NCBI GenBank assembly: GCA_964016885.1
Contig: CAXHJY010000725.1
Location: forward strand, 62,001 to 126,000
Direction: 5' to 3'
Source of the DNA: Eledone cirrhosa
Lineage: Eukaryota
DNA: 64,000 bases
Shown here: in pieces, positions 1 to 64,000 of the stretch
Layout: every line of letters starts with the position of its first letter
Position numbering within the stretch: position 1 is the stretch's first letter
The notes under the pieces: model-generated
Told to the model about the DNA's origin: nothing
Seen by the model: only the letters and a program-made list of their open reading frames with translations
Database searches by the model: none
Program-made: the position numbers and the translations under genes

Positions 1-30
1 TACATACATTATATATATATACATTATATA

Positions 31-68
<38 letters not shown>

Positions 69-527
69 TATATACAGACACACACACATCACATACACTG
101 ACACACACACATATACACATACACTCAAGCACCCACATCAAATGGGCACATATATATATATATGTTAACATTTGTATATATTTTCAGTTAAGAACTTAGC
201 CAATGTTTACTGGAACTATTTACTCATACTCAACTGTAATTAAATAAATAATATATATATATTTATACAGAGATAGTGTCAGTAAGTTTGATAGATAAAC
301 AAATGAAGTGTGACGTTGCAGACTGGGTGTAATGTTTTGGTGAAATCAAAGTAAGAAGCATTAAATAGCCAGACAGATGGATTGATAGACAAATACCTAG
401 ATAGTTAGGTAGATAGATAGGCAGTCAGCTATTCTAACATAGATACAGATGATACTGAGAGATAGATAGATAGATATGGGTGGATGAATGGATGGAGAGT
501 GGGAGGGATGGATAGAGAGAAAGAAAA

Positions 528-601
<74 letters not shown>

Positions 602-734
602 CTCTTTCTTAATTTAATATATATATATATATATATGAAAAGAGAGAAAAAGAGAGGGAGAGCGAGAGCGAGAGAGAAAAAGAGAGAGAGAGAGAGAGAT
701 TTCATAGAGCATTTTTTTAATTGAGAAACATAAT

Positions 735-821
<87 letters not shown>

Positions 822-828
<7 letters not shown>

Positions 829-1000
829 GTGAGGTTTTTTTTACAAAATGAAAAATAACCGAGGTGTCCTACACGAGTGGAAGTATAAAGAAAAAGGGAT
901 GAAATCGAAAATGCAACTGAAGTCTTATTTTTTTTTAAATATATATATTTAAAAAAAAATAAGACTTCAGTTGCATTTTCGATTTCATCCCTTTTTCTTT
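822..1000. repeat. pLTR-like relic with perfect palindrome 887-1000; related copies 54590-54765 and 14435-14520
   Basis: Shared GAAATCGAAAATGCAACTGAAG / GTGTCCTACACGAG sequence. The 54590 copy has a degenerate HHR (TTGAAAA-GTAG...CTGC-GAAAC). Confidence 0.65.
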
Positions 1001-1001
1001 A

Positions 1002-1083
<82 letters not shown>

Positions 1084-1147
1084 TGTCAGAAGGCTCTGAT
1101 ACCATCAACACTATAAACACAGAGCTGGCATATCTAAGAACTGACTA

Positions 1148-1203
1148 ACTGCCTGATGAGGTCATAGCCATTCAATGGCTATCATCGAAATATATATAGC
1201 AGT
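1148..1203 (+). ncRNA. Type I hammerhead ribozyme (PLE pLTR relic)
   Basis: ACTGC-CTGATGA-[ATAGCCAT/ATGGCTAT]-GAAA-TATATA-TA-GCAGT. Confidence 0.8.
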
Positions 1204-1244
1204 AAATAAAGGATTATGTGTTCATGCAATTGACTTATGTTTCG

Positions 1245-1293
<49 letters not shown>

Positions 1294-1301
1294 GTTTACA
1301 C

Positions 1302-1332
<31 letters not shown>

Positions 1333-1335
1333 CGT

Positions 1336-1742
1336 GTTTTGCAACGAGTCACTTTGTGGCTCAATGAAAAGTTAATAAATTAAATAATCAGAGCTATATA
1401 TCATAAAACATGTCTATAGAATCACCAGATAAATATATACCATTTCCTCTCCCAATTAGCATAATTAACCATATAAAAAATCGAATAGACCAAGCTATAA
1501 GAATAAAGGCTTCTATGAAGAAATCTCCAACAAATAACCGAAACCAGCCCTTCGCGCCGGCTGCGACGGAATATTTATCGAATATTTCGACAGAGTAATC
1601 GTCCAGATATACAGTCAATTAAACAGAATTAGGTGTAAAATAAACTAGGAGAAAAGTGAACACATTTAGTTACCTTAATTATGCTTATTGGGAGAGGAAA
1701 TGGTATATATTTTATCTGGTGATTCTATAGACATGTTTTATG

Positions 1743-1750
<8 letters not shown>
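1336..1750. repeat. Inverted-repeat relic (1396-1468 / 1675-1750), related to 15930-16730
   Basis: Reverse-complement arms between (TA)n tracts; shares a GCTCAATGAAAA...ATCAGAGCTATATA segment. Confidence 0.65.
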
Positions 1751-1797
<47 letters not shown>

Positions 1798-1854
1798 TAA
1801 AAAAATAATGAATAAAACAATGAAACAGTTCCTTATATTAAACAAAAAAAGTTC

Positions 1855-2003
1855 ATTATTTAACGATCGTTTCTAGGATATATATGTGTTAGAATTGGCA
1901 TGCATATTCAACAGATCTATGTACAAAATTATACAAAATTATACAAACTATCAAAATTAAATATACATACCAAACACATATATATGCCGTCTTCAGAAAT
2001 AAT
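1855..2003 (-). ncRNA. Extended-stem-II hammerhead, family A
   Basis: ATTATTT-CTGAAGA-about 115 nt hairpin-GAAAC-GATC-GTT-AAATAAT. Confidence 0.72.
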
Positions 2004-2100
2004 TGTATTCATTGCATCTCTTCTTTCCATGATATCCGGATTACATTGAGTTCTTCATACGGATTGGACACTACCGTAAACTCTTGGTAGATTTATCTAC

Positions 2101-2136
<36 letters not shown>

Positions 2137-2629
2137 ATATATAAAGAAGGAGTTGTGGTCAGGAACCAGATCGACCATAACGCACCAGAGTACTCAATAC
2201 TTAGGGTAGTAGAGTGGGTAATAGGAGAAAGTATGACCCCGACGGCAGAGCTCAAGCCGTTTCGGCGGCTATTTCTGGACGTTATAGAAATAGTAAAACA
2301 AATGCGAATAGGGGACAATGGAAAAATATAATAAAAAAGAATATAAAAAATTAGAGAAAGATGTATCAGAATGTAAGATCGGAAGGTGAAATAAAACTAA
2401 GGAGTCTAACACAGCTGCTATATTTAGTTGGGGCTGCTATTTCGGCCAATTCTATAGAATTAGTTGCTCTATGTATAATCTTAGAACTTCTGTCTCCACC
2501 AAAATATACAAACCTATTTATGTTTGAACATTTTATTTACTGATTTTTACCAACACAGAACACAGTAAGTAACTGCTAATGTTTAGCCCTAGGTCAGTTT
2601 CGACCTATCAAATATCAAACCTATTACAG

Positions 2630-2765
2630 CTCCCATGACTTTCGGAAACAATTTGTCACACTCACAGATGCTGAAGCATGGAACAAACTACCTGCATGAG
2701 TTGTTAGCTGTCAGAACATTGGATCCTCCAAAACTTCCATGCTTCCTGAAATTCACCAACACTAC
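2630..2765 (+). mobile_element. CR1/L2-type LINE C-terminal relic
   Basis: FRKQFVTLTDAEAWNKLPA*VVS resembles the CR1/L2 RxxFF...WNxLP..VV tail. Confidence 0.55.
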
Positions 2766-3878
2766 ACCATTATATACCCCCCAACCCCCACCCCCATGCA
2801 CACATATGTGTATGTATGTGTCTGTGTGTATATCATGACTCATACACTTTTCACTTTCCTGACATTTGTACATTATTCCAAGGTTAACTTTGCCTTTCAT
2901 CCTTACGGGGTCGATAAAATAAAGTACCAGTAATGCGCTGGGGTAATTGCTGGCCTTGTGTCGAAAGTAGAAACAATTATTATCATTATGAATCAATATG
3001 AATCAATGACAATCAATGACACTTTGACTCTGACTCTCCTGTCTTTCATCCAGACAGACCATAGTCAGAGATAGGTAGCAAATTGGCAGAGTTCTTAGAA
3101 TATCACACAGAATGCTTTGTGACATTCTATTCAGTTCTCTGACCTGTCTTAGTTCAAATCCCACTGAGGTCAACTTTACTTTTCATGCTTTTCGGTGAGT
3201 AAATAAAAACAAATACCTGTCTACTACTGGGGTTAATTCATTCTCTGTATATCTTTCTCACTTTCCTCCACTCACCCTTTGCATCTCTCTCGCACTCACT
3301 CCCCGCCCCCACACTCTCTCTCTCTACATCTATTTCTCACTTCCCCCACTCCCTCTTAGTACCCCCCCACACACTTGCTCACCCTCCCCACTCTCTGCAT
3401 CTCTCTATCACCTCCCTACTTGCTCACCCTCCCCACTCTCTGCATCTCTCTCTCTCACTTCTCCCCCACACTCACTCACTCTCACTCTCTCTCTCTCTGT
3501 ATCTCTTCTTCTTAGGAAGAAATTATCAGTGTTCAAACCTAGAGAGGAGAAGGGCTCTGTCAGGTTTAAATTGCCCATAACATGATGGCTGGCATTAGCA
3601 TGTCCTTACAACTCTATCAGGAGTTATGGGTCCACACACACACATATATCATCATCATCATCATCATCATCATTTACGTTTAACGTCAATTTTTCCACGC
3701 TTGCATGGGTTAGACGGGTTGTCCACGCGAGGAGGCAAGTCTGGTCAGGGTTGGCTATGTGTTGCACCTTGCTCCAGCAAGGACTGTATATTTGGATGGG
3801 TATTTTACAATTGGATGCCCTTCCTAACAGTGTGGAACAGGATACATATATATATATACATACACACACACGCACACA

Positions 3879-3912
<34 letters not shown>

Positions 3913-3915
<3 letters not shown>

Positions 3916-4310
3916 AAATAACAGGAGGCTGGACTGGTGTAATTCCTTAAAGGTTTATTATACTATGATCATTTCAATGACCGGGTTCAGTATGAATCCG
4001 GTGACATCATCAGGTATTCAAAATATAACAGATAAAATCCATGGGGCTGAAAATCGAAGACAAGAGGACGACCGACTATTTAGCAGCTTCTACCTCTGTC
4101 GGCCGACCTCAAGACTTCTACAGAGGTAGAAACTGCTAAATAGTTGGTCGTCCTCTTGTCTCTGATTTTCAGCCCCATGCATTTTATCTGTTATATTCCT
4201 TTGTTATATTTTGAATACCTGATGATGTCAATGGATTCATACTCAACCCGGTCATTGAAATGATCATAGTATAATAAACCTTTCAGTCCAGCCTCCTGTT
4301 ATTTTATAAT
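3913..4310. repeat. Fold-back PLE pLTR palindrome with an HHR in each arm (3960-4017 on -, 4215-4272 on +)
   Basis: Arms of about 185 bp are reverse complements. ATAC-CTGATGA...GAAA-TGATCA-TA-GTAT. Confidence 0.85.
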
Positions 4311-4908
4311 AATTAACTCCGTACTCGCACCACCTACTACACAAACGAAGACGGGTGAGTTGCATTACGTTGAATACTCTCCATAATATTACATCAAGGT
4401 TGACCATACGGAATGACCAGTTCTATCCAGTGGTGAACCAACAAACCTAAATATATATATATATAAGATAAAATCACCCAGTAAGTAGTTGGTGTTACAA
4501 AGGGTACCCAGCTATAGAAAGGCTTGCCAAACAAAGGGTTGGGAGGATCGTCCAGTTGTGTCAAAGACATGACAGCCTTTCTAGTGCTGGTGCCATGATA
4601 AAATGCAGTTGGTAAAATATTGAGCTGTATGTAAGCAAGAAGCGAACCTCCAGCCAGTCTGGATGGTCAGTGACACCGCTTCAGTGCTAACACGGTCTGT
4701 GGAGACCTGTCGACTCTTGCTAGCAGGGAAAGCCATTTCTATATTAATTCTTATATATACATATATATATATAGAAAAGTCACTCAATATATATATATAA
4801 TATGGAATGCCACTTTATCAGTCTTCCTTCTATTCTATATCTTCCCTTTCCCTTTGTTTTTTGCATATACAGACACACTCACACACATACCTAACACACT
4901 CACAGAGA

Positions 4909-4987
<79 letters not shown>

Positions 4988-5259
4988 TCAGTCAAATTAT
5001 ATATATTGGGTTGTCAAGCATGAAATTTGTAGAAATTTGTTTTTATTTCTACAAATTTCTACAAATTCCATACTTGACGCCACAACACATTTACCATTTT
5101 TGTATGCCTCTTTCTTCTACATTAACTTTCTTTCATCTTTCTGGGGGGATTGATAAGATAAAATAGCAGCCAAGTTCAGTTTGGTTCACTACATCATTCC
5201 ACGCCCGCCTTTAACAAAAGGAAAGATATGGTCCTGTTGATAGAATGATATATGTCTAT

Positions 5260-5261
<2 letters not shown>

Positions 5262-5301
<40 letters not shown>

Positions 5302-5535
5302 GTTTAACGTCTATCTTCCACGCTAGCATGGGTTAGACGGGAGTTATCCCACTTGAGGCAAGATTGGTCGGGTGTCTGTGTCTCACTCGTATAGGACCAT
5401 CTGGCAGGTTTTCTACGGCTGGATGCCCTTCCTAACCCCAACTATATTTACTGTGTGGACTGGGAGCTTTTTACCGTGTTACCTACACGACCACATTACA
5501 GAGTGACTTTTGTTTTTGTCGTGACACCTACACAA
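5262..5535 (-). mobile_element. SINE-like repeat with (ATG)n tail (copies 3648-3840, 4478-4620)
   Basis: Shared (CAT)n-CGTTTAACGTC...TTCCACGCT.GCATGGGTTAGACGG and GGATGCCCTTCCTAAC. Confidence 0.6.
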
Positions 5536-5562
5536 CCTCATAGAACGAGAGACGGAGAGAGA

Positions 5563-5638
<76 letters not shown>

Positions 5639-5766
5639 GAGATTGAGAGATAAATAGATAGATAAATATAGATATATGTATATCTATTTATATATGTATA
5701 AAAAGATATGATCCTGCTGATAGAAAGATATATGTGTATACATACAGACACACACACGCACGCACG

Positions 5767-5812
<46 letters not shown>

Positions 5813-5879
5813 CATATTGGAAAATGTGTGAAATCCTTGGTACAGTTAGGTATATTTGAAAAAAAAGAAAAGAATGTTT

Positions 5880-7100
5880 AGAACTACAAGTGAAGTCATT
5901 CTTTTCCTTACGGACCTTAATGTACGCACCCCTCGCACACCCACCATCTACTTCCTCCATAAAATACACAAACAAAATAATCCTGGCCGTACTATCGTTT
6001 CTGCGTGCAACTGCCCCATCGAGATAATTTCTGAATATTTAGACACCAAGTTCGCAACCGTTGGTCGGCAATCTCCTCTCCCACATCCACGTATACAAAT
6101 CATGCCCTTAGACTCTTCAACTCTTTCTCCTTCCCTCCTGCTCCCTCCCGCCATCTCTTTACCCTGGACATCACTTCTCTCTATACCGTAATCCCTCACG
6201 ATGACTGTCTCCGCGCTCTCCAGCATTTTTAACATTTACGCCCTACTCCTTACTCCAGCACTACCACTCTTCTCGGGGCGCCGTATGGCGGACCGTTTTG
6301 CCGAACATTTGAGGGACATACGACTCGGTTTGGATACTCCTGTCGTCCGTCATTTCTGTTCTCCTGGTCATCCTTCCCTACATGTTTCAGTCCTGGGTGT
6401 CCTTTCACATCATGGATCACAGGCCTCGCGCACCAGGACTGAACAAAGTCTGATTCACCGCCTTGGGTCCTATTCCCCTCTTGGACTCAACTCACCTACC
6501 CAATTTCTCTAATACCACATCCATTATCACACCCCTAGTTTCCTATCACTTTCTCTTGATCATTAGCAGCTTCTCTTACAACTAATACATGCCGACTATA
6601 TATGCTCACTCCACATTTCCCTTCACTGCTCTGTATACACACATACACACCCTTATATTAACATACTTTTGCTCATAGCTTCGTACTTACATGCACACAC
6701 ACTCTTTTACTCACATATACACACACATTTCTTCTTAGCTCCGTATAATAACACGCATACACACACATAAACATATGCTTATGCACGTGCACAAATATAG
6801 CTCTTTTTACAAAACGTTTTTTTTTTTCCATTTCAGGTAGACGCGCTCCATCATCCACTTTTCTAAAAAATAAATCATACACAAAACGCCAGCACCAACA
6901 GTTTTGCAAGAGATGTCAACATGAATGGACCTGTTATTTTTATTTAAAGACATTTTTTCGAATTCCATCCCACCCGTCCCCTCAATCTATTTTACTTCTC
7001 ATTCTTTCTTCTGATGAAGGACTAGCGTCCGAAACGTTAAGAACCTCTTCCTACTATATCAAGCGTTAACCTAATAAATACCTTCCACTGTACCCTATTA
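5880..7100 (+). mobile_element. Internally deleted Neptune-type PLE (RT fragment fused to endonuclease tail, 3' UTR, pLTR with HHR)
   Basis: RTPTIYFLHKIHKQNNPGRTIVSACNCP (RT), RRMADRFAEHLRDIR...RHFCSPGH...EQSLIHRLGSYSPLGLN (endonuclease C-terminus), HHR at 7006-7043. Confidence 0.85.
7006..7043 (+). ncRNA. Minimal type I hammerhead (related copies 14624-14660, 44628-44665, 44888-44920)
   Basis: TTCTT-CTGATGA-A-GGAC-TAGC-GTCC-GAAAC-GTT-AAGAA. Confidence 0.85.
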
Positions 7101-7233
7101 ATGACGTATTATTCCTTTTTTCCCGTTCTTCGCCAGCGAACGTTACCACGAACCAAAGTATCGTCTTCCTGTCTTCCTCCGGTTGCAACGTTTTTTGAAA
7201 TATCCAGTTCTGCGTCTACAGATTGACTTTGTT

Positions 7234-7284
7234 AGTTTCAGAAGATCCCGTTAAGGGTGAAAGCAGCGATTCTTTGCTTAAACT
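7234..7284 (+). ncRNA. Type I hammerhead with CAGAAGA (U4A) core; copies on - strand near 46910-46961 and 48587-48637
   Basis: AGTTT-CAGAAGA-TCCC-GTTAA-GGGT-GAA-AGCA-loop-TGCT-T-AAACT. Confidence 0.62.
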
Positions 7285-7387
7285 TTAATCTATTATTTTA
7301 ATAAATATTTGCTCTACGGTTCTTATATATTTGATATATATTTTCCTTATCGAGCCCTCTTTGGATTTTAGTCTTCAATTTTATTAT

Positions 7388-7436
<49 letters not shown>

Positions 7437-7800
7437 TACATCATACACTCACACACACATATTTGTATATCAGTCTATCCACATGGTAGAAATCATCAAT
7501 ATTAAGAAGTAACTATTATTTGGCAGTATCGGTAGAGGGTCGGACATCATGCTTTGCAGGATAGAGTTATGGGCCTTTACTGTGTGATTTCAAATCCCAC
7601 TTTCATCATTACGGGGGTTGATAAAATATAGCACCAGTAATGCACTGGGTTCGATATAATCAACATTCTCCTCCCCTAAAATGTTTGCCATTGTGCCTAA
7701 ATCAGAAACCATTATAGATGAGGGGGATGTCATAACTTTCTGTCTATCAACCTCTTTCTGTCACCTTGGAAACACACGGCCTTCCCTTTTATCTCTCTCC

Positions 7801-7898
<98 letters not shown>

Positions 7899-8139
7899 AT
7901 ATCTCCCGCTTGGCGCTCACCCTCTCTCTATATAGATGAGAGCGGCGTCATAACTATCTGTCTCTCTACCTCTTTCTGTCACCTCAAAAACACACAGCCT
8001 TCCCTTTTCTGTCTCAAGCTATATACATATCTCTCGCTTGGCGCTCCCCATTCTGTTTATATAAAGTGAGCGCGACAGACGGAGAGACGGACGTACGGGC
8101 GGACAGAAAGAAAGCGTTCTTATTATTATTAATATAGAG

Positions 8140-8989
8140 CAGGGGTTCTCAACCTGGTCCATGTGGACCACTAGTGGTCCACAGGAAAATTCAGGTGGTC
8201 CACAGAAAATTTTCAAAAGCAAATTCTTTATTGATCCATGCATTTGACTTAAAGCGCTGTTCCTCTTCTTCGCATATGTACGACTTCAGCTGCTTATTTT
8301 CGTAGATTTTTAGGCACTGCGACATGATAATAGCATTTTCTAATTCATTGAAAGAAAAACATCTACTGATGCTTATAAGTAGCAGTTCTATTACAAAAGA
8401 TTTAAAAGTTTAGGTGGTCAACAGGAAAAGTTTACTTATTTTGGTGGTCCACAGCGAAAAAATTACTTATTTTGGTGGTCCACAGGAAAAAATTACCTTT
8501 TTTGGTGGTCCACAGGAAAAAATTCATTATTTTGGTGGTCCACAGGAAAAAATTCATTATTTTGGTGGTCCACAGGAAAAAATTCATTATTTTGGTGGTC
8601 CACAGGAAAAAATTCATTATTTTGGTGGTCCACAGGAAATAATTCATTATTTTAGTGGTCCACAGGAAAAAATTCATTATTTTGGTGGTCCACAGGAAAA
8701 AATTCATTATTTTGGTGGTCCACAGGAAAAAATTCATTATTTTGGTGGTCCACAGGAAAAAATTCATTATTTTGGTGGTTCACAGGAAAAAATTACTTAT
8801 TTTGGTGGTCCACAGAAAAAAATTACTTATTTTGGTGGTCAAGAGGAAAAAATTAGTTATTTTGGTGGTCCACAGGAAAAAATTACTTATTTTGGTGGTT
8901 CACAGGAAACAATTACTTATTTTGGTGGTCCACAGGAAAAAATTACTTGTTTTGGTGGTCCACAGCGAAAAAAAGGTTGAGAATCCCTG
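8140..8989 (+). mobile_element. hAT (Charlie-like) non-autonomous element containing a 30-bp minisatellite
   Basis: TIRs CAGGGGTTCTCAACCT / AGGTTGAGAATCCCTG; left 8-bp target ATATAGAG. Confidence 0.88.
8430..8965. repeat. 30-bp minisatellite, about 18 units (TTTGGTGGTCCACAGGAAAAAATTCATTAT)
   Basis: Head-to-tail units without spacers; the GTGGTCCACAG core also occurs near the left TIR. Confidence 0.95.
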
Positions 8990-9657
8990 AAAGCGCTCTT
9001 ATTATAATACTCTATATTATAGAGTATTATAATAAGAGCGCTTTCTTTCTGTTAGCCAGCCAGTCAGTAGGCTAGTCAGAATGTCAGCCATCCATCCAGT
9101 CAGCCAGCCATCCATCCATCCAGTCAGCCAGCCAGCCATCCAGTCAGCCAGCTAGCCAGCCAGCTAAAATTATATTGTAATACATAACAAATACAGGCAG
9201 TTTGTACGTATAACAACTATATTGCACAAGACTAATTCCTATACCAAAACAAAATGGTATTAAAAAACAATAAAGCTGACGGCCGTATGTATGTAACACA
9301 CTTTTCGCCAAACGGCTGAACCAAACGGCAACAAATTTGCCCCATAGATGAAACTTTTTCCAAGAAAGTGAGGGTAATTTTGTCTACTAAATTTTGTTAA
9401 AAGATTAAAGATATTATTTAAATATTAACCTCTTTAAAATTTTCAAATGTCAACACTTCCGGTTATACGACATTCCTCTCTCTTTCTTAGTCTGTCTTTT
9501 TAGATTGATACTTAGCTATAACATCGCGCCCTTATAATATGTCTCTGTATGTCTGTCTGTCTGCATTATGTAAACCATTCGGTACATTGATTCGCTATCT
9601 CTGTGTGAGTGTGTATATGTATATATAGTGTGTGTATATATATATTATATATATATA

Positions 9658-9699
<42 letters not shown>

Positions 9700-9946
9700 T
9701 TAGTATTATAAATAAGAGACTGTTTAATTTGTACATTTTATTACAGTATTCCTTTATACGTATATATACATACATAAACATGTTATTTACAGTTGTATAA
9801 AAAAGAAGTATAATTGTTTCTACTTTTGGCAGAAGACCACCAATTATTCCAGTACATTACTAGTACTTTATTATATATAATATATATAATACGATATTCC
9901 TCTTTCTTTCTTACTCTGTCTACCATTGGTGTGTTCTTCGGCATTC

Positions 9947-10022
<76 letters not shown>

Positions 10023-10461
10023 AGTGTAATTTTCTACACAAAACGAAGGTTATAGAGAAAATTGAGGTTGGTAATGGCACATGGAATATATAAGAGACAG
10101 AATACTTTTTTGTGAAAAAACATAATATATATATAGCTTCGCTTGGATAAACAGATATTAAGCCGTCTGTCTAGTATAGTATTACTGTTATAGTATAGTA
10201 TTATTATATAGTATAATATAGTATTACTGTTGAAAATATATAGTATAGTATGACTGTTGAAAACATATAGTGTCTATACATATATATAAAACTGAAATTG
10301 TCTGTGTGCGTGTGTGTCCTAATTTTTGCAAAGTCTATACAAATCCACATTTCTACTCCGATTGACCTCAAATTTGCATTTATATATTCCTTGCGGTCTA
10401 AAGATATTAAGTGCAGCTTTTATTTTTCAATTTTCTGTCGCTAACGGGGTGTTAGGCGCCA

Positions 10462-10621
<160 letters not shown>

Positions 10622-10707
10622 ATTAATATATATATATATATAGTATGTTATTCCGGATTGAATCGGCGGTAACCACAGTAAGTTACTCAATACATAGCAG
10701 AGTATTA

Positions 10708-10837
10708 AAGTTTTAATATAGATGATATTCTACAGGACTAGAACTGTTTCATTCTTTAGAAATCATCAGGAATTCCTGATGATTTCTAAAGAATGAAACA
10801 GTTCTAGTCCTGTAGAATCTCATCTATATTAAAACTT
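10708..10837. repeat. Near-perfect palindrome of two back-to-back hammerheads centred on GAATTC
   Basis: ATTC-CTGATGA-TTTCTAAAGAAT-GAA-ACAG-loop-CTGT-A-GAAT on both strands. Confidence 0.85.
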
Positions 10838-10961
10838 ATATATATATATATGTATGTATACACACACACACACGCATACACACTACACAGACACACACAC
10901 GTGGGCGCGCGCACGCATATATTTATATGTGGTTACCTCCGATTAAACCCGGAATAACGTA

Positions 10962-11006
<45 letters not shown>

Positions 11007-11010
<4 letters not shown>

Positions 11011-11135
11011 CTGAGGACGGCATCATGTATATGTGAAGGTATGTATATTTCCTCTGATAATTTGTAATATTTTTGCATAGATCTATATGATATACATACC
11101 AACACACATATACATCCCAGAAACGATCGTAAAAT
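11007..11135 (+). ncRNA. Extended-stem-II hammerhead, family A
   Basis: ATTT-CTGAGGA-about 100 nt hairpin (ATGTATATGTG/CACATATACAT, GGTATGTATAT/ATATACATACC)-GAAAC-GATC-GTA-AAAT. Confidence 0.72.
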
Positions 11136-11331
11136 GATGAATTTTTTAATATAAAGAACTTGTTCTTTGTGTTTATTTCATTGTTTTTATTAATATATAT
11201 ATATATATATATATATACATACAAGTATCGAGATACATGCGAGCGAGTCCAACCAATACCACTTTTGCTCAATGAAGGAGTTAATAATAATCAACGTTTC
11301 CTTTTCCCAAATATCTTCTGGAGAGAGATAG

Positions 11332-11362
<31 letters not shown>

Positions 11363-11437
11363 CAGAGAGAAAGAGAGAGAGAAAGAGAGAGGGGCGGTAA
11401 TAGACGGTGGTACTATTCAACTGGTATTATTATTGGG

Positions 11438-11850
11438 GGTGGAGGATTGGCAGTATCGGTAGGGGGTCGGACACCATGCTTTGACGCATAGAGTTACGGC
11501 CCTTGCCATTCTGAGTTCAAATCCCGCCGAGGTTAACTTTGCCTTTCATCCTTACGGGTTCGAGGAAATAAAGTACAGGTAATGTACTGGGTAATTGCTG
11601 GGCTTGTGCCAAAAAGTAGAAACAATTATTATATTATTGGCGGTGGATTGGCAGTATCGGGGGAGGGTCGGACGCCATGCTTTGCAGCATGGAGTTACGG
11701 GCCTTTACGTTCTGAGTTCAAATGCCGCCGAGGTTAATTTTGCCTTTCATTCTTACGGGGTCGATAAACTAAAGTACCAGTAATGCACTGATGTTGATTT
11801 ATTCGACCCCCCCCCACACACACACATTGTGCTTATATAAGAAACCATTA
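11438..11850 (+). mobile_element. tRNA-derived SINE with Nin/Deu-like central domain, tandem pair
   Basis: A box TGGCAGTATCGG, B box GAGTTCAAATCC, CTTTCATCCTTACGGGGTCGATAAAATAAAGTACCAG. About 20 copies: 2879, 3075, 7519, 19059(-), 19696, 23988, 24293(-), 24506(-), 26641, 26763, 27170, 41765, 43381(-), 51166, 51886(-), 53838, 57793(-), 57991(-), 58428(-). Confidence 0.85.
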
Positions 11851-11855
11851 TTATC

Positions 11856-13199
11856 TTCCTTCACTTATTCCTGAAAGGGCCGTGGGGACAGAGCCCTCAA
11901 ACACTACTTCCAGAGGGTCCTCTCAGAAGTAACTGCTTCCAACTGATCTGGATTGAACCCCAAGCGAGTCCAGCCAAGCTATTATATGTTATCCAACCAT
12001 CGTATTCGGTGTCTACCCTGAGTCTCCTGCCAGTTGGTTTTGCCTGTAAAATATGTCAAGTGATTCTTTCTTGAGACATTCCTACCACATACCCGTAGTA
12101 ACGGAGCTGTGCTCTCTTTCAATTGGGAGAAGTAACAGCTCTACCTAGAGTGACAGTATCGAGTAACGTTTCCCCCAAAACACTTCTGAGGAATCCCATT
12201 TCGATCGATTGTATTCACGATCGTATTCTTTCCGTCATTACCCAAGATTCATGAACATAGGTAAGCACGAATACCGAATATAACGAGTTTGGCTTTTACA
12301 CCTATCTCACTTCTTTTGATTACTGAATGCTGAAGCTGGCGCATTACTGCACCAGCTCCTGCAATTCTTGCACTTTATTCGGACGCCTGCCTTCCATCAC
12401 TCAATGAACACGACCCTGAGATATTCGAACTTCTCTACCTGCTTCTACACGTAGGGGGTGAGCGTCTCAATTTTTGCAGTACTGATTTTCATTCCAGCCA
12501 TGCAGCCCTCGGCATCAAACCTACCGAGTGCAAGTCGGAGATCACCTTCTGTCGAATTAAGTAACACCATGTCGTCTGCAAATTTCGGCTGACTGATTTT
12601 ACATCCGCCAGTCATGATACCACATCGAACCCGGCAGTGCATGTCAATCCTGTTCATGTAAACAATAAACAAGGGCGGTAACAGTACGCACTCTTGGCGG
12701 AGTTCGAATCCCACATTGAATGGTTTCGATTTAGCACCGTTTATCCAAACACATATACTTAGGCATTCGTATAGAGATATCAGGGCAGCAAGAAGCTTAC
12801 CTTTAATCTAATACTCCTGCAGAACTTTCCACAGCAGGTCGATAAAACAAAAATATACTTCTTGGCCATTTCACGAAGACTTGTCCTATTGTGAATATTT
12901 GGTCGGCTGTGCTGTGTCCGGGGCAACGAAAACAACACTGTTCACCAGTTAGCTTGGATTCGACAGTCGCTTTGACAGACACTTAACATAGGCTTTTCCG
13001 CTGAGTCTCAACAAAAAAATCCCTCTGTAATTGGAATAAATCTCTCTTGTCTCCTATTTTGAAAATTGGGATTATCACTCCTGATTGCCATTGCTTAGGT
13101 GTCTTTCCAGAGATCCAGGCCACCCACACGAGATGGCCAGAGAATACATTCTCTATTTAAGGCTTTTAACATCACGAGCCGGATTTCATCCTCCTCTGC
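11856..13199 (-). mobile_element. RTE-clade (Rex3/Expander-like) LINE, RT and 3' end, pseudogenised
   Basis: EDEIRLVMLKAL, ELRQECVLLPPLFIVYM, KFADDMVLL, GMKISTAKIE, VEKFEYLRV. Confidence 0.88.
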
Positions 13200-14212
13200 T
13201 AGAGAACGAGTCGCAAGTGGCGGATAGCCATACGGCCGCCAGATATGATGGTTATGATGGTTAGTTGCGATATAAGCAGAGAAGTGTCAGACGAATAAGA
13301 AACCCCGGATCAAACAGCGGTAAACTACTAGAGGAAATGGAGTAATGGGTGACACCTGTGGCTCCCAAGAAAAGCCTAGTCAATGCGCGTTTGACAAAGT
13401 ACCACCTAAACTGAAACTGTAATATGATGAGGAAAACAAAGAAAAACCATACCGCTTCGTTTTTCGCGCGGGTTAACAAGGGACGCCATCAGGTCTTAGG
13501 TAAAGGGGCCTGTTCGAAAGATATATTGCTGTCCCCATTTCATACTGCAAAAACTAACGATAGACCTGTGACCTGTCCTGGGAGGCGTGGGATGGACGCA
13601 CAAAAAGTTTGCGTATTCTAAAACACCAAAGAGTTTGAACCTGGAACATCACAACCCTTACAGGTAAGGAGCAGGAACTAGTGGAGGAGGCTAGATGCTT
13701 ACTGGCTAGATATAATCGGGGTTTCCTCAACAAAGTCCCGTGGCTCTGATACTGTAAATTTGGATAGAAGATGGAAACTCCACTATCCAGTTGTGACACC
13801 AGAAATGACTGCACAGACGGGAGTGGGGATGTTCACAAGCCCCTGGCTGTCAGAATCTGTTGTGGACTGGATCCCATTAGGAGTGGGGATTTACCTCTTG
13901 AAACTTACGCAGAAAGATAGGTCTCTCTGGGTGATGTAAGTTTATGTACCAAACAAAGAGTTTGAATACAGACCCTTCCTTGATGAAGTCAGTACAGCGT
14001 TAGATGTAGTTAAGACTGAGTCATATATCCTGATGGGAGGCTTAAATGCACATATTGGCACTGATGATCTGACATGGAAAGGCGTGATTGGAAGGAATGG
14101 CAATTCAGATCTAAATACGAATGAAGAAGTCTTACTAGACTTCTGTTCTAGCAATGGACTCTCTATTATGAACACCTTCTTCCAGCACAGAGACATACAT
14201 AAATATACATGG
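13200..14212 (+). mobile_element. Inverted 5' part of the same RTE LINE (5' UTR + AP-like endonuclease)
   Basis: TWNITTLTGKEQELVEEA, ILMGGLNAHIG, NEEVLLDFCSSNGLSIMNTFFQHRDIHKYTW. Confidence 0.88.
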
Positions 14213-14879
14213 TTTCCCAAATCTGTATTTTGGCGACTATATTTTCAAATATCGAATTTCCTAATGCATTGTAAGTTATCGAAATGTTCATATATATATT
14301 CCAATGATTTTCAAAATTAAAATTGAAACCGGTCAATCATCGTTTAAATCAGAGGGCAGAGAGCCGGAAACAAAATCCGCATTATAAACAACTTTCTAAC
14401 GACCCTGTCAATTCTGACAATCCGTAAAGTAAATAAATATTCTTAAAAGAATCCAGTTGCATTTTCAATTTCTTTTCCTTACATTTTTACACCCGTGTAG
14501 GACATTTAAAAAAAACCATGCTTTCTTAACATGACAACGTGAATGGACCTGTTATTTTTCTCTAAAAACATTATTTCCAATTCCACCCCGCCCGTCCTTT
14601 CAATCTATCTAATTTCTCATTCTTTCATCTGATGAAAGACTAGCGTCCGAAACGTTAAGACCCCTTCCTGCTATTTCAAGCGTTAACCTAATATATTACT
14701 TCTATATACTGTACCGATTATGCTGCAACACTGACTTCGATCCTTTTAAATATATATATATATATGTGTGTGTGTATGAGTGTGTGTGTGCGTGTACGTA
14801 TGTGTGTGAATATGTGTTTATCCAAATTTACATACGTGTTTATACTCAGAAAGACACACACACACACGCACACGCACAC

Positions 14880-14921
<42 letters not shown>

Positions 14922-14927
14922 GCACAT

Positions 14928-15010
<83 letters not shown>

Positions 15011-15093
15011 GAAGGAGTAGGACCCCGACGGCTGAGCTCGAGCCGTTTCGACGGCTAATTCTAGACTATATATATATTAGATATATATATATA

Positions 15094-15917
15094 CTAGCAG
15101 TAAAGCCCGGCGTTGCCCGGGGTCGCTCAGTAGCTGTGTTAAAGTTACAATGTTAAGTTTCTTTCTTGGCTTAAAAACTGTAGTGTCTACTGTGCAGACT
15201 TGCATGTGGTGTTTTTGATTAATATTCCCTCAACCAACAATATGCCTTATGAAGTTAAGAAAACATAACGATAACCCGAATGTTATAACAAAAGAGGATG
15301 CTGGGGATAGAAACTGCACTGGTTATTTATTAACAAAGATCGAAAATGTAAACACTGCAACGCAGAGAAAAACATTAGCGTAACCAAATTATCAGTTATG
15401 TCTGTCTGCACGCCTATATCACCTCTCTGCACGACTGTCTGTCTGCACGCCTAACGACGAAATATTTGCTTGTTTTACGTAGTCTTTAAATAGACTTGTT
15501 TTCAAGTAAAAATATTGTTTTAAAATGCTTTTAAATGGAAATGAAGCAAAACGGAAGCTTAGTGTTCGAACTGATGAATTTTGCAGGTCAATATTTTGCT
15601 GGCTCGACGACAACTGTTCGTGTATTGTGTTAATGTCATTTTAAACGCTGAGAAAGCCAGCGTAATTTTTTACGTAAGACGCTCAATGTAAACAGAACAA
15701 AGGGAAATAACTGATAACTTATGCTCAAAAATCGATACATTATATTCGATTTCGTCACATAGGGTGGGTCAATTTGAAATATTTTTTTTCCGATGTCTTC
15801 GCTAGGGCTCAATGTACAAGTATAGCAATTTCGGTGCAATTCCGTGAGAGATTCTAAGAGGAGATGTGTGCCAAAAATGGATAGACAGACAGACAACCAC
15901 AGTTTTATATATTTAGA
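15094..15917 (-). mobile_element. Non-autonomous Helitron
   Basis: 5' TC, subterminal hairpin CCCGGGCAACGCCGGG, 3' CTAG, inserted at A|T; near-identical to 45063-45922. Confidence 0.88.
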
Positions 15918-15929
15918 TTAGATATATAT

Positions 15930-16730
15930 ATTTCTTCAAAGTTACATTTTAAACTTAGTTCCGTTTAAATGGTTATTTATCTAGTTAATTTCTACGGACT
16001 AAGGAGAAGAAAAATTGAATATATTTTGTCTGATTGTTCTTGAAACTTATAATTTTATATAGCTCTGATTAATAATTATTTGCTTAATTAATTTTTTCAT
16101 TGAGCTACACCGTAGAAGATGGCCACACTCATATATATATCTGTGACTATGTCTAAATATATCCTTATGAATTTATTCTATACTCCCTTTTGGTTGAGTA
16201 AACCTTAGGCAGCGAACCTACCTGCCATCCGGCCTACTCTTCACACCCTTCTACTTTGACCGCTGGCCACGTGATGTTATTCACTCCTTTAGAATTAATT
16301 TCTGGCAGCGATCACTGTAGAAATTTTAGTCCTACTGAGGGAGTCTCTTGAGAAGCTCGAAACCTCACGGATAATACCAGGTTTGGACATATCCACAAAG
16401 TACGAGCGAAGGTATCGATAGTCGGGACTAGAAGATTTTGGTAAAGTTTATTTACATTTTTTTCTTCAAACTTGAATTTTAGACTTAGCTCCGTTTAAAT
16501 GATTATTTACCTAGTTAATTTCTACGGGCTAAGAGGAAAGAAAGACTTGGTAAATTTTATCTGACTGTTCCTCACAAGGGACAGTCTGTGACATTTATCT
16601 GTTATTTCTTCGAAGTTACATTTTAAACTTAGCTCCGTTTAAATGATTATTTATTTAGTTAATTTCTACGGACTAAGGAGAAGAAACATTGGATATATTT
16701 TGTCTGACTGTTCTTCAAACTTATAATTTT
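15930..16730 (+). repeat. Tandem pLTR-like direct repeats (15931, 16461, 16605) with degenerate HHR at about 16329-16388
   Basis: Three copies of TTTCTTC..CTTAG.TCCGTTTAAATG; CTGAGGGAG-TCTC-TT-GAGA-AGCTC-GAAACCT...AGGTT. Confidence 0.6.
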
Positions 16731-17247
16731 ATAAATATACGTATATATATATATATATATATATTTTCATTTTATTAAGGCTAAATAGTGAGTCTTGTTA
16801 TATGGAGTTTCGCCTCTTTATCACAGGGTCATCGTACAAGAACTATATATATGGATATGTGTGTGTGTGTGCGTATGTGTGCGTGCGTATGTGTGTCTAC
16901 GTGTGTGAGTGTGTGTGTGTGTGTGTGTGTGGATGTCTTTATGAGTATAAACAGGTATGTAAGTTTGGATATACACATATACACACACACACATACACAC
17001 GTATATATTTAAAAGGATCGAAGTCAGTGTTGCAGCATATGTACACATTTTATTTGTATATATTACAATTGGTTCGATATCGATCAGCTCAGGGTACAAT
17101 CAAGGTGACGGGGCCCAACTATTACACAACTAACACACACACACACACACACATACAAACATATATATACAAATATATATATATACACATACATAAATAC
17201 ATATATATATATTCATATATATATACATATATACATACATATATATA

Positions 17248-17317
<70 letters not shown>

Positions 17318-17398
17318 ATTATATATACACTTATATATACATAAATACATATATATATATATACATACATACATATATATAAACATATATACATACAT

Positions 17399-17443
<45 letters not shown>

Positions 17444-17494
17444 TTTATATACTTACATATACATAAATACATATATATATATATACATATATAC

Positions 17495-17532
<38 letters not shown>

Positions 17533-17992
17533 ATAGACTTGCTAAATACAAGTTTGTGCTGGAAGTGGCTAGAGCGTGATATATTGTTTATCTATGTGTG
17601 TAATCTATAGGGTTTACATTTTTGGCCTACAGTTTCACTTGATCGAACAATATGTGGTTTTAGGGAAATGTAGTCCCTGTTTATTGCACATAGAAAAGAA
17701 GGGGGGAAAACCCATAAATATACACAATAAATAAACAAATAAATATATGTATATCGTCATCATAATGCGTGTTTTACTATTTTCTATGCTGAAATGGGAT
17801 GGTCCCCCCCCCCCACACACACATATATATATATATATACATATTTATATGAGACCAATCCATGTCAGCATGGAAAATGGTAAATATATATATATATACA
17901 CGTATGTATGTATGTATGTATGTATGTATGTATGTATGTATGTATGTATGTATGTATGTATGTATGTATGTATGTATGTATGTGTGTGTGTG

Positions 17993-18023
<31 letters not shown>

Positions 18024-18148
18024 ATATGTATGTATGTATATATGTCTGTATATATATATATGAATGTATATATATATATGTATGTATATATATATATGTA
18101 TATATATGTCTGTATGTATGTATATATATATATGTGTATATATGTATG

Positions 18149-18185
<37 letters not shown>

Positions 18186-18363
18186 ATATATATATGTATG
18201 TATGTATATATATATATATATGTATGTATAAATATATATATATATATATATACATACACATATATATACTGTATATATATATATATGTATGTATATATAT
18301 ATGAATGTATATATATATATATGTATGTATATATATATATATATGTATATATATGTCTGTACG

Positions 18364-18424
<61 letters not shown>

Positions 18425-18447
18425 ATATATATATAGATATATGTATG

Positions 18448-18485
<38 letters not shown>

Positions 18486-19575
18486 CATATATATATACTG
18501 TATATACATACATATGTATATATACATACATATATATATATATATGCACACACACACACACACAATACTTCGCTTTTGTATTTGTTTTACAAAAATTCTT
18601 GTGAAGTCGTGTGTTGAAACATATTGTTAGACTTCGGGTTAGGGTCAACCTGCTAATAAAAAGACACGCACGAAAGAATTTCACTTCAGTTTATTATTAG
18701 GCAAACTAATGGTCCTTTTTGTCGGTGGTTGATCGTCTTAAGATCCACTTTGGTCTCGTATGACCATGGCATTTTGTTGCACCTAGAGGGTTTCCCCTTT
18801 GAGACAGTCGCCCATGCATACCTGTCTCTCCTCTAACCACACAACCGATGTCGTAGAAGGAAAAGGCAAAGGTCGATACAGCTTGTTACCAACGACGTCA
18901 CAACTCCTTTCCAGATAAATAAATTGGAGCAACGAGAAACAAAGCGTTTTGCTCTAGAATACAACAAGCCGTTCACATTTCGGGAATCGAACTCACAACA
19001 TCATGATTGTGAATCCAACGAGCTAATCAGTAAGCCACGCCTCTTCACATTAGACTAATAATTGTTTCTACTTTTCGCACAAGGCTAGCAATTACCCCAG
19101 TGTATTGCTGGTGATTTATTTTATCGACCCCGTAAGGATGAAAGGCAAAGTTAACCTCGGCGGCATTTGAGCTCAGAACGTAAAGGGCCATAACTCTATG
19201 CAGCAAAGCATGGTGTCTGACGCTCTACCGATATCGCCAATCCACCGAGGACCAGCGTCCGATATGTTAAAACTCTTTTTTTCTACTATTATCTATTGCG
19301 TTCTACTGTACTGTTTGCTTTGTTGTTTTCCGTTTACTTTTCGCATATATATTTTTTTTCTTTATCCGTGTGAGCTGGGATGCCAACTTTGGTAAAAACA
19401 GGAGTAAACAGGAGAAAGCTCTCTACATCCGTAGTTTGTAGTTACGATGGAGATTCAGTATAAGAATAACATTAAGAAAGATGCTGATGTCTAGTAAACA
19501 CAGCATCTTTCATAATCTTATTCTTATATATAGAGATTTGTGTGTGTATGTGTGTTTGTGTGTGTGTGTGTACGT

Positions 19576-19609
<34 letters not shown>

Positions 19610-20559
19610 AGATATGTACGCCCCTTTTTTATAGTCTCTTTAAACACCTTTTATTTATATCCGTGGTCTTCATTTTATTATACTACTGTATTGAGGGCGG
19701 TGGATTGGCAGTATCGGTGGAGAGTCGGACGCCATACTTTGCAGTAAAGAGTTACGGCCCTTTATGATCTGAGTTCAAATCCCGCCTATGTTAACTTTGC
19801 CTCTCATCCTTACGGTGTCGATTAAAAAAAGTACCAGTAATGCACTGGGGTCGATTTAATTGGTTTTCTCATCCCCCAAATTACTGGCCTTGTGCCTATA
19901 TAAGAAACCATTATACTACTGTATTAGTTTTAAGATCCTCACATTTTTTAAAAACTAATTTCTCCTATATTATATATGTACGTCTTATACTTTATTTAAA
20001 TAGACACTACATGATTTTTAATCTTTAATTTTTAATGTTATCATATTATATATACTAGCAGAAAAACACACTTCGGGTAATTTTCTGTTACCATGTGTAG
20101 TGTGCATATTGATATTATACACAAGTATATATGCATGTAGATATGATACATCAAATGAAATCCTAATTGACAATATGCACAGAAATTGAACGAAGTCTAT
20201 GTTACACTCTCTTATGTAATCAGTAAAGTAATCCATGATACATTTAAAAAAGACGATATTATATATAAACTGCATTAGGAGAAAATTAGCGACGGAAATA
20301 TATGCGATATTTTTATAAGTGTTATAATATAATGGCCACTAACCGGAAGTGTTGACATTTGAAGATTTTAAAGAAGTGAATCTTTAAATAAGCAATAAGA
20401 TATATTTAATCAAGAGTTACAAAATTTAGTAGATAAATTATGTAATATTCATTCATTATTTATTCAAAGTAATCCAACTTATTTTACAAACGGAGTAAAA
20501 AAATATATTATGAACGCTGAATGGCCCGGCGTTGCTCAGGATTCTAAACATAGATTGGC

Positions 20560-20760
20560 ATGTTTATCCCTCCTTTCTGAAACAGTACAGAGAAGTACGG
20601 AATACCTCGGCCTTGAGACCATCGAAGAGTAGATTCCACTGACGATTCGTTTGCTCGCATGTTCTTTTTCTTGCCGCTTTCGCAGTATTTCGGCCAATGG
20701 AGTATCTCTTCCTTCGAGGCATGATCTAAAAGCAGGACGAAGTACACTAAGACTAACAGG
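20560..20760 (-). mobile_element. Helitron N-terminal coding remnant
   Basis: TTTTAG-ATC-ATG then MPRRKRYSIGRNTAKAARKR, resembling invertebrate RepHel N-termini; partial copy near 47520. Confidence 0.5.
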
Positions 20761-20985
20761 TAGAGTAAGGAGTAAACTCGTCAGTGATGCATGTGATTTC
20801 CGTTGACTATGTAATTGCTAAGCCACGAGTGCCGTCTTAACCGGGGCGCGACGTTATAGCTATGTATCTATCTGCATTACGACATTATGAAAACATTGAC
20901 TACGCTATCTGTGTGTGTGTGTAAATATGAATATATAGTGTATGTGTATATATATATATATAGTGTGTATATATATATATATAAT

Positions 20986-21281
<296 letters not shown>

Positions 21282-21949
21282 TATATATACATAGTGTTAG
21301 TCGAACCAAAGAGGGCTCGATAAGGATAAATATATATCAAATATATAAGAACCCTAGAACAAATCTTGTTCTCATTCCTGAGGTATTATCTTCGCTTTTT
21401 TCCGTTCATTGCCAGGGGACGTCTTCATGACAAAAGTATCGTCTTCCTGTTTTCCTTCGGTTGCAACGTTTTTCGAAATATTTACGTTTTATGTTTTCAT
21501 AATGTCGTAATGCAGACAGCCAGACATACAGACAGATATTATAAGGGCACGACGTTATAGCTATTTATCTATCTAAAAAGACAGACTAAGAAAGAGAGAG
21601 ATATCGCTAACCGGCGCCTAATGCGGTCCTTAGGGCATTGAAAATTTGAAATATGTTTTGCTCAAAACACCCATACGACCATACGTATTACATGTGTAAA
21701 GTGAGGAAAAAGTCGGTTGGGTGGTTCTCGAGTTTTAGCGGGAGACAGGCAGATATTCTCTGTTTTAGATATATAGATGATTAGATAGAAATACAAACAT
21801 ATAATCAATTAATTATTGCTAGGAACCTTATAAATATGACACAAAAATATATAATCAAAGCGAAAAAAACAAAAACAACAAAAAACATCAATTCAAGTAC
21901 CTCAATCGGTTACACACCAAAAGGATTATCGGAACTTCTTTGTGGCAAG

Positions 21950-22130
21950 TCAACTCGCTCGCAACATTAACGCTGTAAGGTGATGGCGAGGCTAAGGCGT
22001 TGAAACAACCAAGCACCCTCACGGGCACCACCTGATAGATACCTCGGTAAAGCGAGCCGCCAACGATGACAAGAATTTCGTTGTCAGCAGTCCAGCAGCT
22101 CCCCCAGACGTACAAACACCACATGCTGGA
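21950..22130 (-). mobile_element. CRE-clade non-LTR retrotransposon relic (restriction-like endonuclease C-terminus)
   Basis: Frameshifted GVCTSGG...TTKFLSSLAARFTEVS / GGAREGAWLFQRLSLAI resembles the G.ETxG...RE..FLFQRLSLAI tail. Confidence 0.65.
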
Positions 22131-22152
22131 AAAAGTAGTTTGTTTATGTATA

Positions 22153-22339
22153 CAGGCCTGTCAACTCTCCCCATCCGACTGGGAGATCTCCCATCCCCCT
22201 AGAGGTGGATGAGAGATGTCTTGTGAAAATGGATATAGCTTTCATTATGCAAAATCTCTCTATTTTGCCTCATTGCTCCCCGTTTTGGGGCACTTTTTTC
22301 ATGAAACTCCCCGTTGTGTCTTTAAAGGTTAGCAAGCCT
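22153..22339 (+). mobile_element. About 190-bp MITE family (copies 42867-43060, 43953-44155, 63843-63993, partial 42724)
   Basis: Ends of the form CAGACCTGTCAAC / GTTGGCAGGTCT; shared internal GCTTTCATTATG..AAATCT. Confidence 0.7.
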
Positions 22340-22579
22340 AATTCCTCGTATTTTAGAATTTTATTCCGTTCAGTTACGGAAGCAGTGACGCTCACATTTT
22401 TAATTATTAATTGTTAATTTTAATTTCTAATCCCTTATTTACCTATTTTATCATTATTTATCAATTTGCCGGACAACAGTGGTAGCGGTGGGGATGGGCA
22501 TGCCGCCACCAGAATTCTAATCCAATGATGTTAGCGACTGCTGGACAAGAATGCAGCTGTAAAGTAGCACCTTTTAGAC

Positions 22580-22848
22580 CAGGTATGGGCAACATTTTTC
22601 GAGAAGCAGGCCGCATGAGATATGACTCATCATCACGCGGGCCGCAAGCGCTAATTTACATTCGTGTCCACATTAAAAAAAAGGCGGTAACTCTGATTGT
22701 TTTGATTTGTTTCCTTAGAATTCGTACCCCTTGTTTTCCTCGATCGTTACGACTGAAACGTTGGGGTAAAAAAATCAGAAAGATCTCACTTAGGTGACTT
22801 AGGCGAGCTATTCATAAAGCTTTGCGGGCCGGAGGTTTCCCATGACTA
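22580..22848 (+). mobile_element. hAT-type MITE
   Basis: TIRs CAGGTATGGGCAAC / GTTTCCCATGACTA; 8-bp TSD TTTTAGAC / TTTTTGAC. Confidence 0.72.
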
Positions 22849-23669
22849 TTTTTGACTGAATTGAACTCCGTGACCGTCATATCAAGTTGAAATATCTCAC
22901 CAACTGTGGAGGGAGGATTATTTTGATATGTGTCAGATAGAATTGTCCCGATAGTTGTAAACAAATTACAAAGGGTGGGAGATGGGTGGGTGGTCATTCA
23001 ATCCCTCATGCCTGCGTAGAACTAGAATTCACAAGGAAACGGGTCTCAATAATGGAGACATCAAATTTGTCCGTTACCTTGTGAATAGCTTGTATTGCAT
23101 TAGCAACATAACAATACTTATTAGATAAGATGATGTCTGATAACGTCAAGTAATCACAGAAATATGTATTCTCGCATACATAACAATTTGTTGTTCAAGG
23201 GAAAAGCAAAGGTCAATACAGTTTGGCACCAGTGACGTAACAACTCATTTACAGTTGACTGAAATGGAGCAACATGAAATCAAGTGTTTTGCTCAAGGAC
23301 ACAATATACTGCCCGGTCCGGGAATCGAATTCACAAACTCACGATTTGAAACCGAACGTTCTAACCTCTAATCCATGCACCTTCATATCTATATATAAAG
23401 GTATAATAAACAAACTTCAGCCTCCAGGACGCATGGTAGATTTTTGAAACTTATTTTAAGAAAAAAAGTAGCGTCTTCGACGCCGGGAAATACGGTAATA
23501 AGATAAAACAAAATATATATATATGTAGTAAGAAACACAGTAAATCGTGTGTCTAATATTACGAGGGTTGAAGAACCACATTTGTTTGAAATATTTAACC
23601 ATGAAACAGACAGAATGATAAAATAAAATAAAATTGTATTATATAAAACCGCCTCAATAACAAATTATA

Positions 23670-23751
23670 TCTGTCGGACAGATTAGGGATTAATCTGTTT
23701 CGCCCTGAGTGTGTTTGTAACAGATAATCCACGGGCATCATCAGCGACAGA
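23670..23751 (-). ncRNA. Fully canonical type I hammerhead with GUC cleavage triplet
   Basis: TCTGTCG-CTGATGA-T-GCCC...GGGC-GAA-ACAGATTA-ATCCC-TAATCTGT-C-CGACAGA. All three stems pair. Confidence 0.9.
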
Positions 23752-25185
23752 ATCTGATTAAATGCGACAAACACCTAGTACTAACGTTCACATAGAAAAA
23801 TGAATTCATCACCTCGTGTGCCGTAAGTCAAAAGTGGTGTGAGTGTATTGGTTAGAAATAACAGTCCAACACACGCAACTTAATAAGCTCACCTCTTGAG
23901 GGAGCCGAAATATAAATGAAAGTTAGAGTTAATAACTCATACTGAAACCCTGTAATCAATAAGCTCTAAGTATAAATACTGAGCATTGTGAATTGTCAGT
24001 ATCGGTAGAGGGTTGGACGCCATGTTTTCTAGCATAGTTACGTCCCTTTACAGTCTGAGTTCAAATCCCGCCGAGGTTAACTTTGCCTTTCATCCTTTTT
24101 TCCTCGAGGGGGTTTAACCCTGTGGTGGACTTGCGTCCTGTCCAGTACTCTCAGTCGTTTCATACCATGACACCGGGATAAGCACCCGCCAAACAAACCT
24201 TCTGGCTTAAGACATTAGATTTAGACTGACTTACTACTAGTTACTTTTTCACAATATTTCCTGTGAGTTTATTTTTGGTTTGTTATTAATAACAATTTGA
24301 AATTTAGGCACAATGACAGCAATTTGTGGGTAGGGGAAGTCGATTATATCGACTTCAATAATTTACTGGTACTTTATTTTATGGATCTTGGGTGGATGAA
24401 AGACAAAGTTGACCTCGGTGAGATTTGAACTCAAAACGTAAAGCATTTTGTCCCACGCTATAACGAGCCTGCCAATTCACTGCCCTTGGTTTGATATGAA
24501 TAAGGATTTTAGATTTAGGCACATGGCCAGCAATTTTGGTGGCAGGAAAAGAAAATTAAATCTACACCAATGTAATTACTGGTACTTTATATTATCGAAC
24601 CCTGTAAAGATGAAAGACAAAGCTAACCGCGGCGGGATTTGAACCCAGAACGTAAATGGCCGCAACTATATTCCGTAAAGATGTACGACACTCTACCGAT
24701 ACTGCTAATCCAACGCCCTTGGGTTGTTATTAATTATGTAATTATTAACTGCGTTATAAATAGTAATTAATAAAGAAGGTGTTTATTGCTATTAACGTAA
24801 CTTTCATAGTTAATCTTCTAGATATTTTTGTGAAATTCTATACAAAATGGCAGTTATTAACTTACGTTTATTTATATAATTTTGTTTCATGCTCTGTAAT
24901 ACGTATTATACAATGATTATATAATGAAGGCGCATGACTGAGTCGTTAGAAAATTGGATTCGCAATCGTGAGGTTGTTATTTCGATTCCCGGACCGGGTC
25001 GTGCATTATGTCCTTGAGCAAGACACTTTATTTCACGTTGCTCCTTCTGCCTGGAGTTGCGACCGACAGATAGTATTAACAATAAGAAAGACCAATGGAA
25101 ACATTCTTTCCTCGGTCCGATTTGACAAACGCCGTTCCATTCGTTAAGCGAATGAGGTCTGGGATCTTGCCGATCGATTGTCGAA

Positions 25186-25287
<102 letters not shown>

Positions 25288-25329
25288 TTATATATATACG
25301 TGCATACAAACATACATAGACGATGATGA

Positions 25330-25715
25330 TAGCTGCAACTCGATTTCGAGTAATTCCACAGCGTGATACTTAGGCATGAGCACCACGGACGTGGCTTCCT
25401 AGTCCTGCTAGGGACCCACATATATTCATACATATAGAGGCTCCGCTTTTTACGAATAGTGTAGATTTCTGGAGTTTATTCCTAAGTCGAAATGTATTCT
25501 GTTCTGCACGTCGGGGAGAGGAAGAAACGACGAACTGTGGGTAGGGGTGACAATCTCTCACAAACTGTTGATTTGCTGTTGCTGTTTCGGGTTAATGTTT
25601 ACTTGATCAAGATGAAAGATAACTGATGAGTTTCCAGGGTCCACCGCGAATAGGTCGACAAATGTGGGCTCCCAGGGTTTGTACTGTTATCGTTGGTCAC
25701 TATATATACACATAT
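25330..25715 (-). mobile_element. Possible highly decayed CRE RT-tail fragment
   Basis: Weak LGAHI, RDC...SSP and QKSTLFVKSG similarity to LGAPI / RNC...RSSP / QATLPVKxGG. Confidence 0.3.
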
Positions 25716-26137
25716 ATGCATATACAATTTAACTAAAAATGATACGAACATTATTTGCATAACATACGTTAATCAGTCAGATAAATGACTTCGTGTTGGT
25801 AAATATATTATTATATCAAATATACACACACCATTGCATGGTTTCTGCATTCCTGTCTGTCAACAACAGATCCAATCGGAGCTTCTATTCACAGTAGTTA
25901 GGTAATATCAACTGTCAATACGTAATTTTGTTCGGAATGCTTCATCAGAGGGTGGTAGCCTCCCACGAATGGAAAGGCCTGTTTATCCGACAAGTTCACG
26001 TCAAGTCGGTATCATCCACAAATGTAGTAGTAATCCCAGACGTGTAACGATACGTGACTTCTCATTTACATGAGGGTGACGTCATAAATTTCTGTCTATC
26101 TACCTCATTCTGTCACTTTCAGACCACACAGCGTTCA

Positions 26138-26207
<70 letters not shown>

Positions 26208-26271
26208 TCGCGCTCCCCCTCTCTGTATATAAAGTGAGCGTGACGGACGGGCAGACAGCGCTCTTATGATA

Positions 26272-26340
<69 letters not shown>

Positions 26341-26640
26341 ACGTCGATTTAAATAAAATTTATTTCAATCATATAAATCAGCTGAAATATGCTTTATACA
26401 GGCTAAAATCTGTATTTTACAGAGCATTGTTTATCAAAAAATTTATTTGGCTACCATACCAAAGTATATTACTTTTAAGAACATAGCAAGAAAAAAATAT
26501 ATTTAAGGTAAAAATATAATGTTACCTGCAAAATTGCGCAGACCGCGGTTTCACCATGCTTACGAATACCAGCTAAATAACATAATTAATTAGCTAGTCA
26601 TAAATCACATGGGTCTTTAGTTGACTAGTCTTAAGATATA

Positions 26641-27351
26641 CTTTCATCCTTACGGGGTCGATAAAATAAGCACTAGTAATGTACTGGTGTCGATTTAATC
26701 GTCTCCCCCCCCCCCAACAAAAAATTACTGGCCGTATGCCTAAATAAGAAACCATTATTTTCTGGATTGGCAGTATCGGTGGAGATTCAAACGCCATGCT
26801 TTTCAGCATAGAGTTACGGCCCTTTACGGTCTGAGTTCAAATCCCACCGAGGATAACTTTGCCTTTCATCCTTAAAATAAAGTACCAGTAATGCACTAGG
26901 GTAATTCCTGGCCTTGTGCCAAAAGTAGAAATAATTATTATCTCGACTGGACAGATATTATAGCTAAAAAGAAAACGTCAGGTTATGAAGTCCACGTGCC
27001 TTTGCTATAGATATTCAGTATAAAGTAAAATTAACAAGAAGACACATGAATCTAGAAACACTTTGCAAAGTCCTACAAAAAAATTTCTCAACTCAACCTG
27101 AAATGAATTTAATTAAAATTAAATATATATATATATAACATTATATTTAACATTAAATTTATTGGCAGGGGATTGGCAGTATCGGTAGAGGGTCGGACGC
27201 CATGCTTTCCAGCATAGTTACGTCCCTTTACGATCTGAGTTCAAATCCCGCCGAGGTTGACTTTGCCTTTCATCCTTACAGGGTCGATAAAATAAAGTAC
27301 CAGTAATGCACTGAGTAATTGCTGGTCTTGTGCCTAAAGTAGAAACAATTA
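26641..27351 (+). mobile_element. Cluster of three Nin/Deu-like SINE copies
   Basis: Same consensus as 11438. Confidence 0.85.
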
Positions 27352-27389
27352 TATATAAACATTATATATAAATATATATATATATAAAA

Positions 27390-28600
27390 TTGAAAAAGTG
27401 GAGAATAACATGGTCAACAGCACAAAAAAGGGGTTTTATTTGCAATCTAACAATTGTTTCACTGATAAAGTTGTCTAAAAATTGCTGAACACTAAAAGCA
27501 ATGCCAATCAATTTTAAATACGATGTTAGCCCGATCAGATCTTCGGAAACTGTTAAAAAAATATATATGTAACCGGAAAATTTACAAATTCAAATTACAT
27601 CATCAATAATAATATTAATAATAACGATATAGAGAGAAAAGGAGGAAGAAAGGGAGATCGATACAGTAAAGAAAGGAAAGAAAGGCGAAAGAAGAAGGAA
27701 AAAGAAAAAGAAAAAGGGTAAGAAGAAGAAAAAGGAGAAATTATTATAGATAAAAATATAAAGAGAAGATATATAGAAGATGATGGTAGACAGATGAGAG
27801 ACAAACATAAGTAGAAATAACGTAGGATAGAAAGAAGAATAGAGGGACAAATAAATGAATAAACGTTAATACATGAATAAATGTAAATAAAAATAAAAAT
27901 AGATATATAAAAAATATATGAAAAAATATGAGAAAATATATAAAAAAATTGCTAAATAAATAAATAAATAAATATATAAATTACATCTAATGTGATATAA
28001 AATGGTATAAAATGTGAAAAATGAAGAATAAAAATAAATACGTAAAAGAAGTAAAAATGTGCGAAGAATATTTAAACATATTAAAATTATTGAGAATGGT
28101 TTTTGAGAATTGTTAAAATATATGGAGAGATATTAAGGGGAAAATATGATAATGTTAAATATATTTATGTGTGTATTGGTTATTTTAATAAATAAATAAA
28201 TTAATTAGTTTTAAGTTATATTATATGATAAAATAAAATGATAGAGATGAAATAAATTTAGGGATAAAATATAAAGATAGAGAGTGAAAGATAGAAATGT
28301 ATAAAATAAGAATGTAAATGTAAGAGGTTTTGATGTTGTTCTTTGATAGATGATCACAATTATAATTATAATTATGATGATGATGATGCTGATAATGTGA
28401 TATCATAATAGATCCAAGTGGTACAATCTGGGTTATGGAATAGATAAGATGGAATTAACCTGGTCTAAAGTTCTCAAATTTAGTCGCCGATTTATGTCGA
28501 CAAAAAATAATTCTTTCAATTTTACTGTTAAGAGGAATTTTGTTGTAATTTAAAATTTGGAAAAGTTCCATATTACAGAGACCACAGTAGGACATTCCAA
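27390..28600 (-). mobile_element. PLE 3' fragment (endonuclease tail, 3' UTR, pLTR)
   Basis: The minus strand at 28458-28598 reads GMSYCGLCNMELFQILNYNKIPLNSKIERIIFCRHKSATKFENFRPG*, homologous to 29965-30105. The pLTR resembles 29140-29305. Confidence 0.82.
27443..27552 (-). ncRNA. Extended-stem-II hammerhead, family B (CCGAAGA core)
   Basis: CAGTTT-CCGAAGA-TCTGAT...about 80 nt...ATCAGT-GAAAC-AATT-GTT-AGATTG. Confidence 0.68.
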
Positions 28601-28604
28601 TTAT

Positions 28605-28992
28605 ATACAAATAGTAAAAACAATGAAATTAAACAACAAACGGTTAATTCATAGTAAAACCCATTATTTTACGATCGTTTCTGGGGGGTAGTTCCCCATA
28701 TGTTCATTCTATTATTGATCTATGTAAAATATATTACAAAATATCATAAGAAAAAATACATACGTCCTGACCACCCGCCGTCTTCAGGAATATTCATTAT
28801 TTCTGAAGACGGCGGGTGGTTAAGACGTTTGTATTTTTTTTCTTATTGTGATATTTTGTAATATATTTTACATAGATCAATAATAGAATGAACATACGGG
28901 GAACTCCCCCCCCCCAGAAACGATCGTAAAATAATGGGTTTTACTATGAATTAACCGTTTTTTGTTTAATTTCATTGTTTTACTATTTGTAT
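28605..28992. repeat. Fold-back palindrome of two family-A extended hammerheads (28662-28790 on -, 28795-28936 on +)
   Basis: Arms are reverse complements. The + copy has an 8-bp stem I CATTATTT/AAATAATG, CTGAAGA and GAAAC-GATC-GTA. Confidence 0.82.
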
Positions 28993-29139
28993 TTTTGACT
29001 CTGTATCCAATGAATAATATCATTGAACATTTTGTATTTTAAACTTTGCTTCATGACATCTTCTGCATACGGATTACATTGAGTTCTTCATACGGCCTGG
29101 ACCCTACCATTAATTGGTGGATTTATCTATATATATATA

Positions 29140-32100
29140 ATGAAAGATTGAAGAATAACATAGTCGGCTGTACAAAAACGGTTTTATTTCAAGAATTAAC
29201 AATTGTTTCACTGATCAGGTGAGTCTAAAGACCGCTAATCACTCGAAGTTGCGTCACGCGACCTTAAATACAGTGTTTACCTCTGATCAAATCATCGGAA
29301 TACTGGAGGGTTTACATATGGCATTGGTATATATATAGAGAGAGAGATACAACAGAGAATCAAAACAATAACATCAATAATAAAAGATAATGATAAAGAG
29401 GTAAAGAAGATAGAATGAAGATGGTACAGATGTAAAAAATATGTAAAAAAAATAATAAGTACAGAATGCGATTGCTGATAATAGTGGTGGTAGTTAGTAA
29501 GTGTATGTGTAAAGATAATACTAACATGAAAATCAACATAAAAAACATACAAATATACGTGGTGGTCAAATATCAGAGGGATAGAGTAGAAAATAAAAAG
29601 TAACAAATGACAGATAAAAGATAAAAATAATAAATTAAAAATTAAGTGAGAGGGGAAAAGACATGAGGATGAGACATAAGGGGTAGGGCTAAGGACGGCG
29701 AAGGAGTAGATAGGTAGATAGAGTTTAACAATTGAGAGGAAGAGTTTTGATATATGTGTGTGGTAAATTTCTAGCATGCTGATTGTCTTATCTTAATGGG
29801 GTTGATGTGGCTTTAGGGAGAGAGAGTGAAAGAAAGGTTAGATGTATGATGTTGATCTAGTGACCAGTCGGTCAGTTGACAGCTAATAACAGTGGGGTGG
29901 TATGTAGTTAGTACATTGAAATCCGGGTGGTTCAGTTCGAATTTTGGGATTGCTGGATCGAATCATGTTGGTTTGAAATTTGCGAACTTGGTAGCTGATT
30001 TGTGCCTACAGAAAATTGATCGTTCTATTTTGCTGTTAAGCAGCACCTTATCATACTTTAAAATATGGAACAGCTCCATATCGCAAAGTCCTCAGTGGGA
30101 CATTCCGTTGTTGTAGGCCCTTGCTCCCGAGAATTTCGACCAGCTAATCCCATATTCCTGGTTTGTGTCCTTAAGCTGCCAGATTTTATTGGCCAGCGTT
30201 GTTGAGTTCTCTAGTCTACGGTTCTTCATAGAGTATCTGTGAACGTACTATCTTTTTTTTAATTCACCAGCCGTGGAACCTATGTAGTGCCATGTTAAGT
30301 TGCCTGAATTTATAGTACACAGGTACACCATACTTTATTCCAGGCATCTATTTTGTAGTGGGCACTTATCCGGCAGGTGGCAGTTACAGTTGGAGGCCTT
30401 CCTGTGTGCAGGTTCTCCGTTGTGGTTTTGTATGTTGTTATGGATGGGCTAAGATTTAGGCTTATTAATGTTTTGTTGTGATGCGCCCTGATGTGTGTGT
30501 GTGGTTGTGATGTTGTTATGTGTTTGAGTTTTGTATTTGGTGCTATGGTGTATGTTGGTAGGTTATTTTCTTTAGAGATTATTTTGTAGTTGATTTTATC
30601 TATGTGTGATTCTATGTTGGCTGCAGTAGAGTAAGAGAGTTTGATAGTTTTTCTGTTAAAGGTTCTATGGTATTTGTGTAGTTTAGGGAAGTGTTTGTCA
30701 ATTAGCTTAAAGAATGTAGAAGGTAGTTTGGTTTTTTATAGAGGAGTTGAATATTGGATTGAACCATAGGTATTTCCTATCTCTGGGTTTTCTATAGTTC
30801 CTAGGGTCCCTATATTAGTATTCGGTTCAGTTATTTCTGGTGCTCGTCTATTTCTATGTTTAGTTCTATGTTTGTCATTTCTATAGGTGTGGGTAGTGTA
30901 GCTGTCGTTAGGTTTGTTGTTGCTGTTTCTATCTAGTATGTATTTGAGCCCCTCCTTATGGCCTGCCTTATGTAAAGCTATGTTATAGTCGTTTGCGTTT
31001 TCATTAAAAATCTCTAGGTTAGAAGATAGGCGGAATATTCTGAGGGATGTACTATGTGCTATGGAGTTAATTATAGATCGAGGGTGGTTTGAGGTATAAC
31101 TAACGTAGGCTAGATTTTCGTTATTTTTATGGAAGGGCTCTATTAGTCCTGTGTTTAGGTTGAGTGTTACTTCTAAGAGGTTTGCCTTTTTAGAGTTAAA
31201 TTCGAAAGTGATACTTAGGCCTAGTTTGTTGAAGAAGACTCTGATGTTTTGCCTTAATCTTTTTTTAGGTTTTTAGCTAAAAGGAGTGTGTCGTCTCTAT
31301 AAATTCCTCCTTGGAGGTTATTAAATTCCTTATGTAAGTTATGCGCTATATATATTCCAACTATGTCTGTTACCTGTGCTGAGTCGCTAGATCCCATTGT
31401 GATATCGAAGCTATTCTGTCTATTTTTTCGTTCCCAGTAACTATCTTCGAATCTAATGATAGTTCTCCTATCAGCTAGTACTATTCTAATTTCATCAGAG
31501 CTTCGGTCCGAGTTTTTCTGGGCAAAGGCTAGCGCTTTATCTAGGGTGACTGGGGAGATGGAGAAGTAGTAGTCGTTGATGTCAAACTGTACGAAGTTGG
31601 ATGTTTCCCAACTGTCTATTTTGTTGAACCAGTCTATTGCTTCGTTAGTGTTACCCCATAGCTTAATTACTAGTTTGTCCTTGATTTGTGCTATTACTCT
31701 ATCTAGTATATAATTCTATCTATATCCGACTTCGATAGGCATATTAATCTAATTGTGGCGTCTGTTTCGAAATTATTTTTATGATCTTTTCGGTTAAATG
31801 TGGGGTTACAAGGGGTTAGAGGCTCGGTTCTATCAGATATTTTCAGTTTTTTTTTACTATGCTAAGTCATTCCTTATTAATGCTAGTGAGGGCAGATTCT
31901 GTAGTTTTCTTGTATTTTTTGTGCAGTTAACGGCGTGAAAAGTTATTGTATGTATTAAGGCTCATGGTGTATACGTTTGATGTTTTGTCTGCTTTTACTA
32001 TAATACCGTTGGTGTTGCGTAGTTTCTTCAGCAGTGTATTGATGTCGTTTTGCAGTTGTACTTATTTTTTTAACTTATTTTTTACATCTGTACCATCTTC

Positions 32101-32518
32101 ATTCTATCTTCTTTACCTCTTTATCATTATCTTTTATAATTGATTTTATTGTTTTGATTCTCCGTTGAATCTCTCTATATATACCAATGCCATATGTAAA
32201 ACTTCCAGTATTTCGTTGATTTTTATCAGAGGTAAATACTCTATTTAAGGTGGAGTGACGCAGCTTCAAGTGATTAGCGGCCTTTAGACTCACCTGATCA
32301 ATGAAACAATTGTTAATACTTGAAATAAAACCCTTTTTTACAGCCGACCATGTTATTCTTCAATCTTTCACTATTATTACTCCAAGTATAACCTGCATAG
32401 GAATTCTCGCGAACTCGCTACCTAACTATGGAAACCTCTTGTTGAGTCAAACAAAGCCGTACGTTAAAACTATCCACAAACTCTAAATGGATTACCTAAA
32501 ATGATAACTTGTTATCCC

Positions 32519-32520
<2 letters not shown>
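29140..32520 (-). mobile_element. Decayed 5'-truncated PLE with inverted pLTR (same clade as the 58.5-62.9 kb element)
   Basis: The broken ORF at about 29965-32050 has FVQFDINDYYFSISP, FDITMGSSDSAQVTD, GGIYRDD, CNCHLPDKCPLQNRCL and FCRHKSATKF. 32055-32370 is an inverted copy of 29140-29465 and runs on to an ATG-GAT-TAC (MDY) start at about 32487. Confidence 0.88.
29192..29304 (-). ncRNA. Extended-stem-II hammerhead, family B (CCGATGA core); degenerate + copy at 32207-32320
   Basis: AGTATT-CCGATGA-TTTGATCAG...CTGATCAGT-GAAAC-AATT-GTT-AATTCT. Confidence 0.7.
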
Positions 32521-32579
<59 letters not shown>

Positions 32580-32923
32580 AATGGAAGATTTGTAAAATCG
32601 AAGCTTCAGCTGTAGCCAAACCAACGAGATAGAATCAGGAGTTGTGCAGCCAAGCACTCAATGAGGAATCTCAGAGTAATAACATTCGTTAGACGGCATG
32701 ACAAATTGAAAACTGTGGCAGGCAAGCCTAGCTATGACACCGAAGCAACGAGAAAATCAACAGGTTAATAATACAAACCTGGACCATCTCAGAGGCAGAT
32801 CGTCGTTTCTCCGATAGGTTTCTATGAAATCAAAATCAACAATCCTACTTGCGCAAGTATGCAAGTTTTGGTGTTTGAAGACCGAACTGGGGATTCAAGT
32901 TACATATCTATATATATATAAGT

Positions 32924-32974
<51 letters not shown>

Positions 32975-33058
32975 CCCCCTTCCTGCTCTATCAAGCGTTA
33001 ACCTAATATATACCTTCCATATACTGTACCGATTATGTTATTATTTCTGTTTACCTTT

Positions 33059-33126
<68 letters not shown>

Positions 33127-33181
33127 ATTATTTATTTTATTATATTTATTTATTTACTTTATTTTATTTTATTAGCTCAGC

Positions 33182-33365
33182 GCCTATGATGGTGAGTAGG
33201 GAGGTAGCCCTGGGGTCGAGGACACCAGAAGTCTCCACTGCCAAGGGTACAACCGCAAACCTGTCGGAGAGCGACCGCTATTTGAAGAGTTGCGGCAGAA
33301 CCTGGGTTAGTCGCAGACTGCACCAGGTTGCGGCCGGATCGAGAATATATCAAATGCCACTGTAC
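33182..33365 (-). mobile_element. CRE-clade relic (RLE domain)
   Basis: SATNPGSAA...RSLSDRFAVVPLAVETSGVLDPRATSLLTIIG. Confidence 0.68.
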
Positions 33366-33994
33366 ATTATAGTTTCGTATCTATCTGTAAAGACAGACAG
33401 ACACAGACACTCACACATACACGCATACACACACGCATACACACACACACACACAGACGCACAGACACACAGACACATAGACACACACACAGACACATAC
33501 AAACACACACAGACACACATACACATACACACAGACAGACACAGGCACACACACTTACACACACACACATACATATATACACACATATACATACATGCAT
33601 ACACACACACACACGCATGCACACACACACACACATACACACACAAACACATAAATATATACACACACATACTTACACACATACATACGTAGACACAGAC
33701 ACAGACACACATACACATAGACACACACAGACACACACACACATACACATAATCACATACACATACACACACGCATACACACACAGACACACACAAATAC
33801 ACACACAGACATTCACACACAGGCAGACACACACACACATACACTCACATATATATACACACACACAAACACACACGTATATGCACACGCATACACATAC
33901 ACACACACAGACACATAATCACACACATACAGACACAGACACACACAAAGAGAGACACATACATATATACAGACACAGACGCACACACAAACAC

Positions 33995-34106
<112 letters not shown>

Positions 34107-34817
34107 TAGCAGTGTATCCCGGCGTTGCACGGGTAAGAACATTTGTAATAGCACTTCCAATGAGAAATGTTTATTTGTGAGTGCCTATATATATGAAAAT
34201 ATACCGACAGGAAACTTGTTTTATTTAGAGAAAATAAAGAAGTTGAAAGTACAGTTTAGCTGTCTACGTGCATTGTTCATAGAAATATTGTTGAGTCTCT
34301 TCTTTTCATACTCCTCTGTTTTGACCTTTTGGGGTAAATGTGAAAGTGAAAGTCATAGGTTAAGTTGGCAGAAGGTTCCAGTGTCATAGCAGTAAGGCGT
34401 AGGCTACTTACCCCAAAAGTTCATTCACACTCTTTCCACTAAGTTACTCTTTCTCTCTATCCCTGTCAGTGCAGTCCCTTGCGAATTTCTCGTGTAGGGC
34501 TGGTGTAGATTTTCACCCGATCCATCTACCCGATGCACATGTCTGCTTTGTACGGCTTTTGGAGGAAGGAGTGACCAGCAGTACGTTGTTGGGTATTATT
34601 ACGAAAAGGTGTAGCAGAGAATCTCTCGTGAACTAACAGCTCTGGAAGAAACTGCTTGCCTCGAAGATTCATTCTCCATCTCGTTCTTGTCAACACTCCG
34701 TTTACTTGGTATTTGTTGGTCTACAGTTAGATGAATGGCGCACAAAGGATTAATGTTTATTGGCAAGAAGTTTTTTGAATAATAAAAGACGGGTTAAAGC
34801 GACCTACAATGTATCTC

Positions 34818-34859
<42 letters not shown>

Positions 34860-34860
<1 letters not shown>

Positions 34861-35760
34861 TTAAGGATACTATTTATGGTTATGCATATACAAAAACCTT
34901 TTGTAGTTATATATATTTTTACAAACCCTAAATAGTGATAGGCAGTAATATATTACTACCTTATTACCAGTAAGATAAATAGCTCAATGTAATAACATCA
35001 GTTGTTTTACAGAGCAGTTATATATAAGTTATAATAATCAAAGTTCTGTTCAAATCATTTATATGCTTACAATTGTTTCCTCCAAACCGAGGTTTGGATT
35101 CTTCGGAGCAATTTATTAATGAATGATCACATATATGACCTCCTTTTCAACCCAAGAGACATACAGATACATATGCATATATTGTTGCTTGGTGGGTCGA
35201 CATCCATTATAACATTTAGCGTGGCAGTATACATTTAAAGATTACATTCATATCAAAAGAGGATAAAATCAAAATTAATGTTAAAATACAACATGAGATT
35301 AATGCGATAGGATAGTCAGAAGCAGTAAGTGTATGCAATAGTTATACGTGTGGCAAGCACGTGTGTCTTATTTATAAATATTATAGTGCGGCAGGGTGTT
35401 ACAAGTAAAACAAGCACTATAAGCGGGTAAACAAGATTGTTAAGGGGGTTGTCCTGGTAATGTATCTTTTATATGAATGTTATAGAAGCTTGTGTGTAGA
35501 GAAATATTATAAATATTAGAAATATTTAAAATATTAGAAATGTGTAGCAAAGCGATGATATGGTTTTCGTGTACAACACCATTTTCACAGTCCGGAGATC
35601 GTAATATCTAGATTATATGCCCCTCACATAATCCACAACGATTCAATATTGGACGTTTGATGAATCTGTATATAATAATTCCTGGTAAGCTCTGGGTCAG
35701 TGTATGTCAGATTGGATGTCAAAGTTGACTATCACTAGGGTAGACCAGAGGTCAATCGTC
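34860..35760 (-). mobile_element. PLE 3' relic with HHR, nested in a Helitron
   Basis: HHR at 35064-35110, weak RCGLC endonuclease-tail-like remnant near 35630, (TA)n boundary. Confidence 0.5.
35064..35110 (-). ncRNA. Minimal hammerhead with CCGAAGA (U4C) core
   Basis: TGCT-CCGAAGA-A-TCCAAACC-TC-GGTTTGGA-G-GAAAC-AATT-GTA-AGCA. Confidence 0.72.
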
Positions 35761-36260
35761 ACTTACCATGTCACTAATCCAACCATCAATTCATACATAT
35801 ATGTACACACCGACCCAATCGAAGTAGAAATGTGGATTTGTATAGACTTTCCAAAATTAGGACACACACACACAGACAGAAAACTAAAGTTTTATATATA
35901 TGTATATATGTATAGATATATAGCAGTAGACGTATTAACTATGTAGAAACCAACGACGATATTGTTAACTACCACTCTATAAAGATAATCAAACTCTATA
36001 ATATAACTGTATATAATTATATTTTGTCTCTTTTCCCCACACGAGCCATACTTTCTTTCAAAAACGTATTGAAATGATAGTCTTAGAATTCATAGAATAC
36101 AACTAAAAGTAAAGTAAAATACAAAACAAAGAGGGTGGGTTCAAATGTTCTAAAGGGCTTTCATTTGTGTCAGAAGTCAGCGTTCTCTCCTGACGGTTTT
36201 GTCTATCTGTCTCCCCATTTTTTATTTCTTTCTTTCTCTTTCTTTCTTTCTTTCTTTCTT

Positions 36261-36291
<31 letters not shown>

Positions 36292-36326
36292 TTTCTTTTT
36301 TTCTTTTTTCATTTATTTATTTCTTC

Positions 36327-36373
<47 letters not shown>

Positions 36374-36868
36374 TTTTTCTTTCATTGTCTCTCTCTCTGT
36401 CTGTAAACTCTCTCACACACACACACAGATACACCCACACACACATAGATGTATAGGAGGCTGATAAATGTTACGAGTCATACAAACACATAACCGGTTA
36501 TTAAGTATTCGTTGTTAACGTAAATACAAGCACACATACATAGATACACACACACAACAACAACAACAAGCATAGTTATGTTACCAAATTTGGTGAAGAA
36601 ACCGAATATTACTTATTCCCTTCATAAAATAGCGAGTTATGAACTGGTAAATGATAATTGTTGGACGCCATTTTAATTTGCTGCTTGTGTCCTTCTGTAT
36701 TTCGTATCAGTGTTGAAGGGATCCTGTCTCCTCATTGAACACTTGCTCTGTTATGTAAAGCATCACCACCACCGCCGCCACCAACACCATCACTACCACC
36801 ACCAACACTACCACCACCAACACCACAATCACCACGGCCATACCACCATCAAAACTATACAACACCAC

Positions 36869-36963
36869 CTCTCGTTTAATAATGTTCACATATAACGTAG
36901 GAGACTCCACGACCGTTACAATGTCAGCACTTTCATCTTCCTCGACAACATTTATGTTATACA
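36869..36963 (-). pseudogene. Exon candidate (95 nt)
   Basis: AACAG| (L)[31 protein letters not shown] |[17 protein letters not shown] resembles the V..VESP..FYV start of extended Tudor modules. Confidence 0.4.
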
Positions 36964-36977
36964 CTGTTCAACAAGCC

Positions 36978-37077
<100 letters not shown>

Positions 37078-37084
37078 ATATTTA

Positions 37085-37478
37085 GAGAAAGAGTGAAGAA
37101 TAACATGGTCCGCTGTACAAAAAGGGTTTTATTTACAGAATTAACAATTGTTTCATTGATCAGGTGAGTCTAAAGGCCGCTAATCACTCGAAATTGCGTC
37201 TGACGCAATTTCGAGTGATTAGCGGCCTTTAGACTCATCTGATCAATGAAACAATTGTTAATTCTGTAAATAAAACCCTTTTTGTACAGCGGACCATGTT
37301 ATTCTTCACACTTTCTCTACTATTACTCCAAGAATAATCTGCATGGGAATTCTCGCAAACTCGCTACCTAACTAAGGAAACGTCTTGTTGAGTCAAACAG
37401 CGCCATACGTTAAAACTATCCATAGTACAAAGTACTCACTAACTCTAACTGGATTACCTAAAACGATAACTTATTATC

Positions 37479-37480
<2 letters not shown>
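37085..37480. repeat. Family-B pLTR fold-back palindrome (centre about 37201) with extension toward the ORF start
   Basis: 37084-37200 and 37202-37319 are reverse complements and match 32245-32520. Confidence 0.85.
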
Positions 37481-37552
<72 letters not shown>

Positions 37553-37716
37553 CGAAGGAAATGTGGTAAGTAAGGAACCAGATGGACCATAACGCACCAA
37601 AATACTCAATACTTAGGGTAGTATAGTGGGTAATTGGAACGAGTAGGACCCCGACGAGTAGCTCAGCCGTCGGGTTCCTACTCGTTCCTATATATATATA
37701 TATGCGGAACAGGAAG

Positions 37717-37749
<33 letters not shown>

Positions 37750-37809
37750 CATATATATATATATATAAAGAGAGAGAGAGAAGTAGAATGCTGGAAGGTA
37801 ATATCCGTA

Positions 37810-39010
37810 GTGGTAGAACACTTAGTCCATGTCCATGTCTCTAGCGTAGATTTCTTAGACATTAATTTAGACCATCGCACACATACCTTCAGACCCTTCC
37901 ATAAGCTAAACGAAAAACTTAATTACATACACAAGGACTCGTGCCACCCTCCTACTGTTTTTAGAAACTTCGTAAATAATATCAGTACTAGAATCTCTAC
38001 CCTCTCCTCTAATAAGGTTATCTTTGACAGAGCAGCACCCTACTATAACACGCCGTTAGCTAACAGCGGCTTCTCGCAACCAATTACTTACTCCCCCACT
38101 AACAACAACAGCAATAAGAAATCGTAACAATAGACAAACTATCTGGTTCTCTCCTCTCTTCTCACTCAACGTTAAAACTAATGTAGGAAAACAATTTTTA
38201 GCCCCCTTAGACACTTTCCCATAGGTCACAAATACCGCTCCATCTTTAACAGACACAGAGTAAAACTAGGGTACTCCTGCGCTAAAAATATGAAGGCCCA
38301 CATCACCAACCGTCCTAAGAGCGGCACCCCACCAGGATGCTCTTGCAGAATGCCTGAAGCTTGTCCCCCTCAACAGCAATGCAACACACCCGCTGTAGTT
38401 TATGAAGCTGTGGTCACTTTCAACTGACCAAATCAACCACAGGAGGTCAAAACCTATGTGGATATGGCGGAGGGCCGATTTAAGAAACGCTTCTTGAACC
38501 ATCAGTTGACCTTTAGGTACCCGGACAAACGACCATCCACGAAACTCGCGAGCCACGTATGGTCACTCAAGGACTCAGGTATAGACTACCCCATTCAATG
38601 GGAAGCCATCACTAAGTCCAAGCTGTACGTAAGGGGCAATCCTTCTTGTAGACTATGTATTGAAAAAAGGTTAAATAAGGAGATTATGCAATAGCGATTA
38701 CCTAAATTCAACAGAGGAAATCTTCTTACGTTGTCCATATGTCTGGAAACACCTCTTGCATAACTACAAAGCTCCGGATTGAATAAGAACAACATTCTAA
38801 TTTTCTAATCAACTCGAACTTCTTTTCCGGACTCTCGCAGTTATCTTCCTTAAACCTTTCGCCGTGGCATTGTATCTCTTGGGTGAAGTGACCGTTTCTG
38901 CGCATGCGTGTTCATACGGTTGTTCTTCCTGTTCCGCATAACCATGACCAGTCCGAGCTGAAGATCCGCTAAGGTGAAACAATTATTCTCGGTATGGTGA
39001 ACTAAATGTT
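37810..39010 (+). mobile_element. 5'-truncated decayed PLE (RT thumb + GIY-YIG + pLTR with HHR)
   Basis: VDFLDINLD...YIHKDSCHPP; VVYEAVV...YVDMAEGRFKKRFLNH...CRLCIEK; HHR CCGAG-CTGAAGA-TCCGCTAAGGT-GAAAC...CTCGG at 38953-38992. Confidence 0.85.
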
Positions 39011-39014
39011 ATGT

Positions 39015-39076
<62 letters not shown>

Positions 39077-39081
<5 letters not shown>

Positions 39082-39250
39082 GAAAGTGAACAACACAATA
39101 TCTACCTACCCCATATCCAAAGGTTTCAGAACCCTAGACAATATTAACATAAGTCTAGGTCGTTCATCAGACACGTATATTAATATTGTCTAGGGTCCTG
39201 AAACCTTTGGTAATGGAGTAGTTATATATTGTGTTGTTCACTTTCTAATT
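39077..39250. repeat. Fold-back pLTR relic with a degenerate HHR on - strand (about 39113-39172)
   Basis: Inverted arms AATTAGAAAGTGAACAACAC/GTGTTGTTCACTTTCTAATT; CTGATGA...CCTAGAC/GTCTAGG...GAAAC. Confidence 0.7.
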
Positions 39251-39328
39251 ATATAGCTCTGTATTATATATAGAGCACTCTCTTTTTCCTTCGCTTTTTC
39301 TTCGGAAATACCCACACACACACATATG

Positions 39329-39369
<41 letters not shown>

Positions 39370-39370
<1 letters not shown>

Positions 39371-40811
39371 GGAAAAATTTGAACAGGAACAAAACAGAGA
39401 GGCAGTACAACGAATGTTTATTAATTTCACGCTCTGGAGAGTGGGGTGGTGGTGGGGAACGACGTTTCGGGCATAAGCCCTTCCTCAGGTGAGAAGTGTG
39501 TGGGAACAGAGTTCAAAGGGTGTGTAGGGGAGTGGTAGAGAGACATATAGCGAAAGGAAACGGTGCGAATGAAATTAAAAATACAAATAAAAATAAAGCA
39601 TGATCAAAATACAAGGAATGAAATAAAATTAAATATAAAAGCATGATCAAAATAAACTGAAATTAAAAAGGGGTAAAACAGGTGGTGAAAGGGTGTGGGG
39701 TGTGTAGGGGTGGTGGCGGGTGGAGTGGGGAGAGGGAGACGGGGTGTCCGAGCGGGGAGGGCTGAAGGTGGTGTGTGTGTGTAGGTGTACGTGTGTGTGT
39801 GTGTGTGTGTGTGTATGTGAAAGTAAGGTTTGGGGGAAGAACGGGGTTGCATGTTCAGGAAGAGGTGTGTGTGTGTGTGGGGGGGAGTTGTAGGTCGGAG
39901 TGTCTGTGCGTGTGTGGATAGAGGGGTGAGGGAGAGGAATCAGGAGGCTGAGGGTGTAAATATGTGGTGGAAAGCACGTGTGTGTGGGGTTTAAGCGTGT
40001 TGTGGGTGTAGGTGGCGTGTGGAGAAAAAAAATTTTTTGGGTGTGTGTGTGGGTGAGTTATATAGGTGATTCCGTAAGAGGATGGTTGAAAAAGTTGGTA
40101 AATTCCTATGATATTTAGTAGATTCCGTGGTGGTCAATTCCACATACGAGTATTCCATGAAGAGATGGTCGGAAGAGGAGCGATGTGGGGTGCGCGCGCA
40201 ACAGGAAGTGGTCAAGCAGTGGGAGTGCTGTGTGTCTGTTTGTGCTGGGAGGTGGTCAGAGGGCATAGCAGCAGTCGGTGGAATGGTAAAGGGGCGAGGA
40301 TGGGTAGGTGTGAAAGTTGGAGTGAGGAGGGTGTGTGGGTGTATTAGTAGAGGTGTTTGTGGGATGAGTGAGTGTGGAGCGAGGGTGTGGGTGGAGCGGG
40401 GAGAGAATGTGTGTGTAGTTCTATGGAGGGAGTGTGGTGTACTTGTGTGTGTGTAGTTTGATGAAGGGGTGTTAGTGGAGGTGTTAGTATTGTTAGTTGT
40501 GGGGTGGGGGTGAAAAGGAGGGGTGTGTTAGTGGTGTTAGTGGGGGATAAGTCTGGGGGAGGGGGCGGGGGGCCGAAGGCTAAATGAATAAGGGTGGGGA
40601 GTTCAGGCCGGGGAGAGTGTGGGTCTGTAAGATGAAGATAGTTCTTTGTTCGACTCTAAGGCGATTGGCGGGGGTTCCGTGGCATTGGAGTAGGCCACAG
40701 ACTGTGAGATGGCGTGCGGAATGTCCAGGGCCACCAAAGTGGCGGGCGATGAGGGAACTACCACCGAGACGAATATCCCGGAGGTGCTCAGTGAATCGGT
40801 CCGCCAGGCGA
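39370..40811 (-). mobile_element. Neptune-type PLE 3' fragment (endonuclease tail, long C/A-rich 3' UTR, pLTR with HHR)
   Basis: [30 protein letters not shown]...[17 protein letters not shown] at 40580-40811. HHR core CTGAGGA-AGGGC-TTAT-GCCC-GAAAC-GTC at about 39461-39488. Confidence 0.83.
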
Positions 40812-40837
40812 CATATATATATATATATGTATATATG

Positions 40838-40886
<49 letters not shown>

Positions 40887-40905
40887 ATATTTATACACAC
40901 ACACA

Positions 40906-40964
<59 letters not shown>

Positions 40965-41099
40965 GTATATATATATAAATATATATATATATAAATATAT
41001 ATATATGCAGAGGTTATGTTTAATTTGTTGGGATTCAACAAGCTTAAACATTTTTTATAACCGATATAAAGCACTCAACAAGTTAGTGGAGTAAATATA

Positions 41100-41550
<451 letters not shown>

Positions 41551-41576
41551 GGTGTATACATATATTTATTAATATA

Positions 41577-41630
<54 letters not shown>

Positions 41631-42139
41631 ATTGTAAAGGGCACCAAAGAGTCAAGACGCTTTTAAACTAAAACATTTTCAGCTGATAGAGCTTCAACCG
41701 GAAGATGTGAAGTCACAGAATCAGACATTTAAACCCATTAATAACAACACTCTTATTATTATTATGGCAGTATCGGTAGAGGATCGGACGCCATGCTTTC
41801 CAGCATAGTTACGTACCTTTACGATCTGAGTTCAAATCCCGCCAAGGTTAACTTTGCCTTTCATCCTTACGGGGTCGATAAAATAAAGTACCAGTAATGC
41901 ACTGAGATAATTGCTGGCCTTGTGCCAAAAGTAGAAACAAATATGAATATATATATATATTAATATATATATATATATATATAGATAGATAGATATAGAT
42001 ATACATATATATACCTGTAAATATATATGTCTATATACATATATATATATATATATATATCGCCACCACCCCACTCTCAAGAGCGTGAAACTAATAAACC
42101 TTTGTTCGTACTGCCTCTGTTTTGTTCCCGTTCCATTTT

Positions 42140-42229
<90 letters not shown>

Positions 42230-42286
42230 AACACACATATATATATATATATATATATAATGAATACGTACGTATATATATATATA

Positions 42287-42322
<36 letters not shown>

Positions 42323-44742
42323 CGTGTGTATGTGTTGAACCAAATTCAGCCAGCAGTAAATATTTCTTTACCAACTCTCTCACAATTTTTTGTTTGTTTA
42401 GCCTTTAAATGTTCAAAGAGATTTTCGGCGTTCTACTGAATTGAATTAAGGCTTTATTGGTGTGTAGCGCCGATGTATGGTCGTTCATCCGCACACCCTG
42501 AACAGTGTTTTGTTGTTGTCTTTGTTTTGTTCTTTTGCCATTTCTTCCACCACAATACCTTCGTTATTTACTATTTACTATTTTTCTCCTTTCCCCATAT
42601 TGCATAATGTGCTTACTTTAGTTTAAAAGTGTTACAACGATAAAGATGATTCACTCCAAGTGTATCTTTTAAGTTTCATTTTCTTTCCTCTTTCATTTTA
42701 TTTTACAACTAGTGGACTGTTAACAGACCTGTCGACTCTCCCTGTCCGACGAGGAGAGTCGACATATCTGCGAAACAGCGTGGTTCTGGGTCTCATCACA
42801 TACACATCACTTTGGGCAAGTTAGTGTCTTGTACGCCATGTAAACTGATATGGTGAAAAACTATATACAGACCTGTCATCTTTCCCCGTCCCACGGGGAG
42901 ATCTCCCACCCACTTTGGAGTGGGTGAGAGATGTCTTCTCTTGTGAAAATAGGTATAGCTTTCATTATGTAAAATCTTCCCATTTGCCTCATTTCTTCCC
43001 GGTTTGGGGCACTTTTTCTCATGATACTCCCCGTTTGGGCTTTTAGAAGTTGGCGTGACTAACTCTCAATAATGATAGCAATAGGGTAAGGGGTGAAGGA
43101 TAAAGACCCCCTTCGGTCACGAATGACCATGGGATTTGCGGCTCCGATCCGAGGCACAAGTCTGGGTAAGGTTGTTCGTGGAAGACCAGCAGTCACCCAT
43201 GCATACCAGTTTCCCCTCTCCACGCCAGCGATGTTGTCCAAGGGAAAGGCTATGACCTATACAGCTTGGCACCAGTCACGTCGCAGCTCATTTCTACAGC
43301 TGAGTGAATTGGGGCAACATGACAGCAATAACAATTGAACGTATATGTTTTGGAGTCCAGGATTGGTATGTCTTAGTTAATAATTGTTTCTACTTTTGGA
43401 ACAAGGCCAGTGTATTACAGGTACTTTATTTTATCAACCCCGTAAGGATGAAAGGCAAAGTTAACCTCGGCGGGATTTGAACTCAGACTATAAAGGGCCG
43501 TAACTCTTTGCTGCAAAGCGTAGCGTCCGACCCTCTACCAATACTACTAATCCACCGTTATGTCTTAGTTAATGATAGCTTTCGTGAGGTTGTGAGTTCG
43601 ATTCCTGGACCAGGCGATGCGTTATGTCCTTGAGCAAGACATTTTATTTCACTTTGCTCCTTCTACCTGGAGTTGCGACCGATAGATAGTATTAGCAATT
43701 GGAAAGACCAACGGAAACATTGTTTCCTCGGTCCGATTTGACGAAAGTCGATCAATCCTTTATTTATTATATAGAAACTACGTAATATGACATCTGCAGT
43801 TTGATAATGTCTATCTTCTCTATTTGGTGGCTGTTTCAGTCAGGTTATGTATGCCGAATTTGGGAGGATGGGTGGTCCGAGTTTGATTTGCTGAATTTCA
43901 AGGGTAAGTACAGTCTGGTTTGGCAAGAGTTGTGAGTGCAAGTTGGCGTTTACAGACCTGTCAACCTCTAAAATCCCAAACGGGGAATACCATGAAAGAA
44001 AGTGACCCCAAACGGGGAGAAATGAAACAAAACAAAAAAATGGGGAGATTTTACATAATGAAAGATATACCCATTTTCACAAGAGAAGACATCTCTCACC
44101 CACTCCAAAGTGGGTGGGAGATGTTCCCGACGGAGGGGGAGAGTTGATAAGTCTGCGTTCAGGTTTGAAATGTTTACTGAGTGTTTGTAGACTGATTGGA
44201 GATATAATAGTCTTATTTACGTATATACCAAGCTTACTTGATATATGAATAATCATACAGACAAGGAAACTTGATAAATTTATGATTTGCATAAGGAAAA
44301 TCGTCATAGTTTGTGTTGATTATTGACACGTGGGAATAATTAAAGATAATGATGTTTGAATAATTTATTTCTAGGATATATAATTACATAAATGTTCAAC
44401 ATGTATGTACAGATGACACAGAAGATTAAATTTATGAGTAAGTTTGGAGAAATAATTATTTACTGAAACAAATTTTTGAACTCAACCCAGGACCTTATAA
44501 TAGGAAAGCGAACATCTTATTGTAGCAACATGACTGAGATAGGAAATGTATTGTGTGTGTGTGTATATATATATATATATCAACCCACCTTAATCCTTCT
44601 TGTAGTTTCTGTTCTGCCCCATCTTATCTTTTTTGAAGAAGGACTTAAGTCCGAAACGTTGAAAGCTCCTCCACTTCTACCAAGCGTGAACCTAATACAA
44701 CTGTGTACAATTTGTCTCTCCCGCGTTTGCTTCGTTCTTTTA

Positions 44743-44826
<84 letters not shown>

Positions 44827-45062
44827 TTTAATGTATTTCCACCACTCCCCCTGACACCCCTCAGAACTCTTTTCCTTCCGACTTTTCTCCTGATGAAGGG
44901 CTTATGCCCGAAACGTCGTCCCCCAACCCACTCTCAAGCGTGAACCTAATACTAACACTTTGTACTGCACTCCTCGTTATTGTTTTTGTTTTCTGTTTTA
45001 ACTTATATATATATAGAGAGACTAAAATCCGAAGAGGACTCTATATATTTATATATAGTATA

Positions 45063-45922
45063 CTAGCAGTAAAGCCCGGCGTTGCTCGGGGTCGCTCAGT
45101 AGCTGTGTTAAAGTTACAATGTTAAGTTTCTTTCTTGGCTTAAAAACTGTAGTGTCTACTGTGCAGACTTGCATGTGGTGTTTTTGATTAATATTCCCTC
45201 AACCAACAATATGCCTTATGAAGTTAAGAAAACATAACGATAACCCGAATGTTATAACAAAAGAGGATGCTGGGGATAGAAACTGCACTGGTTATTTATT
45301 AACAAAGATCGAAAATGTAAACACTGCAACGCAGAGAAAAACATTAGCGTAACCAAATTATCAGTTATGTCCGTCTGCACGCCTATATCACCTCTCTGCA
45401 CGACTGTCTGTCTGCACGCCTATATCACCTCACTGCACGACTATCTGTCTGCACGCGTATATCACCTCTCTGCACGACTGTCTGTCTGCACGCCTAACGA
45501 CGAAATATTTGCTTGTTTTACGTAGTCTTTAAATAGACTTGTTTTCAAGTAAAAATATTGTTTTAAAATGCTTTTAAATGGAAATGAAGCAAAACGGAAG
45601 CTTAGTGTTCGAACTGATGAATTTTGCAGGTCAATATTTTGCTGGCTCGACAACTGTTAAAGCCAGCGTAATTTTTTACGTAAGACGCTCAATGTAAACA
45701 GAACAAAGGGAAATAACTGATAACTTACGCTCAAAAATCGATACATTATATTCGATTTCGTCACATAGGGTGGGTCAATTTGAAATTTTTTTTTCCGATG
45801 TCTTCGCTAGGGCTCAATGTACAAGTATAGCAATTTCGGTGCAATTCCGTGAGAGATTCTAAGAGGAGATGTGTGCCAAAAATCGATAGACAGACAGACA
45901 ACCACAGTTTTATATATATAGA
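45063..45922 (-). mobile_element. Non-autonomous Helitron, second copy with expanded 37-bp internal tandem repeat
   Basis: Same termini and sequence as 15094-15917; extra units at about 45372-45495. Confidence 0.88.
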
Positions 45923-46055
45923 TTATTGATGGATGCAAGGCGATAAAAAGCTGTTTTTGAGACTCGTTACTCTGGAGTTTCGCCACTTAGCCGTTAAATG
46001 AATATAAACTATCTTTATAGCATTTCTGCGCTTCAACACTTTCTTTATACTTATA

Positions 46056-46760
46056 CTAGCTGGCACTCCAGTGCAAAGATGCCGCACGCCCCCTCAAGTC
46101 AGCGAGGGTGGCGGTGGGGCGGGGATTAATGTGCTCTGATGTTGGGTTTGAATAGTTTTGAGGATTCCCCAGTTCAGCAGCCAGTACGTTAAAGAAACTT
46201 GATAGTTACAACAATAAAGGCTGAACAGAGAACAAACTTTTTAACAGACAATAATTTGTACAACCATAATGGAAATTCCAAGTAACAGAAAATATTTAAA
46301 TTACATTGTTAGATCCTCAGAGTATACAATATTTTTTGTTCGGCCCTCCGAAGCAAAGAGGAAGAGATTGTTTGGCGAGCTCACCCTAGAGCATCCTATA
46401 TACAATTGACCATGGAAGAATCACTGATCTCGTAGCTCGTCTCGCGGAGAAGCTCTGTAGACGTTGACCGCTGGACACTCCTGTCAGGAGCAGGTAACCT
46501 GTAGTGACTTAGAGGCCTACCACCAATCTCCAGGACACTGTTTTCAAGACAAATGAGACATCGTATGTTACGTTCGGATTGTGTCTGCGTGTGCGGTGGA
46601 GGATGTCCTCAGCTAGACTTGCGTGGTGGTTATTCCACATTGCGAGAGGGTCGGCGAGATCGCAGTTGTGCAGCATAATAGTAAAAATGTTTTCGCAGCT
46701 GCGAAGGGATTTTAGCAGTTGGTGCTTCTTGCAGGGTGAGGTGCCAATGGCCATTGATGG
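46056..46760 (-). mobile_element. Internally deleted Helitron with Rep/helicase coding remnants
   Basis: FFHGQLYIGCSRVSSPNNLFLFASEGRTKNIVY (PIF1-like helicase C-terminus), IMLHNCDLADPLAMWNNH..LAEDIL, 3' hairpin plus CTAG. Confidence 0.85.
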
Positions 46761-47009
46761 TTCTTAGATCTTGGAAAAACTGTGGTCCTCTAGCCTCGAA
46801 CAGTAACAATGACGATAAGCCGTCTGTGCTTTCGGGAAATAAATAGGTTTTTGTTTTTGTTTATGCAAAAATATCTCTACACGAATATATATATTAAAAT
46901 AACAGATTAAAGTTTAAGCAAAGAATCGCTGCTTTCACCCTTAACGGGATTTTCTGAAACTAAAAAAATCCGTCTGTGAACGCAGAAGTAAATATTTCGA
47001 AAAACGTTA

Positions 47010-47365
47010 TCTAATGCAGACAGCCATACATACAGAGACACATTATAAGGGCGCTACGTTATAGCTATGTATCTATCTAAAAAGACAGACTAAGAAAAAG
47101 ATTGGAATGTTTGGTGACGTCATAATGACGTATAACCGGAAGTGTTGACATTTGAAATTTCAAAGAAGTGAATATTTAAATAATATCTTTCATCTTTTAA
47201 CAAAATTCAGTAGACAAAAATACCCTCACTTTTTTACTTGGAAAAAGTTACATCTATGGTGTAAATTTGGTGCTGTTTAGTTCAACCGTTTGGCGGAAAG
47301 TTTGTTACCTACATACGGCCGTCAGATTTATAGACTAGCAGAATGGCCTGGCGTTACTCGGGATT
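47010..47365 (-). mobile_element. Helitron-derived short interspersed repeat family (also 9030-9570, 20330-20545, 21500-21780, 48765-49065)
   Basis: Shared ATTATAAGGGCGC.ACGTTATAGCTAT and AACCGGAAGTGTTGACATTTGAA blocks, with Helitron-like TC / CTAG ends nearby. Confidence 0.55.
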
Positions 47366-47699
47366 TGGTCTAGGGTTCTTATATATTTGATATATATTTA
47401 TCCTTATCGAGCCTCGTGAAATAAATACGTTTGTTTATATTTTGTTATTGTGTATACAAAAATATCTGCACACGAATATATAATTATATATATATATATG
47501 TATATATATGTATATAAATAACAGTACAGAGAAGTACGGGATACCTCGGCCTTGGGATGGTGTCTACATTTTCTGCTTATAAACAAATTCGTCGTAGATT
47601 ACCAGTGATTTTTACCGTGCGAAGAAAATCAATACTTTATCGCGAAATCAATACTTTTGTGTATATTTTGTTATTGTGTATACAAAAATATCTGTATAC

Positions 47700-47749
<50 letters not shown>

Positions 47750-47859
47750 TACCGCGAAATAAATACTTTTGTTTATACTGTGTTATTGTGTATGCAAAAT
47801 ATCGGTACACGAATATATAATTGTATATAAACAAGCAAATTATAAACGTAAACATGTAA

Positions 47860-48312
47860 GTATATTTTTGAAACGGTGCGCGAGTTTGAAATTAGAAATT
47901 AGAAATTATAAGCTTTCACCGTATTTTAGACTAAAGAAATTAGAAGCTCCCGGATAGTGGGGTTACTAATTTTATTATTGGTCTATTATGCAAATTAGTG
48001 TCGGAGAGGTTTTAATCTCGTACATTTAAATTAAGCCGTTGGAATAGGCTTAATTTAAATATACGGGATTTAAACCACTCCGACACTAATTTGCATAATA
48101 GACCAATAATAAAATTAGTAACCCCACTATCCGGGAGTTTCCAACCGACATGGTCGCATTCTTTAAGGGTATGTCAATATTTGTTTATAAAACTGATCTA
48201 TATTATATTTTATCTGATGAAAGCGCACCATAATTTGCTTTGGTGTCCTTGAAATATGTATAATGAAATAAATATGGTTTTATAAATATAGTTTCCATTT
48301 GTTAATATATTG
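47860..48312. mobile_element. PLE 3' relic with an approximately 195-bp fold-back (47945-48140) and HHR
   Basis: Inverted arms; the downstream part matches 41281-41450. Confidence 0.72.
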
Positions 48313-48325
48313 TATATATATATAT

Positions 48326-48456
<131 letters not shown>

Positions 48457-48690
48457 AAAGGTATAGAAAACATTGTAGCGAAAAGCCAACAGTATTCCAT
48501 AATATATATATATATATATAGTAATAATAATAAATTAATCTGTTATTTTAATAAATAAATATATATATATTAAAATAACAGATTAAAGTTTAAGCAAAGA
48601 ACCGCTGCCTTCACCGTTAACGGGATCTTCTGAAACTAAAATGATAAATCTGTGAACGCAGAAGTAAATATTTCGAAAAACGTTACACAC

Positions 48691-48723
<33 letters not shown>

Positions 48724-49419
48724 TATATATACATATATATATATATATACACACACACACCGTGTCATTATGACGTAATGCAGATAGCTAGGCATAGAGA
48801 CAGATATTATAAGGGCGCAACGTAATATCTATGTATCTATCTAAAAAGAGAAAGACTAAGAATTATAGAGAGAAATCGCTAAATCGCCTAATGCGGTCCC
48901 TAGGTCATTGGAAATTTGAAATTGTTTTTGCTCAAAACACTCACGGGACCATAAGTATTACATGTGTAAAGTTTGAAAACTGTCGGTTGGGTGGTTCTTG
49001 AGTTTTAGTGATTGGACAGACAGAGAGACAAACAGTCATTCTCTGTTTTAGTAATATAGATAATTAAATATATTCTCGACGCTTCAAAAAGCCGAAAATT
49101 CAACTCCGTACATTATTTGTTTACATACAGATGTGTATCTGTCAATCTCTCTGCCTTCTTGCTGACATCTGAAAGCTGTTGTCCAGCTATCTAGTTTAAA
49201 AAAATGACGGGAAAGATTTCATCAAAGGCCCCTTAGCTTAATGGTTAAAGCGTCTAGCCGGTATCTGGAAGATATGGCGTTTCGCTGGCAACTATTTTTT
49301 CCGTCTTTTAAGGGTGTCCAACCTGTTTTATAAGCTATCTTTATAGCATTTCTGCGGCTGACAATTTTCTTATTACTTATATAAAAATATATGTATACAT
49401 ATATATAAATATATATATA

Positions 49420-49508
<89 letters not shown>

Positions 49509-49760
49509 GAAAACGAAAAATCAGTGATGCATCTGAACTCAATTTATTGTGTGTTACAATTGTTTCGCCGGCGGACAGCTCGAGACGTCATCATTGTGTG
49601 GATCTGTCTGATTCTGGACCCGCAGGTTCGACGGACACGTCTAATGATTTCGGAGCATATTCTCTCTCACACACACACATATATATATATATATACATAT
49701 GCATACATATATTTATATGTATGTATATGTATATATACCGATACTGATACTGCCAATCCA

Positions 49761-50084
49761 CATCAACCATAATAATATGCTAATGTGTGTAGAGAGATGG
49801 GGAGGGCAAGAGAGATGGGGGCGATGACAGTGGGAGTTCGGCTCTTCCGTGTTCGGACCTGGTGTGCAACGTCAGTTGTCCGTGGGGGGGGGGGGTAGTG
49901 GTTTGTACTTAGCAAACACAAGGTTCTAAAAGCCTTCGCTAAGTACAAACCACTACCTCCCTACGACAATTGACGCTGCACACCAGGTCCGAACACGGAA
50001 GAGCCGAACTCCCACTACCATCGCCTCCATCTCTCTCGCCCTCCCCATCTCTCTACACACATTAGCATATTATTATGGTTGATG
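49761..50084. mobile_element. Palindromic MITE with about 150-bp inverted arms
   Basis: CATCAACCATAATAATATGC...GCATATTATTATGGTTGATG; GC-rich arms pair along their whole length. Confidence 0.82.
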
Positions 50085-50379
50085 CACACACCATACAGAC
50101 CATGGTTTCCAAAAGTTGTTTATTTAATGGCTCCCTTCTTACACAACAGAAATATTTGGTGGGCTTTACCATTACCTCACAGTGCTTGCGGCCAATCTTT
50201 CCCGTCAAGTGAGAAGCTTTAATTGTTCGAGCTAAAAATGCAAATACAAATATTCATTTATGAGGCAATATGAAATTTGAAATCAAGTTTACTTTTTGAA
50301 AAGCCGCCAGGATACACGCTGATGAATTAGAAATAACAATCGAATAAGTCGGGTATAATATTCCTGAAGACAGTACTAC

Positions 50380-50910
50380 TTTGACGCTAAACTCCATCAG
50401 TTGCAGACAGCGCATCAACATGAGATATCTCTCTCCACAAAGTTCAATCACCAACAGCAGAGTTTAAAGATCAAGTCCAGTCCATAAGTTGACATTGTTT
50501 TGGCTGCCGACCTCTGCTTCTCTTACCAGCCAACCTTCCTTCCAGGCATAACTTACACCACAAGTTGATCTTTTGATATGACCGTATAGTTTAAGCACTC
50601 TTGACCTAACAACTGATGTGATTGGTCTAAGCCTGGTAATGTTGAGCAGCTCACTGATACAGAGCCGCTTGCCAGTCATAAGTCTCATGATGTGGTTCTA
50701 GAATGTAGAGAGCTTCTGAAGTGACATTGTCGTCTAATTAATACAATCAAGACCATATAACACAACTGGTACGATGTAAGTATCGAGATATACAAACTCC
50801 GTAACTTGAGCAATTTGCTGGTGTTAGATTGTGAATTGGAGATTGGCATTGTTTTTATCAGTTGTTATACAATTTGTTTTGGGGATGTTTCTGGATACTG
50901 AAGACAGTAC
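50380..50910 (-). mobile_element. RTE-type LINE C-terminal relic
   Basis: NIPKTNC...QIAQVTEFVYL, IVPVVLYGLD, VRSRVLKLYGHIKR. Confidence 0.72.
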
Positions 50911-51663
50911 CCCCTCCCGCCTAAAAAAAAAAAAAAAATGAATAAAATGAAATAAAAACATCCCCCAAACAAAACAAAGTGAAGAGAACCTTTTGCAGTT
51001 AAAACCTCTATAATGCAGGAAAAGAGAAGACGGAAGCACTTGTATTTAATGGTAAAAAGCAGTTGTCCAGAATACGACAGAGGCAGAGTTCGAGTGCTTT
51101 TCTTTCTACACACGTTTTTCCATTTCCCTGGGCATTTTACTTGAGAATAATACATAGTTTCATTATTGGATTGGCAAAATCAGTAGAGCGTCGGACAGCT
51201 TTGCAGCATAGGAGTTATGGCCCTTTACATTCTGAGTTCAAGCCCCGCCGAGCTTAACTTTGCCTTTCATCCTTACGGGGTTGATAAAATAAAGTACCAG
51301 TAATGTACTGGAATAATTGCTGGCCTTGTGCTAAAAGTAGAAACAATTATTATAGACATTCATGCGTATATGTGTGTCTGTCTCTTTCTTTCTTTCTTTC
51401 TTTCTTTCTTTAACTCTTTCTCTCTCTCTATCTCCCCCCCCCCCTTCTCTCAGAGCTTATTTTACGTTTATGTCTCCGTGTCTGTTTATATTTTGAAAAA
51501 AAATAAGATTTCAAAAGCTAGACTCTGGAGTGATATGATAGATTGTATCCAGGCTTTTGTGTGTTTGTTTGTTTGTGAGTATGTCTGTCTGTGTATGGTA
51601 AAAATTGCATTGTAACTGAACGTTTCATGACTAATTAATTAATTAATTAAGCAATCATCTTAC

Positions 51664-51694
51664 AAATGTCATTGACCAATAGTTTCAGACTAGA
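51664..51694 (-). pseudogene. Exon candidate (31 nt)
   Basis: TTTATTTTTAG| SSLKLLVNDI |GTAAGA; phase 0 to 1, compatible with its neighbours. Confidence 0.4.
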
Positions 51695-52021
51695 CTAAAA
51701 ATAAACAAGACTTCAGATATAATGATCTAGGATGGAAACGTTAGGTCAAACCATGGTATGTAAATATGAATTACTTCCCTTTAATATTTGGGAATTGAAA
51801 TTTTCTAAATAGAATGAGTTTAGCTCTATTGCTTCCGAAACACTTAAAATCGTCCCTTATTTTACGATCTAAAACTATTTATGTCTTTATTTTATCGACC
51901 CCGTAAGGATGAAAGGCAAAGTTAACCTTGGCAGGATTTAAACTCTGATCGTAAAGGGACGTAATTCTATACTGCAAAGCATCGCGTCCGACCCTTTACT
52001 GATACTGCAATCCACCTCCCT

Positions 52022-52059
<38 letters not shown>

Positions 52060-52847
52060 GGGAGCGTTCAATTGGCAGGCAAATACGGTATATTGTTATT
52101 AATAATTTAGCGTTAAAATATATATATATATATATATTGCCACGAAAAAAAACATTAAAAAATCACGATAGATATTTACGATTCCGCGAATATGCGGTGG
52201 TTTCCATGAACAATTATTAGTTAGGTTCTAAGGAAAATTCTGTGAATGTCGGGAGTACACTGTATATGCATGCAGAATCCCATATATACACACATGAATA
52301 CTATAACTGGTTAATTCACAGCCCATGGAGTGTTCAGGGATTCTATATAGATGGAAGGAAATATCGGCTCTTTTATGTAGAAGGTTAGAGGGTTAAATTA
52401 TGAAGAGTGAGTGAATGTTAAGTGGAGAGTCATTTAGTCTGTTGGCGGTATTAGATTCCAGTTTTACAGTAAAGAATTGTTAAAATGGCAGCAAGTTGTA
52501 AGATATTATTTGGTCTTTCTTGTGCATTACAAGTTTATGAATTTCTTTCTTGTTTATTTTTTTGAAAATGAGGCTCTTCTTTTGTTCCTGTTTTGTTTAG
52601 CTCACACATCTCAAAGGTTTCATATTGAAATCAGTAGTGTTCTCTTTGTCAGTTGTACTTGAACAATTTGGTTAGATTCTTATGTTGATTATTACTAAAG
52701 GGACATATATGATTTAACTAACGTTATTTGAATGTAGTTTCCATGATACATATATGCCGTTAAATATCCTACAGTATTATGAAAATAATTTAGGGCCATG
52801 CGCTACTGTTTTTCAAGTACGTTTCTATGTGGGAATACAGGGATTAC

Positions 52848-52924
52848 CTGCATAGAACATGATTTCTGTTGATCGGTTGTTCGGTCAACTGAAATCATTT
52901 CAATATTGTCCTTGTCAATCTCTC
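52848..52924 (-). pseudogene. Exon candidate (77 nt)
   Basis: TTTATTTATTTGCAG| acceptor, single open frame (G)EIDKDNIEMISVDRTTDQQKSCSMQ, CAG|GTAATC donor. Confidence 0.55.
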
Positions 52925-52951
52925 CTGCAAATAAATAAACACACACACACA

Positions 52952-53086
<135 letters not shown>

Positions 53087-53151
53087 TCCGTCAAGGAGGC
53101 AGTCACTCTGAATAAAACTGATACATGGCAGAGAGAACTGTTCAGTCCTAC

Positions 53152-53229
53152 CAAACAACTTCTCTAATGCTGGGGTCACGATAAAATGTATCCAGTTTGA
53201 GCTTTTAGAAGGGTATCCACCCTGAAACC
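53152..53229 (-). pseudogene. Exon candidate of a decayed extended-Tudor-like gene
   Basis: CAG acceptor, open frame FQGGYPSKSSNWIHFIVTPALEKLF, G|GTAGGA donor (phase 1), compatible with the next exon. Confidence 0.5.
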
Positions 53230-54330
53230 CTGCCAGCAATTATGAAAAACACAACATACAATATACATATTAATTTTATGTTCGCTCTCATCGACCCACA
53301 AGTTTCCAGATACCATTCACTTGCCGAGTGGAGGAACCTCATCAAATCGAACCAAGGAAACAATGTTTCCATTGGTCTTACCATTGCTGATACTACCTAC
53401 CAGTCGCAACTCCTGGCAGAACAAGAGAGGCCAGTGAAATAGAAATTAGAAGACCAAAGCTAAACAGAAAGAATGAATGGAATAACAACAACACCCAAAC
53501 AAACAACACTGACCTAAGAGAAGTATAAATAAGTAAATAAAATAAGATAAATAAATACATACACAAGCACAATAACAACAAGCACATAAACACACACTAG
53601 TCACCCATCACACAGCAAACATAACACTATACACACACGCAAACGCATGCGCAAAGAAGACAAAATAAAATAAACAAACAAGCAAATAAATAAATAAATA
53701 TATAGACTGAATAAAAAATGGCGTAGACATACAACACAACAGGAGGAAAATATAACACCACTGACGATGTTGCAGATGTGCAACGAAAAATTTATGATAA
53801 ACTATATATATGTGTTTGTGTCTATATTGTATCTGTATTGGCAGTATCGGTAGAGGGTCAGACACCATGCTTTCCAGCATAGTTACGTCCCTTTACGATC
53901 TGAGTTCAAATCCCGCCGAGGTTGACTTTGCCTTTCATCCTTACGAGGTCGATAAAATAAAGTACCAGTAATGCACTGGGATAATTGATGGCCTTGTGCC
54001 AAAAGTAGAAACAATTATTTTTGACCGTCGGTCAGTCAATGGCAACTTTGAGGACCGAGTAAGTTAGATTACCGATATAAAAGACAGCGAGAAGCGAAAA
54101 CCAACCAAACAGTGAGTGTGTTCTGTTATTAATTCTGGCAATATTACACAAATATGACCCTCCCCAAGTATAACTATATATATATGTATATATATATATA
54201 TATATGTATATATATGTATATATATATATATATGTATATATATGTATATATATATATGTATATATATATGTATATATATATATGTATATATATATATATG
54301 TATATGTATATATATATGTATATATATATG

Positions 54331-54393
<63 letters not shown>

Positions 54394-54418
54394 GTATATA
54401 TATATGTATATATATATG

Positions 54419-54449
<31 letters not shown>

Positions 54450-54474
54450 GTATATATATATATGTATATATATG

Positions 54475-54535
<61 letters not shown>

Positions 54536-54764
54536 AAATATATATATATATATGTGAGAAAAACCACAGACCCTCCATCTCAACTCACCTTTTGAAAAGT
54601 AGAAGAACTGCGAAACCGATAAAGGAACCAAATAAATATATATATATTTAAAAAAAAAATAACACTTCAGTTGCATTTTCGATTTCATCTCTTTTTCTTT
54701 ATACTTTCACTCGTGTAGGACACCTCGGTTATTTTTCATTTTGTAAAAAAAACCTCACTTTCTA

Positions 54765-56425
<1,661 letters not shown>

Positions 56426-57107
56426 TAATTAGAGGGATTAGGATAATGGGATATATATAGACCCCGATTTAACATTTTTACATATAATAAAAATACATTT
56501 AGATTTGATGCAAGTATTTTAAGGTTTGATCATATTACAGCAACCTCTGTATTAGTATAAGGACACTCTATTTCAGTGTTATTACTCATCGACAGTGTTA
56601 TTATTATCGTGGTGAAAGTAGCTTAATTACGCCACGATACCGACGTATGAAAGACACGGAATTCTTTTAGATTTTATAAATAGACTATTCTTTTTGTAAG
56701 CTTATTTACATATCACGCAAGCTTGGCTTGACTAGTATTAATTAACGGTAGAACTCAGCGTGATAGCTTTTTTTTAAATATTCTGAATCACGCTGTGTTA
56801 GTGCTCGCATTAATTAATATTAGCGGCTTCATCAATTGACAAATAATGTAGGCGACTATTTAGCCATGTCAACATAGGCAGCTTAGGCATGTACACATGG
56901 CATATTGTTCTATATATTCTCCGATTTCTCAAGAAAACTGCATCGTATCGCATCAAAGTGCCTGCTCTGTTTGGGGTAAGTGAATAATAATTATCTCTGT
57001 TACTTTATAATTATTAAACCATCTGATAGCAACCTGCTTGAAACTAGCTCTGCTTTTATGAATGTATGTATAGTATATTTGGCAATATACTGTATGTTTA
57101 ATTAAAT

Positions 57108-57141
<34 letters not shown>

Positions 57142-57792
57142 GTTCATGTTTATATTAAAATCTTCCATCATAATTTTATTTAAGAAATGTTTTCTTAAGT
57201 AATGTTTCAAACATCAGCTTACTAATGGAAAGATTAGTTATTTCGTTAAATACTTCAAATTTTCATAATTAATTGATACACATATTTAGTGTATTCCAGT
57301 AGAAATATAGTAACAAAAGGATAACGAGTAGTGACCCTTGGCTGCTAGAAATCGCTGTAGAGCAGAGGTTCACCAGGGGGCATTGAGAGGGTCCAAGATG
57401 CACTGGGGCCTAAGGAGGCGGTAACGATTATATAATTATATCGATAGTCGATCAACAAGATCCCAGACCTCATTCACTTAAGGAGTGGAGCTTGTCAAAT
57501 CGGTCAAAGGAAATAATGTTTCCATTGGTCTTTCCAATTGCTAATATTATCTCGGTCACAACTCCAGATAGAAGGAGCCACAAGAAATAAAGTGTCTTGC
57601 TCAAGATATAATTCATCGCCCGGTCTGGAAATCGAAATCCAAACCTCATGATTGCGAATCCAATTCTCTAACCACCCAGCCATGCGCCTTCACATAATAG
57701 TATAGTAAGTATCAAATGTTACATATTATATATAAATTTAGTAAGATTTAGAAAAAAAAAATCATTTATACATAGTATATATTATAATATTA

Positions 57793-58532
57793 ATAATTGT
57801 TTCTACTTTTGGCACAAGGCCATAAATTACCCAGTACATTACTGGTACTTTATTTTATCGACCCCGTAAGGATTAAAGGCAAAGTTAACCTCGACGGGAT
57901 TTGAACTCAGACCGTAAAGGATCGTAACTCTATGCCTCAAAGTATGTCGTCCGACCCTCCACCGATACTGCCAATCCACTGCCCTTATTAATAATTGTTT
58001 CTACTTTTGGTACAAGGCCAGCAAATACCTAGTGCATTACTGGTACTTTATTTTATCGACCCCCGTAATGATGAAAGGCAAAGTAAACCTCAGCGAGGGA
58101 CGTAACTATGCTAGAAAGCATGGCGTCCAACCCTCTACCGATACTGCTATAATAATGATATCATTAATGTTATTATTGGGTAGAAACTTTACAAGAGGGT
58201 TTAAAGTTCGATGCAATGGGGTTCACGCTTAGCTGATATATAATGTTTATAAAAGGTACCAAGGAATATATAATGTTTATAAAAGGTACCAAGGAATCAA
58301 TACATTTTAAAACTAATACATGTTTCAACCACTGTGTATTTGCTGGCATTAGCGTACATCTGTACGCATATGTTAGTAGATATACTAAATTCTCTATCTA
58401 TATATATATATATCTATATATATATATAATTGTTTCTACTTTAGGCACAAGGCCAGCAATTACCCAGTGCATTACTGGTACTTTATTTTATCGGCCCCGT
58501 AAGGATGAAAGGCAAAGTCAATCTCGGCGGGA
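57793..58532 (-). mobile_element. Cluster of three Nin/Deu-like SINE copies
   Basis: Reverse complement of the same consensus. Confidence 0.85.
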
Positions 58533-59655
58533 TCTATATATATATATATGAAGGAGGTGAGTTTTATTGTAGTACAATAAAGCAATGCAGATATCGGATA
58601 AGAAGCACTCTACAGTTTGTAGGACTGGAGTATACTTAATATATAAGATCAAAAGATGGTTAAAAGAGTTCCATGTATTTTATTATGCGCATTTCAAAAA
58701 CAAATAGCATCATGCAATAACATTTGTGTTTTCATCAGATAAAATAGGAAGACATGATATGAAGGTTAAAAAACACTTGTGGATAGTGCAGTTTTAAATC
58801 AACATATGAAAAGTAGTTTTAGATTGATGTGTGATATTGCAGAAATTTTTTTTGAGGGGGGGGGGGTGTGGAAAGGATGAAAAAGAGGAGGAGATGAGAG
58901 TAAAAAGTGGAGGGGGAGGAGTATAATGAGGAAGGATGAGATAGGAGGAGAGATGGGTGATAGAGAGAGAGAGATAGCTTTTATAACTGAGAAAAGTATA
59001 TTGTTTTACATAGAGAGGTTGAAAAACCGTTGGAAGATAATGTATAAATTAAAAAAATTTGAAAATTAACGAAGAGAAAAATAATGTAAACTTCAGGTTT
59101 GTATATTGAAGGGTTTAATAATATGTGCGATGAAAAGAAATTGTTAATATGTATTAAGAATAATATTTAAGGGTTTAATAATATGTGAGATGGAAAGAAA
59201 ATGTTGATATGTATTATTAAAAATAGCAAAGGTAATGTAAGGATATATTGTGAAAAAAAATAGAAGATAGGATGAAACATGAAAGTGAGAAAAAAATAAT
59301 GAATTGAGGATGAATAATTTAACGTCAAAAAAATGTTTATGTTTACGAAGGATTTTTTCAAGGTGATATAAAGTAAGAATATATTGTATTGTGTAATAAT
59401 TGTTTCTATGTTAGGCACAGTGAGAAAAGGTACAGATTAGGGGTTAGAAATTAAAAGAAAAAGAAAAGAAAAGGAAAAGGAAGAAAGGGAAGTGATAAAT
59501 AGGAGTGATATAGAATGAGTAACAAGTATTATATAATGTATAATAAATAACTTTGAAATAAGGTAGAAAGATGGGTATATTTTTAAAGAAGTATATATAT
59601 ATATATATATATGTGCCTTTGAGAAAAGGATTCTGAATTGCTAAAGTTTAGGATA

Positions 59656-62054
59656 TTAGCTGTATACTTTATGGAATGTTCTGTGGAATTTATGCAAGCA
59701 GAGAGAAAACAAGTCAGTGCGTCTATTTATTATAGAATCTAAATTAGATATAATGGTAAATTTTTCATTTAGACAGAGATTGCAAGTCTTGGATAGAGAA
59801 CTGTTCAAGTATGAAGCAGCAGAAGAAACCTTTTTCCAAGAGATGTTATATTTAATATTTTTGTCTTTCAAGGACCATATGAGTTCTGAGAGAGCCGTGT
59901 TGGTTCTTTTAAGTTGGTATTTAAAAGACGAATGATGATTATAAAGACGAGCTTTAAATGAGGTGGAAGTGGAGCCAAAATAGGTGAAGGAATTGGTATC
60001 GTTATAACTTTACATTCGTAGATTAAGTTTTTATCAAGACAATGGTTGTTGAGAGGACATTTATTTTTAGCAGGGCAATTGCAATTGCGATTAGAGAGAT
60101 TATTAACGAGTGACCTAGTGTTATCTATAGAAGGAATTGGATTGGAGAAGTTATTTGCGATAGGAATAATAGTTTCATGATTTAGAATGGGATTAAGAAC
60201 ATTTAGCGAAGTTGTGTTTGACGTTGTATTTGGGTTTGCAGAAATTAGCCTAGAGTTTACAATGACGTCGGGAGTGCTATTACTAGTATTATGATATTCA
60301 GTGTTGGAAGGAAGAGATTTAGTATTTAGTATTTTATTGTTGTGTTTAGAGATAATGTTGGAAATGTTGGAGGATGTCGAATAGGAAAATGTTATAGTGT
60401 GTTTGTTAAATATTTTACTATAGATATGTGAGGGAGGGAAGCATTTATTTAAGGCACTAAAGAATAATTTAGGAATATTATTATTAATAGAGATGGAGAA
60501 AGGAGCATTATACCAGATTATGTTTTTGTATCTAGGTCTTTTATTAAAGTTATTGGAATGATCATGATTAATTATTCTACTGTAAGTTCTTCTAGAATTT
60601 GTTTCTTTATTATATTTGATTTTATCAGGATAGCCGGCTTTAGAAAGCGCGTTATTATAGTAATTGGCGTTAGCATCAAAGATGTTTTTATTAGAAGATA
60701 GGTTAAATATTCTTTTTCCAATATTACTAACTATAGCATTCTTAATATTAGTAGGGTGGTTAGATTTAAAATTAACATAATTTAGGTTCTCATTGTTTTT
60801 ATGGTAAGGGTAATATAGGCCAGTGTCAAGATTAAGAGATACATCCAAGAAATTAGCTAGTTTGATGCTGTTATCAAATTCAATTTTTAGGTTATGTTGG
60901 ATAAAGAGATTACGTATATTGTTCTTAATAATATTAAGGTTAACTATGTTGCAATTTAAGATAGTAAAGAGTACATCGTCACGATAAATTCCACCGCGAA
61001 GTTGAGGAATTTTCCGACTCAAACAGTTCAAAATAAAGATACCAATTAAATCTGTCAATTGGGATGAATCGGATGCTCCCATTGTGATGTCGAAGTTGTT
61101 AGAGGTATCAGCTCTGGTCCAATATTCATTGTTGAACTCAAGGATGGTTTTACGTGCGGTGAGAATGATGTGAAGTTCATCTGTGGTGATGTCAGAATAT
61201 TTAAATGCGAAAGATAGAGCATTGTTGAGAAGTGAAAGCGAAATAGAAGAATAGTAGCTGGCAATATCAAATTGAACAAATTTTAGTTTGTTTTTATTAT
61301 TCAATTTGTTGAACCAGCCAATCACTTCAGAAGTACCAAACCATAAATTTAAGTTCAAAGAAGAGCAATTAGAACGAACCTGTGGGATAATTCTATCCAA
61401 GATGGCTTTACTAACAACCCCCAGATCTGATTTAGAGGGGGCTATTAATCTAACAGGTAGTTCAGTGCGAAAATTGTTTTTGTGATCCTTGAGATTTATC
61501 CTCGGAGTTCTTGGGAGGAATGGTTCGGTCTTTTTTCCGATGCCAAGTTTTGACATAATCTCAGAGGCTTCAAAGTTTATGGATTCTAAATTATCATGGT
61601 TGGTTTTACGATATTTTTTCCTAAGTTCCTTTATGATAAGGTTGTTATAATTATCCTTGGAAATACCATATAAATTATTGGTTTTGTCAGAGTGGACTAA
61701 AACATTTTTTGAGGAATTTAGGTTTGAAATTGTGTTCTTGAGATTTACAAGGTGCTCTTGTCTTTTGTAAGGGTATCTCTTGAATTTAAGATTTTTTATA
61801 ATATTTGTTAACTCTTCCTCGAATTGCACTAGATTTTTGTTGGAAGGAGGATTTCTTCTAGAATTAAATAGATGATCGAGGAAGTTATGTTTCTTGGTAT
61901 AGAAGTTCCCTTTTAGGCACTGGTCATAGAAATAAGCTATCCATCTAAGTCTTCTTACAAAGGAGTCAGTTTTTTCAATTAGAAGTTTGGTGAATTCAGA
62001 TTTACCAGGTATAGGAATGTCTTTAGTTGAATTGGTTATGTTGTAATAATCCAT
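59656..62054 (-). CDS. Penelope-like element polyprotein (RT + C-terminal GIY-YIG endonuclease), one frameshift near 60001
   Basis: The 728-aa ORF has PLE RT motifs FVQFDIASYYSSI, FDITMGASDS, GIYRDD and FLDVSLNL, then CNCPAKNKCPLNNHCL and NLIYECKV. A shifted frame continues TYFGSTSTSFKARLYNH...CNLCLNEK...CLH to the stop at 59656. Confidence 0.93.
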
Positions 62055-62778
62055 GTTGTAGAAGAAAAAGGTAAAGGACTATCAAAAGGTATATAATATG
62101 AGAGTTAGCGCTCAACAGTTAAGGAGCAAGTTAATGTAGGAGGTGAGTTTTATTGTAGTACAATAAAGCAATGCAGATATCGGATAAGAAGCACTCTACA
62201 GTTTGTAGGACTGGAGTATACATAATATATAAGATCAAAAGATGGTTAAAAGAGTTCCATGTATTTTATTATGCGCATTTCAAAAACAAATATCATCATG
62301 CAATAACATTTGTGTTTTCATCAGATAAAATAGGAAGACTCCATCGCACATATTATTAAACCCTTAAATATTATTCTTAATACATATTAACAATTTCTTT
62401 TCATCGCACATATTATTAAACCTTTCAATATACAAACTTTAACTTTACATTATTTTTCTCTTCGTTAATTTTCAAATTCTTTTAATTTATACATTATCTT
62501 CCAACGGTTTTTCAACCTCTGTATGTAAAACAATATACTTTTCTCAGTTATAAAAGCTATCTCTCTCTCTCTATCACCCATCTCTCCTCCTATCTCATCC
62601 TTCCTCATTATACTCCTCCCCCTCCACTCTTTACTCTCATCTCCTCCTCTTTTCATCCCCCCCCCCCTCAACATTTTTTTCTCCCTAATATCTCACATCA
62701 ATCTAAAACTATTTTTGATATGTTGATTTAAAACTGCACTATCCACAAGTGTTTTTTAACCTTCATATCATGTCTTCC

Positions 62779-62849
62779 TATTTTATCTGATGAAAAGACA
62801 AATGTTATTGCATGATGCTATTTGTTTTTGAAATGCGCATAATAAAATA
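62779..62849 (+). ncRNA. Type I hammerhead ribozyme in PLE pLTR (copies on - strand at about 58676-58746 and 62262-62332)
   Basis: TATTTTAT-CTGATGA-[stem II ACAAAT/ATTTGT]-GAAA-TGCGCA-TA-ATAAAATA: 8-bp stem I, palindromic stem III, AUA triplet. Confidence 0.85.
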
Positions 62850-62879
62850 CATGGAACTCTTTTAACCATCTTTTGTTCT

Positions 62880-62927
<48 letters not shown>

Positions 62928-62928
62928 G

Positions 62929-62993
<65 letters not shown>

Positions 62994-63063
62994 ATATATT
63001 TATATATTTGTATATACTCTTTTACTCTTTTACCTGTTTCAGCCATCCGGCTGAGGCCATTTG

Positions 63064-63160
<97 letters not shown>

Positions 63161-63347
63161 AATAACTAACAAAAGTTTACATGCCAACACAAGAGCAAGA
63201 ATGAGGGGCTCATTCCATTGACATGGCTTAAAAAAGAGGGTTGTTGGCATAATTGCAAACGAATCGAATATTATTACTATTAATATTTGAAAAACACAGA
63301 TTACACACATATATGTAATATATATATGTATATATATATATATAAGT

Positions 63348-63560
63348 GAAGGCGTGTGGCTGAGTGGTTAGAGAATTGGATTTGCAATCGTGAGGTTGTG
63401 AGTTCGATTCCCGGACCGGGCGGTGCGTTATGTCCTTGAACAAGACACTTTATTTCACGTTGCTCCTTCTACCTGGAGTTGCGACCGATAGACAGTATAA
63501 GCAATTGGAAGGACCAATGGAAACATTGTTTCCTCGGTCCGATTTGACGAAAGTCGATCG
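63348..63560 (+). mobile_element. tRNA-derived CORE-like SINE (copies 24927, 43583, 57448(-), 18690-19048(-), 23195(-), 43085, 53290(-))
   Basis: A box TGGCTGAGTGG, B box GAGTTCGATTCC, CORE-like TGTCCTTGAGCAAGACACTTTA. Confidence 0.82.
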
Positions 63561-63593
63561 TTCCTTTTATAGATATCTTCTCGATCCACATAC

Positions 63594-63735
63594 CAAAACA
63601 AAAAATATATCTTTTGTCGCATCACCAGTCTGAGAAGCAGATCGATATTGGAGTCGGGTCTGGGTCCATAACTTTTATGGTCCCCTTGAGCCAATGCTCT
63701 GCGAAACGCGCGTAACAGGTCGATACGCAATAAAT
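63594..63735 (-). pseudogene. Tudor-core-like exon candidate with apparent 2-nt deletion
   Basis: TCYARFAEHWLKGTIKVMDPDPTPISICFSD, then a shift to GDATKD, resembles C.A.F...W.R..I..V...V.F.DYG; TTG|GTATGT donor. Confidence 0.42.
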
Positions 63736-64000
63736 AATTTTTATATGTAATCGAAACTTCCTCGTTTTTCTACTACTACTAATACTACTACCACACACTC
63801 ATATATATATATGTATATATATATATAAATATATATGTATATAAGACCTGCCAACCTCTAAAAACCCAAACGAGGAGTACCATGAAAAAAAGTGCCCCAA
63901 AATGGGGAGATTTTACATAACATAATGAAAGCTATATTCATTTTCACAAGAAAAAACATCGTCCCTGTCGGACGGGTAGAGTTGACAGGTCTGATATATG

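Follow-up and report, generated by a model that had tools for sequence, protein, structure and literature searches.

A type I hammerhead motif lies in the terminal repeat of a broken Penelope-like element (PLE) of the Hydra clade, here family B, within the 64-kb stretch of DNA that we analysed (the window). Its stem II, about 80 nt long, shares with that of a second and likely related set of hammerheads, family A, a conserved pair of strands, ANUU and UAG, which are predicted to face each other as an internal loop and likely form a binding site for a host protein; we give this reading as a whole a probability of about 0.48. The motif, its link to a Hydra open reading frame (ORF), the length of the arm and the covariation of its inner helix were all observed directly.

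The family B hammerhead and its element

All the family B copies that an earlier note had listed on this DNA were recovered: full motifs at 27442-27554 (-), 29190-29307 (-) and 32204-32322 (+), with arms of 79, 82 and 83 nt where ~80 nt had been claimed, and two 3' halves back to back at ~37201 (Table 1). An nhmmer search of the 64-kb window returned no further copy of family A or B. Both intact B copies retain GAAA and GUU and open the core with CCGANGA (U4C), compared to the consensus CUGANGA...GAAA...UH; the CCGAUGA box also occurs in a related locus, L110. In the third full copy (32204) the core has decayed to UCGUUGA and the loop-closing G has become C. Family B has the three stems and open stem I of a type I hammerhead: stem I of 5-6 bp with three two-sided changes, stem II beginning with a 5-bp proximal helix, and stem III through dimer pairing (in silico, -10.2 kcal/mol for the dimer and no monomer fold). 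Rfam gave no match in the whole window at the gathering threshold, and at E up to 10 its 24 sub-threshold matches in 27380-28940, most of them from hairpin models that hit the inverted repeat of family A, included no hammerhead.

The proposed link between B and coding sequence was borne out, with the qualification that 28448-28601 holds only an endonuclease C-terminus (73% identical to the main B element across 52 aa); 29963-32050 is a broken reverse transcriptase (RT) and endonuclease ORF, with a GIY-YIG-type endonuclease at its C-terminus. The subfamily 2 hammerhead lies ~665 nt downstream of the ORF stop, with the short end of the element (29140) ~60 nt further on, and the inverted repeat of the element pairs 29137-29455 with 32062-32374. 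The Hydra clade is defined in part by DKT in place of DKG (PMC8557442, section 11), and the B ORF reads ADKTSN, followed by CNCHLPDKC (CxCx5C) and then YIG, with a single cysteine, by eye, between linker and YIG. B is 5'-truncated before the N-terminal site of the RWK motif, where its sister family C reads LRWIAYF; the endonuclease scanned, that of family C, matched Pfam GIY-YIG at E 0.017, below the cut-off. The element has inverted repeats, and all checked B ends adjoin TA repeats or TA-rich sequence, as expected of (TA)n targets. In an unrooted tree the Hydra RTs of the window formed one clade (non-bootstrap support 0.959), with the family C RT as sister to that of B (0.963). We rejected a non-LTR retrozyme: the copies are dispersed or inverted, not head-to-tail tandem hammerhead units.

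Table 1. Features of families A and B in the window.
Feature	Position	Strand	Details
Family A hammerhead, 116-nt arm	1854..2003	-	loop AGUU/UAG 1949-1946 + 1919-1917
Family A hammerhead, 102-nt arm	11005..11139	+	loop AAUU/UAG 11059-11062 + 11078-11080
5'-truncated Hydra element	27345..28601	-	endonuclease C-terminus 28601-28448, AT-rich 3' UTR, hammerhead, end at (TA)n
Family B hammerhead, subfamily 1 (B27546)	27442..27554	-	core CCGAAGA 27546-27540
B27546 arm and 3' core		-	79-nt stem II arm 27539-27461; GAAA from 27460
B27546 stem III and cut		-	palindromic stem III ACAAUUGU; predicted cut after GUU (27449)
Shared loop, B subfamily 1	27474..27520	-	U-AUUU 27520-27516; UAG-A 27477-27474
Family A hammerhead, 99-nt arm	28661..28794	-	loop strands 28743-28739 + 28722-28719; left arm of inverted pair
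Family A hammerhead, 107-nt arm	28796..28937	+	loop strands 28852-28856 + 28873-28876; right arm of inverted pair
Family A long-end tail	28998..29127	+	Hydra-linked RCUC..UUGAGY hairpin 28998-29084; end at (TA)n
Family B hammerhead, subfamily 2 (B29298)	29190..29307	-	core CCGAUGA 29298-29292; 82-nt arm
B29298 loop and cut		-	loop strands 29270-29266 + 29227-29224; predicted cut after 29198
Broken 5'-truncated Hydra-clade ORF	29963..32050	-	several stops and frameshifts; ADKT, YRDD, CNCHLPDKC linker
B inverted terminal repeat	32062..32520	+	decayed hammerhead 32204-32322, long tail with RCUC..UUGAGY hairpin 32379-32447 (+), end at (TA)n
Two 5'-truncated B copies, back to back	37083..37480	.	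palindrome 37083-37319, 97.9%; in both copies the arm is reduced to its 3' half, UAG strand included; right copy with long tail (hairpin 37325-37393)

Family A and the length of stem II

None of the four family A copies in the window has coding sequence attached. Their non-coding hallmarks are of Hydra type: a first pair of C.A, which locus L121 also has, a palindromic stem III of 8 nt resembling that of the other families in the window, a downstream RCUC..UUGAGY hairpin, (TA)n targets, and short and long inverted ends. A probably represents a further family within the host-restricted Hydra radiation to which B belongs. The loop had been proposed to be grafted onto ribozymes of distinct PLE lineages; B belongs to the Hydra clade, and because A carries Hydra-type hallmarks the proposal is unsupported. 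With respect to a Naiad origin of A, the stem III motifs of A and B had no match in the consensus files of PMC8557442, in which line breaks may mask matches.

Stem II is at least three times longer here than in related elements of other animals. It measures 79-83 nt in B and 99-116 nt in A, whereas the 57 distinct hammerhead arms recovered at 62 of 94 Hydra loci from other sources span 10-25 nt. A relaxed rescan of 28 related loci yielded arms of 10-12 nt only, and loop 2 does not exceed 10 nt in the rows that File S2 of PMC8557442 lists for Hydra. Two long-arm candidates were discarded: L075 (164 nt) begins with a 10-nt arm that the scan rule mis-parsed, and L149 (196 nt) has a non-Hydra stem III within coding-like sequence.

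In other respects the window's hammerheads resemble those of Hydra-clade PLEs (Craig et al. 2021, PMC8557442, File S2; including Hydra-1_oBim), sharing the type I layout CUGANGA-N...N-GAA-AC..GU-H, a frequent U.U first pair, the GUU triplet, a position near the 3' end, (TA)n targets, and the ORF motifs DKT and CxCx5C. They differ in arm length (79-116 versus ~10-25 nt), the U4C core of B and the 8-nt palindromic stem III, and a conserved internal loop in the arm is absent from the descriptions in part of that paper's text and table. The minimal hammerheads of metazoan PLEs (Cervera and De la Pena 2014, PMC4209133) likewise occupy terminal repeats, have a palindromic stem III, are predicted to cleave as dimers and form many families per genome; their short helix II (~6-8 bp with a small loop) contrasts with the multi-helix arms of 79-116 nt, with internal loops, found here. 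Hammerheads of Selaginella PLE-X1 (File S2, PMC8557442) are also Penelope-like with an enlarged loop 2 (~30-35 nt), but they come from another clade, in plants, their arm is less than half as long, and the shared loop is absent from their File S2 rows. Hammerheads with such arms are probably undercounted, because arms this long slip past both the standard hammerhead descriptors and Rfam, which had no match.

Position, fold and conservation of the shared loop

The loop strands ANUU and UAG were found in both intact B copies and in all four A copies. The claim that the loop sits mid-arm in both families holds for B, where it is 20-22 nt from the core and encloses 38 nt (in subfamily 1 a 7-bp helix and tip), and fails for A, where it lies close to the tip, separated from the core by 38-43 nt and enclosing 15-26 nt. 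On its core side the B loop is closed by 2 bp only. Of the three full B copies only B27546 has it in the lowest-energy fold, where the closing pair has a probability of 0.33. In B29298 forming it costs 2.7 kcal/mol (probability 0.02), and in the 32204 copy it is disrupted; RNAalifold drew a single 13x7 loop in its place. The B arms were about as stable as shuffles (z -0.07 to -0.9), and the A arms had z of -1.5 to -7.1.

These distances bear on the possibility, already raised as a tertiary contact, that the loop mediates tertiary docking, either inside a single ribozyme or from one member of a dimer to the other. Loop-loop contacts of stem II drive fast cleavage of full-length hammerheads (PMC3088659), and a stacked non-canonical loop could be a receptor. 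Docking to the core is weakened by a core distance that differs by ~20 nt between A and B; stem I has only 5-6 bp, and no conserved partner loop was seen. We accord docking very low probability.

The letters of the loop are shared and conserved above chance. Across both strands of the 64 kb the motif matched eight times; six matches fall within arms of family A or B. When the two intact B arms were shuffled with dinucleotide content kept, the exact motif arose in 29 and 16 of 20000 cases (~0.1%), and the motif with one mismatch in 61 and 50 of 4000; the motif was defined post hoc, from sequences already seen. Between the B subfamilies, loop and closing positions were identical at 10/10 sites versus 42/71 elsewhere (hypergeometric p 0.009), and the two strands are the longest invariant runs of the B arm, although such runs, 8 and 7 long, are not exceptional by themselves (P 0.30). 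The compensatory helix reported earlier for B was confirmed: AAAAUUG/CAAUUUU in one subfamily stands against AAGGUCG/CGGUCUU in the other, with 3/7 pairs changed on both sides and 1/7 on one. Six B pairs had two-sided changes (2/500 shuffles).

In family A the loop is invariant in three subfamilies, except for the N of ANUU, which varies G/A/U/U between invariant neighbours, as expected of a flipped-out base. The helices beside it are as conserved as the loop (9/10), and the drawn pairs carry no covariation signal (173/500). The conservation test suggested earlier therefore gives a different answer in each family: in B the loop is better kept than the remaining arm, and in A its flanks match it, in a sample of two independent B and three A subfamilies. 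Local alignment of A with B arms scored no better than shuffles in 6/6 pairs. The conserved RNA module postulated earlier is supported as a motif that hammerheads of a Penelope-like element carry in two arms which cannot otherwise be aligned.

That the long arms are real and the loop is a coincidence of AU-rich hairpins, or a functionless ancestral remnant, seems unlikely to us. Such a reading can draw on a motif of eight mostly A/U letters picked post hoc, matched with one mismatch by ~1.4% of shuffled B arms; on chance matches, of which the window has two and the 737 kb of related loci 11; on the differing position in A and B; on the weak folding support in B; and on the absence of the loop from nine arms of eight other families in the window. 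It does not readily account for the ~0.1% frequency of the exact motif in shuffles, its invariance in three A subfamilies, or its retention in both B subfamilies despite changes in 4/7 adjacent pairs. Among viral contigs, 60 stretches gave 61 matches to the B motif, which we regard as chance because only three had a core-like box and none the inner helix; a protein scan of viral contigs found none.

The conserved letters could also be splice signals of a short intron in stem II, with UAG as the 3' splice site and a short-arm ribozyme as the spliced product. Invariant A blocks run in the order GUAUGU, UGAU, CAUAG|A; a strict 5' site, branch and YAG pattern fits three of four A copies (1.6-7% of shuffles), and variation is one-sided, with GUAUGU almost fixed and the changes falling on its partner strand. 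Introns are known in Penelope terminal repeats, and B without its GU..AG segment (47 nt) would keep an arm of 32-35 nt that folds like those of families C-E. These patterns were, however, composed post hoc from sequences already seen, B fits only a loose version matched by 12-25% of shuffles, and no unspliced/spliced pair was seen. The putative introns, at 42-56 nt, also fall far short of the 105-nt short-intron mode of Octopus bimaculoides, another species (PMC6157073 supplement). We consider splicing improbable.

The sarcin-ricin or loop E internal loop (bulged base, S-turn) has the consensus AGUA/GAA. The shared loop resembles it in its 4x3 size and in an A followed by a variable bulge position (G in one family A copy) and a U opposite A, but its last pair would be U.U rather than a sheared A.G and its first A.G rather than A.A. 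It reads ANUU/UAG, and we rejected the identity.

Candidate partners of the loop

A host-protein site is our preferred, putative reading of the shared loop. Penelope hammerheads cleave poorly alone. One of them required protein for cleavage in vitro (PMC11167929). Two ribozyme copies would dimerise by way of their palindromic stem III, and their cleavage after GUU would be slow, with the arm directed away from the core and dispensable for chemistry. The loop may stack as non-canonical pairs (A.G, the flipped-out N, U.A and U.U) and so could offer a protein a grip on the RNA of the element, to help it fold or to handle it. It would have been inherited or exchanged within the radiation while the other arm sequence diverged. 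The conserved loop sits on an arm that can be deleted or mutated while the core stays as it is, which offers a direct handle on which protein helps and why. We advance with more reserve, as doubtful, the broader proposal that Hydra elements of one animal lineage turned stem II into an 80-116-nt platform with a portable, undescribed 4x3 motif that recruits a protein and regulates ribozyme or retrotransposon RNA, a protein-gated module reused by several element families.

UAG is a preferred triplet of ADAR. A 7-nt loop that breaks the duplex of a long hairpin for this enzyme and presents UAG might tune A-to-I editing; internal loops of at least 6 nt act as ADAR helix ends, and editing is abundant in coleoid cephalopods (PMC11019741). 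Editing would leave the fixed ANUU letters unexplained, and the B arms are short, broken helices; we hold it the least probable of the readings.

A lineage-specific site for the element's own RT-endonuclease protein, rather than a host protein, is distinctly unlikely in our judgement, though the loop lies ~60-130 nt upstream of the element's short end and the hammerhead of a Penelope element is helped in vitro by that element's ORF protein (PMC11167929). RT recognition, as suggested earlier, is weakened by the absence of the loop from family C, the sister of B by RT (0.963), and from 57/57 other Hydra arms; this absence speaks against contact with the core as well as against a general site for RTs. 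In an anole element, moreover, the minimal template lies within the first 172 nt of the ORF, and the tail-boundary hairpin is a better candidate for an RT handle.

This RCUC..UUGAGY hairpin is common to most Hydra elements. It was present at 45/64 Hydra loci versus 0/47 upstream controls, and it offers a ready candidate for an RT recognition site.

Hammerhead copies and the family B element

The window's DNA is AT-rich and rich in microsatellites, and Rfam at gathering scores returned no matches in it. All of the family B copies described in the earlier note are present, as three full motifs and two back-to-back 3' halves, and an nhmmer search of the window found no copies of family B, or of the second long-armed family, A, beyond those tabulated. 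Family B is laid out as stem I, CCGANGA, a U.U first pair, a 79-83-nt stem II arm, GAA, the palindrome ACAAUUGU and U17. The arms of both families share a predicted 4x3 internal loop, ANUU/UAG.

Hammerhead motifs and downstream hairpins in the window
Feature	Position	Strand	Remarks
Family B, full	27442-27554	-	
Family B, full	29190-29307	-	
Family B, full	32204-32322	+	core and loop-closing pair decayed
Family B, two 3' halves	37083-37319		back to back
Family A	1854-2003	-	
Family A	11005-11139	+	
Family A	28661-28794	-	
Family A	28796-28937	+	
Long-armed hammerhead-like motif	63620-63725	+	66-nt arm, -25 kcal/mol, stem III ACGCGCGU
Hammerhead	35065-35115	-	CCGAAGA core and ACAAUUGU stem III as in family B; 20-nt arm
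Further hammerhead families	1153, 4013, 4219, 23744, 39170, 41199, 41351, 48214, 53761		17-36-nt arms
Ordinary minimal hammerheads	7011, 14629, 39488, 44633, 44890		13-nt arms; another Penelope type
RCUC..UUGAGY hairpin	28998-29084, 32379-32447, 37325-37393		also downstream of 62324, 41199, 35106

The linkage of family B to RT and endonuclease coding sequence also held. A broken, 5'-truncated ORF runs from 32050 to 29963 on the minus strand; the intact copy B29298 lies ~665 nt downstream on the same strand, and the terminal repeat recurs in inverted orientation at the 5' end of this element. Its ORF contains ADKT, YRDD, a CNCHLPDKC linker and a C-terminal endonuclease, the features that mark the Hydra clade of Penelope-like elements (PLEs; PMC8557442, in part). 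The other intact copy, B27546, terminates a shorter element copy in which 52 endonuclease codons remain (73% identity), and TA repeats adjoin the family B element ends. An unrooted FastTree built from 73 rows, reduced from 95 by removing near-duplicates, groups the three window RTs in a single clade (0.959) and places the family C RT as sister to that of B (0.963; 47.5% identity over 440 aa), although AT bias and long branches could inflate these supports; one window RT resembles Hydra-1_Obim by eye. Family C itself is a nearly intact Hydra element (58547-62880) with a 728-aa frame interrupted by a single endonuclease frameshift, terminal repeats in both tandem and inverted arrangement, and a 36-nt hammerhead arm without the loop. 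A high-copy short interspersed repeat (27170-27390; more than 15 matches elsewhere), which resembles an octopus SINE, adjoins a B copy; this repeat and the RT likeness to Hydra-1_Obim tentatively suggest an octopus as host.

No ORF accompanies family A in the window. Its first pair is C.A, as in the related Hydra locus L121; its stem III is an 8-nt palindrome, as in B and window families C, D, E, G, H and K, a length found in one of 57 arms from other sources; it targets TA sequence, its inverted ends come in short and long forms, and its long tail carries an RCUC..UUGAGY hairpin. These Hydra-type hallmarks make it likely that A is a Hydra family within the host radiation that also includes B, and the proposal that the loop was grafted onto ribozymes of distinct PLE lineages is not supported; descent or exchange inside one clade is simpler.

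Arm length among Hydra-clade hammerheads

An alignment of 8 of 11 homologues with the most intact Hydra ORF in the window served to retrieve related loci (78 from metagenomes, 16 from genome bins). Hammerheads occurred in 62 of the 94, giving 57 distinct arms of 10-25 nt, with a U.U start in 20, a C.A start in two and a cut after U in six; two longer candidates in an initial scan proved to be mis-parsed and were excluded. Loop 2 is ≤10 nt in the Hydra rows of File S2 of PMC8557442 (in part). First-pair mismatches and a GUU triplet are therefore ordinary for Hydra, but a 79-116-nt arm is not. Arms in the other window families span 17-66 nt, so arm lengthening is a trend in this host.

Hammerheads of Hydra elements have already been published. 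Full-text literature searches found no description of long-armed forms or of the loop, although the supplementary figures of PMC4209133 and bioRxiv supplements could hold long-arm variants; neither was described in parts of PMC6155905, PMC6962438, PMC8557442 (with its supplement) and bioRxiv 10.64898/2026.07.22.740005, and part of PMC13644364 held nothing on molluscs. As judged from sequence under thin sampling, B and, likely, A are Hydra-clade hammerheads with a stem II several-fold longer than in others of the clade and, probably, a conserved internal loop. The motif at 63620-63725, one core mismatch off consensus, lacks this loop; the 20-nt-arm hammerhead, with its B-like core and stem III, is a possible short-armed relative, and several of the families with 17-36-nt arms have an 8-nt palindromic stem III. 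Loci L139-L154 are Hydra-type animal retroelements whose presence in contigs from prokaryote bins most probably reflects contamination by host DNA.

Conservation and folding of the shared loop

Defined as UANUU plus UAGA with two outer and four inner pairs, the loop motif matched eight times on both window strands, six of them in A or B arms, and was rare in shuffles of the two intact B arms (29 and 16 of 20000; with one mismatch allowed, 61 and 50 of 4000). Choice of the motif after the fact means that its p-values overstate the case; even so, the sharing appears on balance to be real, and chance or a remnant is an unlikely explanation. Outside the loop, A and B arms aligned at shuffle level in 6/6 pairs. 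The loop had no match in nine arms of eight other window families or in any hammerhead arm of the related loci (11 matches in 737 kb, all outside arms).

Between B subfamilies, loop and closing positions were 10/10 identical versus 42/71 elsewhere (p 0.009), and no invariant run is longer than the two loop strands, although runs of this length are common in themselves (P 0.30). In A, every loop position but N (G, A, U, U) is invariant, and so are the adjacent helices (9/10). The conservation test put forward in the earlier note gives a divided answer: in B the loop is more conserved than the remaining arm, but in A its adjacent helices equal it. The invariant blocks of A stand in splice-signal order, and a strict pattern fits three of four copies, as if the conserved letters marked a short intron; at 42-56 nt, however, it would fall far under the 105-nt short mode of O. 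bimaculoides (PMC6157073, in part), and we consider an intron very unlikely.

Lowest-energy folding forms the loop in each of the four A copies (closing-pair probability 0.92-0.95) and in B27546 (0.33), whereas B29298 (0.02, +2.7 kcal/mol) and the decayed B copy favour another fold; RNAalifold on B left a 13x7 loop in place. A arms are stable relative to shuffles (z -1.5 to -7.1). Shuffled sequences fold about as well as the B arms do (z -0.07 to -0.9), a point against a real structure in B. Two-sided changes affect 6/26 drawn B pairs (three in stem I, three in the inner 7-bp helix), a level reached by 2/500 shuffles in a control that ignores relatedness, for a structure drawn from the tested sequences and with changes nearly all from one subfamily contrast. 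No covariation excess was present for 20 drawn pairs in A (173/500 shuffles).

Candidate roles of the loop and the downstream hairpin

Penelope hammerheads whose stem III is palindromic work in dimeric form and are poor cleavers (PMC4209133, PMC6765202, both in part); the anole ribozyme cleaves only with protein and is dispensable for insertion in vitro (PMC11167929, in part). A U.U first pair is tolerated in hammerheads (PMC3088659, in part), and no figure for the effect of the U4C core change was found in that portion of the paper. Family B stem III dimerizes in silico (-10.2 kcal/mol). Slow dimeric cleavage after GUU would fit, with the arm as an appendage whose loop may stack as A.G, flipped N, U.A and U.U.

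Our best reading, at a probability of just under one half, is that the loop is structured and may be bound by a host protein. The earlier note, whose observation is confirmed in part and interpretation supported in part, had also offered a tertiary contact and an RT recognition site. The loop lies 38-43 nt from the core in A versus 20-22 nt in B, which speaks against contact with the core at a fixed place; a tertiary contact is very unlikely, slightly more so than an intron. Its absence from family C, sister to B, argues against a general RT site; a lineage-specific one is quite improbable. ADAR tuning, backed by PMC11019741 (in part), which bears on no other reading, is the least probable alternative to host-protein binding.

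A better candidate than the loop for a general RT site is the RCUC..UUGAGY hairpin, a candidate recognition or initiation element found downstream of the hammerhead in 45/64 Hydra loci and in 0/47 upstream controls. The motif is visible in the PMC8557442 consensus sequences, and the main text there gave no match for hairpin or stem-loop. In the window it followed none of four minimal non-Hydra hammerheads and six of 17 tested hammerheads (two B, one each of A, C, D and G). It lies mostly 40-70 nt past the hammerhead, at the boundary of short and long element ends.

Follow-up and report, generated by a model that had tools for sequence, protein, structure and literature searches.

Is an arm of about 100 nt, parting the two core halves of a hammerhead, an RNA domain maintained by selection or mere ballast? 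This question is raised by a 64-kb stretch of Eledone cirrhosa DNA (the whole of which is hereafter called the window), in which the initial annotation had noticed four such hammerheads, with conserved core halves, a pairing stem I in three copies and stem II hairpins that differ in sequence while remaining paired, and had concluded that selection maintains an extra structured domain inside the ribozyme.

Four hammerhead copies in the window

The pattern CTGARGA-N90..120-GAAACGATCGTW has exactly four matches in the window, at 1996-1862 (-), 11011-11131 (+), 28787-28670 (-) and 28803-28928 (+), and none in 100 shuffles, which bears out the conserved core halves where they had been noticed (Table 1). 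No fifth window copy was detected by a sequence-only family model (four matches with E<=1e-17, the next at E 0.018). The type I core, CUGANGA ... GAAA ... UH, is present in 4/4 copies. The layout is that of three helices with stem I open, namely a stem I of 5-10 bp with compensations, a stem II rod and a stem III that either has 2 bp or forms in a dimer, the palindrome ACGAUCGU having a predicted self-duplex energy of -10 kcal/mol. The base of stem II in the window copies is a C·A mismatch, instead of the canonical G10.1-C11.1. Stem I does pair in three copies (8 bp at 28803(+), 7 bp at 1996(-) and ~5 bp at 11011(+)) and is broken at 28787(-), where its 5' strand was lost at the junction of the pair.

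The claim of differing but pairing arms is borne out. The proposed helices were found in the 11011(+) copy (GGTATGTATAT/ATATACATACC), in the 1996(-) copy (GGTATGTATATTTAA/TTGAATATGCATGCC) and in the 28787(-) copy, which keeps GGGTGGT/ACTACCC and CGTATGT/ACATATG, but the same helices have decayed in the 28803(+) copy (CGTTTGT, ACTCCCC). Folding is better than that of shuffles for 1996(-) and 11011(+) (z -6.3 and -5.0, respectively) and no better for the two copies in 28662-28936 (z -0.9 and -1.1), which represent one head-to-head insertion of two decayed copies. Since two of the four are decayed twins of a single insertion, the window copies alone cannot show covariation.

Table 1. Features of the four hammerhead copies (positions in the window)
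Positions	Strand	Feature	Basis
1789..2003	-	Young F1b pLTR copy, 99.5% to L330; core 1996, 116-nt arm, GAAAC 1873	
2008..2133	+	Tail-only arm, inverted, attached to the 1996(-) copy	
11006..11227	+	Solo F3 pLTR copy; core 11011, 102-nt arm, GAAAC 11120; (TA)n flanks	
28605..28792	-	F4 pLTR copy without tail, left arm of pair; core 28787-28781, 99-nt arm, GAAAC 28681	
28794..29122	+	F4 pLTR copy and PLE 'tail', right arm of head-to-head inverted pair, (TA)n end	blastn 87% to natural F4 copies L101/L104 over 28794-29139 including TA run; tail end by eye
28795..28802	+	Stem I 5' strand; pile-up site for young-copy 5' ends	
28803..28809	+	Core 5' half CUGAAGA (C3-A9)	
28810..28916	+	Stem II arm, 107 nt, decayed: C·A, 2 bp, C·C, long helices, apical domain	
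28850..28878	+	Apical domain, conserved: GAU/AUC, 4x3 internal loop (AUUU/UAG), UGUAA/UUACA hairpin	
28917..28928	+	Core 3' half GAAA, palindromic stem III ACGAUCGU and H17; predicted cut after 28928	
28929..28936	+	Stem I 3' strand	

Other repeats in the window are recorded here in their own right. A second long-arm family, without seen sequence likeness to the first, lies at 29298-29198 (-), with a partner at ~32220-32340 (+), at the 3' end of a broken Hydra-type element (29132-32400); it has CCGAUGA, an 82-nt arm and GAAAC-AAUU-GUU, its 3' pattern matches the genome 1,661 times, and many of its copies carry C at position 4, like family F8. Inverted fragments ending inside the 82-nt arm occur at 37065-37315 and ~27373-27552; near 27460 there is also a diverged relative of 79 nt (+ strand coordinates). 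Broken Hydra-type ORFs at 29960-32050 (-), 59674-62078 (-) and 37627-38700 (+) are, by piece, 27-63% identical to the F1 protein; the first was rejected as partner of the 28605-29122 pair because it belongs to a different hammerhead family, and the second carries hammerheads of its own, with 36-nt arms, at 58738(-), 62324(-) and 62787(+). Hammerhead-like motifs of several families, with a stem II of 11-36 nt, are found at 4013(-)/4219(+), 10769(-)/10776(+) and 41199(-)/41351(+), several of them head-to-head, and also at 48214(+), 23744(-), 7011, 14629, 38958, 39488(-), 44890 and 1153. The repeated CTGATGA ... GAAAT motif at 15571-15716 and 45614-45722 (+), with 126- and 89-nt spacers and no evident stem I, is probably another repeat rather than a hammerhead. 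A tandem array of a ~33-bp unit at 8414-8980 has an open frame encoding a repeated peptide, and elsewhere in the genome (G000:C1:435195436-435198240) a 38-bp tandem array derives from the apical F8 arm.

The host element and the ends of its copies

Judged by sequence, the four copies are type I hammerhead motifs in the pLTRs of Hydra-clade Penelope-like retrotransposons (PLEs). Exact matches to the 17-nt 3' half number 15,750 in the 3.0 Gb genome, against 1 for the control, and a variant 3' half pattern has 1,718, against 34 (both count halves, not whole ribozymes). One locus, L032, is a whole element with 100%-identical pLTRs (280-694 and 6960-7374) and a hammerhead in each, as expected from the earlier attribution to PLE pLTRs; between them lie an 813-aa ORF and a 3.7-kb microsatellite-rich 3' UTR. 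This unusually long UTR (L032:3425-6960) is retained in full-length young copies. Insertion into (TA)n is seen at the 3' flank of L032 and in the window copies. Non-LTR retrozymes, which consist of tandem 170-400 nt repeats that do not code for protein and contain canonical hammerheads, were rejected as an identity, the copies in the loci examined being pLTRs of coding elements, solo or inverted.

The ORF contains RWR (37), DKT (115), YRDD (346), CxCx5C (CNCRNKTNC, 673), VY..YIG (693), CRLC..E (771) and CNH (799), and lacks GxKF/Y and, as judged by eye, CCHH; by motif only, it is thus a single ORF with reverse transcriptase (RT) together with a C-terminal GIY-YIG endonuclease, the position of which rules out a Naiad. 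This motif set fits the Hydra clade as defined in the accessible part of one report (Craig et al., 2021; PMC8557442), and membership rests on these motifs. The unit length of 6.7 kb in F1 departs from the <3 kb of the Hydra elements published there, a tendency in that source and no strict criterion. No Pfam match was obtained for two ORFs, and the ORF has 118 relatives at 31-48% identity, 117 of them without a name. With 86 scored ORF matches at 99-100%, devoid of internal stops, F1 is by sequence identity a young family. At several loci, the F4, F8 and F10 hammerheads lie ~0.9-1.3 kb downstream of the ends of related ORFs on the same strand.

The ends of young copies bear on the template RNA. 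Among the first 100 matches listed, 81 F1 copies are anchored downstream of the cut site; 26 extend at least 500 nt upstream and 55 are truncated, 31 of which begin within -133..-122 of G12, with a peak at an A seven bases before C3 (~9 of these 31 are paired arms of single insertions), and 0/81 start at the cut site (+12). Their 3' ends fall at +76 in 42/81 and at +211..215 in 35/81, counted from G12 among the same matches. This pile-up of young-copy 5' ends at the stem I 5' strand is newly described here and, together with the lack of starts at the cut site, suggests that the unit RNA likely has stem I and the hammerhead at its start and is copied in uncut form. AATAAA or ATTAAA is found directly upstream in 81/87 upstream-intact copies, across families. 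The 5' pile-up is blunter in older families, 8/30 F4 and 3/25 F10 copies sharing <10 nt upstream. An excess of cap-derived extra G was not significant (7/27, p 0.13), so a start site is not told apart from a processing site or microhomology. Several copies (L020, L040 and run contigs) are 5'-joined to one foreign sequence ending GTAGAAACA, and others to a foreign sequence ending CAGACCTGTA; these shared junctions possibly reflect repeated insertion into the AT-rich tail of another repeat, or chimeric subfamilies.

Covariation and known relatives of the stem II arm

From fetched loci, 172 distinct units were obtained, 135 in 12 motif-defined groups and 37 outside any group; F6 (five copies, mixed) was dropped, and F9 (three copies, one-base offset) was excluded from the tree test. 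Arms measure 93-116 nt and are 34-93% identical across ten families. Family profiles are better than shuffles at p<=0.01 in 8/11 cases and at p 0.02 in F8, the arms of F7 (p 0.14) and F10b (p 0.055) being not significant. When RNAalifold was given an alignment made from sequence alone, it missed the arm, the families being misaligned, and anchored pairs, read at fixed core distances, were used in its place: stem I 1-8, stem II 2, 3, 5, 6 and 7 (picked after inspecting the table) and 3-8, 11/14 of which vary. In the null model, each side was simulated independently, from a paired root, on a family tree derived from the same sequences.

Across ten families, 107/110 cells are paired at the 11 variable pairs, versus 71 ± 8 under the null (0 of 20,000, a P value that is overstated because columns are treated as independent, while one template switch may alter several neighbouring pairs). 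Double changes are seen at 9/11 variable pairs (null 2.5), and 49/50 cells of the stem II subset are paired (null 28.6). Rare within-family changes at paired sites break the pair in 259/404 cases. In F10, U3-A8 replaces C3-G8 in 22/22 copies and two stem I pairs are compensated, which argues that the core halves stay coupled across the 107-nt insert. In F8, 7/11 copies read at the expected register have C at core position 4, which is expected to weaken the core.

Some irregularities are as persistent as the helices. A C·C mismatch at arm position 4 is kept in 9/10 families, and a 4x3 internal loop (A-N-U-W / U-A-G type) in 10/11, with a 5x3 variant in F5 and a pairing probability of at least 0.83 in 9/11 family profiles. 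The closing position of stem II is C·A in six of ten families, A·C in one and Watson-Crick (U-A or A-U) in three, in contrast to the R10.1-Y11.1 pair that is typical, though not universal; a natural U·U closing stem II is known (PMC3088659, in its accessible part), and mismatches at this base are common in the published Hydra rows consulted (PMC8557442). The predicted hammerhead fold lies <=1-5 kcal/mol from the best fold in 9/11 families. The larger sample therefore covaries well beyond the tree-based null, supporting both earlier proposals, pairing kept under sequence change and an extra domain under selection; this pairing, with the persistent C·C mismatch and 4x3 loop, suggests that the arm is probably a selected RNA domain and not inert. 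Matches elsewhere were set aside: a single metagenome match is without stem I, 85 viral matches (on average 1.6/5 stem II and 3.2/8 stem I pairs) were taken to be chance hits and served as a control, and the contigs of runs labelled organisms B and C contain only short fragments, which do not suffice for covariation across species.

How does this architecture compare with known hammerheads? In the accessible part of the report on Hydra-clade PLEs (Craig et al., 2021; PMC8557442), the hammerheads are likewise type I in pLTRs, with an unpaired or mismatched stem II base, a short near-palindromic stem III, (TA)n targets and an RWK/DKT/CxCx5C signature. As the initial annotation had stated for PLE hammerheads in general, their stem II is short, with inserts of <=26 nt in 26 File S2 rows and stems of 3-7 bp, compared with 93-116 nt in the present families; among the non-canonical PLE rows, the longest insert is ~54 nt. 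The Hydra-1_oBim hammerhead is different and short, and the 3' half motif is absent from the text of the supplement, in which line breaks could mask a match. Metazoan PLE minimal hammerheads share the pLTR location, palindromic stem III, predicted dimer activity, the U3-A8 core variant (in Schistosoma) and opposite-strand pairs 100-700 bp apart, but their helix II has 7-8 bp with a conserved G10.1-C11.1, in contrast to the multi-helix rod with a C·A, A·C, U-A or A-U base found here (accessible part of Cervera and de la Pena, 2014; PMC4209133). Discontinuous Clec2 hammerheads, in which a long insert also parts the core halves and evades standard searches, are in mammalian mRNA 3' UTRs and were searched for with inserts permitted in loop 1 or loop 3; the accessible text describes no stem II rod that is conserved (PMC2950038).

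No Rfam hammerhead model matched, either in 28600-29350 (17 matches at E<=10) or in six loci at gathering thresholds, and no hammerhead is among the 150 of 195 matches listed for the whole window, which are only hairpin/miRNA noise. No description of a 100-nt stem II in PLE hammerheads was found in the literature searched, most subscription papers lying outside this coverage. Neither Rfam nor that literature thus yielded a model covering the architecture, and the concern that descriptors with short loops could miss this class proved justified. Both the ribozyme and its retroelement clade are known, and the arm appears to be an extension that had not been modelled before.

A proposed role for the arm

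The reading that we favour, with a probability of roughly one half, is that the rod would serve as a protein grip and folding scaffold at the 5' end of the RNA, with cleavage being slow, dimeric via ACGAUCGU and protein-assisted. The RNA would start ~7 nt before C3, with the hammerhead as its first domain, and AATAAA just upstream would end the preceding unit near the same place. Reverse transcription would begin internally, at +76 and +213 from G12, and often run off at the 5' end, which would generate solo pLTRs and head-to-head pairs such as 28605-29122. The RNA copied would be uncut. Predicted cleavage after GUA/GUU is probably slow and would depend on a second copy pairing through ACGAUCGU, and probably on protein. 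The C·C mismatch and the 4x3 loop would be the likeliest recognition points, either for the element's own RT-endonuclease or for a host dsRNA-binding protein. As a catalytic enhancer, the rod is probably less apt than as a protein-binding and folding handle. According to the accessible part of the study of Poseidon PAc in Anolis (Frangieh et al., 2024; PMC11167929), the hammerhead of this PLE required protein for cutting, and insertion did not depend on the hammerhead. As proposed here, reverse transcription started from two internal sites bounding the tail; as among the F1 copies, no ends fell at the cut site, and head-to-head products are plausible. PAc belongs to a different clade, its short stem II overlaps the ORF start, and its tail has 30-40 bp, against ~137 bp here.

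That the arm is instead a tolerated by-product, fold-back and template switching creating and re-repairing a loop 2 hairpin while only the core is selected, seems rather unlikely. These elements do produce inverted junctions constantly, stem II length varies freely among the window hammerheads (11-13, 27, 30-36, 82 and ~100 nt), singleton deletion arms (21-86 nt) occur, and the antisense arm roughly matches or exceeds the sense arm in folding in F2 and F5 and comes close to it in F4, F7 and F8. Hairpin repair should, however, erase mismatches, whereas the C·C (9/10 families) and the 4x3 loop (10/11) persist. Furthermore, length is held at 93-116 nt even where arm identity is only 34-47%, F1 arms show a strong strand asymmetry (-42 vs -21 kcal/mol), and short-arm versions have not been amplified, only 3 shortened F1 arms being found genome-wide versus 8,799 F1 pLTR marks (a weak argument, because amplification depends on few master copies).

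The donor-like hexamer at arm positions 18-20 in 7/7 group I families (GTATGT in five, GTAAGT and GTAGGT), with CATAG 42-54 nt past it, and with CTAAC in F10, raises the quite unlikely prospect that the arm hides a retained mini-intron, its 5' splice site masked by pairing, which would explain how PLE introns survive an RNA stage; a 75-bp intron lies 46 bp after the start site in D. virilis Penelope (accessible part of PMC2377424). Yet the length is very short for an intron, F5 and F8 are without donor, the F7 donor would destroy stem II, many copies of the window's second long-arm family have lost the donor, and neither a spliced F1 copy genome-wide (gapped patterns do work) nor a joint at the donor/acceptor sites in six contig sets was found. 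It is very unlikely that ADAR lands on the arm and adjusts the ribozyme by editing A15.1 and A11.1, the latter lying in a UAG context across from C10.1, although weak A>G signals suggest editing: run X4 has A>G at 358 of 2,354 depth (17 contigs) at A11.1 and at 464 of 2,514 at A15.1, against 0 in X2 and <0.02% in X3, and rare sense-strand changes in genomic arms are A>G in 24/3,687 and T>C in 11/4,393 (p 0.01; downstream control p 0.63). The X4 library, however, is of unrecorded type and from a sample different from X1-X3, contigs yield no true frequencies, an earlier, differently bounded A>G count gave p 0.07, G is rare in genomic copies (2/139 at 11.1, 0/139 at 15.1), and editing could arise incidentally from long inverted pLTR duplexes. 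A regulatory switch, in which the 5'-terminal rod would bind the element's own protein and recruit ADAR, and editing at the junction mismatch/A15.1 or donor masking would decide whether the RNA is cut, spliced or copied, is unlikely. As for a fast monomer ribozyme, the arm replacing the loop 1-loop 2 contact (for example by AGAUC pairing with loop 3), GATC does occur apically in the arms of group I and F8, but there it is itself paired, and in F5, F7 and F9 it differs with loop 3 remaining GAUC, and no F1 copy among the matches listed starts at the cut site, making this highly improbable.

The wider question is why PLEs carry hammerheads, the one element tested having needed no cleavage and having cut only with protein. 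Here is a young family with intact ORFs, a covarying domain within the ribozyme, natural core variants (U3-A8 and C4) and thousands of copies marking the ends of the template RNA, which makes the questions of protein assistance and transcript ends directly testable. In addition, counts of hammerheads that rely on Rfam or on descriptors with short loops overlook >15,000 motif halves in a single genome.
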